A stretch of 47,735 bases of DNA from Candidatus Thorarchaeota archaeon. Lineage in GTDB: Archaea > Asgardarchaeota > Thorarchaeia > Thorarchaeales > Thorarchaeaceae. The stretch lies in contig JBHIAE010000024.1 in NCBI GenBank assembly GCA_046758445.1, positions 1-47,735 of the forward strand. The letters are read 5' to 3'. Under the pieces are notes generated by a model. It searched no databases. It was not told where the DNA came from and saw only the letters and a program-made list of their open reading frames with translations. Positions within the stretch are counted from its first letter, which is position 1; the number at the start of each line of letters is the position of its first letter. This document shows positions 1 to 47,735 of the stretch, one piece after another. Made by a program: the position numbers and the translations under genes.

Positions 1-652
1 TTGGACTTCAATCAAATGTCACAAGTGTGGAAATAAAGGGATGCGCCCAAAGCAGTCCCTCTTCATCTGTCATACCTGTGGGTATCGGTCCAACGCTGAC
101 CTGAATGGCGCTATCAACATCGGTAGACGCCTCATCATGCTCATCCCCTCACTGAGAGATGAGAAAGGACTAGGAGCTTGGCTTCTCCCAAAAGAGAAGA
201 CCATCCCGAAGGCCCGGAGGAGCTCACGCTCTAAACGGAAGTCCTCACTCCCCCAGAGGTCGCCATCCTCGCCTGGAGGGGAGTCCGTGGCTGACTACAA
301 TGACCAGGCTTCATTTGTGGAGCTTGCGAGCAGTAACGACCCCGCCATGGCAAAGACTGTGGAAGACCCGTCTGCTGTCATGGGCTCTGGCACTCATGAT
401 ATTGAGATGCAGCGGACAGAAATCAGGCCCCGACAGAGAAGCCGCGTTTCGAGGAAGTCGGGCAAAGCTCGCGTCACTGAATCTGGTCGAGATCAGATTC
501 AGGCTGGTGACAGCAGTCGTGAGAAAGATGGAACACAGAAGTTTCTTCCTGTGGGTTCACTCACCACTAGAAACAGGCCGTCCAAGCGGCTACGGAAGCT
601 TAGGAATGCCCCAGAAAAATGGGTAGTTAACGTTATATCGCCACAACTCTGA
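1..652 (+). CDS. tnpB: TnpB (IS200/IS605-IS607 OrfB-like RNA-guided nuclease), 5'-truncated by the window edge
   Basis: Frame from nt 2 reads WTSIKCHKCGNKGMRPKQSLFICHTCGYRSNADLNGAINIGRRL (Zn finger plus RuvC-III Asp), clearly homologous to the C-terminus of 28604..30400; followed by a low-complexity tail. Confidence 0.92.
   Translation, partial: WTSIKCHKCGNKGMRPKQSLFICHTCGYRSNADLNGAINIGRRLIMLIPSLRDEKGLGAWLLPKEKTIPKARRSSRSKRKSSLPQRSPSSPGGESVADYNDQASFVELASSNDPAMAKTVEDPSAVMGSGTHDIEMQRTEIRPRQRSRVSRKSGKARVTESGRDQIQAGDSSREKDGTQKFLPVGSLTTRNRPSKRLRKLRNAPEKWVVNVISPQL
208..564 (+). ncRNA. Putative omega-RNA scaffold of TnpB copy 1; the guide would start at ~565
   Basis: Shares sequence blocks with copy 2 (GAAGGCCCGGAGGAGCTCACGCTCT, GGAAGTCCTCAC, GTCCGTGGCTGA, CCCGCCATGG, GGGTTCACTCACC), with covarying hairpins between them; similarity ends right after TCACC. 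5' boundary uncertain. Confidence 0.75.
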
Positions 653-663
653 AACGTGATGAA

Positions 664-795
664 GCCGGGGTTTCCTAGAGGCTATGGAGGCGGTCTCGAA
701 CCAAAATCACGACGAGATAACCGCTGTCTTCGGACTCATGGGTTCGAGAAGCTCCAACTCTCTGTTCGGGCTCGAATGTCCCATCCCCGGCGCCA
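664..795 (+). tRNA. tRNA-Ser(CGA) with two introns (701..718 at position 37/38; 749..778 at position 59/60), CCA encoded
   Basis: Acceptor stem GCCGGGG/CCCCGGC, discriminator G, then CCA; anticodon stem GCGGT/ACCGC with CGA at 697-699; variable arm GTC-TTCG-GAC; T stem ATGGG/CCCAT; bulge-helix(-bulge) motifs at both intron boundaries. Confidence 0.93.
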
Positions 796-942
796 TTACT
801 CTTCTTGCTAGAATCTAGATTGGATGAAACTCCGTGTGTAGGAGAATAAATGCCTGTGGAATTACTTTCTGATGTGAGATGCAGTCAGGCTAGGGACTTG
901 TTTCGAAGAGAGGAAACAAAGAAGAGAAAGACGCAACGCAAG

Positions 943-2046
943 ATGCGGAAGAAGATTAACCCTGACAAAGTCCGTCGCATGTATTTTGATGGGAAGCTAA
1001 CACAGGCACAAATTGCGAAGAGATTAGGTGTGTCACCAACCACAATCAGACGCCTCTTCGAAGACAACGGATGGGAGGCAAGAAGGCCCCGATATACTGA
1101 CGAAGATATCCGACGTTTATACTTCCATAATCGGCTTTCAAAAAGTGAAATTGCTCGAATACTGGGGATTGCGAATAGTACTGTTCATCGAGCATTTGAG
1201 AGAAATCAATGGCCAACCTTACCACCACCAACGAAGGCTAATCCAGAAGAAGCTCGCAAGCTCTATGAACAAGGTTTGACGCATAAAGAGATAGCTGGAA
1301 AATTGGGAGTAGCACGCACAACAATTGGATCTTACCTCAGAGGACTTGGAATCCAGAAACGGAAATTCAATTCTGATGCAGAACGACAACAAGAAAGAAA
1401 AGAGCAAGCAAGAAGGCAGCGTAAGAAAGTCCAAGACCTCCGTGACAAGCTATTTGGCAGAGAGTGCAAAGTATGTGGAGTTGACAGGAGCACGAGGAAA
1501 CTTGCCATTCACAAGAAGGACTTCAGTGAACATGAATTGAATGCACTCTGGAAACTCTCATTTCTTCGAAAAGTGAACCCTGAAGAATGGTCTGCTCTCT
1601 GCACGATGTGCCATCGAGGTGTTCATTGGACAAATGACGATCTTGGCATGAATTGGTCATCAATTAGAAACAGAATCAAGAGAAGACTATCAGAAGAATC
1701 TGAAAAGAGCTCGAAAAGGGATTCGGAATATGCCCTCGATTCGGAGAAGGAATCAAACGACCTTAAAGGCGAAGTTGAAGATATTCGTAAGGCTCTATTT
1801 GGAGATGAATGCTCTTTTTGTGGACCATTAGAAGAAGAAAAGGCACTCGTAGTCCATAGAAAAGATGGGCAATCCCATCAGAAACACACACTCTGGTCAA
1901 AGGACCATCTTCAGAGAATGGACCCAGACGAATGGCAAGCGCTATGCCAGAAGCATCATCGTTACGTGCATTGGGGGATGAAATACCTGGGTTTGAAATG
2001 GGAGGATCTTGAGTCGGCATTTACTGATGCTAATGCATCCGGATAA
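943..2046 (+). CDS. Protein with three HTH repeats and two tandem HNH-like Zn-finger domains
   Basis: Three ~43-aa HTH units (VRRMYFDGKLTQAQIAKRLGVS; IRRLYFHNRLSKSEIARILGI; ARKLYEQGLTHKEIAGKLGV) and two CxxCG..H..LCxx[CH]HxxVH units. Start could be 850. Confidence 0.8.
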   Translation: MRKKINPDKVRRMYFDGKLTQAQIAKRLGVSPTTIRRLFEDNGWEARRPRYTDEDIRRLYFHNRLSKSEIARILGIANSTVHRAFERNQWPTLPPPTKANPEEARKLYEQGLTHKEIAGKLGVARTTIGSYLRGLGIQKRKFNSDAERQQERKEQARRQRKKVQDLRDKLFGRECKVCGVDRSTRKLAIHKKDFSEHELNALWKLSFLRKVNPEEWSALCTMCHRGVHWTNDDLGMNWSSIRNRIKRRLSEESEKSSKRDSEYALDSEKESNDLKGEVEDIRKALFGDECSFCGPLEEEKALVVHRKDGQSHQKHTLWSKDHLQRMDPDEWQALCQKHHRYVHWGMKYLGLKWEDLESAFTDANASG

Positions 2047-2108
2047 GATAAGACAGAATCGCAGCAAGAAGTCCATAGGAGGCTCCCAATTTCCCAGAAG
2101 AGAAGGAA

Positions 2109-3404
2109 ATGAAACTGCTTAGGATAAAACAGGAGTATATAGAAGAGATATCTGCTCTAGTGGAGCGACTCAAATCCTCTATATCATCAGTACAGGTCAA
2201 ACTCGCCGCACTCCGAGATAAGGAAACTAGTGTCCCTCAATTGGTCTATTCCGAATTCAATTTCACTGATAGAAAAGAATCCGACCTTTCAAACGAGAGC
2301 TTCGATTGGGGTTCTCTTCTAATAGCAATGAAGGCAATAACCCCTAGGACTGCCGAGCAAGTTCTTCGCAGGGTGATTCTGGATAATACTTTGAAATTGG
2401 ACGGTTTAGAGAAGATTAGAGTGGAAGTTCAAATTGGAAGGGATTTCAACCACATTCATTCACGAAATTCGTTCTTGCCAGACAAATGGGCTCTCTATTC
2501 TGTAATCCTAGATTTGAGGCACCCAAGAAAGGATACTCGAAAGGCCCTCCCTGCGAAACTAAACCAGCCCTTCTATCCAACACTTCAAGATGCAATCTCA
2601 TCCCTATTGGAAACTAGACCCATCTTTGGACCACTGGAAGGTGTTCACATTGTCGTTCCAGATTATAGGGCGAGGATTGACAGACTACACATAGAAGACA
2701 ACCGCCTTTTGCTTGATGTCACCCTTGGTTCTCTTTCAGAGGAGGAAATTGTAGCAAAGATTTACATTAGTGGTGAAAAAGGGGCCGAAGGTTCCAACGA
2801 TATAGTTATCTAGAATGGCAAGGCGGTTTATGAAACTACCATAGAACCAGAATACGTAGATGCAGTCATTCTCTCTGTCTTGGATGAAGATGTCATTGAT
2901 AGGCGTGTGTATTCGTCGTTTGGGCTTTTCAGTCAGTCAGAAGTCGCTTTTGATGATATTGAGGGAAGAATCAAGGAAATAATCGGGCAAGGTGAAGGCC
3001 CACGCGTGGAGTTTAAACGTGAACTCAACCGTGAGAAGAGGAACGAGTATCTCGAATCTATAGTCGCATTTGCCAATTCTCGAGGCGGATTATTGATAAT
3101 TGGAGTAAATGATAGCGGAGAGGTTGTGGGATTTGAAGAGGATATTGAGGAATTACTTACTAACCAAGTGCACGAGCTTTGTTCACCATCTATTGATTTC
3201 ACTGTGAAAAGTGACATCAAAATTGAAGGAAAGGAGATTGCAGTTGTCGATGTTCCTTCTGGGAATCAGAAGCCCTACTTACTGCAAGGTAGGGGTTATA
3301 TCAGAAGAGGTGCAACTGACCGCATAATGAAGCGAGAAGAACTTGAGAAGCTGTTCGACTCTGATAAGTCTGGTTTGAATCCCTACTTCTTCTATCCCAA
3401 ATAG
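2109..3404 (+). pseudogene. Schlafen/AlbA_2-domain protein with an uncharacterised N-terminal domain, interrupted by an in-frame TAG at 2811-2813 (pseudogene or read-through)
   Basis: ORFs 2109..2813 and 2880..3404 share a frame and the 66 nt between them are stop-free; C-terminal EGPRVEFKR...AFANSRGGLLIIGVND...YIRRGAT are AlbA_2 motifs. Confidence 0.75.
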
Positions 3405-3540
3405 GCTTCCCCATGAGCCTCAAGGGCAACAGTCATCTCGCCAAATGGCAGATTCGAAACCTCGGCTCGATTTCAGAAATAGCACGATTGCCTGGCGATT
3501 TAACTGTAACCCATCGATATTTCCAATTAGGCGACAACGT

Positions 3541-4935
3541 TCATTTCTGGGCTTCGTCAATCGCTCTCTTCATCGAATCCATTGCAGTCTTTGCCAACTT
3601 GTTCAGAGTTGGCTTTGTCTTTGCTCCAACGTAGACTCTAGCCTTGGGCTCGGTTCCTGACACCCTGACAAGAACATATGATCCGTCTGCACGCTCAACT
3701 CTGATACCATCTTCTTCGATTATCTTCTCGATTCCTGTTAACTGTGGAATCAAGATGTCCTTCACAAGAGTGAGGAACATGGGTTTGACATCATCAGGAC
3801 ATGAGATGAAGTCCCTCAGCATAGGATACTCAGGAACTGTCTTCATCAATTTGACGCAGCTGCCACTCCCCGTGCTATCCACCATCTGAGACACCAGTGC
3901 AGCTCCGGTTATTCCATCCATCCAATCGCCAAGTTCCGTGAAGATGGGTTTCCATGGTTCAGACGCGAATACTATGCTTCTATCTTTCTTAGAGGCGAAA
4001 AGTTCTTGGAGTGAGCCCAGTGGAGCTCTGACTACTTCGCCACCTTCAGCTTTGACGACCTCGTCAATCACACTAGAAGTATCGATTGATACGAGCACTG
4101 TGCCACCGCCATTCCTCTGCACTTCATCTCTCGCAAACAGAGCTATTACCCGGTTTTGGTCAATGAACTGTCCCTTCTCATCAATCACAGCAAGACGGTC
4201 TCCATCTCCATCATGGCACAAGGTGACTGAGAAGTCAGAGTCCGCTGCAATCTTCATTGTGTCCGCTAGATTTCGCGGGGATGGCTCTGGTAGCCTTCCT
4301 GGGAAGTGTCCATTCTGGTGAGAGTTGATGCTAATCACAGAGAAGCCAAGGTCTCTCAGAAGTTGAGGAGTGTAGTCCGTAGCGGCACCGTTTGCTGCAT
4401 CCACCAAGACCTTCATTCCATCACTTTCTTCCCCTCTCTTCAGAGCGAACTCTCTTACTTCCTTTAGATACGCCTCCTGAATCTCAGACTTGCGAATCCA
4501 CCCAACGGAATCCCAGCTTGCAGCTAGGAATTGCTTGTCGGCCACACGATCTTCCAGAAACACTTCTTCGCTTCTGATGAACTCGCGACCAGATACGAAG
4601 AACTTGAACCCGTTATCACCAGGAGGATTGTGGCTTGCAGTGACAATCACAGAAGCAGAAACATCAGCAAGTGAGCTATGGTAGGCGACTGTCGGCATTG
4701 GTGCTATTCCCAGGTCGACTACGTTCACACCGGTTGAGAGCATCCCCGAAACAAACACTCCTCTCAACATCTCTCTTGATGTTCTCGCGTCTGCCCCCAC
4801 TCCCACAGTCCCATTTCCTCCCAGAAAGGTGCCAAGAGCCCGACCAAGTCCAAGGGCTAGATCCACAGTTACCTTGTCAGCTATAGAACCACGAATCCCA
4901 CTTGTTCCGAAGAGTCTCTTACTCAAGAAGTCCAC
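3541..4935 (-). CDS. glmM: Phosphoglucosamine mutase / phosphomannomutase family
   Basis: LFGTSGIRG, TASHNP (catalytic Ser), DGDGDR metal loop, RVSGTEP. Confidence 0.9.
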   Translation of the reverse strand: MDFLSKRLFGTSGIRGSIADKVTVDLALGLGRALGTFLGGNGTVGVGADARTSREMLRGVFVSGMLSTGVNVVDLGIAPMPTVAYHSSLADVSASVIVTASHNPPGDNGFKFFVSGREFIRSEEVFLEDRVADKQFLAASWDSVGWIRKSEIQEAYLKEVREFALKRGEESDGMKVLVDAANGAATDYTPQLLRDLGFSVISINSHQNGHFPGRLPEPSPRNLADTMKIAADSDFSVTLCHDGDGDRLAVIDEKGQFIDQNRVIALFARDEVQRNGGGTVLVSIDTSSVIDEVVKAEGGEVVRAPLGSLQELFASKKDRSIVFASEPWKPIFTELGDWMDGITGAALVSQMVDSTGSGSCVKLMKTVPEYPMLRDFISCPDDVKPMFLTLVKDILIPQLTGIEKIIEEDGIRVERADGSYVLVRVSGTEPKARVYVGAKTKPTLNKLAKTAMDSMKRAIDEAQK

Positions 4936-4938
4936 CTC

Positions 4939-5937
4939 TCAGCTTTGTGGCAATGCTAAATCTACAATGTCCTTGGCTGCCTCTCCAATTCTGAGAAGAC
5001 TGTCAATTACGAATAGTTCTGTATGAGGCTCACGGCTCGACTTGGACAGGATGTACTCTCTAGTCCTGCTGGTATCTTCAATCAATTCCTTCTCTGCTCT
5101 GATGACCGAAACGACCTTCTCAGGGTCGAACTTGAAGAGATTCTCAACTGACTTGGAGAGCATAGTTCTCACCTTGTCCGCTATTGTTTCCATTCTCTTG
5201 ATGATACCTCCAATAGGTGCCTTGTCAGTTCGTCTTGCGATGTCTACAGACAGGTCTGCTATTCTCTCTATGTACTGAGCCGCCAGACGGAGGTCAAGCG
5301 CCTCAACTGGGGCAATACTCATCATCTCTGACATGCGGGGATACTGAATTGCCGAACGGAGCTCTCGAACAATCAGGAAGAAGAGTCTGTCAACCTCCTC
5401 ATCGCGCTCGATAACATCGTCTGCCACATCTTTTGTTCCTTCAAAGTAGGCCCTAAGGGCATCATTCAACATTCTCGATGCAATCAGATTCATTCTCTTC
5501 ATTGCTTTCCGCACTGGCAGAGTGGATGGGTCTACCAGACATCTGACCACAATCTCATGCCCCTCTTCATGAGATATCTCGTCGGTAATCTCAAGGGCCA
5601 CAAATCTGTTGATTATCTTCTTCAGCTCCAGCCTCTGATCATTTGTTATTGGCCTGTCACTTATCACACGAATCTCGTCAAAGCCCAGCAAGTACTTGCT
5701 AGTAATCTCCCAACGTAGATTAGCTTCAATCTGAATCGTTGTAGTTCTAGCTTCGCCCGCCTTTGGAAGCCTTGGGTCTACTATCAAGCAACCGTCTTCA
5801 CGCTCGGCAACAACAACTGGGTTTCCTTTGCGAAGATCATGTCTAACGACCCAGTCCTTTGGTAGTATTATCAAGAATGAACTGCCTTTCTCTCCACCTG
5901 TCTGCTGAAGTTTCCTTATAGTGACCATTCTCTCCAC
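4939..5937 (-). CDS. phoU: AbrB-PhoU phosphate uptake regulator
   Basis: N-terminal RKLQQTGG..S..I.LPK.W AbrB domain; PhoU repeats (RDEEVDRL, ERIAD). Confidence 0.9.
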   Translation of the reverse strand: MERMVTIRKLQQTGGEKGSSFLIILPKDWVVRHDLRKGNPVVVAEREDGCLIVDPRLPKAGEARTTTIQIEANLRWEITSKYLLGFDEIRVISDRPITNDQRLELKKIINRFVALEITDEISHEEGHEIVVRCLVDPSTLPVRKAMKRMNLIASRMLNDALRAYFEGTKDVADDVIERDEEVDRLFFLIVRELRSAIQYPRMSEMMSIAPVEALDLRLAAQYIERIADLSVDIARRTDKAPIGGIIKRMETIADKVRTMLSKSVENLFKFDPEKVVSVIRAEKELIEDTSRTREYILSKSSREPHTELFVIDSLLRIGEAAKDIVDLALPQS

Positions 5938-6102
5938 CCGAACTAGACAGCGCTAAATCCTCGTTGAACAGTCCTCTTATTACACTTCCCGCATTTACAT
6001 GAATGCGCTACGCAACGTGCCGCCGATGATTTCCCTTTTATTCAATCTCTTATTGTGGGCGATGTTTAAATCGGAATGGTGCGACAGCCCGAGGGATAAC
6101 CA

Positions 6103-7725
6103 TTGACACAAGTCGACCGTCGAGCACTTTTGGAGAAGCTGATAGAATCAGGTCTACAGGTATCGCCCGACGCACTCGACTTCATTCTGAGTCTGGAATC
6201 TCCGATGCTCGTAGTAGAATCATTGGTCGGTGAACATCGCACCTCGACCCGTCCATCAGTCTTATCACGAGAGTATATCGCCGAATGGTTGCTCGAAGAA
6301 AACACCAGGAAAAGAGTGAAGCCAACTACCACCGAGAACAATACAGTTTCAGATGCGTCTGAGATTGCATCTGAGTCCTTCCAAGACGAGATTGAGTCGA
6401 CGATTAGAGTCCTCAAAAACCCTACCTATGATTCTGTAGGCTCTTCAGGGACTGTAGACGATTTCTTGGCCCTATTCACAGATCGATATAGCCGTATCAA
6501 GAGGATATACGCGGGTCGTATCGACACTCAAGGTGCCCTATCCCCAACAGTCGCCAGAATGAGGCGGAACGATGCCAGACGACTCAGTGCAATGGATAGA
6601 GAGGGGCAACCCAGACGTCGTCCACCAAGCTTGAAGGTACTTGGGATTGTGAAGGACAAGAGTGTGTCCGCATCAGGAAATATGATCATTGAGATTGAAG
6701 ACGTTGAAGGGTCCATAGTGGCAGTAGTCCCTACGGGCATTGAGGGACTAAGAGGTCAACAGCTCTCTGAGAAAGCGAATTCAGTAGTGCTAGATGAAAT
6801 CATATGCATATCGGGGTTTGTGGACCAAAATGGAAGAATGATAGCAGATGACGTGATATTCCCGGACATCCCCATGGCCCGTGAGGCCGGGAGAGCTCGG
6901 CGCGAAGTCTATGCGGTCTTCATATCCGATATCCACTGTGGGAGCAATGAGTTTCTTGAGGATGAGTTTGATCGTTTTATCGACTGGATCAGTGGTAGGG
7001 ACTTGGATAGCTCTGAGAAGAGAATGGTCAAGCTGATCAGGTATCTCTTGATTGGTGGTGACTTGGTGGACGGGATTGGAGTATATCCTACTCAGCGAAA
7101 TGATTTGTCAGTACCCAACATCCATGAACAATATGCCTTACTCGCGGAGAAACTGCGGAAGATTCCGGATGAAATCAAGATTCTTTGTATCCCAGGCAAT
7201 CACGATGCCTGTAGACAAGCACTTCCACGGCCTCCAATCTTGCAGGAATTTGCAGCTTCTCTCTACAATCTAGACGACCGTCTAATGATATTCGGTGATC
7301 CTTGTCAACTAGTCATTGAGGGTGTCAACATAATCATGACCCATGGCGACTCGCTTGACGATCTAGTTACAAACATACCTAGAGCCTCCTATAGGGAACC
7401 AGCAATACCTATGAAATCACTTCTTCAGAAACGCCATCTTGCCCCTCTGTTTGGGGGCAAGACGGAGCTAGCTCCACTGCATCGCGATTGGATGGTCATT
7501 GACACGCCTCCCGACATAATCCATTTCGGCCATGCACATCATAATGCAGTTGATGTTCACCGCGGTGTTCAGATAATCAACTCTGGAACTTTCCAGGCAC
7601 AAACGGACTTCATGCGAAAGCAAGGAATTGTGCCTACCCCAGGAATTGTTACTCTAGTGAATCTCAGAACAGGTGCCCCAGAGCTCAAGTTCTTCCATGA
7701 CCTTTCATCCGAATCATGGGACTGA
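6103..7725 (+). CDS. polD1: DNA polymerase D small (proofreading) subunit DP1
   Basis: OB fold plus calcineurin-like motifs ISDIH, GGDLVDG, PGNHD, THGD, GHAH, NSGTFQ.QT. Confidence 0.95.
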   Translation: MTQVDRRALLEKLIESGLQVSPDALDFILSLESPMLVVESLVGEHRTSTRPSVLSREYIAEWLLEENTRKRVKPTTTENNTVSDASEIASESFQDEIESTIRVLKNPTYDSVGSSGTVDDFLALFTDRYSRIKRIYAGRIDTQGALSPTVARMRRNDARRLSAMDREGQPRRRPPSLKVLGIVKDKSVSASGNMIIEIEDVEGSIVAVVPTGIEGLRGQQLSEKANSVVLDEIICISGFVDQNGRMIADDVIFPDIPMAREAGRARREVYAVFISDIHCGSNEFLEDEFDRFIDWISGRDLDSSEKRMVKLIRYLLIGGDLVDGIGVYPTQRNDLSVPNIHEQYALLAEKLRKIPDEIKILCIPGNHDACRQALPRPPILQEFAASLYNLDDRLMIFGDPCQLVIEGVNIIMTHGDSLDDLVTNIPRASYREPAIPMKSLLQKRHLAPLFGGKTELAPLHRDWMVIDTPPDIIHFGHAHHNAVDVHRGVQIINSGTFQAQTDFMRKQGIVPTPGIVTLVNLRTGAPELKFFHDLSSESWD

Positions 7726-7737
7726 CGAGGTTCGTGT

Positions 7738-8982
7738 CTACAGAACCTCTTCTGCAATCTTGCTGAGTCGCACGTCCTCGTCAAGAATCGTACCAATCTG
7801 CTGCTTACTAACCGCCAGACGTATCTTCTTCGTACGCCCATAGCGACCTTTCGAGATGACAGTTGTATTGATGAGTCCCATCATATCGAGCTCCGAAATC
7901 AAGTCCGAAATACGCCTCTGGGTGAGCGTATCCAAAGCCAATGACTTCGCAATCTCAGAGTATACGTTGTAGCACTCGCCAGTGAAGATGTCCCGCTGCC
8001 CCTTGTTGGTCAACGCGTAGACCGCGAACAGTACAGCCTTAGACTGCAGCGGCAAGGTCTTTACAGCCTCCGTAATCGTATCTCTCTCTATTATCTTCTG
8101 AGCTTCACGAACATGTCCTTGGGTCACTTTCACATCGCCAGTGCGTTCAGCAAGTTCTCCGGCAGTTCTCAGGAGATCAAGTGCTCTTCTTGCGTCTCCG
8201 TGTTCTTGAGCAGCAAGTGCACCGACGAGATTAATCACACCTTCATCACTCACAGCACTCTTGTTAAAGGCAATATTCACCCTCTGCTGTAGAATCCCCT
8301 TCAGCTCAACTGCGTTGTACGGTGCAAAGATCACCTCTTCTTCTCCCAAAGTAGATAGAACTCTAGGATCCAGCATCTCCTTGAATTTCAGGTCATTGCT
8401 TATCCCGATTATTGAGATTCTACTCTTCTCTAACTCTCCATTCATTCGAGTGAGACCATACAGAATGTCGTTGCCCTGACTGACGTCACGTTTGACAAGA
8501 GAGTCCACTTCGTCGAGCACAACCACCATTATGTTGGAGTCAGAGTCAAGCTTCTTCTTGAATATGGACCTAATCTCATCCGTGGGTAGGCCGGTGAAGG
8601 GCACTTCGGAGCCATCCGGCATTCTCGCATTGATATCTTCACATAGCTGTCGCAACACTCTATAATTGGTGCCCACAATTCGACAGTTTACATGGGCCGT
8701 CAATGGATGAGTGACTCCACTTTGTTTGGCTTTCGTGACTAATAGGTCTAAGACATAACGAGCAACGACAGTCTTCCCTGTACCAGTCTTCCCATAACAT
8801 AGGATGTTTGATGGTGGCGCACCTCGAAGCGCAGGCCCGAGAATCGCCCCAATCCGGTTCATTTGGTCGTCACGGTACGGTAGGTTCTCAGGAACATACG
8901 TTGGCCGAAGTGCATTGCGATCTCTAAAGATGGCCTGTCCCTGCAGGAATTTGTCAAAGAGTTTGTCAAGTGGCTTCTCCAT
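7738..8982 (-). CDS. cdc6: Cdc6/Orc1 replication initiator
   Basis: YVPENLPYR, Walker A GKTGTGKT, Walker B VLDEVD, GDARRALDLL, C-terminal wHTH SKGRYGRT; start set at ATG 8982. Confidence 0.96.
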   Translation of the reverse strand: MEKPLDKLFDKFLQGQAIFRDRNALRPTYVPENLPYRDDQMNRIGAILGPALRGAPPSNILCYGKTGTGKTVVARYVLDLLVTKAKQSGVTHPLTAHVNCRIVGTNYRVLRQLCEDINARMPDGSEVPFTGLPTDEIRSIFKKKLDSDSNIMVVVLDEVDSLVKRDVSQGNDILYGLTRMNGELEKSRISIIGISNDLKFKEMLDPRVLSTLGEEEVIFAPYNAVELKGILQQRVNIAFNKSAVSDEGVINLVGALAAQEHGDARRALDLLRTAGELAERTGDVKVTQGHVREAQKIIERDTITEAVKTLPLQSKAVLFAVYALTNKGQRDIFTGECYNVYSEIAKSLALDTLTQRRISDLISELDMMGLINTTVISKGRYGRTKKIRLAVSKQQIGTILDEDVRLSKIAEEVL

Positions 8983-9015
8983 TTGCCTCCGCGTCTCCAT
9001 CCGAAAGTCAGGCAA

Positions 9016-9049
9016 GTTCCAATGGAACAACCATTCCTTCCAATGGAAC
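9016..9049. promoter_or_regulatory. Two ORB-like boxes (TTCCAATGGAAC) upstream of cdc6: candidate replication origin or autoregulatory site
   Basis: GTTCCAATGGAAC at 9016-9028 and TTCCAATGGAAC at 9038-9049 resemble the archaeal ORB core TTCCAGTGGAAAC; a weaker inverted copy lies at 9252-9263. Confidence 0.7.
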
Positions 9050-9190
9050 TTCCTCCAAGTTAAAGGTACGTATTACCCGGCTTCCTCAATTCACAGCTCC
9101 ACTTGGTGTCTGATGGCACTGGTCCGCAGCATTCATCTAGGAATTTCATAAGGCAGAAGCCGTTGTCCGCACCTAGAGAGTGATTATGGT

Positions 9191-9817
9191 TTGCGTCTGA
9201 AAGACCTGGAGATTGAACTACAATCAATGGATCGCATTGATGAACATGACATTTCATTGGAACAATACCCCACACCGCCGAAGATTGCGGCCGCAATACT
9301 CTATGCGGCACAGATGGAACATAGTGATATTGCAGGCAAGACAGTGTGCGATCTTGGTTGTGGAGATGGCATTTTCGCTATCGGTGCAGCTCTTCTAGGC
9401 GCAGAACGCACTATCGGCATTGACGTGCAATCCAAAGCCTTAAAGGTCTCTCAAAAGAACTCAGTCGCACTCGGGACTGACGACACTACAGACTGGGTCC
9501 TGGGAGATGTTTCCTCATTCGAAGTGAAAGGCCCCATAGATACTGTGGTGACAAATCCCCCTTTCGGTGTCAAGAAGAGAGGTGCGGACCTGAGATTCCT
9601 GAGGAAGGCAGTATCAATAGCGAAGATCACCTACAGCATACACTTAGCAGGCGAAAAGAATAGAGCCTTCCTGAGAAACACAATCGAAGACCTTGGAGGA
9701 GAAGTAACACAGGTCGAAACATTCGAGTTTCCAATAGACAGAATCTACGACTTTCACAAGAAGCCCAGACATCTAATTGGAGTGGACCTTTATCGCATTA
9801 TACAGCAAAGAGTGTGA
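9191..9817 (+). CDS. METTL5-family (COG2263) SAM-dependent methyltransferase
   Basis: LEQYPTP, DLGCGDG, NPPFG motifs. Confidence 0.9.
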   Translation: MRLKDLEIELQSMDRIDEHDISLEQYPTPPKIAAAILYAAQMEHSDIAGKTVCDLGCGDGIFAIGAALLGAERTIGIDVQSKALKVSQKNSVALGTDDTTDWVLGDVSSFEVKGPIDTVVTNPPFGVKKRGADLRFLRKAVSIAKITYSIHLAGEKNRAFLRNTIEDLGGEVTQVETFEFPIDRIYDFHKKPRHLIGVDLYRIIQQRV

Positions 9818-9822
9818 CTACA

Positions 9823-10572
9823 ATGGCTGACGTAAAGAGTGGGGATGTTGTTATGCCTGGAGACCAGCTCTGCGTGATTGAAGAACTGAGTCCCGGCTTT
9901 GGCACATACGAGAAGGACGGAGTTGTCTTTGCAGCCACATCAGGGGGGGTTGCAATCGACCTGAAGGCGCGCAGCATAAGAGTACTTGCAGCCGACGGTA
10001 CAATGAAGCTGGCACTCCCTGTCAAGGGCGACATACTGATGGGTGAGGTGACCAATGCCTACGAGCAACGTGCTGAAGTTGCAATTGTGAAAAGGAACGG
10101 CACCGACATCTACAACCCTCTTCAAGGAGAGATTCACATTAGTAATGTTACTCGGCGCTTCGTGAGGTCCATGGCCGATGTCATTAGACAGGGTGACATT
10201 GTAAGAGGCATAGCACTGAACTCTCACGAGGTCCCTGTTGAGATTAGTCTTGTAGGCCCTGAGTTGGGTGTTCTACGTGCCAAGTGTGTGAAATGTGGTA
10301 ATGACCTGACACTCACTAGCTACAACAACCTATTCTGTCTACGGTGCGAGAATAGAGAAACTCGTGAAGTGGCCAACGACTACGGAGTCCTGTTTGGTAT
10401 CGAGTCGAGAAAGGACTTGGCACCGCGTAGAAGGTCCTATGACGATAGAGGACGGGGTGATAGACATCGCTCCTTTGATAGACGTGGAGGGAGATCCAGG
10501 CCCAGACGCTATGGTGACCGGCGCGATGACAGAGACCGCGGTGGAAGAGACTGGGGCAGGAGGAGACATTAG
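9823..10572 (+). CDS. csl4: Exosome RNA-binding subunit Csl4 with an R/D/G-rich tail
   Basis: VMPGD..EE..PG.GTYE, S1 domain, LGV..A.C..CG...C..C...ETR Zn ribbon. Confidence 0.92.
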   Translation: MADVKSGDVVMPGDQLCVIEELSPGFGTYEKDGVVFAATSGGVAIDLKARSIRVLAADGTMKLALPVKGDILMGEVTNAYEQRAEVAIVKRNGTDIYNPLQGEIHISNVTRRFVRSMADVIRQGDIVRGIALNSHEVPVEISLVGPELGVLRAKCVKCGNDLTLTSYNNLFCLRCENRETREVANDYGVLFGIESRKDLAPRRRSYDDRGRGDRHRSFDRRGGRSRPRRYGDRRDDRDRGGRDWGRRRH

Positions 10573-10573
10573 A

Positions 10574-10864
10574 ATGAAACCAAAAGTGTTAGAACATGAT
10601 CGCTATGAGCTCCTGATTGAATTTCAGGGAGAGGACCATGGGTTCTGCAATCTCCTGCGACGGACGCTTCTTGAAGAACCCTCAGTGGAATTTGCCGGAT
10701 ACCATCTAGAACATCCTCTCTTGGCCAGTCCGGTTGTCACTTTGAGGACCAAGAGGCGCAAAGCTAGTGTGGTTCTTCGTGAGGCACTTGAGAAGATACT
10801 TGCTCGGTCTGAAGAGTTCAGGAAGGGATTCAATCAGACAATCTCAGATCATGGCATTGACTAG
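10574..10864 (+). CDS. rpoL: RNA polymerase subunit Rpo11 (L)
   Basis: GEDHGFCNLLR...V.FAGY..EHPL; lies directly after csl4. Confidence 0.92.
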   Translation: MKPKVLEHDRYELLIEFQGEDHGFCNLLRRTLLEEPSVEFAGYHLEHPLLASPVVTLRTKRRKASVVLREALEKILARSEEFRKGFNQTISDHGID

Positions 10865-10902
10865 ATCCCGTGGCGGCAAGACTATCACTCTGGTGGCTTA
10901 TT

Positions 10903-11325
10903 ATGTGGAGTTTCGTCAAGAAGTATCAGAATTCTGCAGACATAATGAGAGATAAAGGCCTGGCAAAGGTTGGCGATGGCCTCGTCAATCTGTGCTACTC
11001 TCTTGCCAAATCCGAAGTTCTCGGAGAGGCCACCGGCGAAAAGGTGCGTGACATCGTTCTTGCAAAAGCACTACGTGCCACGCCTGTCTATCATAACATC
11101 TCTCGAAGGACCGATTCTGGAGTAGCTGCCGATGCGTATGAGGCGATTGTAGCCTATCTATGGTTGAGCGGGAAGACTACAATCGAGTCGATGGTTTCCT
11201 CACTGGTAAAGAGGCTGGATATCAACTCGAAGACAAGTAGGAAGCAAGAGGGTCAGGCTGCAGCCCGTGCCTTCCAAATCCTATTGGAGGAGTTGATGGT
11301 CCTTCTTCCTGGCTCTCCTGACTAG
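10903..11325 (+). CDS. Archaeal RNase III-like (mini-III-type) protein
   Basis: DKGLAKVGD.LVN..YS.A...ADAYEA motifs; typical position between rpoL and tfs; start uncertain. Confidence 0.8.
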   Translation: MWSFVKKYQNSADIMRDKGLAKVGDGLVNLCYSLAKSEVLGEATGEKVRDIVLAKALRATPVYHNISRRTDSGVAADAYEAIVAYLWLSGKTTIESMVSSLVKRLDINSKTSRKQEGQAAARAFQILLEELMVLLPGSPD

Positions 11326-11409
11326 CCCTCACCAGCCAGAGCGGCTGTTGTTCAGTAAGCCTTAATTTGAGAGGGCATAGTCCAATCGAGAATCCAGGAG
11401 TACCGCAAA

Positions 11410-11736
11410 ATGGAATTCTGTGACAAATGTGGTGCCATGATGATTCCGGCCTCAGAGAATGGATCTCGTCTTCTGAAATGCCGGAGTTGTGGTCATAGCA
11501 AACCAATCGGAGGCAACCTCACAGTTTCTCACAGACTTCAGAAGACGCCTCGCGACAAGATTGTAGTGGTCGAGGACGATTCAATTCCTATGCCAATCAC
11601 TAAGGCCGTCTGTCCTAAGTGTGGCAACAACGATGCGTACTACTGGACAGTCCAGACTCGCCGAGGAGATGAGGGCGCAACTGAGTTCTATAGATGTACT
11701 GAGTGCAAGCACACTTGGCGAAACTACGGTGGCTAG
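11410..11736 (+). CDS. tfs: Transcription factor S (TFS/RpoM)
   Basis: MEFCDKCG and CPKCG...QTRRGDEG.T.FY.C..C...WR. Confidence 0.95.
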   Translation: MEFCDKCGAMMIPASENGSRLLKCRSCGHSKPIGGNLTVSHRLQKTPRDKIVVVEDDSIPMPITKAVCPKCGNNDAYYWTVQTRRGDEGATEFYRCTECKHTWRNYGG

Positions 11737-11853
11737 GTTGGCCGAGATGGAGATGCACACAAGCGAGACTAACACATTTAAGACCTGGACATGTTGCCAC
11801 TAAAGGACTTAATATCCGACTTCATCCGAACTAGACTTGATGGTGCGAACAGC

Positions 11854-12228
11854 TTGACCGAGGAGAGGAAGTTTCCACGCAAGAAGCCTGCAATTCTCAC
11901 GACCGTTCGAAGCCTATCTACTGAAACGGATGGTCCCGTGAGGATAATGGCCATTGTGGTAGAGTCAAGCCCTGGAGTTGCACTGGTGCAGGACATCTAT
12001 GACGATGACGTCGATAAGGCAGGGAAGATAGTAGTTAGTGTGGAAGGAACACTTGACGTGGCTGAGAAGTACATCCTGCTTGGCGACGTGACCGAGAAAT
12101 CAGATCCAAAAGGTAAGGAACTCCGATTGGCTGTTTCCTTAGCTTACAATATTAAGGACCTCGATGTCAAGCTTTACAAACGAGTAATGGAGATGGATAG
12201 CACAGTAGTCCGAGCACTGAGTAGATGA
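11854..12228 (+). CDS. Single OB-fold protein, Rpa14/RPA3-like
   Basis: N-terminal RKKPAI, beta-rich OB pattern and C-terminal helix DLDVKLY resemble (from recall) Thermococcales Rpa14 and eukaryotic RPA3; TTG start after GGTG; sits before PCNA. Confidence 0.65.
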   Translation: MTEERKFPRKKPAILTTVRSLSTETDGPVRIMAIVVESSPGVALVQDIYDDDVDKAGKIVVSVEGTLDVAEKYILLGDVTEKSDPKGKELRLAVSLAYNIKDLDVKLYKRVMEMDSTVVRALSR

Positions 12229-12244
12229 AGGAGGAGAAGCTGAG

Positions 12245-13006
12245 ATGTTTCATGCAACACTTGACAGCACAAGCACGTGGAGGCAAATCGTGGATGCCCT
12301 AGCAACGCTCCTCACGGAGGTTCACTTTGTAGTATCTGAAACAGGAATATCGCTTCGACAGTTAGACTCATCAAAGGCAGCGATGGTTGACCTTGTCTTG
12401 CCTGCAGGCGTGTTTCAAGAGTACAACTGCGATGGTGAACATGATATATGCCTCGGAGTTGACGAACTCAATAAGGTAAGTAAGCGAATGGCCGGCGATG
12501 ATCGACTTGAATTCAATCTCGATGAGGAGGCAAGACGATTCGAAATCAAGATGATTGGTCAGGCACAGCGTCAGTTCAAGCTTCAGCTCCTAACTCCGCC
12601 TGACGAGCGGACCAAGAAGCCTAGTCTTGCCTTTGAAGCGAAGGCTGAGATGTTCGCTGATGCATTCAAACATGCCGTTAAGGACATAGGAGTAGTATCC
12701 AGCCATATTCGTATAACTGCGAGTGGGAAGACACTATCATTCACTGGAGAGGGGGATACAGGTGAGGCAGAAGTGGCCCTGAAGGCATCTGGAGACGACT
12801 CTGCAGTGTTTCATATGGAGGCGAAAGATAAGCCTACTGCCATGTATGCACTGAACTACCTCTCTGAGATCGCAAAAGCAATGTCGACTGACAGTCTTAC
12901 GATTCAATTCAGCAGCAACAAACCGATGCTACTCGTGTTCCCAATAGCCGAGATAGGAAGCATCAGTTTCATACTGGCTCCACGTGTAGAACGGAGATCG
13001 GTATGA
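12245..13006 (+). CDS. pcn: Sliding clamp PCNA
   Basis: LDSSKAAMVDL, YALNYL, C-terminal F.LAPR, 253 aa. Confidence 0.95.
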   Translation: MFHATLDSTSTWRQIVDALATLLTEVHFVVSETGISLRQLDSSKAAMVDLVLPAGVFQEYNCDGEHDICLGVDELNKVSKRMAGDDRLEFNLDEEARRFEIKMIGQAQRQFKLQLLTPPDERTKKPSLAFEAKAEMFADAFKHAVKDIGVVSSHIRITASGKTLSFTGEGDTGEAEVALKASGDDSAVFHMEAKDKPTAMYALNYLSEIAKAMSTDSLTIQFSSNKPMLLVFPIAEIGSISFILAPRVERRSV

Positions 13007-13099
13007 TTGAGAGTCATGTGCACCCTCATGACCTCAATTGCATCCAAGTCAAAGACATAGGGATTCGACGAGATAGCCTGTTTCACGGAGTTGGTAGGC

Positions 13100-14530
13100 G
13101 TGTCAAACCGTGTTCGAGAAACCGTGAGCAAGTTCTTACAGCTCACCTTTCATAACTACTATCGCTCAAATAGAGAGAAGGTAGACGAACCCGACAGGAT
13201 TCATACACGCGAGTTTGCCATGGAAGACTGGGAGTTCACTTGGAGGTGCACAGAACGTGTTTGGAAGGACTCCTCAGGAAGAGAGGTCAAGACCGGCTGC
13301 GACAACTCCGGCACAACCTTCCAGAAGGTGACAGCCTGTCCGGTGTGCGGGTCCAATGATGTTCAAGTAACGAACTGGAAGAGGCATCTCGGCTACCGCA
13401 CACAGAAGACGCTATTGGATGACTTGGTAGAGTTCGCACCGCACAGCGTCTACCACTCTGCTGCCTTCTATGAGATTCCTGTTGCTCGACATATGGTAGA
13501 GAAGGAATGGCAAGGGGCTGAGCTGGTATTCGACATTGATGCCGATCATCTCTCCACAGAGTGCACGAGTGACCATGATGCATGGAGGTGTAACAATCCA
13601 GATTGTCTGGAAGCTGGTCACAGTCATCCGCCAGATGCTGGCTGTCCTCAGTGTGGTGGTTCAAGTTTCAGTACTCGCAAGTGGCTATGCGAGAAGTGTC
13701 TCGAAGAGGCCAAGAAGAACACACTGAGGGTGCACGATGATTTTCTTGTTCAAGACTTCGGAATTGATCCCGAGAACATTCAGATGAACTACAGTGGACA
13801 CAGGGGATACCATATCCGGGTTCGTGATCCAAAGGTCTTCAAGCTTGACTCGAGCGGTCGAGTAGAAATCGTCCATTATATCACTGGTATGGGGTTCAGA
13901 GTTGCACCAGCAAAAGACGACTCTCCGCAAGACAGACATAGAGTGATAATCGTTTCAAAAGATTCCCCTTTACCCACCAAGAAGAAGAGAGAACTAGACG
14001 TTCCCGGATGGGGGAACCGCGTGGCAGAAGCTATGATAGAGTTTGTCAGAAACATCGATACGTATCAAGGAGATGAGCGCTGGGTGAAACCTCTCAAGGC
14101 AAATAGGGAAGCAGCGATTCAAGGCCTTCTGAGGAGTCCTCCGATTCTAAGTCAAAGTGTGAAGAACGTAGGGAACAAGTCGTGGCAGGAGATTGCCGTA
14201 AGGGCGGTAGAAGCCCATGGTGGGGAGATAGACGTGCCTGTCACTCACGATATTCATAGAGTAATCCGCCTTGCAGGCAGCCTGAATGGCAAGACTGGCT
14301 TCACAGCCACACCACTATCGCGTGACGAGATGGCGGATTTTGATCCATTCACTGATTCATTGGCAATGACCAAAGGATCACTTGAAGTCCGCTTTCTTGA
14401 AAGCCCTCTTCCTGTCCCTAAAATCAGAATTGGCAATGATACAATAGGCCCATTTCGAAACGAAACAGTGGCGCTCCCGATGGCAGCAGCTATATTCATG
14501 TTGTGCAAAGGAGTGGCAACAATTGAGTAA
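13100..14530 (+). CDS. priS: DNA primase catalytic subunit PriS with Zn-ribbon insertions
   Basis: REF, GAELVFDIDAD, YSGHRGYH, IDVPVT.DIHR..R..GSLNGKTG. Confidence 0.93.
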   Translation: MSNRVRETVSKFLQLTFHNYYRSNREKVDEPDRIHTREFAMEDWEFTWRCTERVWKDSSGREVKTGCDNSGTTFQKVTACPVCGSNDVQVTNWKRHLGYRTQKTLLDDLVEFAPHSVYHSAAFYEIPVARHMVEKEWQGAELVFDIDADHLSTECTSDHDAWRCNNPDCLEAGHSHPPDAGCPQCGGSSFSTRKWLCEKCLEEAKKNTLRVHDDFLVQDFGIDPENIQMNYSGHRGYHIRVRDPKVFKLDSSGRVEIVHYITGMGFRVAPAKDDSPQDRHRVIIVSKDSPLPTKKKRELDVPGWGNRVAEAMIEFVRNIDTYQGDERWVKPLKANREAAIQGLLRSPPILSQSVKNVGNKSWQEIAVRAVEAHGGEIDVPVTHDIHRVIRLAGSLNGKTGFTATPLSRDEMADFDPFTDSLAMTKGSLEVRFLESPLPVPKIRIGNDTIGPFRNETVALPMAAAIFMLCKGVATIE

Positions 14531-15134
14531 TCCGATGTATGATGAGATAAGCGATGCATGGGCTGCTGAGGTCAACAACGAGGGACTACAGAATCTGGAG
14601 GACTTGAAACTCAGCAAGATGGTGAAGTACCTCTCTGAGGTGCGATTTGCTCTGACTGAAACCTCAGCAGAGAATCAGCTTCAGGCAGACCTCCTCACAG
14701 AGGAGGCCCTTAACCTCGAATTCATGCTCAAAGATCTCCTGATGCTACGAAGAACCAAGATAGTCAAGGCCGCATTGACGCAGAAACGTCCTGGTGGAGG
14801 AATGGTTCTTCCCGAGGAAGAGCTCTACAACCGTCTTCTAAGAGGTGTAGAAGGACATCTGGAGTTCATCAAGGAGTCGCTTACTGGTTTACCATCATCC
14901 ACACTAAAGCGGGCAAGAACTGATGATTCTGCAGTATCAGAAACGTCTGAGGACTTGGAGTATGTTCTTGTCAAGTTCTTACGCCCAATTGAGGAAGCCT
15001 TTCTCGGTATGGACGAGGCACCCTACGGGCCTTTCAAGAAGGAAGATATCGCCACAATCCCCGCTGCTAATGCAAGACTTTGGCTTCAGGACGGCACAGT
15101 GACTAGAGTCGTGCCGAACAACGAGGGTCATTAG
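14523..15134 (+). CDS. GINS complex subunit (Gins51/Gins15 type)
   Basis: Helical A domain (LRRTKIV...EE.LY) plus C-terminal B domain (F.GMD...YGPFKKEDIA.IP..NA); adjacent to priS. Confidence 0.88.
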   Translation: MSNPMYDEISDAWAAEVNNEGLQNLEDLKLSKMVKYLSEVRFALTETSAENQLQADLLTEEALNLEFMLKDLLMLRRTKIVKAALTQKRPGGGMVLPEEELYNRLLRGVEGHLEFIKESLTGLPSSTLKRARTDDSAVSETSEDLEYVLVKFLRPIEEAFLGMDEAPYGPFKKEDIATIPAANARLWLQDGTVTRVVPNNEGH

Positions 15135-15136
15135 TG

Positions 15137-15439
15137 ATGGATGAACACTCCATAGCCCGGCAACTTACTGAACTCTTGGAGCAATTAGACTCAGCACGCA
15201 TTTCAATCGAGCAGAATCATGAGAAGTTCAGAGTAGCACTGACGGGAGTTCTCCGGCTCCTTAGTGCGGGTGACACCACATTGAACGGGCTGAAAGGGAG
15301 TCCCGAGGACTTGAAGGGCTACATCCTCAAGCTGGCTGCCGAATTAAGTCAAGATTCAACCAGTCGGTGGGAACTCTTGAGATCCCAGCTAGCAGCGCTT
15401 CATTCTCATATTCAAGATGCTCCCGACAGAAAATCCTAA
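15137..15439 (+). CDS. Hypothetical helical protein
   Basis: Operonic after GINS; ~100-aa helical ORF. Confidence 0.6.
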   Translation: MDEHSIARQLTELLEQLDSARISIEQNHEKFRVALTGVLRLLSAGDTTLNGLKGSPEDLKGYILKLAAELSQDSTSRWELLRSQLAALHSHIQDAPDRKS

Positions 15440-15464
15440 GAGAGGGCACCACCCCGTTCTTGCC

Positions 15465-15656
15465 ATGCGCCCAAGAGCACAATGGTTCATCTATCTAACA
15501 GCCATAGTCTGTTCAGTCCTTGCCATACTGGGTGGAGTGTCGTATCCTCTCAACACCCAGGGATTGCCGTACATCATTCTATACGAGCTGGGACTCTTCG
15601 TCGGTGTTTTCTCTCTCCTCCTTCTGATATATCACAAGGCTCTGCCAGAGGGCTAA
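15465..15656 (+). CDS. Small two-TM membrane protein
   Basis: Two hydrophobic segments, ATG start, operonic position. Confidence 0.55.
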   Translation: MRPRAQWFIYLTAIVCSVLAILGGVSYPLNTQGLPYIILYELGLFVGVFSLLLLIYHKALPEG

Positions 15657-15831
15657 ACCACTCTCAAAGTCTTACCATCTAGAGTCAAGTGGTCAATCGT
15701 GGCATCGCATTCGAATTCCACTTCCATAACTGCTCACTCTGACTGCCACCTTTGCAAACTTTTAATATAGGCTCCCAAATCGTCGTTCTATCCAGCCACA
15801 TCGCTATTCATGTCCTAGTGGTGTATTCATC

Positions 15832-16374
15832 ATGGCCGAAACGGAAGAGAAACCTAGTCCGCCAGTCACCCTGATTGATCCGATTGATATGTCAACACTG
15901 GACCCGAAGTTTCGAGATGAGATAAGCAGCATGCCAAATGGAGAGGAGCTCTCCGCGTGCTTTGCCTGTTCAACATGCACAGCGGCCTGTCCTATTGCCA
16001 ATCAGTGGGACTACAAGCCTCATCAGCTTATTCGAATGATGCTGCTCGGAATGCGTAATGAGGTCTTGTCCAGCAAGGAAATCTGGGAGTGTCTAACCTG
16101 CTTTCAATGTCAAGAACGCTGTCCCCAGAAGGTCCGTGTCACCGACATAATCTTTGACTGTAAGAATCTGGCATCTGAAGAGGGCATTGTACCTGAGAAC
16201 ATTCTCGCGCTCGGTCAGTCACTAATTGAGAAAGGCCAGCTGTATGAGGTTATCAACGACTGGGAGCGCGAAGACTTGGGTCTCGAGCCGGAAGTGCCAG
16301 GTCTCTCGACGGACGAGGTGAAGTCAATCCTGAAATCCACTAGAACTGGCAGGCTTGTGAGGGGTGATGAGTAA
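15832..16374 (+). CDS. hdrC: Heterodisulfide reductase subunit C
   Basis: CFACSTCTAACP and IWECLTCFQCQERCP; TATA-like TTTTAATATA near 15760. Confidence 0.93.
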   Translation: MAETEEKPSPPVTLIDPIDMSTLDPKFRDEISSMPNGEELSACFACSTCTAACPIANQWDYKPHQLIRMMLLGMRNEVLSSKEIWECLTCFQCQERCPQKVRVTDIIFDCKNLASEEGIVPENILALGQSLIEKGQLYEVINDWEREDLGLEPEVPGLSTDEVKSILKSTRTGRLVRGDE

Positions 16375-17242
16375 GATGCCAGTCTACAATCTGTATATGG
16401 GCTGCAGTGTCCCGGCAAACTACCCAAACTACGAGGCCGCAATGAACAAGGTGGCCCAATCTCTTGGCATGGACCTAGTCTATATGGAGGATGTTGCATG
16501 CTGTGGGAGCCCGAACCTGCGTGCAATCGACTATTTCGGTTGGCTACTTGTAAATGCACGAACCTTGGCAATTGGAGAGAAGAATGGTAATGACATAGTC
16601 ACACCATGCAATGGCTGCTTTGCCTCCTTGAAGGATGCTCTACATCATCTCAAACATGACAAAGACGACTTGAAGAAGGTCAATGCGGAGCTGAAAGCAT
16701 CTGGCCTCCAACTCAAAGGGACAATCAATGTGCGTCATTTCATTGAGGCACTATATTCGGATATCGGAATCTCGGAGATTCAGAAGAAGATCACTAGACC
16801 ACTTGATGGTGTGGGAATAGCAATTCATTATGGCTGTCATCTTCTCCGTCCAGCTGATGTGACCGAATTCAGTCCTGAGATACTCCAAGAGCTTGTTGCA
16901 GCAACAGGCGCTTCTGTGGTCGACTACCCGTTGTGGAAACAGTGCTGCGGAGCGACAGTCCTGCCAGTCAATGAAGAACTTGCGATTAGACTGGCTCGTG
17001 ACAAATTGAAGTCCATGAAGGAATATGGAGCAGTGTTCATCACAGTAGTATGTCCAGCCTGTGGGAACCAGCTTGACCTCCAACAGCTCGGTCTGAAGGA
17101 CACGTATGGCGAGGTGTATGACTTGCCAGTTCTACTCTATCCACAGATTCTAGCCCTAGCTATGGGGATGGATGAAGAAGAAGTGGGTCTTGGAATGAAC
17201 CGTGTCGCTGCAGATCCAATCTTGGAACATCTAACTAGCTGA
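16367..17242 (+). CDS. hdrB: Heterodisulfide reductase subunit B
   Basis: Two CCG domains (GC, CCG, TPCNGC; HYGCH, CCG, CPAC). Confidence 0.93.
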   Translation: MSKMPVYNLYMGCSVPANYPNYEAAMNKVAQSLGMDLVYMEDVACCGSPNLRAIDYFGWLLVNARTLAIGEKNGNDIVTPCNGCFASLKDALHHLKHDKDDLKKVNAELKASGLQLKGTINVRHFIEALYSDIGISEIQKKITRPLDGVGIAIHYGCHLLRPADVTEFSPEILQELVAATGASVVDYPLWKQCCGATVLPVNEELAIRLARDKLKSMKEYGAVFITVVCPACGNQLDLQQLGLKDTYGEVYDLPVLLYPQILALAMGMDEEEVGLGMNRVAADPILEHLTS

Positions 17243-17243
17243 G

Positions 17244-18506
17244 GTGAGCGTGTATTTGTCCAGTCCAGTATTAGTCATTGGTGCCGGCGTGGCAGGAATG
17301 ACTGCAGCCGTTGAGTTAGCAGACAACGGAATACAGACGATACTGGTTGACAGGCAATCCACTATAGGTGGCAACTCGCTCAATCTCTACAAGGCATTTC
17401 CTAGTGATGACTGTTTCTACTGTTTCCAAGGCAACAGTTGGCGCCCTGGCATCCGCAAGTGTTTCTATCGGAGTACTATGATTGACCAGCCCAATATCGA
17501 ACTCATGACCGACACGATGGTGACGGAGATATCAGAAACACCTGGGAAGTTCTCAGTCAAGCTTGAACGCGGTCCTGAATACGTTGATGCCAAGAAGTGC
17601 ATCATGTGTGGTCTCTGTACAGAGCTATCGCCAGCATTTCAGCTGCTATCGCCTCAGTGTCAGCCACAGGCAGTCATTCTTGACCCAGCCAAGACTGACG
17701 ATGGTGCCAAGAAGGCCGAAGAGGAATGTCCTACCAAGGCAATCAATCTGAGTGCCTCCTCGTCTGAGAAGACCGTCGAAGTTTCAGACATCGTGATAGC
17801 GACTGGTTATCATGAGATGCAACCTGTGACCATGGATGAGTATGGCTACGGAAAGATACCCAATGTAGTCACTCAGCTGGAATTGGCAATGATTCTTGAT
17901 CCTAACGGAGAAACCTCAGGCGCACTGTTGCGCCCTTCAGATGGGGCTCAGGTCAAGAATGTAATGATGGTCCAATGCGTAGGGAGTAGGGACGAGAACT
18001 ACTATCCGTTCTGTTCCAAGATATGTTGCGTGTTCGCACTCAAGCATGCTAACATCGTGACCAACGAGAGAAATGACGCTCGAGTCAGCGTCGTCTACAT
18101 GGACATTCGTACCTACGACCGACATGAGCGATACTACCGTGAAACGCGTCAGTCGGGAGTGGAATTCATCCGAGGCCGCGTGACCCTGGTGGAGCCACGT
18201 GAAGACGATACGATTAACGTCACTGTCTACGACTCGCTGCTAGACAAGTACCTCAAAATCAATGTGGACCTCCTTGTGCTGTCCTCCGCCCTAGAACCGC
18301 CAGATGGCGCAGACAAGTTGATAGAATCCCTCGGTCTAAACTTGGCAAGTGGCTATGTGGGACCTGCAGACCCGGCCTCCGAAGATGAGGTTGTGGCCGC
18401 TGACCATGTGTACGCATGTGGTACTGCACTTGGCCCTGCCGAAGTTCCCGAGAGCGTCAATCAGGCTAGGGCCGTAGTCAGCAAAATCCTTCAGAGCAGG
18501 AGATGA
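17244..18506 (+). CDS. hdrA: HdrA-like flavoprotein 1 (FAD core plus inserted ferredoxin; no N-terminal domain or C-terminal ferredoxins)
   Basis: GAGVAG, FPSDDCFYC, CIMCGLC, QCVGSRD..CSKICC, DIRT. Confidence 0.9.
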   Translation: MSVYLSSPVLVIGAGVAGMTAAVELADNGIQTILVDRQSTIGGNSLNLYKAFPSDDCFYCFQGNSWRPGIRKCFYRSTMIDQPNIELMTDTMVTEISETPGKFSVKLERGPEYVDAKKCIMCGLCTELSPAFQLLSPQCQPQAVILDPAKTDDGAKKAEEECPTKAINLSASSSEKTVEVSDIVIATGYHEMQPVTMDEYGYGKIPNVVTQLELAMILDPNGETSGALLRPSDGAQVKNVMMVQCVGSRDENYYPFCSKICCVFALKHANIVTNERNDARVSVVYMDIRTYDRHERYYRETRQSGVEFIRGRVTLVEPREDDTINVTVYDSLLDKYLKINVDLLVLSSALEPPDGADKLIESLGLNLASGYVGPADPASEDEVVAADHVYACGTALGPAEVPESVNQARAVVSKILQSRR

Positions 18507-18509
18507 TGA

Positions 18510-20678
18510 ATGGTGGGCGATAAGTCGACAGTTCTTCTATGCACCTGCGGAAAACAGCTCCAGCTTGACTACGAATTACTTGACAGAGAGGTCGGCAAGC
18601 TAGACTTGGCCAAGTCTGTTGTCACTCACGACCTAGTCTGCCAAGAAGACGGACTCGAGGTCATTGCCAAGCTGGTGGACAGCAGCGATGGCAGAGTTGT
18701 GATTGCTGCCTGTACGAGTCAGAAGATCCAACCGCGAATCGATCAATACCTTCAAGCTCTCGGCAAGGACCCCTCAAAGATTGTCTACACCAACATACGT
18801 GAGCACTCAGCCTGGGTACACAAAGACCCTCCAGAGGCATCAAAGAAGACCCTTGATATGATTAGAGGGTCCCTAGCCCGTTCTTCGCTCTCCACGTCCC
18901 TTCAGCCTGAGAAGAGAGAAGTGTCAAGTCACGTGACCGTAATTGGTGGAGGTATCGCCGGCATTGAGGCTGCTCTAAGCCTCTCCAATCTTGGCTATCA
19001 AGTCACACTGGTTGAGATAGAGGAAGAACTTGGAGGACATGTGATTCATCTCCCCTTGGTTGCTCCCACCGGAAAGTCAGGAAAGGAAGTATTGAGTGGT
19101 CGGCTTAGTGCACTCGAGAATGACAAGAACATCAACGTCATGAAGAAGACCCGTGTGAAGTTTGCAGAGGGTGAGATGGGCAACTTCACGATTCACTACG
19201 TTGTGGACGACGATGAGGAAGAGAGGACCTTTCAGACATCAGCTGTGGTCCTAGCAACGGGATTCGAAGAGTTCAAGCCCACAATGATGGATGAATACCG
19301 CTACGGCAAGAATCCCGATGTGATTACACAGTTTGAGCTCTCTCAGATGCTCACTGGGAATGGACTCATACGCCCATCAGATGGCAAACCCGTGAAGGAT
19401 GTTGTCATGGTTCAATGCGTGGGAAGTAGGTCTGAAGACTACAAGAGAGACTGTAGCAAGCTATGTTGTACCTTCGCTATTGACAACTCGTTGGAGATCA
19501 TGCACAAAGTCAGTGATGCAAATGTCCGTATGGTGTACATGGATATTCGTGTGCCCTTTGAGAATGAGATGATCTACAAGGACTCCAGGGAGCAAGGTGT
19601 TGACTACATACGTGGTAGAATCAGCATGGTGTGGGAGAAGGATGGACAAACACACGTGCAGATCTACGACTCCTTGATGAACCAATACTTTGAGGTCACA
19701 CCAGACCTCCTAGTTCTCTCAACGGCAATTCTCCCACCATTGGGTGTTGCAGAGCTCTCTGAAACTCTCGGCTATGCGCTTGAGGAAGATGGGCATGTAA
19801 AGGACCTCTACGGCAAGCTACGGAGAACAGAGACCCGCAGACGTGGGGTCGTCGCTGCAGGTGGTGTCACTCGTCCACAGTTTGTGTTCGAGGCAGTGAC
19901 CGACGCACAAGCGGCTGCCTTGGTCTTGCATAACGAACTCCATGGAGGCATCATTGAGAAGAACGCTCGCGGGGCCGTGCTGAACGTCGACGATTGTGTG
20001 GGCTGCAGTCTATGCGCCCAGCAATGCCCACGTGGAGTCCCCCTGATGATTGAAGAACCAGAGCCGGAGGAGGAAGACGAGGAACAGAAGATACTGTTCA
20101 AGGCCGCAATTGAGACTCTGAACTGCCATTCATGTGGGGTATGTCAGAGCCTGTGTCCGTCAGGAGCAACACAGCTTAATTTCCTCTCAAATGAACAGCT
20201 CTGGGCTGAGATTGATGCAGTCTTGGAGGATGCTGGTTCCGAACAGCCAATCACGGTCTGTTTCTACTGTGAAGAGTGTTCTGTTTCCACCATAGACATC
20301 GTCGGTACTAGGAGAATGGAATATCCTGCCAGCACCCGATTGATCCCTGTACCTTGCGCCGGGAGGGTCTCTATAGTTGACATTCTGAAGACCTTTGAAC
20401 GTGGTGCCAGCACCGTCATGATCGCCGCATGCGAAACCGACCGGTGTCACATCGGTGGTACTGGCAACGAGATAGCTCAGGTTCAGGTGGACGTCACCCG
20501 CGACATATTGAATGCGATTGGCTGGAAGGGCGAAAGAGTCGACATGTTCCGCATGTTCAGCGCAGAGCCCGATAGATTCACTAGTGCAATCAAAGAAATG
20601 GTGAAACGCGCTGAAAAGCTAGGACCAACCCCAGTTCACACGGGGACTGCTGGCAAGTGGATGGAGGTGACTGAGTGA
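18510..20678 (+). CDS. hdrA: HdrA-MvhD fusion protein
   Basis: N-terminal CTC...C...AAC..NIRE domain, GGGIAG, QCVGSR..CSKLCC, two CxxCxxCxxxCP, C-terminal MvhD (CEEC, VPCAGR, AAC..DRCH). Confidence 0.92.
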   Translation: MVGDKSTVLLCTCGKQLQLDYELLDREVGKLDLAKSVVTHDLVCQEDGLEVIAKLVDSSDGRVVIAACTSQKIQPRIDQYLQALGKDPSKIVYTNIREHSAWVHKDPPEASKKTLDMIRGSLARSSLSTSLQPEKREVSSHVTVIGGGIAGIEAALSLSNLGYQVTLVEIEEELGGHVIHLPLVAPTGKSGKEVLSGRLSALENDKNINVMKKTRVKFAEGEMGNFTIHYVVDDDEEERTFQTSAVVLATGFEEFKPTMMDEYRYGKNPDVITQFELSQMLTGNGLIRPSDGKPVKDVVMVQCVGSRSEDYKRDCSKLCCTFAIDNSLEIMHKVSDANVRMVYMDIRVPFENEMIYKDSREQGVDYIRGRISMVWEKDGQTHVQIYDSLMNQYFEVTPDLLVLSTAILPPLGVAELSETLGYALEEDGHVKDLYGKLRRTETRRRGVVAAGGVTRPQFVFEAVTDAQAAALVLHNELHGGIIEKNARGAVLNVDDCVGCSLCAQQCPRGVPLMIEEPEPEEEDEEQKILFKAAIETLNCHSCGVCQSLCPSGATQLNFLSNEQLWAEIDAVLEDAGSEQPITVCFYCEECSVSTIDIVGTRRMEYPASTRLIPVPCAGRVSIVDILKTFERGASTVMIAACETDRCHIGGTGNEIAQVQVDVTRDILNAIGWKGERVDMFRMFSAEPDRFTSAIKEMVKRAEKLGPTPVHTGTAGKWMEVTE

Positions 20679-22933
20679 CCGAGTCCACTAGCAGTATGGC
20701 ACCGAAGAGGCGCCGAATGATGGACATGATCCTAGCTCTGGGTGGCTTGAAGGAAGAGTCTGCGATTCCGCTCAGTAGAGTCAGCGAGGAGATCACAAGA
20801 CTCAGTGGTGAGCTGGAACCACTTACCGAAGAGATATTCGCGTTTCCAGACTCCTATTTTGAACACTTCCTTGAAATGGCAGAGAAATCCAACATAATCT
20901 CCCAGATTGCTGACAGGGGTATTCTGAGAGAGGCCATTGCCAGTCTTGAGGGCGCACTGTCTCTTGACGATTCTCAAGGAGTCAGAGGGATTCTAGAACT
21001 TCTGAGATCCGCACTGGAATCCATTGAGGCTGCAGACGTAGTCGAAGAGGGTGAAATCGCAGTTGATCTCGAGTCTGTATTGGAGCCACTTCCAAGCTCG
21101 ATAACACAGATTGAGCTGGCAGTTGATGAATATGAGGCCACTGCGCAGTCTGACGCAGAAGCCGCAAGTATGGAACTGAAGTCACTAATCGACTCGATAT
21201 CGAAGACGGTTCCAGAGATTGAGAAAGACCCTGCAGTAGCGCTTGATGCGCTTCAGAAACTGGGCACAAAGACCAGATACGGACCATTTCTAAGAACAGC
21301 CGCACAAATCAAGCGCGGTATTCGTGAGGGTAGAATCAGCACAGACCGTGCGTTGCCACTTGTTTCCCAGAATGCTCTCACAGAGCTCAGACGTGGAGTG
21401 ATCATCTTCATTCTGGACAAGATGGGTTCGAAGACCGTCGTTGAAATCAGCAGTTTGATGGAAACGCCTTCTTCAGAGATTCAGTCAGTCATAGTGAGCA
21501 TGATTCAAAGGAGTGAGGTCGAGATGCTTGGCCTCGACGGCGATGCGCCAGTCTTTGGCAGAGTGCTGGACTCAGTCCCTGATACGACCAAGGTTCTGAA
21601 GCGGCTAAGACAACAGACTCGCGGAATGGCCAAGTCTTTGGAGGGAACTCTGAAAGAGTCCGTCGAGAACTCATCGAACAAGATGGATCTTCTCTTTGAG
21701 CGACTGCAGAAATTGGGCAAGTACGATGAAACACTGCTTGCGGAGCCAATGAATGACCTCCGAGAATCAGTAGACAGCGCCACGGAGGCACTCCTGATGA
21801 CTCAGGCATCAGATAGTTCTGATGACCTGCGCCTGCTTGTCTCAGCAGGTCTGGAGGCCTTTGCGAGATTCAGACTGAAGATAGCACTGGAGAAGGGTCC
21901 CAATCTTGTTTCTGGAACTAATGTATATGGTGAGAAGTTGGACCCAGATGTCTACGAGGAGATAATGTCCACGTACCTAGACAGCGAGCTGGAAAGGGGG
22001 ACAATCTTGGTACTGATTCGTGAACTTGGAGCCATGACGACAAAGGACTTGGCCGAGAGGACCAACATCTCTCAAGATCGAATTCTCCAGCATCTCTTGC
22101 GTATGAAGCGGGACGAGCTACTCACTCTGGCTGGCGAGAGTCATGGATACATTCTCTATGATGTTCCCAGAACGCCATCAGATGAAGAGGTCGTGATTGA
22201 GACCGTGAGTACACTTGCTCTTCAGCTGGCTGAGGCCAAATCCGGTTTAAAAGCGATTCTTGAGGACTTCAAGGCTGAAGACATTGGGAATTTGGCGAAT
22301 GCCTTTGAAACCTTCTCAAAAGGCCGTGACAAGCTAGCTAAGATTACCATCGCGGGAAGCGTTGTGGGCGAATCTATACTTACGGGTGTGGAGGAGGCCA
22401 TCAAGTCGGCTGTTTCGTTGGCATATCGTACTCGTGCAAGGATTCCGAGCACACGTCCCAAGGTGACATTGGACGACCTGATGGATGTGGATGTACCCTC
22501 AGTCTTGGATGAGTACCGGTCAATGATGGGCTACGCTCCACTCCTGGGCTTCGGCACTGTCGAATGGGACCATTCGAAGTGTCTTGGATGCAAGTCCTGC
22601 GAGATATCCTGTCCCGAAGATGCCATCAAACTCAAGCCGCTGATTCAGACCTCAGACCTCTTTGAGTTCTCTGAAGACGCTCTTGAGAAACTGCCTGTCA
22701 ATAGAGCACTCTTCTATAGAACAGTAAGGAATCTTGCCGCCAAGAAGCCAGTCGCAGACATAGTCCTAGACAAAGAGTCACCTGGGTTCGGAACTGTGGC
22801 CGTGGACCTATGGCTCTGTGTCGCGTGTCGTACGTGCGTACGACGCTGTCCAGGACCCGAAAGCGGTGCATTAGAGCTCGATCTCAAGTGGAGTCTGCCT
22901 GAGGTCGTCCGTCAGATCACAGCTCAGGACTGA
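20675..22933 (+). CDS. 752-aa helical protein with two wHTH modules and a C-terminal 2x[4Fe-4S] ferredoxin
   Basis: Two EL.RG.I..L....G..T..E/D wHTH-like repeats; CLGCKSCEISCP and CVACRTCVRRCP; GTGA overlap with the hdrA-mvhD gene. Confidence 0.8.
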   Translation: MTESTSSMAPKRRRMMDMILALGGLKEESAIPLSRVSEEITRLSGELEPLTEEIFAFPDSYFEHFLEMAEKSNIISQIADRGILREAIASLEGALSLDDSQGVRGILELLRSALESIEAADVVEEGEIAVDLESVLEPLPSSITQIELAVDEYEATAQSDAEAASMELKSLIDSISKTVPEIEKDPAVALDALQKLGTKTRYGPFLRTAAQIKRGIREGRISTDRALPLVSQNALTELRRGVIIFILDKMGSKTVVEISSLMETPSSEIQSVIVSMIQRSEVEMLGLDGDAPVFGRVLDSVPDTTKVLKRLRQQTRGMAKSLEGTLKESVENSSNKMDLLFERLQKLGKYDETLLAEPMNDLRESVDSATEALLMTQASDSSDDLRLLVSAGLEAFARFRLKIALEKGPNLVSGTNVYGEKLDPDVYEEIMSTYLDSELERGTILVLIRELGAMTTKDLAERTNISQDRILQHLLRMKRDELLTLAGESHGYILYDVPRTPSDEEVVIETVSTLALQLAEAKSGLKAILEDFKAEDIGNLANAFETFSKGRDKLAKITIAGSVVGESILTGVEEAIKSAVSLAYRTRARIPSTRPKVTLDDLMDVDVPSVLDEYRSMMGYAPLLGFGTVEWDHSKCLGCKSCEISCPEDAIKLKPLIQTSDLFEFSEDALEKLPVNRALFYRTVRNLAAKKPVADIVLDKESPGFGTVAVDLWLCVACRTCVRRCPGPESGALELDLKWSLPEVVRQITAQD

Positions 22934-23020
22934 AACTCACCTCACACCGTTCCTCTTGGGAAATGGCCTTATACAGCATATTGTTACCTCTTCTACCACA
23001 GAAACGTATGAGGGAGCGTA

Positions 23021-24220
23021 ATGGTCGATTTCAGTTTCACTAGGGCGCAGCTTGAGCTTCAAGGCAGGGCCCGTGAGTTTGCACAAGAGTACATGATTCC
23101 ATACTCTCACTACTATGACAAGACTAGAGAGTTTCCACTCCCAATCATCAGGAAATGCTGGGAGGCTGGTCTGATGAACCTCGGCATTCCCAAGGAGTTC
23201 GGGGGACCGGGGCTAGGAGTGCTAGAGCAGTGCATAGTGGTCGAAGAGATGGCGGCCGGATGTGCAGGGATGACAACAAGCATCTATGTCAACACTCTCG
23301 GAGCCGAGCCCATTCTACTCGCTGGCAATAAGGAACAGAAGGAGAAGTATCTCAAGCCACTCATAGAGGATCTCAAGTTCGTCAGCTTTGCCTGTTCAGA
23401 GCCTGGGATGGGAAGTGATGTAGCAGGAATCCAGACCAGAGTGAAGAAGGAAGGCTCGGACTATGTTCTGAATGGGTCAAAGTTCTGGATAACAAATGCC
23501 CCTCATGCGGACTACTTCACGGTGTTCGCAAGTCTTGACCCGGGTCAGAGACATAAGGCCCTCTGTGCGTTCATAGTCGACGCCGAAACTCCTGGCGTCA
23601 AGACGGGTCGCCCGGTTGAAAAGATGGGTCACAGGGCATCTACCACTTCTTCAGTCATCTTTCGAAATGCCAGAGTCCCAGAGGAGAACCTCTTGGGCTC
23701 AGAGGGCCAGGGATTTCCAATTGCGATGAAGACATTCTCTATGACGAGACCCGCCATTGCAGCTTTCTCTACAGGTCTTGCTAGGGCCGCCATGGAGTAC
23801 GCGAGAGAGTATGTCAACAAGAGGGAGGCATTCACTCAGAAGCTTCGAGAGTTCGAGGTCATTCAGTTCAAACTGGCAGAGATGTACATGAAGGTAGAGG
23901 CCTCCCGTGGGTTATATCTGAAAGCAGCCGTGGCAGCTGACACAGAAGACGACTGCACTGTGCCTGCGAGCGTCGCAAAGGCCTATGCGACAGATGCTGC
24001 GATGGAGATAGCAAGCGAAGCCGTGCAGATCCATGGAGGATACGGCTACATCGACCAATATCCGCTAGAGAAGCTATTCCGGGACGCAAAACTGTACCAG
24101 ATATACGAAGGCACGAGTGAGATTCAGCGGCTAATCCTGGGCCGTCACGTGCTGAAGGGCTATGAACCAGTGATGAGGAAGCAGCCCAAGTGGGTGAACA
24201 TGAAGCCCCCCGATTTCTGA
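23021..24220 (+). CDS. acd: Acyl-CoA dehydrogenase
   Basis: SEPGMGSD, NGSKFWITN, QIHGGYGY, RDAK..QIYEGTSEIQR. Confidence 0.95.
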   Translation: MVDFSFTRAQLELQGRAREFAQEYMIPYSHYYDKTREFPLPIIRKCWEAGLMNLGIPKEFGGPGLGVLEQCIVVEEMAAGCAGMTTSIYVNTLGAEPILLAGNKEQKEKYLKPLIEDLKFVSFACSEPGMGSDVAGIQTRVKKEGSDYVLNGSKFWITNAPHADYFTVFASLDPGQRHKALCAFIVDAETPGVKTGRPVEKMGHRASTTSSVIFRNARVPEENLLGSEGQGFPIAMKTFSMTRPAIAAFSTGLARAAMEYAREYVNKREAFTQKLREFEVIQFKLAEMYMKVEASRGLYLKAAVAADTEDDCTVPASVAKAYATDAAMEIASEAVQIHGGYGYIDQYPLEKLFRDAKLYQIYEGTSEIQRLILGRHVLKGYEPVMRKQPKWVNMKPPDF

Positions 24221-24246
24221 ACCCATCATCCACAAGGTGATGAAAC

Positions 24247-24618
24247 GTGTGGATAAAGCGACTCAACGAATGTGAAGAGATTGTGGCCCTCGATGGCACG
24301 GTTCTCCGTGAATTGTTGAACCCCAGACACGAAGAGGCTGACCTGAAGCTTGGCTATAGTCTGGCCCATGCCATTGTCAAGCCAGGTGAATCGTCTGCCC
24401 CCCATCGTTTCTTTGAGGCCTCTGAGGTCTACTATGTACTCCAAGGTACAGGCAAGATGCACATCGACGATGAAGCTGCAGATGTGAGCACGGGGGACAC
24501 AATCTACATTCCACCAATGGGAGTTCAATACATTGAGAACACAGGAGAAACTGACTTAGTGTTCTTATGCATTGTAGCCCCTTCTTGGTATGCAGAAGCC
24601 GAAGAGCTAGTAGGATAG
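24247..24618 (+). CDS. Cupin domain protein
   Basis: YSLAHA...PH....EVYYVLQG.G...GD.IYIPP...IENTG. Confidence 0.88.
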   Translation: MWIKRLNECEEIVALDGTVLRELLNPRHEEADLKLGYSLAHAIVKPGESSAPHRFFEASEVYYVLQGTGKMHIDDEAADVSTGDTIYIPPMGVQYIENTGETDLVFLCIVAPSWYAEAEELVG

Positions 24619-24679
24619 CATTAGACAAACGCAGCTTCTCCGGTCGCTGCAAGCAACTACGCAGCTGGTGAGGAGAACC

Positions 24680-25480
24680 ATGCAGGTTCGTGTATTGTCT
24701 GAACAAGAGCTTGATATTGTCGCCTCAATATGCCTTGATCCTAGCGTCCCGGCAAAATGGCGCAAGATCATGAAACCAAACATGGACGCCCGGAAAGACT
24801 GGTTGAGGACCATGATGCCAAAGGGGCTTCAAGTGACTGCCGCTCTGGGTTCAACTGGAGAGCGAAAAGGTCTGATTGAACATGTTCCTATTCAGTATGC
24901 ATCCGAACCCGTTGAAGGGAAGAGATCACTCTTCATCAACTGTATCTGGGTTGCTGAGGCGTTCTGGCGTATGGGAGTGGCTAGACCCCTCATGGAGCAT
25001 TGTATCAGCAGGGCCAGAGAATTTGGAGGGCTTAGTGTCCTAGCTTACGACGGCGACAAGTGGTTTGGTTTCATGCCGTATATGCCATCCAGTTTCTTTG
25101 AGAAGTTCGATTTCATTGAGGTCGAGCGGGATGAATCCCGTGTGCTACTACATCTCGATCTGGGTGGCGGTCAAACTCCTTCACTGATACCTCCAAAGAC
25201 CCGGAGGTTGCACAAGGGAGATCAACCGATTGTTGAAGTTCTGTTCAATAATCAATGCCCGTGGTCTGGGTGGATGGTTGAGAAAGTTCGGAAAAGCACG
25301 AAGAGATACGGTGCGGTGGTCCAGGCAGTAAACACAGATGATAGGAGGGTTGTGGTGGAATATGGGCTCTCTAGGGGCGTCTGTGTTGACGGCGTGCCTG
25401 CAGTGAAGAGAATGGCAACTGTGAAAGAGGTTGAGGCCGCAGTGAGAACAGCCTTAGAAAAGGCAGAAGGGAAGAGATGA
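24680..25480 (+). CDS. GNAT acetyltransferase with a thioredoxin-like/YoaP-type C-terminal domain
   Basis: FINCIWV....RMGVAR.L acetyl-CoA motif, FFEKFDF, QCPW. Confidence 0.8.
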   Translation: MQVRVLSEQELDIVASICLDPSVPAKWRKIMKPNMDARKDWLRTMMPKGLQVTAALGSTGERKGLIEHVPIQYASEPVEGKRSLFINCIWVAEAFWRMGVARPLMEHCISRAREFGGLSVLAYDGDKWFGFMPYMPSSFFEKFDFIEVERDESRVLLHLDLGGGQTPSLIPPKTRRLHKGDQPIVEVLFNNQCPWSGWMVEKVRKSTKRYGAVVQAVNTDDRRVVVEYGLSRGVCVDGVPAVKRMATVKEVEAAVRTALEKAEGKR

Positions 25481-25860
25481 AGGCCGACTACGACGCGCTC
25501 TACCCAATATCCCAAAACGCAGGAAAGCCGTTCAAGTCTTAGACCCGACAGTGGTTCGGTTTCTCTCACTCGGTTAAGCTGTCTTTTTCGTATCTGATAC
25601 CATCGAACTGATACTTCGATACCCAGCCTTACCGTTTGCCAACCTGCCATTTGTGTTGTTTTTGTCGCTTGGTCAACTTCTGATTGGGTTTATGACCTCG
25701 CTCAACACAACGGGCCCAGACGCTGCCATCAGGCACCTCTTGAACGGCTTAACTATAGTGAAGGAACAAGGTGTAATAAACTATGAGATATCTGCACATC
25801 CTCATGTTATAGCATCAAAGGGTCTTGATTAGCGGATGTCTGAAGATTGATAGGCACGAA

Positions 25861-26370
25861 ATGCTTCATCGCTCTTTGGTTTCAATGAAGGTTTTCAAGC
25901 CTCTAGTCGCATTCTTGGTTCTGCTTGCTACAATATCTATACTAGCTGGCATGCTCTTCCCAGAGTCAGTTTCTGTTCTGAGTTATTCACCAACAATGTT
26001 TCTCCTGGTATGCTTTGCTAATGCAGCTCACTTTCTAGAAGAGGGCTGGACATAGGCCTGGGAGGCAGAAGGGCTCATCCGAAAGAATCCAGACGGTATA
26101 CCCAAGGAGCCAATGTATGACAAGGCATTTTTCGTCGCGTTCTCTCATTCAATCGTGCTCCTGAGTTTCTTGTTCTACCTCCCGATTGCCAATGGCGATC
26201 CATGGGCCCTGCTGTTCGGACTGGGTGTGTCATTCAACGGTGTCGTGAATGGGGTGGTTCATCTTGGAATACTCTTCAAGTTCAGAAGAAACACAGGAGC
26301 AGTTTCAGGGCTCTTTCAGTTGCTCTTTGGTTCGTTGGTAATTGCTTCCCTGTTCATTCCCATCATCTAA
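25861..26370 (+). pseudogene. HXXEE-domain membrane protein interrupted by an in-frame TAG at 26053-26055
   Basis: HFLEE motif before the TAG; the frame continues stop-free into 26113..26370 with the matching NG..H...TG...G motifs. Confidence 0.72.
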
Positions 26371-26386
26371 GACTGAAAATGCAGCA

Positions 26387-27013
26387 TCAGACAGTTCGTT
26401 GTTCCAAGAGCGCATTAGCCTTCTCAACTGCTTCGGCAGTATTACGTGCATAGGCATCAGCACCTATTGAGTCGGCGAATCGCTGTGATACTGGAGCCCC
26501 TCCGACCATAATACCCACGTTATCACGTAATCCAGCTGACTCAATTGCTTTGATAGTGGTTTCCATCTCAAGCATCGTAGTTGTGACAAGTGCCGACAAT
26601 CCTACTAGCTGAGGGCGATGTTCTCTTACTGCATCCACAAAGTTCTCGGGGGCCACATCGATTCCAAGATCTATCACCTCTATGCCCGCTCCCCTCAGCA
26701 TAGTTGCTACTAGATTCTTGCCTATGTTGTGTATGTCACCTCGTACCGTACCCAGTACGATCTTTCCGAAGGACTGTCGGGTACCTTCCGCAAAGGTTGG
26801 TTCCAGCAGAACCATCGCTTTTTCGAACGCTTCTGCTGAACACATCATCTCGACCACGAAGGCTTCGCCCCTCTGAAATCTCTCACCAACCAAACGCAAT
26901 CCTTGGACCAGGTCCTTTAGGACCTCTTCTGGTTCTCCATGTCTTAGTGCAGCCTCAACTGCGTCCACAATGTCATAGACATTTCCTAAGGCAACCAGAT
27001 CGGTCAATGACAT
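26387..27013 (-). CDS. Methyltransferase cognate corrinoid protein (MtbC/MtaC-like)
   Basis: B12 motif GDIHNIGKNLV, DLGIDV, LSALVTTTM, VGGAP. Confidence 0.93.
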   Translation of the reverse strand: MSLTDLVALGNVYDIVDAVEAALRHGEPEEVLKDLVQGLRLVGERFQRGEAFVVEMMCSAEAFEKAMVLLEPTFAEGTRQSFGKIVLGTVRGDIHNIGKNLVATMLRGAGIEVIDLGIDVAPENFVDAVREHRPQLVGLSALVTTTMLEMETTIKAIESAGLRDNVGIMVGGAPVSQRFADSIGADAYARNTAEAVEKANALLEQRTV

Positions 27014-28200
27014 CATCTGTACCTCCCGTACTGTTCAACAGTGTTAAGGACAGCATCCACCTTGGACAAGTCTGTTCCAAGAGGTACTGAGGCGACTCCG
27101 ACTGCCATGGGAGCCTCCATTTCTACTGCAACCTCGCAGACACGCCTCACCTGAGTCGCTATCTCGTCTTCTGTGCCGTCCCGCATGAACTTCCCGTGTA
27201 AAAGAAACTGATAGGGTGTCTTGAGTTGCCTTGATAGTGTAATCATCTCTCGATCGTATTCAGGTGGCGTGAGCCCCAACTCGTTCTGAGGGAACATGTA
27301 GTTGTTGAAGCAGGCGATACCACTGAGCGCTGGATACCTCATAATCTCTTTTGCCACCTCTGGTGATGTTGGCATGTATCCTGCAGTCGGTCGGTGTTTC
27401 TTGAATGCTCTCCATACTTCCTCGACATAGGGATAGATGTAATTGAAGAAGTCCTGTGGTGACATTATAGGCGGATTTGCATACTGGTCAACAATGGCCA
27501 TTCCCAGCATGTTCACGTTTCGTTTCTCATACAACCGTCCGATTGCAATGCTAGCTTGTGTAGTGAAACTCATGAGGCGAGAGAAATACGAAGGATCACC
27601 TCGTGTTCTCACCTTCTCTTTGGTTCCTTCATCGGTTGCTTCCGTGTAGTCCTTATACATTGCAAAATCCCGGATTAGTTTCTCTCCCCTCAGCATGAAT
27701 GCAAGATCATACGCACCATTGATGACGGGAGGTGAAGTCATGTGCGGAAACTGCTTTTGAACCTCCGCAGTAAGTTCAATCCGCGTGCCTAGAGCCCCTT
27801 CCGCTGCAGGAAGAGATAGTTCGTCCAAGTCGCAACGATCCAAAGCATATACATCGGGAGTGGGCTCAACAACTCGATCAATACGCATAGTTGTGCCAAT
27901 CATCTCTTGACCCAAGCCAGCGAGCCCCATCCAACATGCTGGCACAGCTGCATCAACGTTAGGGAAACGGTCTGTTAGTTCAGCAAAGAGTTCAAGGTTG
28001 GCTTCAGCACTATTTGTAAGTCGTATGAAATCATACTCGGGGTTGATTAGTTGCGGGTGAATGTTGGGGGGTACCAGAAGGGTTGCAACTCTATCAACTT
28101 TGGAGAAGAGTGATGTCAACAAGAAACGCTCATGGCCTTTCAGATGCAGCCCAAGCTTCGCCTTTGCCATGCTCTTGATGATGGTTGAAACCATGCGCAT
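27013..28200 (-). CDS. UroD/MtaA-superfamily (MT2-like) methyltransferase, divergent
   Basis: G.YDLA.MLRG, I.D..A....MSP..F....YPY, GT..EI...V, VP.GT....V.A pattern; coupled to the corrinoid gene; start uncertain. Confidence 0.75.
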   Translation of the reverse strand: MRMVSTIIKSMAKAKLGLHLKGHERFLLTSLFSKVDRVATLLVPPNIHPQLINPEYDFIRLTNSAEANLELFAELTDRFPNVDAAVPACWMGLAGLGQEMIGTTMRIDRVVEPTPDVYALDRCDLDELSLPAAEGALGTRIELTAEVQKQFPHMTSPPVINGAYDLAFMLRGEKLIRDFAMYKDYTEATDEGTKEKVRTRGDPSYFSRLMSFTTQASIAIGRLYEKRNVNMLGMAIVDQYANPPIMSPQDFFNYIYPYVEEVWRAFKKHRPTAGYMPTSPEVAKEIMRYPALSGIACFNNYMFPQNELGLTPPEYDREMITLSRQLKTPYQFLLHGKFMRDGTEDEIATQVRRVCEVAVEMEAPMAVGVASVPLGTDLSKVDAVLNTVEQYGRYR

Positions 28201-28511
28201 CAAATCTAATGTCCTCCACAAGGAGAAGAGTTGGAGTCTATGATTTGAAATGGGGAAACTGGCATTCTGCAACTTGAGTATTGTGGCCAGGGAGATCTGG
28301 GTGCCAGATGTGAGATGGAGGCGAGTTCGCAGACCTGCGACAGTCACATTGTTTGGTGATTATAATGACGCCTCCGAATCATGAAGGGTTGTTCGAGATC
28401 AATGCCAAAACTACAAGAAGTAACTAGCGGCCCTGCTTGACATCTCTACATACAGCCTCTCGCTTGTTTTGGATGCCAAAATCATTAGGATGAACAATCT
28501 TCCGAAAGTGT

Positions 28512-28578
28512 GGAGGTTATCACTCAATGTCCCGGATAAACAACTGAGTGAAACCCCTCTGACCGGAAACAGGTCGGA
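28512..28578. repeat. Hairpins / end motifs upstream of tnpB (candidate left end)
   Basis: GGTT-A-TCACTCA (28515-28526) pairs with TGAGTGA-AACC (28545-28555); second hairpin TCTGACC/GGTCGGA at 28558-28578. Confidence 0.55.
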
Positions 28579-28603
28579 GATTTATTAGCTAAGGTGAACG
28601 TGA

Positions 28604-30400
28604 GTGGGTCGTTTCGTAAGAACTGTCATCAGTGTGAAGGTTCCCGTAAGGTGGGAGTCCATGACAGATAGGCAAAAGGAACGCCTATCTCGAATCACTA
28701 GCAGGGACACGCGGGTGATTCGAGCCTTTCTTGGAGTGATTGCACGTCACGAGAAAGACCTACTTGTCGGCAAGAGAAGGAAGAGAATCAGTGGGGCCAA
28801 GCTGGAGAAACTGACCCTCACCGCTGAGAGGTTCAAGGACAAGTCCAAGAATAGGACCTCTGTTCCGCACGACTTCAAAAGGAAATTCCCAAACATCTCC
28901 GTAAACGAGCTTCAGGAGTGCAGACAGGTGGCTGCTGCAATGTGGCAGAGCTACCTGGAGCTGGGCGGAAGGCCGCCTCTTGAGGCTCGAGGCTATCGAC
29001 CTCGGAAACTTCCCCGGTATGTCTACGCTCGGAGGTTCAAGATAGTCTATACCCCTGAGAAGGAGATCAGACACTGGCTCAGACTCATGGACTCCCTCGA
29101 CTCTGCAAAGATGCAAGGAGCGTATCACGACTATCTGATTGTTCCTCTCAGTCCCTCTTCCTATCACTTGAATAGACTCAGTGAAGGCACGGTGACATCG
29201 CTCCGGCTTCTGAAGGACAGTCGGAAGAAGTGGTGGGCGATATTCGCTGTACGCTTGAACGTGCCTGCCATGGACAATGAGTCGAAGCCACCCGCAGTGC
29301 TGGGGATTGACCTCGGGATAAACAAGGCCGTCTGCTCTGTTGTCCTGACTCATACCAAGATTAGGCATGTGAGATACTTCACGCAGCCCGAGAAGGTCAA
29401 GAGAATAAGGAGATACGATGAGATGGTGGACTCTCTCCAACGAGAGAAGAACACTAGGCTCAACAGCGGCCAACCCGCAGACGGGGTCATTCGAAAGCTT
29501 CGAGAACTGAGCGGACGCAGGAACCAGATCAGCATCGACCACGATGGCGTACTCATCAAGCAGCTCACAGACCACGCCCTAGAGCTGTCTGAGAAATACG
29601 ACCTGTACGTGGCTATCGGAAGACTGACTGGTATCAGGACTTCAGCCAGCAGGGCAAACGGCAAATCAAAGTGGTTCAGGTCAATGGTGGCTCGCTGGTC
29701 CTTTGCCAGAGTGACAAATGGATTGAAACACTCTCTCGCCAGAAACGGCTGGAGAGTTTCAGGAAGGGACTCGCGGTTCATCCCTGTTAGGGAGTTCTGG
29801 ACGAGCAAGAAGTGTCACAAATGCGGGCACATTGGTATCCGTCCGAAGCAGTCCCTGTTCATCTGTCACACCTGCGGCTACCGTGCCAACGCCGACAAGA
29901 ACGGCGTCATCAACATTGCTCGGCGTCTCGTCATGCTCATTCCCCGCTTGCGGGATGAGAACCAAGGACTAGGGCGGTGGCTTCTTCCTCATGAGAGGGG
30001 GAGGTCAACCCTGAAGGCCCGGAGGAGCTCACGCTCTGAGGGGAAGTCCTCACGGTCCCAGAGCTTGTCAGGCTCGAAAGGGCCGTCCGTGGCTGAGTGT
30101 TGCACGCAGACTTCTCTTGTGGAGTTCGCAGACGCTACCGATCCCGCCATGGTAAGAACCGCGGAAACACCGTCTGCCGCCATCGACGCCCGAAAGGCAG
30201 CTGACAGTCGTGGCAATATGGGGCAGCTGACAGAAGCTCAGTCTGGAGGCAGGGACACAGTCCCTGTGATCTCTGGCGAAGCCCGTGTCATAACGTCGGA
30301 GTCGGACCCGATGTATGCTGGCGACAGTCGTCACGAGAAGGGTGAAACGCGGGAGTTGAAGGTATCAGGTGGGGTTCACTCACCTCAAAGGGACATCTGA
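28604..30400 (+). CDS. tnpB: TnpB-family RNA-guided nuclease, 598 aa, rearranged RuvC-II
   Basis: RuvC-I VLGIDLG (D236), RuvC-II VAIGRL (G339), VREFWTSKKC (E397), CHKC..CHTC Zn finger, RuvC-III NADKNG (D431). Confidence 0.93.
   Translation: MGRFVRTVISVKVPVRWESMTDRQKERLSRITSRDTRVIRAFLGVIARHEKDLLVGKRRKRISGAKLEKLTLTAERFKDKSKNRTSVPHDFKRKFPNISVNELQECRQVAAAMWQSYLELGGRPPLEARGYRPRKLPRYVYARRFKIVYTPEKEIRHWLRLMDSLDSAKMQGAYHDYLIVPLSPSSYHLNRLSEGTVTSLRLLKDSRKKWWAIFAVRLNVPAMDNESKPPAVLGIDLGINKAVCSVVLTHTKIRHVRYFTQPEKVKRIRRYDEMVDSLQREKNTRLNSGQPADGVIRKLRELSGRRNQISIDHDGVLIKQLTDHALELSEKYDLYVAIGRLTGIRTSASRANGKSKWFRSMVARWSFARVTNGLKHSLARNGWRVSGRDSRFIPVREFWTSKKCHKCGHIGIRPKQSLFICHTCGYRANADKNGVINIARRLVMLIPRLRDENQGLGRWLLPHERGRSTLKARRSSRSEGKSSRSQSLSGSKGPSVAECCTQTSLVEFADATDPAMVRTAETPSAAIDARKAADSRGNMGQLTEAQSGGRDTVPVISGEARVITSESDPMYAGDSRHEKGETRELKVSGGVHSPQRDI
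30013..30383 (+). ncRNA. Putative omega-RNA scaffold of TnpB copy 2; the guide would start at ~30384
   Basis: Same conserved blocks and covarying hairpins as 208..564. Confidence 0.75.
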
Positions 30401-30568
30401 AACAGATCGGTGCATGCATCCAAAACAAAGTACCGGTTCAGATGGTCTATGATACTCGAAACGGATTGGTGCATACATCCCAGAATATAACACCTGATGG
30501 ACACAAGTGAAAGAATATATGCCACGCTGAAAGCATCGATTTAGACGCCAAAAGGACGCCAGCAACAA

Positions 30569-30979
30569 ATGCCTCCCAAGAACATGAGAGTGGTCATCCT
30601 CGGCTGTATGCAATGCGCCTATTCCGCAGCAGACCTTGCAGGCACAATGAAGCTCCAGTATGACGTCACTTCTCGGTTGATTCGAATGCCGTGTACGGCC
30701 AGACTGGACATCAACTTCATTCTAAAGGCCTTGCAGGAGGGGGCAGACGGCGTGCTTGTCGTTGGGTGCCATCCTGGTGACTGTGCATACAAGACCGGGA
30801 ATCTAGGGGCGGAGAGAAGGGTTCGCTTTGCCAGGAAGCTGATTGGCCAGCTTGGTCTGAATGAGGACCGAGTGAAGATGGTCTTTGTGAGTGCAGCTGA
30901 AGGGGACAAGTTTGCGGCTGAGGTCAACAAGTTCGCAGACGAGATCAGAACCATCGGTCCAAATCCCATCAGACTATAG
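30569..30979 (+). CDS. mvhD: MvhD/VhuD [2Fe-2S] protein (all-Cys version)
   Basis: CMQCAY.AAD.AG, MPCTAR, GADGV...GCHPGDC.Y..GN, SAAEG..F. Confidence 0.94.
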   Translation: MPPKNMRVVILGCMQCAYSAADLAGTMKLQYDVTSRLIRMPCTARLDINFILKALQEGADGVLVVGCHPGDCAYKTGNLGAERRVRFARKLIGQLGLNEDRVKMVFVSAAEGDKFAAEVNKFADEIRTIGPNPIRL

Positions 30980-31088
30980 GGACAGAAACCCCAGCCGGTC
31001 ACCCAGCTGCTCTTATTGCCACCTTGCCTGAATACATCTACCGATTGCCCCAAGAACGGGGCTTGTTTTGAAACAGTAACAACAGTGA

Positions 31089-31496
31089 CTATCCAAGTTC
31101 CTTGAACCTTGCATAGCTGAAATAGATGGAAGCCACACCTATGACGTAGATGAGCAGATGCGTTAGATCATAGACCGGTTCAGTGAACTGATACCAAGCA
31201 ATCGCAGTTGGGTTCAGAATGCCACCAAAGGCCATCCCTACTAAGGCGACTATGATCAGAATTATTCCGATTGGAAAGCTCCACCGAAGGCTATACAGAT
31301 AGAGGGGAATCAGTATCCACGCAATTGCAGTGAGTATACCAAACACCAGGAATTGCGTTTCAGACAGTCTGCCCAGTGCGTTTCCTGCTCCAGTGGCTGT
31401 CAACGCCCAAAGTGCCATGGCAAACAGTGTGGCAATAGCCCCTGTATGGTTTTTTGTGTAGTCTAACGACATGTTGTACTTCTCCTTTCTTGTCAA
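31089..31496 (-). CDS. Hypothetical four-TM membrane protein
   Basis: Four hydrophobic segments. Confidence 0.65.
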   Translation of the reverse strand: MTRKEKYNMSLDYTKNHTGAIATLFAMALWALTATGAGNALGRLSETQFLVFGILTAIAWILIPLYLYSLRWSFPIGIILIIVALVGMAFGGILNPTAIAWYQFTEPVYDLTHLLIYVIGVASIYFSYARFKELG

Positions 31497-31592
31497 GCAT
31501 CTACGACTAGTGCTTAACTATAGTTATCCAAAGCCAAGACTTGAACTTCTTAATAAGTACTTGGCTAAACACTTCAGAGAAGATGTAGGGGC

Positions 31593-31955
31593 CTAGACTC
31601 TCTCAAACTGCGCCTTGATAGAAGAACCACAATAGTTACACTTGGCCTCAAGAGGGCCAACCCAATCGATATCCGATTGAGTGATTAAAGCTCCGCAATT
31701 TGGGCATCTGTCAGGCACACGTACTGTGCGAATCTCAGTTCCATCACTTCTCACACGACCGCGTTCTCTTCGCGGAATAGCGAATGGCGGTGCCTCTACT
31801 GTGAACCCACCAACTATCTTGGAGCCCACCCTCAAGATTCTGAACAACATCATGATGAGCATTATGACGACAATGGGAATCACAAATAGCATGCCGCCGC
31901 TCATAGTGAAGAAATCCCAGAAATGTGGCATCTGCAACTTGCTTTCCTCAAACAA
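31593..31955 (-). CDS. Membrane-anchored C-terminal Zn-ribbon protein
   Basis: One TM helix, then CPNCGA...CNYCGS. Confidence 0.75.
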   Translation of the reverse strand: MFEESKLQMPHFWDFFTMSGGMLFVIPIVVIMLIMMLFRILRVGSKIVGGFTVEAPPFAIPRRERGRVRSDGTEIRTVRVPDRCPNCGALITQSDIDWVGPLEAKCNYCGSSIKAQFERV

Positions 31956-32152
31956 TTGACTATTCGAAATCCTTCTGCTGATAAAAGTGTCTGTAGAGGA
32001 AAGAGTGACTGATACATACAGGGGAAACAGTGACGGAGCAGACTTCTACATCATGCATACAGTGTGTGATAACAGCCGAATCACTTATGCCGGCCCCATT
32101 CGGGAGGGATTATCTACCTAGCTCAACGAGTCGCCGTCGAGTGACAGAAACG

Positions 32153-32620
32153 ATGATGCTTGACAATACTAATCTCCAGGAGTATATTGAACAGAGCGGC
32201 ACGGTCGCTGAGATCTTGACAATGAAGGGACGCGTACATTCTGTCGCTGCAGCATCTGAACAGCTTGGTGTATCCCCAGATCACATCATCAAGACAGTTG
32301 TCTTCAGAACTTCTGATCAGGAGCTAATTCTTGCCATAGTCAAAGGAGAGCATCGTGCTAGCTCAAAGAGGATAGCCAAAGCACTGAGAATTGAACCACC
32401 GACACTTGCGACTCCGGAGGAGGCATTAGAACTGACGGGCTACAAAGTAGGTGGGACGCCTCCAATATCCGTAGCAAGAGCACAGGTCCTGATTGACCCC
32501 CATGTGATGATGATGGAGAACGTAATCGGGGGTGGTGGGACTGACTACCACCTTCTCAGGATATCTCCAGATGAGATTCTCAGAGTGACTGGCGGAAGAA
32601 TAGCCCGTGTAAGGAAATAG
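32153..32620 (+). CDS. YbaK/ProX aminoacyl-tRNA editing domain protein
   Basis: I.KTVV, TGYKVGGTPP, GGG motifs. Confidence 0.9.
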   Translation: MMLDNTNLQEYIEQSGTVAEILTMKGRVHSVAAASEQLGVSPDHIIKTVVFRTSDQELILAIVKGEHRASSKRIAKALRIEPPTLATPEEALELTGYKVGGTPPISVARAQVLIDPHVMMMENVIGGGGTDYHLLRISPDEILRVTGGRIARVRK

Positions 32621-32716
32621 GTCATTGGATTCCTAACGGGACCCGCTAGTTTCGACTCATGTGATTGGCAAAAGTGCTGCATAAGAAAGATATTTAACTA
32701 TAGATAACAGGAAAAA

Positions 32717-32732
32717 GTTAGAGGCATCTAAC
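32717..32732. promoter_or_regulatory. DtxR/MntR-like metal regulator operator
   Basis: Inverted repeat GTTAGA-GGCA-TCTAAC immediately before the FTR1 start codon. Confidence 0.6.
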
Positions 32733-32733
32733 A

Positions 32734-33618
32734 ATGATAGTCGCCCCAACAATCATTTCGCTGAGAGAAGGCATTGAGGCCGCGCTAATAATCGCAATCA
32801 TGCTCTCCTATCTAAGAAAGACGAGCCGAACGGATCTGAACCGCTATGTGCTAGGCGGAACGATCATGGCCTTCGTAGCAAGCATTGGCGTGGCAGCAGT
32901 CATGGCACTTGTCTGGGGCGCCTTTGAAGGACCTATGCTAGAGGTGTTCGAAGGCTCAGTTGTCCTGATTGCCGCGTTTCTCCTTACCACAATGGTTCTT
33001 TGGATGTGGAACGCAGGTGCTGGGATTGCGTCCGAGATTGAGGAATCAGTTGACAAAGGGGTAAGACGAGAGAGTGGCATAGGGCTAGCACTTCTTGCTT
33101 TTGCCTTGGTTCTACGAGAGGGCGTCGAGTTGGTGCTCTTCACAGCAGCCCTTGCATTTCAGGAAGGGTCCCTTACCTACGTGGGAGTGACATTGGGACT
33201 GCTCTTAGCCACAGTCATTGGAGTCGGCATCTATCAAGGATCTCTGCGTGTCAGCCTGAAGTCGTTCTTCAATGCAACCTCGGTGCTTCTGGTTCTCTTC
33301 GCAGCCGGAATGATTGCCTATGGGATACATGAGCTCCAAGAGGCTGGACTGCTTCTGATTGGGCCCATTGAGGTCTGGAACATCAATCCACCCCTGCTTC
33401 CAGATGGGAGTTATCCCCTTCTGCACGAGAACGGTCTAATTGGTGGCCTGGCCAAGGCTCTATTTGGTTACAATGGCAATCCGTCGTTTCTGGAGGTAAC
33501 TGGATACATCCTATATCTGGTGATTGTAACCGTATACTATCTGAGAAAGAGGAGACCGACGAATCCTGATACTCGTACAACTTCGTCGCAGGAAACAGTG
33601 GCGTCAGTTTCTACATAG
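32734..33618 (+). CDS. FTR1/EfeU iron permease
   Basis: Two REGxE motifs (REGIE, REGVE), multiple TM helices. Confidence 0.93.
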   Translation: MIVAPTIISLREGIEAALIIAIMLSYLRKTSRTDLNRYVLGGTIMAFVASIGVAAVMALVWGAFEGPMLEVFEGSVVLIAAFLLTTMVLWMWNAGAGIASEIEESVDKGVRRESGIGLALLAFALVLREGVELVLFTAALAFQEGSLTYVGVTLGLLLATVIGVGIYQGSLRVSLKSFFNATSVLLVLFAAGMIAYGIHELQEAGLLLIGPIEVWNINPPLLPDGSYPLLHENGLIGGLAKALFGYNGNPSFLEVTGYILYLVIVTVYYLRKRRPTNPDTRTTSSQETVASVST

Positions 33619-33771
33619 AACAGAACTGTTCATGGCACAGAGAGCAACATAGAGGTCCGTTCTGCTATCTGCCTGAAACGAAACCACTTTTACCACACAC
33701 CACTCAGATTCTTGTGAGGGGGAAGACAGAAACACAAAGACATACGATAGAAAATAGAGGGTGCTAGACAA

Positions 33772-34590
33772 ATGACAAAGACACACAAACAGAGATTCAC
33801 CCTGAAAGACAGAGTGCGTAAGACGCTCAAGGACAACAAACTGTGCAAAGTGGCGTTTGACGAGCTTGAGAAGGATGACGAAGTACAAGCTCTCCTTGAG
33901 GACTCGAATCGGATGGCAATTGACAGAATGGGCTATTCTGACCATGGTCATACACACTCACTCATAGTTGCAATGAATGGAATCCGCCTTCTCCGGGAAT
34001 TGAGTAAAGGGCTCGAACCATCTATAGTTCAGGAAGAAACAGGAGGTCTGGAGGACGCAGAACTAGTAGTCTTCCTTGGATGCTATATGCACGATCTGGG
34101 GATGGCTGTCGCACGTCCTAATCACGACATATTCACGGTTGTATTGGCAAACTCAATCCTAGACAGGATTCTAGTCAAGGTCTATCCACATGACATCCGT
34201 AAGCGTGTACACATTAGAGGACATGTGCTTCATGCGATATACTCTCATGACATGGCTGCACCTCCGCTCACAGTGGAGGCTGGCATTGTCGGTATTGCCG
34301 ATGCCCTTGACATGACCAAAGGTCGTGCACGTATTCCATTTGAGGCCGGAAGTGTCAACATCCACTCTGCCTCAGCGATGGCAATTGAGAGGGTCAAGAT
34401 AAGAAAAGGCGAAGCCAAGACCGTCAGAATCGATGTCATAATGAATAACACATCAGGTATCTTCCAAATTCAAGAACTGCTGGAGAAGAAGATCAGGAGT
34501 GCTCCTGGTCTGCTAGACCACATAGAGCTCTATGCAATCATGTCTGCAAAGGAAGAGAAGATTCTTGGTGAGGAACTCAAGGTTCTATAG
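33772..34590 (+). CDS. HD-domain metal-dependent phosphohydrolase
   Basis: RMGYSDHG..H, HDLG, ADALDMT.GRAR. Confidence 0.88.
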   Translation: MTKTHKQRFTLKDRVRKTLKDNKLCKVAFDELEKDDEVQALLEDSNRMAIDRMGYSDHGHTHSLIVAMNGIRLLRELSKGLEPSIVQEETGGLEDAELVVFLGCYMHDLGMAVARPNHDIFTVVLANSILDRILVKVYPHDIRKRVHIRGHVLHAIYSHDMAAPPLTVEAGIVGIADALDMTKGRARIPFEAGSVNIHSASAMAIERVKIRKGEAKTVRIDVIMNNTSGIFQIQELLEKKIRSAPGLLDHIELYAIMSAKEEKILGEELKVL

Positions 34591-34629
34591 ACACATAGAG
34601 TTCCCGGTCCAGCTCCTTGGTGAAGCGTG

Positions 34630-35043
34630 ATGCAAACTATATTGCGACTGCCCAAAGCCACTCTAGACCTTTTGCACAGCCATGCAGAGGATGGACTACC
34701 TCTTGAGTCAGTTGCTCTTCTCTTTGGGCATGTCAAGGAATCAGGGATTACAGTCACCAGGTTGGAGCTACTAGAGAACACAGCAGTTTCTACAACTTCA
34801 TTTGCAGTCGATCCAGAGCGAGAGTACAAGCTTCTAATAGACGCTGAAGCACGCGGTGAGGACTGGGTCGGCATCTTCCACTCGCATCCTGCTCCTCCTA
34901 GACCCTCGTTCCGAGACCTACAGAACATGCGTCTGAATCCTGTAGTCTGGGCAATAGCCTCAAGAGAAACCGGGAGCTGGGAAACCCGAGCCTACCTTCT
35001 TGAAGAAGACGAGATTGTCGAGGTCAAGATAGTACTAACATAG
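34630..35043 (+). CDS. JAMM/MPN+ (M67) metalloprotease
   Basis: E...HSHP....PS..D JAMM motif. Confidence 0.9.
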   Translation: MQTILRLPKATLDLLHSHAEDGLPLESVALLFGHVKESGITVTRLELLENTAVSTTSFAVDPEREYKLLIDAEARGEDWVGIFHSHPAPPRPSFRDLQNMRLNPVVWAIASRETGSWETRAYLLEEDEIVEVKIVLT

Positions 35044-35048
35044 GCTCG

Positions 35049-35357
35049 TCAACGCTTTAATGACCTAATAGTACCAGATGTCTTCGAGGGCTGAAATGAA
35101 ACCTGCGTACTCTCAACAGATGCCAACAAGACGGCGGAAGTGATTACTTTCTCCAATAGGCCCGCACTAGATTGCAGAATGCCATGTCCGCTGGTTTCAT
35201 CATACTCGCTAAGGAAGAATCTTGAGTCGGCTACCGCGACCTCACCATAGATCGAGAGCATACTCGAACGAATGGCATTCGAGAGTTGCTTGCCACTTAT
35301 CGAAGGCCCAGCCATGTGAAGATGGAAGCGCACGTATCTCTTCCTTCTCTTCTTCAA
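35049..35357 (-). CDS. rnp2: RNase P protein Pop5/Rpp14
   Basis: RRKRY, YGE, C-terminal TSGTIRSL; coupled to rpp30. Confidence 0.88.
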   Translation of the reverse strand: MKKRRKRYVRFHLHMAGPSISGKQLSNAIRSSMLSIYGEVAVADSRFFLSEYDETSGHGILQSSAGLLEKVITSAVLLASVESTQVSFQPSKTSGTIRSLKR

Positions 35358-36046
35358 GGGGAACCACCCCGTTTGACAATCTCCATACCAAGTCCAAGAT
35401 AGTCACTGCTGAAACGCTTCTCATTTCTCGAAACTATCTTGTTCGGATTCTCATATACCGCCTTTTCACAGTCGTTCCAGTCAAGTCCAAACAGGAGGCC
35501 CACATGACACAATGCTCTTGGTGCTCTCAAGGCAATCGGTTCAGTTGCACCGCTGGAGAGGACTATCGGCATTCCTGCGTCAAGGGCTGTCTGAGCGTTC
35601 TCCCTGAGTACTTTGATTATCTTTGACCTGGCCAATCCTGACAGTCCCAAGAGCGGAGAGATTGGTATCTCTAGGGCAGTGTCTGAAGATGCCGCCAACT
35701 TCGCTGTACTTCTTCTCAGACTAGCTCCCTTAAGAGGATCATCAAGTGTCAGAAGGTCCACTCTGCTGTCATTTGCTGCCCAATTAGCCACACTAGTTTC
35801 GGCCAGTGATACAGCAACAATCGCCGAGTGTGGTCGAGCCCCTTCTACGGCCTTCTTCACGGCCCTAAGACCTTTCTTGCTGATGTCAGTGCGTGTGAAC
35901 AGAACCATATTCTCAACAGTTCTCTCAATCGGTTCTCTTCCTGGAAGTGTCGATGCAATCCCTTTGAACCCGAACCCACTCGCCATCTGAATGAAAGCAT
36001 CAAGACTCTCATCCGTTGGTACCTTTACGTTCATGTCGATTGCCAT
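35354..36046 (-). CDS. rnp3: RNase P protein Rpp30
   Basis: D.N.., VDLL, A..A......LEI, P..LSSGA.....LR.PR. Confidence 0.88.
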   Translation of the reverse strand: MAIDMNVKVPTDESLDAFIQMASGFGFKGIASTLPGREPIERTVENMVLFTRTDISKKGLRAVKKAVEGARPHSAIVAVSLAETSVANWAANDSRVDLLTLDDPLKGASLRRSTAKLAASSDTALEIPISPLLGLSGLARSKIIKVLRENAQTALDAGMPIVLSSGATEPIALRAPRALCHVGLLFGLDWNDCEKAVYENPNKIVSRNEKRFSSDYLGLGMEIVKRGGSP

Positions 36047-36510
36047 TAGCTTGGACCTCGAGGCGATTGCAGAAGTTCGATCAGGAAAGCCTCTGCCTCT
36101 GAGGGCACACAACGCGGATACTGCCTTAGGTGCACCCTGACACTGATGACATCCGGCCCTGTGGCCAACTGCATCTTACCCAAGAAAGACGCTTGCTTAT
36201 CAATTCTAAGAAACAAGGAGCATTGCTCATCTAGTCTCAGATGAAGCGTTCGCATGATGTAAGTCCTGTCACTCTCGGAGAGTCTGTCAATCATCACATT
36301 AAATGCATTCTCACATTCTTTGTTGTCTTCTAATACCGAAGAGAGTATGACAATCCGTCCTTGTTGATGCGCTTCAACCTTTTCAACAGTAGTTCTCACG
36401 TTCTTCTGAGCACTCTCCGGATAGAGGTTCAGGAGGGCAGCCTGCACCCTCTCTTCAACTTCGGTTGCTCGCGAGTATGCACGAGCCTCAATTCTGCTGA
36501 CAAACAGAAT
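36046..36510 (-). CDS. DUF54/UPF0201-type RNA-binding protein (exosome superoperon), probable ATT or CTG start
   Basis: IEARAYSRATEVEERV at the N-terminus and LFLRIDKQA at the C-terminus; sits between eL15 and rpp30. Confidence 0.82.
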   Translation of the reverse strand: MLFVSRIEARAYSRATEVEERVQAALLNLYPESAQKNVRTTVEKVEAHQQGRIVILSSVLEDNKECENAFNVMIDRLSESDRTYIMRTLHLRLDEQCSLFLRIDKQASFLGKMQLATGPDVISVRVHLRQYPRCVPSEAEAFLIELLQSPRGPS

Positions 36511-36539
36511 CTTCGACTCCTTTACTGAGAGCCCACGAC

Positions 36540-37124
36540 CTACTTACCGCGGTTATCTTTGGCTCCAAGAGACGGTCTGATATTCTCAGCGCCGGTGCCC
36601 TTTCTTCTGAGGCCCCTGCTTCGCTTGCCTGCAGAAGTAAGCCCTCGACTCACTCTACCCTTCTGAACAGGATCGCATATCCAGTTTATTTCTGGGTCGT
36701 TGTATATGACTGGATGATTGGGATCAACCATGATGATCTCGTGCCACACCCACTTGTGGTCGGAACCGACCCAGTAAGAGTTCACGACACGAAGGTTTGG
36801 GTACTTGCGAGCAGCACGTTCTTCAGCAATCCATCGACGGGACTTCTGGGGTGTGTATCTAGTGACACCCATGCTCCTTGGTTTTCTTCCCATTCGCGGT
36901 CTCGGTTTCTCGCGAGGCCCTCTTCCAGTCTTAATCCTGACCACTACATAGCCCTGTTTTGCCTTGTAGCCTAGGGCCCGTGCTCGTCCAAGTCTAGTAG
37001 GCTTCTCAAGTCGCACGATAGTACCCTGCTTTCTCCAGACTATCAACCGACCTCTCACACTCTCGGAACGTTCCTGTTGTTCCTTAATCCAGCTCTCATT
37101 CATGTACTTGTAAGCAGTTGGCAT
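36540..37124 (-). CDS. rpl15e: 50S ribosomal protein L15e
   Basis: AYKY, PTRL.RAR.LGYKAKQG, AEERA.RKYPNL.V.NSYWV, RGLTSAG. Confidence 0.97.
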   Translation of the reverse strand: MPTAYKYMNESWIKEQQERSESVRGRLIVWRKQGTIVRLEKPTRLGRARALGYKAKQGYVVVRIKTGRGPREKPRPRMGRKPRSMGVTRYTPQKSRRWIAEERAARKYPNLRVVNSYWVGSDHKWVWHEIIMVDPNHPVIYNDPEINWICDPVQKGRVSRGLTSAGKRSRGLRRKGTGAENIRPSLGAKDNRGK

Positions 37125-37149
37125 ACAATACCATCCTCTGTTGTGATTC

Positions 37150-37210
37150 ATTCGCTTTGCTTGTGGTTCAGCCCTTGAGGGCCACATCCCTGCGGACGTA
37201 TCCGCCTAAA
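37150..37210 (-). promoter_or_regulatory. eL15 ribosomal protein leader-like RNA
   Basis: Minus strand: GCGGA-UACG-UCCGC hairpin followed by GGGAUGUG-GCCC-UCAA-GGGC-UGAACCAC in the rpl15e 5' UTR. Confidence 0.7.
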
Positions 37211-37330
37211 CAAAGGAAATGGTTTGGCTATAGAAACATGACAATTCATGTCCTAGGCCATCATCTCTCCGATTCTATTCTCTTAAAGGTGTAGCGATTG
37301 GGTTCTATTGCGGTCCCGTAGTTTCTCTGA

Positions 37331-38242
37331 TCACTTGAACTCTGCAATCACTTTCTCTGCCGTCAGTTCGCCCACTCTGGCTTGGGCTTCAGATGTCGAT
37401 GAAGAGAGATGCGGAGTTGCCACTATCTTTGTATGCTTCACAAGTTTCCACTCAGTCGGTGGCTCTTTCTCAAACACATCTAGGCCGGCGCCAGCAATCT
37501 TGCCCTCATCCAAGGCTCTCAGTAACGCCTTTTCATCTACAACTCCACCGCGCGCCGTGTTGATGAGAAAGGCCGTGTCTTTCATGAGTTCAAACTCATT
37601 ATCTCCAATCAATCCCCTCGTCTGTGGGACGAGCGGAACGTGTAACGTGACGTAGTCGGAACGTTTCAGCAGGTCCTCAAGATTGGTGCGTTCTGCACCT
37701 ATTGTAATGCACATCTCGTCAATGTCTATGACATCATATGCGAGAACATCCATCTCCAGAGCCTTTGCCCTCTTTGCCACTTCGCAACCTATTCGACCGA
37801 AACCGATGACACCTATCGTCTTCTGCCAGAGTTCAGTGCCCCTAAGCTTCTTCTTCTCCCAACGCTCCTCCTTCATAGAGCTATCTGCAGGGGCTACATT
37901 CCTCGCAAGGGAGAACATCAATGCTAGGACCATCTCAGCAACAGAGACGGTCGGAGCCTCTGGTGTGTTCGCGACCTTGACACCCTTCTTCTGTGCGGCA
38001 TCTTGGTCCACATTATCAAGCCCTACACCTGCTCTAACAATCAACTTGAGGTTGTCTGCGGCATCAATGACCTCTTTGGTCACCTTTGTCGCACTTCTGA
38101 CAACTATGCAGTCAAACCCCTTGATCTGTTCCTCAATTGGACTATCTGCATCCTTGTTTCTGATGACTATCTCTAGCCCTGCATCTTTCATCATTGCTAC
38201 GGCCGAGTCGGCAACTGGATCTGCTATAAGCACACGTACCAT
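37331..38242 (-). CDS. serA: D-3-phosphoglycerate / D-2-hydroxyacid dehydrogenase (no ACT domain)
   Basis: VRSATKVT, RAGVGLDN, GFGRIG, NTARGG, DVFEKEP, TPHL. Confidence 0.88.
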   Translation of the reverse strand: MVRVLIADPVADSAVAMMKDAGLEIVIRNKDADSPIEEQIKGFDCIVVRSATKVTKEVIDAADNLKLIVRAGVGLDNVDQDAAQKKGVKVANTPEAPTVSVAEMVLALMFSLARNVAPADSSMKEERWEKKKLRGTELWQKTIGVIGFGRIGCEVAKRAKALEMDVLAYDVIDIDEMCITIGAERTNLEDLLKRSDYVTLHVPLVPQTRGLIGDNEFELMKDTAFLINTARGGVVDEKALLRALDEGKIAGAGLDVFEKEPPTEWKLVKHTKIVATPHLSSSTSEAQARVGELTAEKVIAEFK

Positions 38243-38346
38243 GTGTGGAACCTCCCGAGATTGGTCGTCTTGGCCCGGTCAGAGGTTCGTCTTAAACTTG
38301 GCGACCACGACATTTTCTTAAGTACAACATTCTCACGCTACGAATC

Positions 38347-38883
38347 ATGAAGAAGGAAATGAAACCAACTACTGCTGTGGTACCGTGTCCCGTCGTTCTT
38401 CTCAGCGTAGCTGGGAAAGAACGTCCTAATATCATCACACTGTCTTGGGTTGCAAATGTCTGTAGTAGCCCGCCGACTGTCGTAGTAGGTATTCGGCCCC
38501 AGAGGCATAGCTATGAGCTTGTGAAAGAGGCCAAAGAATTCGTGCTTAACATCCCCTCCACAGACTATCTTGAAGCGACCGAATTCGCCGGCACAAAGTC
38601 GGGTCGTGACTTCGATAAGTTTGCAGAATGCGGCTTTACCCCTGTACCGGCCTCAATAGTGAAGTCTCCGATGATTGAGGAGTGCCCAATCAATATAGAA
38701 TGTAAAGTCACCAAGGTGGAATCTATCGGAGTCCATGATCTATTCACCGCAGAGGTTGTAGCCGTGCATCTTGACGAAACAGTCCTTGGAGAGAATGAGC
38801 GATTCGATCCGGCAAAGGCCAAGCTGTTCACCTATCTTTCGATATCGGGACAATACTGGTCTCTAGGAGAAAGGATAGGCTAA
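38347..38883 (+). CDS. Flavin reductase-like protein
   Basis: P.PVVL, NIIT..W, G..SGR..DKF, ECP..IEC.V, G.HD.F. Confidence 0.92.
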   Translation: MKKEMKPTTAVVPCPVVLLSVAGKERPNIITLSWVANVCSSPPTVVVGIRPQRHSYELVKEAKEFVLNIPSTDYLEATEFAGTKSGRDFDKFAECGFTPVPASIVKSPMIEECPINIECKVTKVESIGVHDLFTAEVVAVHLDETVLGENERFDPAKAKLFTYLSISGQYWSLGERIG

Positions 38884-38895
38884 CTCCGGATCGTT

Positions 38896-39336
38896 TCAAG
38901 CTACTTTCAATTGGATGTCAATGTCTTCTGACTCATCCTCATCATAGAATCTCGGGGTCTGGATGTGACGCACGTGGTTCTCGCCGTCGGTTGCATCATA
39001 GAGCCAAGCCCCATTCGGAACATGACTCTCCTTGAGAAAGACGTCAAACGTTATTCCTGGAAACTCTACAATGATTGGGTTGTGACCGAGAAGATTGAAC
39101 AGTCCACAAGCCTCCTGAGCACGATTGAGAGTATCAAGACGGGCAAGGATTGGTATCCAGCCGTCAGAAATCCCTGACCACTTCAATGTGGGCCAAGAGT
39201 TTGGCGGTGGCCATTTACCTTTCATGACTGTGGCATACTCCCCTGTACCAAGCTCGTAGATTGTGGGGGCTCGGCCCAGCCTTGCAAGTTGCCTACCATG
39301 CTTCTTTGCATCTTCAAGTGTAAGGAAAATCTCCAT
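38896..39336 (-). CDS. Hypothetical protein with an internal duplication
   Basis: Fills the gap between genes; SD-like GGTGAG upstream; two similar ~55-aa units. Confidence 0.6.
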   Translation of the reverse strand: MEIFLTLEDAKKHGRQLARLGRAPTIYELGTGEYATVMKGKWPPPNSWPTLKWSGISDGWIPILARLDTLNRAQEACGLFNLLGHNPIIVEFPGITFDVFLKESHVPNGAWLYDATDGENHVRHIQTPRFYDEDESEDIDIQLKVA

Positions 39337-39550
39337 TCTTCTCACCTTGGCGTGATTCTATCACTATGTAATGCTCTCAGAGAACTGAGAAGCCACACAC
39401 CACTCACAGTACTTGTCAGAGCCACCTGTCTGCAAAAAGAAGACAAGAAGCAGTCCGCACACGGTCAGGACTGTCTAGGACTTTAAATTGGGCCATCATG
39501 ACAAAGAGATTCGGATTGGTACACGGAGCTCCTCTTGATGGTATCGGCCC

Positions 39551-40780
39551 TCATTTGGTTCCTTTTGCACTGACAATCTTGATGACATCGCAATTCTTGA
39601 GAACGTGCTTGTCGGACACTCGCATCTTGGTCCGTGCATCGATTGCATGGATGAAGGACTCCATCAAGTCTGTGTGGATATATCCTGCAAACTCCTTGGC
39701 TGTCGTACCTTCAGGGACTAGATAGACGTCAGGAAGGACATTCCCATCGCTATCCGTTAGAGAGTTTGCGTCGTGAACGGGGTAGACAGTTATCATATGC
39801 AGGTAATCGAAGACAGCCTTGTTCAGAATCTCCTGAACTCCCGTTCCACCATATACCTTGAGAATCTGGTCCTTCAGCTTGTCGAGCTGTGCCACTTCAG
39901 CCTCTTTCAGGACATCTGGCTTGAGCAGATCAAAGTCATCGTCCCCGGGAACATACCTGATGATCTCTTTGCTCTCCAGATCCTTGAGTACCTTCTCCGC
40001 TAGAGCGCTTGTTGGCACTATCAAGTAGTCTGGGAATGCCTCCTTCATTCTTTTGAGGTTCTCCTCCGCTCCCGGTCTGTCAATCTTGTTTGCTGCGATG
40101 ATGATGGGTTTTGCCACTCGCCAGAGTGTTGATGCAAAGTCCCTAGTCTCCTCCTCAGTCCATTTGTCTGCAGCCTCTGCCTTCAGCCCTGACTCACGGA
40201 TCGCCTTCAGAATGTGACTCCTTCTCATCTTAAGACCCGAGAGCTTCTCGAGAAGCAACTCATCGAGCTTGGCACCTTCCGCCCTCACTCTCCCGGTCAG
40301 TCTTCGCCAGTCTTTCTGAAGTATCGACAACACCCATTCGGTAATCTCCTCCTCGAGGAATCTCACATCCTCAAGTGGATCGTAGCTGCCTGCTGAAACC
40401 TCCTGCCCCTCAGAGTCCAAGGCACCGCTGGCATCGACGATGTGAATCAGCACGTCTGCCTGCCTGAGGTCGTCTAGGAACTGGTTTCCCATACCTCTGC
40501 CCTCGTGTGCTCCGGGAACCAGACCTGCAACGTCAATCAGCTTGATTGGTACTAGCCTAATGCCGTCCAAGCAGATGGAGTTCTGTGGATTGTCCTCCAC
40601 ATCAAACTCCCCGCATGCACAAGGAGTCCGCACATGAGTCACACCAACATTCGCCTTGATAGTTGTGAACGGATAGCTTCCTACCTTGAAGTCCGTCATG
40701 CAGGCCGAATTAGTGAATGAGGTCTTTCCACAGGATGGTTTTCCCACAATACCCACACTGAATCCCATCTTAGGTTTCAC
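39551..40780 (-). CDS. ychF: Redox-regulated ATPase YchF (OBG family, TGS domain)
   Basis: GKPSCGKT, YPFTTI, DVAGLVPGAHEGRG.GN.FL, NKID, IHTD. Confidence 0.95.
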   Translation of the reverse strand: MKPKMGFSVGIVGKPSCGKTSFTNSACMTDFKVGSYPFTTIKANVGVTHVRTPCACGEFDVEDNPQNSICLDGIRLVPIKLIDVAGLVPGAHEGRGMGNQFLDDLRQADVLIHIVDASGALDSEGQEVSAGSYDPLEDVRFLEEEITEWVLSILQKDWRRLTGRVRAEGAKLDELLLEKLSGLKMRRSHILKAIRESGLKAEAADKWTEEETRDFASTLWRVAKPIIIAANKIDRPGAEENLKRMKEAFPDYLIVPTSALAEKVLKDLESKEIIRYVPGDDDFDLLKPDVLKEAEVAQLDKLKDQILKVYGGTGVQEILNKAVFDYLHMITVYPVHDANSLTDSDGNVLPDVYLVPEGTTAKEFAGYIHTDLMESFIHAIDARTKMRVSDKHVLKNCDVIKIVSAKGTK

Positions 40781-40939
40781 CCAGTCAACAGGGCTACTCG
40801 CACTTCGGATTAAACTGTTCAGGTTTCGTGAGGGCCTCGTGGCCGTTTGTTAAGCGCTGACTTTTCGATGTTTTACTTCTGAATGCCAGTGTTCCAGCTG
40901 ACCAGAGGCATGCGATGATACACGCTTTGAAATGGCGCA

Positions 40940-40995
40940 AGAGTGCTCCTAGAGTAAGCTCCAGAGTGCTCCAATATGCAATCCTCCCTTATATA
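40940..40995 (+). promoter_or_regulatory. Triple direct repeat AGAGT(g/aag)CTCC upstream of a TATA box
   Basis: Repeats at 40940, 40951 and 40963; TTATATA at 40989-40995. Confidence 0.55.
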
Positions 40996-41030
40996 CAGAT
41001 TCAACTACTCACTACCCGGAGAGGAATACC

Positions 41031-41465
41031 ATGCAGACGATGCGCCCAGAAGTTGGAATCCCAGATGACCACGTGTTGATTAGAAGACCAGCCTTCCCCC
41101 GTTGGTGGGATCCCATTGCACGACCACATGTTGCGATACTTGTACGAAACCCCGACACAGGTCAGGACATTCGATACTACCTCTCCCAGAGGGGCAAGGC
41201 GAACAGCAACAGCCGGGAGATCCTTGAGGTCGCCGAGATTGACGAGTTGCCGCAGGGAACACTCCTAGAGGTCCGTTTCAATGCTACAAGGGCGAATCTG
41301 TACAGACTCGAAATGGTCGACGGTGTGGCATGTTGGAGATGGATCGGCAGATGCAGAGAGCTTCTAGACTTTAACTATCCCTCTGACATTCGCTGGAATG
41401 GCCTTCTGGAGGACTCCGCCTACGCGATGAGCGGGCCACTCGCCTGCGAGATGTCGTCTAACTGA
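41031..41465 (+). CDS. Hypothetical protein
   Basis: ATG with GGAGAGG SD and an upstream TATA; no recognised motif. Confidence 0.6.
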   Translation: MQTMRPEVGIPDDHVLIRRPAFPRWWDPIARPHVAILVRNPDTGQDIRYYLSQRGKANSNSREILEVAEIDELPQGTLLEVRFNATRANLYRLEMVDGVACWRWIGRCRELLDFNYPSDIRWNGLLEDSAYAMSGPLACEMSSN

Positions 41466-41471
41466 GCACTA

Positions 41472-42224
41472 CTAGAACAGAATCGAAAGGCAGGTCAGAG
41501 CCCCCTCGCACTTCTCAAACTCACTCATTCTCAATGGCTGGACCTCAAAGCCCAGTTCGGACACCATGACTTGAGTCTGTGGATGTCCCGCTGACATCAG
41601 TACTGTTTCACCAATGGCCAGTGCGTTAGCTGCGTAGCGTTCCTCATGGGGCACCACCACCTTGGCGAAGTCCTGAAGCACTGGATGATTCGAGAAAGGC
41701 TCAGTGACAACGATTGTGTTTCTTCCAATGTAGGTCACGTGACTCTTGAGATGGATGACAGACTTATCCTCTACAAGGTCCGAGCTCACGTCGAGCCATG
41801 CGGTCATCTGGTCAACACCCTCCTTGTTCGTACGTTGAGTTATGCCGCTAATCAGCCGGTCATCCAGATGTATGATGTCCCCTCCTTCTATTGTGGCCGG
41901 CGGCGTGGCTGACCTTACGCTCATGTATTGCTCGAGTACTCTCAGGACCTCTTCCTCTTCTCCTCTCCTACTCTCTTCTGCCATGCGCGTTATGAACGCT
42001 CGACTGCCCACAACCACTGCAGTGTCTTCCACGAAGCAAGAGTCTGGGTGAATCTCATCCTCTGGAAGAGCGATTACTTCTAACCCAAGCTCTGACAGAG
42101 CTGAACAGTATGCAGTGTGTTGCTCCCTAGCGTGAGACAGGTTCAGACTGTGGTGGTCAGGATGCGAAGAGATGCATCTACTGAAGACACTACTAGGAGG
42201 CCGGACCAGAGCGCGTATCATCAT
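41472..42224 (-). CDS. Dimethylarginine dimethylaminohydrolase / amidinotransferase family
   Basis: PDSCFVED, EGGD, RTN..G, HLKS, SEFEK..G.LTCLS. Confidence 0.92.
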   Translation of the reverse strand: MMIRALVRPPSSVFSRCISSHPDHHSLNLSHAREQHTAYCSALSELGLEVIALPEDEIHPDSCFVEDTAVVVGSRAFITRMAEESRRGEEEEVLRVLEQYMSVRSATPPATIEGGDIIHLDDRLISGITQRTNKEGVDQMTAWLDVSSDLVEDKSVIHLKSHVTYIGRNTIVVTEPFSNHPVLQDFAKVVVPHEERYAANALAIGETVLMSAGHPQTQVMVSELGFEVQPLRMSEFEKCEGALTCLSILF

Positions 42225-42275
42225 TGTGAGGCATCATCGAGCTGGCATCTTATTACTTAGTTGGAAACAGCAAGC

Positions 42276-42313
42276 TTATATGTAAAGTCTACTTTACGTA
42301 AAGTGCACTTTAC
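42276..42313 (+). promoter_or_regulatory. TATA box followed by two tandem palindromic operators
   Basis: TTATAT at 42276-42281, GTAAAGTCTACTTTAC at 42282-42297, perfect palindrome GTAAAGTGCACTTTAC at 42298-42313. Confidence 0.8.
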
Positions 42314-42335
42314 ATCACAAGCGAGCGTGGTCGGC

Positions 42336-42572
42336 GTGATTGTCAACAGAATCAAGGAGATTCGCGAACAACGGCTGTCACAAGCCGCAAGTCCGGAAAC
42401 TTGGACCCAGGAGGGCCTAGCGCATCGGTTAGGTGTTACCCGTCAGACCATTATCTCAATGGAGAAAGGCACCTACAATCCTTCGCTTTTGCTGGCTTTC
42501 AAACTGGCTCGCACGTTTGAGATGAAGATTGAGGAGATATTCAGCTATAGAGATGATGAGAATGAAACATAG
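42336..42572 (+). CDS. XRE-family HTH regulator
   Basis: NRIKE.R...TQ..LA..LGVTRQTI..E.G.YNPSL.LAFK. Confidence 0.92.
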   Translation: MIVNRIKEIREQRLSQAASPETWTQEGLAHRLGVTRQTIISMEKGTYNPSLLLAFKLARTFEMKIEEIFSYRDDENET

Positions 42573-42924
42573 TCAAGCTGTACTAGTAGTCGTTGGAGCT
42601 CTGATTCTTGCCCTAGGTTGGATCTTCGACCCCTGGATTGCAGGGCCATGGGACACGATTCTCATCGCAGTCCCCTTATCACTAGTTGGCACATTCTTGA
42701 TTCTCCAGTTCATGGAGGAATATGAAGACGAACGACTTGCGCATATTCGCAATATTTCAGCACGTAATGGCTTCTTGTTCATGCTTCTCACATTGCCTCT
42801 CGTTTGGACATCGACTCTGATTCTACAAATATCTGCAATGACTACAGCCTCCCTCGTATTCCTCGTGTGGTCTTCAGCCTTGGCTGTTCTGTATCTATCG
42901 GGAATCTACTACTACAGACAATAG
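42562..42924 (+). CDS. DUF2178-like membrane protein
   Basis: Four TM helices around DER...I...SA; usual partner of this XRE family. Confidence 0.75.
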   Translation: MKHSQAVLVVVGALILALGWIFDPWIAGPWDTILIAVPLSLVGTFLILQFMEEYEDERLAHIRNISARNGFLFMLLTLPLVWTSTLILQISAMTTASLVFLVWSSALAVLYLSGIYYYRQ

Positions 42925-43009
42925 TGAATCAGTGACAGAGAATCGACTCTCGGACTGGATTCTCAATATCCCAGTGGTTGTTCTGACCTAGATACTCGCC
43001 TGCTATCAA

Positions 43010-43453
43010 TCAGTGACGAAGCTGTATCCATCCCTGCGTTTCACTGGCGTTGACCTCAATCCAATCTCCGGATTTGATGACTTTGGTTGGATCTCGTTCC
43101 GGCGTATCAACAATGGGAATGATGCGATTATAGAGCTTCTCGGCGATGATTGCTCCTATTACAAGAATTGGCTCCGTTTTCAGGTTCACAATCGCTGCTG
43201 GCGCGGTTCCGCATCTGACAGATTCCAGAAGAATGGCCGAAGTGGTGCTAGAGCCCTTTCCTGTGGGAAACAAAAAGATAGTTCCCGCAACATTCTGTCC
43301 TTTCAGTTCATGATCTCTTTCTGTGATAGTTCCAGTCTTGGGATCGAATCCACCCCAAAAACAGATGGGCTGAGATGTCACCAATGCGGGTCCGCTAGCG
43401 ACACCTGTCAACAACGGGTTACACCGAATTCGGGATGATTTCATTCCTCTCAC
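43010..43453 (-). CDS. Aconitase X small (swivel) subunit, DUF126
   Basis: F.GG.DP.TG.I....H.L.G, FP.GKGS. Confidence 0.9.
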   Translation of the reverse strand: MRGMKSSRIRCNPLLTGVASGPALVTSQPICFWGGFDPKTGTITERDHELKGQNVAGTIFLFPTGKGSSTTSAILLESVRCGTAPAAIVNLKTEPILVIGAIIAEKLYNRIIPIVDTPERDPTKVIKSGDWIEVNASETQGWIQLRH

Positions 43454-43463
43454 CTACCATATC

Positions 43464-44690
43464 TCATTCTGTGACACTTTCAATGCATTGTGCTCTGTTT
43501 CGGAAACTGACTCGGAAATCTCCGAGTCCGGGGGCGTAATGCGCCATCTTCGCAGAATCAGTCGCAATTGAGCTTAGTTCCCACGCCGCAGTTGGGAAAA
43601 GAAGAAAGCAAGTGTCGCAAATAACCTTGGCACCAGTTTCTTGAATCTCATCCAGAATCCCCATCTGCTCCGCTCTTTCGTGAGCATACCTGTTTGTAAA
43701 GATCCAGAGCTGTTTGCCTGCTGCCACGCGCATGTTCTTGATCAGACGTGCTAGGTTTCCAAGTTCTTCTACCGAATAATGGGGGCACCCAAGAATCGCA
43801 ATCTCAGGGTCTGTTTCGCCATGAGTCACGAGATTGCTACGAGTCTCATCAAGTTCATCCTTCCCGATTACAATCGTTTCTGACGGTTTCTCTCCTCCAA
43901 ATGCCTCATTGAGATCCTTGGCCTCCGGTGTAATGCCACACATGTGGAATAATCCAATTGAGCCGGAAGTAGACACTGCCGCGGAGAAGGCTTTGAGTTG
44001 GTCCACTGAAACGGTCTTCGACAAACCATGCAGGACAGGAACGCGGGAATCTGCTACGCTTCCCACATAGTATCCTAGAGCAGCATAGTCAGCGGACGTG
44101 AATTGACTGGTGTCCAGTTCGTCCAGTTTGATGAGAATACTTCCCTTTCGCTCATCATCAAGATAAAGGCCAAATCGAGGCATCAGACCTGTGATGGCCG
44201 CGCAGATTTCAACAAAATCAGCGCATCTAATCGTCCTTGCACCTATCACTGAATTGACGAAAGCTATGGCGTTTGACTCGCCCCATGCGATATTCTGCCC
44301 AAATCGGACAGAACTACTACACTGATAGGGAGCACATGTCCAACTAGGAATTGCTCCCATGCTCAAGTGAGCCTCGGCAATCCTTAGCTGCTTTTCCACA
44401 CATTCTTGTGCCACATCAAACTCTGAATGCTTTTCAAAATCTATGGACGAGATGCAGAGCGTAGTGGGGACTCTGTAAGTCGCGTCTTCCCTGGCGAGTT
44501 TCTCGCAGAACTCCAACCCCGCGTCCCTAATTCCATAGTAACTTGAGGCATCAACATGAACGTTGTCAATTCGTATCATGCGATCTGCATCGTACATCTC
44601 TCCTAGCTTCACTAGGACCTCCATCGCTAGTTGGATTGCTTCGCCTTGCTCTCCATTCAGGAATTGCTCTTCCTTTCTTGTAAGGAACAT
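43464..44690 (-). CDS. Aconitase X large subunit, DUF521 (phosphomevalonate or hydroxyproline dehydratase family)
   Basis: M.LT.EE..L.GE.G, TCAPY, AWGESNA..F.NSV.GART, GCPH, DTC, TDSAK.A.Y. Confidence 0.92.
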   Translation of the reverse strand: MFLTRKEEQFLNGEQGEAIQLAMEVLVKLGEMYDADRMIRIDNVHVDASSYYGIRDAGLEFCEKLAREDATYRVPTTLCISSIDFEKHSEFDVAQECVEKQLRIAEAHLSMGAIPSWTCAPYQCSSSVRFGQNIAWGESNAIAFVNSVIGARTIRCADFVEICAAITGLMPRFGLYLDDERKGSILIKLDELDTSQFTSADYAALGYYVGSVADSRVPVLHGLSKTVSVDQLKAFSAAVSTSGSIGLFHMCGITPEAKDLNEAFGGEKPSETIVIGKDELDETRSNLVTHGETDPEIAILGCPHYSVEELGNLARLIKNMRVAAGKQLWIFTNRYAHERAEQMGILDEIQETGAKVICDTCFLLFPTAAWELSSIATDSAKMAHYAPGLGDFRVSFRNRAQCIESVTE

Positions 44691-45247
44691 ACTGACACTC
44701 CGGGTGACAACTGGTTTCCATTGACTATGATAAATGGCTTGTTTCTGAGCAAACCCATTAACGTATTTCAGGCCAGTGAAAAGAAGTGGCAGCGGACATG
44801 CAGACAATATTCGGACTGTCTGCCGAACTCAAAACAGAATAAGAAGACCCTCTCTCCCACCTGCTGAAACAATACAGCAGAACAATCACAAAAAGCGCCC
44901 AAATCGGATTCAGATCAGTCCTAGGAAATAGCCTAGTCCCATGAAGACCCTTATCCGATTGAATGCATCAAAATGAGAGCCAGCCCGGCTATGCAGATAC
45001 AACATCCAACAGGACAGGTATACACTTCTCGGTCAATCTCAATTGCAATCTCGTCTGAATTCAAGGCACCACCTCTCCCTCATCAGATGACCATACAGCT
45101 CCCAGATAGACGTAGTCGCTTGATAGAAGAGGTCGTAGCGGGTAGGAACGAACAACTACTCTGCGCTATGGTGGCTGCAAAGTGATCTAAGGGCCCCTCT
45201 CACTACTCTCTGATGAAAGACTCGTAACTCAATGACATGAGTTAGCA

Positions 45248-45574
45248 CTAAGGAAGTTCAATTCCAAGCGCCTGTAGTCCCTCTTGAAAAGTAACCCAGA
45301 CCTCGACGGATGCTTCAAACCCCTCGATCTCTGAGTAGTAGGCGACCTCCTTGTATACACTATTCAATGCCTCCTCAAGTTTCCCTTCTTTCACAAGTGT
45401 AACACTCATATTTCTTATACCATCTTCAGAGAATTTCCCAGCCGATAGTACGAGATTCTCTTGTATGGATTCATCATCAGGAAACAGATTCTTCTTCCTA
45501 GCTTCAAGCAGTCTTTCTATGACTTTGTTTGCCATGTGACTTGGATACTTGACAAAAATGACTATGTGCGGCAT
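45248..45574 (-). CDS. Small hypothetical alpha/beta protein
   Basis: ATG with GAGGGG SD; YP...A..V...L...P.DES...VK.GKLEEA pattern. Confidence 0.7.
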   Translation of the reverse strand: MPHIVIFVKYPSHMANKVIERLLEARKKNLFPDDESIQENLVLSAGKFSEDGIRNMSVTLVKEGKLEEALNSVYKEVAYYSEIEGFEASVEVWVTFQEGLQALGIELP

Positions 45575-45798
45575 GATCTTCCCCTCTTAAACATGTGATG
45601 TTTTGTCCAATCAAATTGGACTCTATACCTCTTTGTGTCTAATCCTTAAAGCTTTCTACATTCTTGTCAGCGCAGTAAGAAGTGGTAAGGGCCATGTCTG
45701 CAGTCAGTCCTCTGAAACCGGTTCTATCCCATCTTATGTTGGGAACTCATGTACAAACACAGAACACCTTAATCATCTAGTACCCTCCTCTCAGAATG

Positions 45799-46254
45799 AT
45801 GAGTCGGCGTAGATATCCTGAAACACCAATCCCCTCAATTGCAGCGGTCGTTGTTGGCCCCAAGGGGATACTTCTCAAGAGGCGTGACAAGCCTCCTTAC
45901 AAAGGCCTGTGGAACATTCTTAGCGGTGTCATCAAGACAGGCGAAACTCAGGAGGAAGCCGTTGTTCGCGAAGTGAGAGAAGAAACAGGACTCAATGCCG
46001 ATGTGATCAGATTCCTTGACACTTCCGACGTGATAACCACTGATTCAGATGGGAAAGTAGAGTACCACTTCATGGTCAATGTCTATCTCTTGCGAGTTTC
46101 TTCAGATAGCGGGCATCTTGTCGATGGAACAGCAGGCATCAGATGGTTTCACCCCGAATCAATTCCAGCAGAGGATATGCCAGGTGATGTTTCGAGAGCC
46201 CTACAGGCAATCAAGGAGCAGTTGCTGCAAGTCATGCAGAACACTCGCATGTAG
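45799..46254 (+). CDS. NUDIX hydrolase
   Basis: G....GET..EA..REV.EETGL Nudix box. Confidence 0.92.
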   Translation: MSRRRYPETPIPSIAAVVVGPKGILLKRRDKPPYKGLWNILSGVIKTGETQEEAVVREVREETGLNADVIRFLDTSDVITTDSDGKVEYHFMVNVYLLRVSSDSGHLVDGTAGIRWFHPESIPAEDMPGDVSRALQAIKEQLLQVMQNTRM

Positions 46255-46413
46255 AACACCGGGAGAGATGAGAAGAAGTGGTTGTGGGTGAATGGTAGGA
46301 CTTCGGAAGTCTTATGTCGAAGCTCTGGACATGGTCCAGTTCACGGTGTTGTCGTTTCCGACTCAGGACCGACAGCAGAGCCCTGTTCGAAACATGTTTC
46401 GGAAAGGACTATC

Positions 46414-46896
46414 ATGACCAGTAAAGAAGCTTCACCAACTCTAGTACCGACCTCTGGTGTTCGATTCGAAGACCAAGTGAGAGTCGTCAGGGCCTATGTT
46501 GTACTGAGCAACAATGGAGATGTACCTGTCCATCTCAAGGAGGTCAAGGGGATAACGAGACTGGCACGGTCCCAGATCTCTGGCCTCAATTCATTCATGG
46601 TCATGCTTGGTCTATTGGAGCATGTGAGCCGAGGACACTACAAGCCGACTGACGCTGCAGTGAACTTATGCAGCAGTGCCCCTGGCGAGGAGGACTTCAG
46701 TCAAGTTGCGGCGGTCCTTGAGAATTCAGCCCTCTTCTCGCTTGTTCAGAGTTATTTGAGAGTCCATGGCGGCGGGTCAAGTCAAGGACTGATTGAGTAC
46801 ATTATGGAGAAGGCAGGAACCGGGGAGATATATCGAGTACAGAGCGCTGTGGAATGGCTCATCAGGTCCGGTCTGGTTGAACGGGGCGAAGACTAG
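46414..46896 (+). CDS. Hypothetical wHTH-like protein
   Basis: HTH-like segment (LKEVKGITRLARSQIS...LGLLE...GHYKPT) and a second C-terminal WL..SGLV motif. Confidence 0.6.
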   Translation: MTSKEASPTLVPTSGVRFEDQVRVVRAYVVLSNNGDVPVHLKEVKGITRLARSQISGLNSFMVMLGLLEHVSRGHYKPTDAAVNLCSSAPGEEDFSQVAAVLENSALFSLVQSYLRVHGGGSSQGLIEYIMEKAGTGEIYRVQSAVEWLIRSGLVERGED

Positions 46897-47260
46897 GGCT
46901 TCAGAACTGAAGTCGTTGTGATTGTGACAACACCAGCCGGTCCACTCCCTTCAGAAACTGGGATCTAATGTCGTTTCTCGGGTCCTATTCACATGCGCCA
47001 ACTTGAAGGCTCTCGAGGAAATGAGCAGAGTGCCTGAGAGTGTACGACTCTCGAGTCTGGGACCAGTGGTGTGTACGAGCCGTCCGAGCGCGCGTTCTTA
47101 CATAGAGAAGAGCATCTCGACTGGATGGCTAATGCACTCGATTGCTGCAAGGAGAAGAGTGTGGTCCTTCACTGCCGGGGGATTGGGGGGACTGGAAGGA
47201 GGGAGAGTGCAACCTAACTCCTTGTATACACTTAAATATGTGAAGACACACATTGCAAAC

Positions 47261-47536
47261 ATGGCAAATATCACACTCTCACTCCCTGACGATGTGAGAG
47301 AACGAATGAGGAAGTATCCGGAGATCAAGTGGAGCGAGGTCGTGCGCAGGGCGATCTTGGAGTATCTTGACAAACTCATGGGTAGTGAAACACTCGACTC
47401 ATCTCACTATGCAGAGCTCGCAAAGCGCATCGGAGTCAATCTTGAGTCAATCTCCTTGGACAAGGCAGAGGAACACTACAAGAAGATGAGGGACTTGGAA
47501 TGGAAGCGCCACTCTACGACACGAGCATCCTCATAG
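47261..47536 (+). CDS. vapB: RHH antitoxin (VapB-like)
   Basis: MANITLSLPDD....M..YPEIKWSEVVR.AI; overlaps the PIN gene. Confidence 0.85.
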   Translation: MANITLSLPDDVRERMRKYPEIKWSEVVRRAILEYLDKLMGSETLDSSHYAELAKRIGVNLESISLDKAEEHYKKMRDLEWKRHSTTRASS

Positions 47537-47735
47537 AACATATACGTGATGGAGCTGCTGAACTTGAAGGTTCCACGACAATCCTCAACCTGATCGAGTT
47601 CCCAAAAGCGGTCACACTCAAAGGTCTCGACATCATAATCCCGGGAAAGGATGACTATGATAAGGGATTTGAGATCGCAATATTGCTTCTGCAGGCTGGA
47701 ACTCCTATTCCTGCAGTCGATGTTGTTCTTGCTGC
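47500..47735 (+). CDS. vapC: PIN-domain toxin VapC, 3'-truncated (absent from the ORF track)
   Basis: MEAPLYDTSILIE...TTILNLIEFPK...GTPIPAVDVVLA. Confidence 0.85.
   Translation, partial: MEAPLYDTSILIEHIRDGAAELEGSTTILNLIEFPKAVTLKGLDIIIPGKDDYDKGFEIAILLLQAGTPIPAVDVVLA

Follow-up and report, generated by a model that had tools for sequence, protein, structure and literature searches.

Cas12 descends from TnpB, whose guide RNAs are generally portrayed as compact. The TnpB of ISDra2 binds an RNA of ~150 nt (reRNA) that overlaps the 3′ end of tnpB and the right end of the element, and the last ~16 nt of this RNA come from the flank (Karvelis et al. 2021, PMC8612924). The haloarchaeal sotRNAs, which are IS1341-type omega-RNAs (RF02656 and RF02657), lie in the sense direction at the 3′ end of tnpB and have been proposed to arise by processing of the mRNA (as cited in PMC12558985). 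For Asgard archaea, a GTTCACTCA motif has already been published for the TnpBs of Cas1H-Asgard-1 and Cas1H-Asgard-2 (Altae-Tran et al. 2023, PMC10691335), together with the suggestion that the guide is the hypervariable stretch between a conserved T and GTTCACTCA (in RNA, the conserved U and GUUCACUCA). The same study argued that TnpBs with a rearranged RuvC-II motif (RIIr type) are active through an alternative glutamate; its main text describes no fold of ~400 nt. Our literature search returned no paper naming TnpB together with Thorarchaeota.

The window analysed here, 47,735 nt in length, is contig C24 of a 3.25-Mb metagenome-assembled genome (MAG) of Candidatus Thorarchaeota archaeon that is 92.7% complete. 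It carries two tnpB genes, copies A and B, whose products match the Cas12f1-like TNB domain and nothing else in Pfam. Ten TnpB copies in two subfamilies were found in the genome: group 1 contains both window copies and those of C2 and C90, and group 2 those of C102, C37, C70, C4 and C15. The reading frame of copy A passes from a zinc finger and RuvC-III (NADLNG) into a 180-codon tail that spans the entire RNA region and continues beyond the right end; the copy B tail, of 164 codons, overlaps the RNA. Relatives of the protein occur at 75 loci, almost all from MAGs of Candidatus Thorarchaeota or Promethearchaeota by their record titles, and an nhmmer search with an eight-copy profile matched the whole 375-nt 3′ region at 57 loci. 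The resulting alignment, A5, holds 63 full-length homologues, of which this genome supplied 8 and other Thorarchaeota MAGs the remaining 55, with a mean column identity of ~66%; 62 are left once pairs at least 97% identical are removed.

Comparison of these sequences points to a real, conserved and multi-domain RNA fold of ~410–440 nt, larger than earlier claimed. A preliminary description of the window had proposed an enlarged RNA of 360–370 nt over the 3′ ends of the two genes, with stems that differ between the copies and still pair. Its account of a structured sense-strand RNA with true covariation holds, whereas the length has to be raised, to ~409 nt in copy A (173–581) and ~440 nt in copy B (29971–30410). 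The sequence elements on which it drew are all there: the 25-nt block GAAGGCCCGGAGGAGCTCACGCTCT is identical in both copies (208–232 and 30013–30037), GGGTTCACTCAC is common to them (553–564 and 30372–30383), and every stem that it named sits where it was placed, within helices recovered independently from the 63 homologues. These stems are ACTCCCC/GGGGAGT (247–253/278–284) versus ACGGTCC/GGGCCGT (30052–30058/30080–30086), the inner GAGC/GCTC stem, TGAATCTG/CAGATTCA versus ACGTCGG/CCGATGT, and GAAGC/GTTTC versus GGGAC/GTCCC.

Table 1. Coordinates of the tnpB genes, the helices of the proposed scaffold and the candidate guides in the window.
Feature	Position	Strand	Elements	Basis
tnpB ORF, copy A	2..652	+	3′ part, cut by contig start	Pfam Cas12f1-like_TNB
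H0, 5′-most stem-loop	173..206	+	outer GGA/TCC, inner CTTCTC/GAGAAG	shape kept in 54 homologues
H1	208..238	+	25-nt block with hairpin GAGC-TCAC-GCTC (220–231) on pairs 213–215/236–238	covariation helix 1
H2	247..284	+	ACTCCCC/GGGGAGT and inner variable hairpin	covariation helix 2
H3	285..350	+	CCGTGGC/GCCATGG (285–291/344–350) around H4 domain (295–333)	covariation helices 3, 4
Core domain	357..538	+	closed by long-range H5, CTGTG 357–361 / CACAG 534–538	covariation helices 5–9
Core contents		+	H6 368–415; H7 422–424/527–529; H8 439–449; three-way junction H9 468–523	covariation
3′ module	541..574	+	GTTTCT (541–546) / AGAAAC (569–574) around loop with GGTTCACTCAC (554–564)	per-sequence folds, covariation
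Terminal motif	575..581	+	AGGCCGT, instance of family motif AGGTYRK	paralogue divergence, position-weight scan
Candidate guide, copy A	582..597	+	flank after end motif; CCAAGCGGCTACGG at 582–595	
Left-end region, copy B	28504..28603	+	upstream of start codon	similarity to relatives begins 28504–28506
tnpB ORF, copy B	28604..30400	+	complete, 598 aa	Cas12f1-like TNB domain
Scaffold, copy B	29971..30410	+	H0 29971–30012; H1 30013–30043; H2 30052–30086; H3 30087–30152	
Scaffold, copy B, 3′ part		+	H5 30159–30163/30348–30352; GGTTCACTCAC 30373–30383; small hairpin and end motif GAAACAGATCGG 30399–30410	
Candidate guide 1, copy B	30411..30434	+	TGCATGCATCCAAAAC...; starts TGCATGCATCC...	
Degenerate second 3′ module, copy B	30435..30489	+	GGTTCAGATGG...GAAACGGATTGG 30435–30469, then guide-like TGCATACATCC... 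from 30470	read from sequence

The fold comprises about 11 helices (Table 1), arranged as a 5′ half (H0–H4), a core closed by H5 around H6–H9, and a 3′ stem-loop. H0 starts inside the motif GGACTAGG, which is conserved at the nucleotide level with invariant synonymous sites; its stem recurs in homologues as GCCTTG/CAAGGC, GTGC/GCAC or CCTC/GAGG, and its mean MFE is −15.2 versus −10.5 in shuffles. All seven pairs of H2 are changed on both sides somewhere in the alignment, with 97.3% of cells paired, and the same is true of all five pairs of the long-range H5 (99.4% paired), in which CUGUG/CACAG is also found as CCGCG/CGCGG and CCAUG/CAUGG. Within the core, H9 carries the hairpin TGAATCTG/CAGATTCA. 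The strands of the 3′ module are GUUUCUUACA, directly after H5 in most copies, and UGUAAGAAAC, after the motif; because they pair across the motif, GGUUCACUCAC is placed in a loop. RNAalifold gave no consensus for the 72-nt terminal region, and the helix was written by hand from per-sequence folds and then tested. On 44 sequences it is 79.6% paired versus 39–53% with slid partners, 9 of its 10 pairs are compensated, and 41 cells are changed on both sides versus 11 in shuffles (0/500). On all 63 sequences its support is moderate (68.9% paired versus 41–54% slid), and the inner helix that closes the loop shifts register between copies and did not yield a single model.

Across the nine helices of the consensus, which hold 47 pairs, 98.0% of 2941 cells are paired in the 63 sequences, whereas sliding the 3′ partners by 1–3 columns reduces pairing to 39–49%. 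Changes on both sides affect 35 pairs and 248 cells, compared with 19.8 pairs and 54 ± 6 cells in shuffles, and none of 500 shuffles attained the observed value on any of five measures. These shuffle counts are not probabilities, as one alignment served both to derive the fold and to test it, and its sequences share ancestry; the slid-partner control preserves relatedness and is decisive here. In this deeper collection, which the preliminary description had called for, compensatory changes stand well above the shuffles. Many G–U pairs occur at otherwise Watson–Crick positions, which indicates that the fold belongs to the sense strand. Moreover, regions that MAFFT cannot align by column keep the same hairpin and three-way-junction shapes with unrelated stem sequences (mean z −1.5 to −4.3). 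A helix closing the 5′ and 3′ ends, which RNAalifold proposed from eight copies (columns 42–47/425–430), is absent from the 63-sequence fold, and a column scan found no stacked covarying pairs for it. An all-against-all covariation scan of a 639-column alignment was too noisy for use.

The right end can be placed by comparing paralogues. In each of two MAGs, the paralogues compared (six in one, five in the other) cease to resemble one another immediately past AGGTYRK, and we therefore propose that the element and its scaffold end near 581 in copy A and 30410 in copy B. Members of a subfamily from different genomes have 12–17 nt more in common after AGGTYRK, so that the junction between scaffold and guide is approximate. 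DNA similarity among the eight alignable copies of the genome extends to a TTCACTCAC-like motif, closer relatives can be aligned 17–27 nt beyond TTCACTCAC, and the two window copies also share a displaced motif (AGAAACAGGCCGT at 569–581 and TGAAACAGATCGG at 30398–30410). The earlier view that similarity stops after the shared end is therefore only roughly right, and the guides probably start near 582 and 30411, 17–27 nt downstream of where they had been put. The former starts, 565 and 30384, both fall inside the conserved fold, and paralogues in one genome diverge only past AGGTYRK. The supposed guide of copy A, CACTAGAAACAGGCCG (565–580), contains AGAAAC (569–574), which pairs with GTTTCT (541–546), and then the AGGYYRK end motif; that of copy B, CTCAAAGGGACATCTG (30384–30399), consists of the 3′ strand of the loop-closing helix and, from a small hairpin that is itself conserved, the 5′ strand. 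Searches of the genome with these two sequences gave matches at chance level only, and a search for an empty site of copy B found none, its upstream DNA having no match in 40 relatives.

Among the revised candidates searched against the genome, all but 582–595 gave chance-level matches. That segment, CCAAGCGGCTACGG, is identical at 14 of 14 positions to the D-arm region in a tRNA-like gene of contig C3; ~0.1 such matches would be expected by chance after five queries, so that the match is only suggestive. ARAGORN, run over 500–900 with and without introns, found no tRNA. Downstream of copy B, similarity to same-locus copies in three other genomes ends at 30421–30424, and the degenerate second 3′ module is missing from one relative (L013). 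A position-weight scan located extra end-motif copies downstream in ~8 of 63 loci. In the C2 copy, the stretches after GTCGG equal universal 16S motifs, and nowhere else does the assembly match them contiguously; this favours a guide after AGGTYRK.

At the left end of copy B, TGAGTGAAACCCCTCTGACC (28545–28564) is complementary to the right-end segment 30361–30382, and a hairpin CTGACC-GGAAACA-GGTCGG lies at 28559–28577. Hairpins of the type CTGACC-GAAAC-GGTCAG recur at left ends, with a related motif at the right end, and the conserved left end extends on upstream past a TATA-like box. The genome has no match to the Y1 transposase TnpA (PF01797) at its 92.7% completeness, and none to Cas1 (PF01867), although the Pfam model might miss an aCas1 that has diverged strongly. 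In the flanks examined at six Cas1 loci of relatives, neither TnpB nor the omega-RNA was matched.

We propose, with a probability of about 0.78, that 173–581 and 29971–30410 encode the scaffold of an omega-RNA (reRNA) belonging to a TnpB family that is specific to Thorarchaeota and has a rearranged RuvC-II. The RNA lies on the sense strand, within and after the last 120–180 codons of tnpB, and would be cut out of the tnpB transcript, as no internal promoter is visible. By analogy with ISDra2, we infer that TnpB would bind the scaffold and that the ~16 nt of flank after AGGUYRK (from ~582 and ~30411) would serve as the guide for TAM-dependent DNA recognition.

Conservation of the region could also reflect a functional C-terminal protein domain of TnpB, with the stems as by-products of coding. 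The frame is open across the tail in all copies while the other two frames carry 7–9 stops, gap lengths within the coding portion of A5 are divisible by three, and the tail aligns as protein across the subfamilies. In nearly all of the 49 copies of group 2 the stop codon falls at a common aligned site, −103 to −116 from the motif end (−156 in one copy); in group 1, 11 of 12 copies stay open as far as the motif or beyond it, and the C2 copy ends 34 nt before the motif end. However, the ratio of third-position to first- and second-position diversity drops from 2–3 in the TnpB core to 1.1–1.3 from ~30 codons past the zinc finger in both subfamilies, as third-position diversity goes from ~0.55 in the core to 0.23–0.38 in the tail; the near loss of third-position excess indicates that selection acts on nucleotides. 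In group 2 the last 105 nt are non-coding, yet equally conserved and structured, and coding alone cannot give the 248 compensatory cells, the contrast with slid partners or the long-range helices. An open frame is compatible with the RNA reading and no substitute for it, and we give a purely protein-level explanation next to no credence. Rather, we read the tail DNA as a true double use in which RNA constraint is dominant, and an open frame of ~360–480 nt under such constraint would offer a clean example from nature of protein and RNA selection on the same sequence. A further possibility is that the structures are single-stranded-DNA or inverted-repeat signals by which a transposase recognizes the transposon ends. 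In its favour, right-end CAGTTGAGGTTCACTC and left-end GAGTGAACTCAACTG are complementary and both co-vary between the subfamilies, and Asgard aCas1–TnpB loci are flanked by repeats (PMC10691335). Such signals would account for only ~40–60 nt per end, and a 400-nt fold with three-way junctions is unprecedented as a transposase site. The mispairs between left and right ends, 49 of G–T type versus 14 of A–C type in related and thus not independent sequences, favour sense-strand nucleic-acid pairing over duplex repeats read by a protein; with no transposase gene found in the 92.7%-complete MAG, this explanation is highly improbable.

How much of the RNA TnpB would bind is a separate matter. H5 seals off a self-contained domain, to which H0–H4 are joined by no supported helix. 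The closing helix seen in 8 copies failed in 63, apparent tandem arrangements repeat the 3′ module alone, and characterized TnpB RNAs measure ~150 nt (PMC8612924). These points favour a bound scaffold made up of only the 3′ ~225 nt (the H5-closed core and the 3′ module, 357–581 in copy A), with H0–H4 (173–350) acting as a separate element of the tnpB mRNA, for example in processing, stability or translation control. We nevertheless regard this as unlikely: H0–H4 is conserved and covaries as strongly as the core, codon-position bias falls from the H0 boundary and not from H5, and the two halves are contiguous in all 57 full matches. A composite, CRISPR-like guide system in place of a single scaffold-plus-flank RNA is also conceivable, if doubtful. 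Here a ~350-nt scaffold would be embedded in the translated tail, whereas the short 3′ module (loop GGUUCACUCAC, end AGGUYRK) would be repeat-like and duplicable into guide mini-arrays, its loop would pair, in tracrRNA-like fashion, with a leader RNA that the left end would supply together with its promoter, and rRNA or tRNA genes of the host itself might be the targets of some guides. The hints behind this idea are the degenerate module at 30435–30489, the extra end motifs in ~8 of 63 loci, the left/right covariation (with G–U mispairs outnumbering A–C ones 49:14), the 16S motifs in the C2 copy and the 14/14 tRNA-like match of the copy A flank.

For the favoured reading as a TnpB scaffold with a flank-derived guide, the state of the nuclease matters. 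In copy B, RuvC-I (GIDLG) and RuvC-III (NADKNG) are intact, with D236 and D431 present, and the position of the RuvC-II glutamate is occupied by Gly339 (AIGRL). Downstream of RuvC-II, E397 (VxExWTS) is invariant in five aligned copies and is a candidate replacement for the canonical glutamate; nuclease activity of the Thorarchaeota family would hang on this assumed alternative. The glycine in place of the RuvC-II glutamate, NADxN at RuvC-III and a conserved downstream glutamate liken the family in its motifs to the RIIr-type clades (PMC10691335).

The resemblance to Cas1H-Asgard-1 and Cas1H-Asgard-2 lies in the Asgard host and in GTTCACTCA, which stands at or downstream of the tnpB end, with a conserved T and then a variable stretch ahead of it. 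All 63 copies carry the motif, which starts at ~column 450 of A5, the conserved T occupying column 431. Unlike those systems, the Thorarchaeota MAG has no Cas1 match, and the canonical Cas1 loci of six relatives do not adjoin TnpB. Moreover, variation in the stretch ahead of the motif is only moderate here; this stretch pairs with a segment of the left end, and its immediate upstream neighbour pairs with sequence after the motif. As the pre-GTTCACTCA stretch and its neighbours are paired strands, the published guide placement appears to fit poorly, and a guide downstream of AGGUYRK is more likely. The position of the guide matters for anyone reprogramming these nucleases.

With the haloarchaeal sotRNAs, the RNA has in common an archaeal host and a sense overlap at the 3′ end of tnpB (PMC12558985); Rfam 15, including RF02656 and RF02657, gave no match, whether at the gathering score or with E allowed to reach 5. 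The likeness to ISDra2 (PMC8612924) extends to a sense RNA from the 3′ end of tnpB and the right end, a scaffold followed by a candidate guide from the flank, and a TnpB with a zinc finger and the RuvC-III aspartate. It differs from ISDra2 in that the Thorarchaeota TnpB has glycine for the RuvC-II glutamate and the genome lacks a TnpA match. Whereas the ISDra2 RNA measures ~150 nt including the guide, the Thorarchaeota scaffold reaches ~410–440 nt, roughly threefold more, and it overlaps 120–165 codons of an ORF extension and is built of many domains, with a long-range helix among its elements. The covariation model, given here with coordinates, makes this proposal directly testable. A multi-domain scaffold of 410–440 nt in Asgard archaea would widen the known range of TnpB guide-RNA size, and approaches the size of the large IscB and IsrB RNAs.

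The region upstream of tnpB is conserved across loci L023–L078, where a TATA/BRE-like TTAA-TAACTTTATATA box is followed about 30 nt later by a conserved GTACGAG and then by two covarying hairpins, GAGTTCA...TGAACTC and CTGACC-GAAAC-GGTCAG. In some copies, the conservation continues at least 60 nt farther upstream. Judged from these sequence features, the left end of the tnpB loci looks like a promoter with a structured leader. Moreover, part of the left end is complementary to the right end of the element. In group 2, one of two TnpB subfamilies, the left-end segment comprises GAGTGAAC and CTCAACTG and its complement is a right-end segment finishing in TTCACTC; in copy B, the second tnpB 3′ region of the window and a member of group 1, the left-end segment is GAGTGAAA plus CCCCTCTGACC, and the complementary right-end segment also finishes in TTCACTC. 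Over loci L013–L087 the two segments co-vary from one subfamily to the other, and the aligned left and right positions of 58 loci comprise 915 Watson–Crick, 49 G–T-type and 14 A–C-type combinations. This complementarity could represent subterminal inverted repeats, or a leader RNA that base-pairs with the 3′ module (the last stem–loop of the RNA scaffold, with its AGGTYRK end motif).

Features located in the window and in related sequences
Feature	Position	Strand	Details
Conserved left end	about 100–190 nt 5′ of the tnpB start		loci L023–L078
Left-end segment, copy B	window 28545–28564		complementary to right-end 30361–30382, 1.8 kb apart
Second 3′ module, degenerate, and second flank stretch, after copy B	window 30435–30489		GGTTCAGATGG...GAAACGGATTGG
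eL15-Euryarchaeota ribosomal protein leader	window 37160–37205	minus	Rfam match, 50.3 bits; gathering score 33.7
16S gene	contig C2 of the same genome, about 122.2–123.8 kb

The degenerate second 3′ module after copy B is accompanied by a second flank stretch, TGCATACATCC, which is near-identical to the first, TGCATGCATCC, and the second unit of about 59 nt is absent from L013, a relative at the same locus. Further strong end-motif copies (AGAAACAGGTCAG-like) lie 45–125 nt past the right end in L030, L034, L065, L039 and L014, accompanied in L030 and L034 by pieces of another omega-RNA 3′ part over the same distance. Overall, about 8 of 63 loci carry extra downstream end motifs; for comparison, the opposite strand of this sequence (18.6 kb) gave 4 matches. 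A lone degenerate RNA 3′ fragment (..GGAGTTTCTTGAAGTTGAGCTTCACTCATCAAATAGAAACGGGTCAG) was also observed on the minus strand of contig C2 near 73121, and none of the TnpB matches listed for this genome adjoins it.

The copy B locus (window 27600–31400) shares 68–76% DNA identity with loci in three other genomes from three genera (G012, G017 and G018), in which the same small gene (ORF 30569–30979) lies downstream. The DNA upstream of the element had no match in the 40 relatives compared. The shared location reflects either an old insertion that has been retained or repeated insertion at one site.

On contig C2, a TnpB copy is followed by three GTCGG units (136465–136620), which are followed by ACTAGGGATTCCGGGTT, ACCTTGTTACGACT and GGATCACCTCCT. 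ACCTTGTTACGACT is the reverse complement of a 16S motif that is universal. Because no other contiguous copy exists in the assembly, the sequence implies a putative break in the 16S gene of this genome at the motif site.

The flank of copy A, the first tnpB 3′ region, agrees at 14 of 14 positions (582–595, CCAAGCGGCTACGG) with a tRNA-like gene, within its D-arm region; the gene lies on the minus strand of contig C3 of this genome, near 91416. This gene (GCCCCGGTGGCCAAGCGGCTACGGCG...) diverges past the start of the T-loop and has GAAACAT repeats on both sides. In the window, downstream of the copy A flank, a stretch of about 145 nt (about 663–812) begins with GCCGGGGTTTCCTAGAGGC and ends with CCCCGGCGCCA. 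Its ends are complementary in the manner of a tRNA acceptor stem, with CCA encoded. A tRNA gene with several introns is a possible reading of this stretch; neither ARAGORN nor Rfam gave a call here. Elsewhere in the window, the eL15-Euryarchaeota leader match sits in an Asgard genome.
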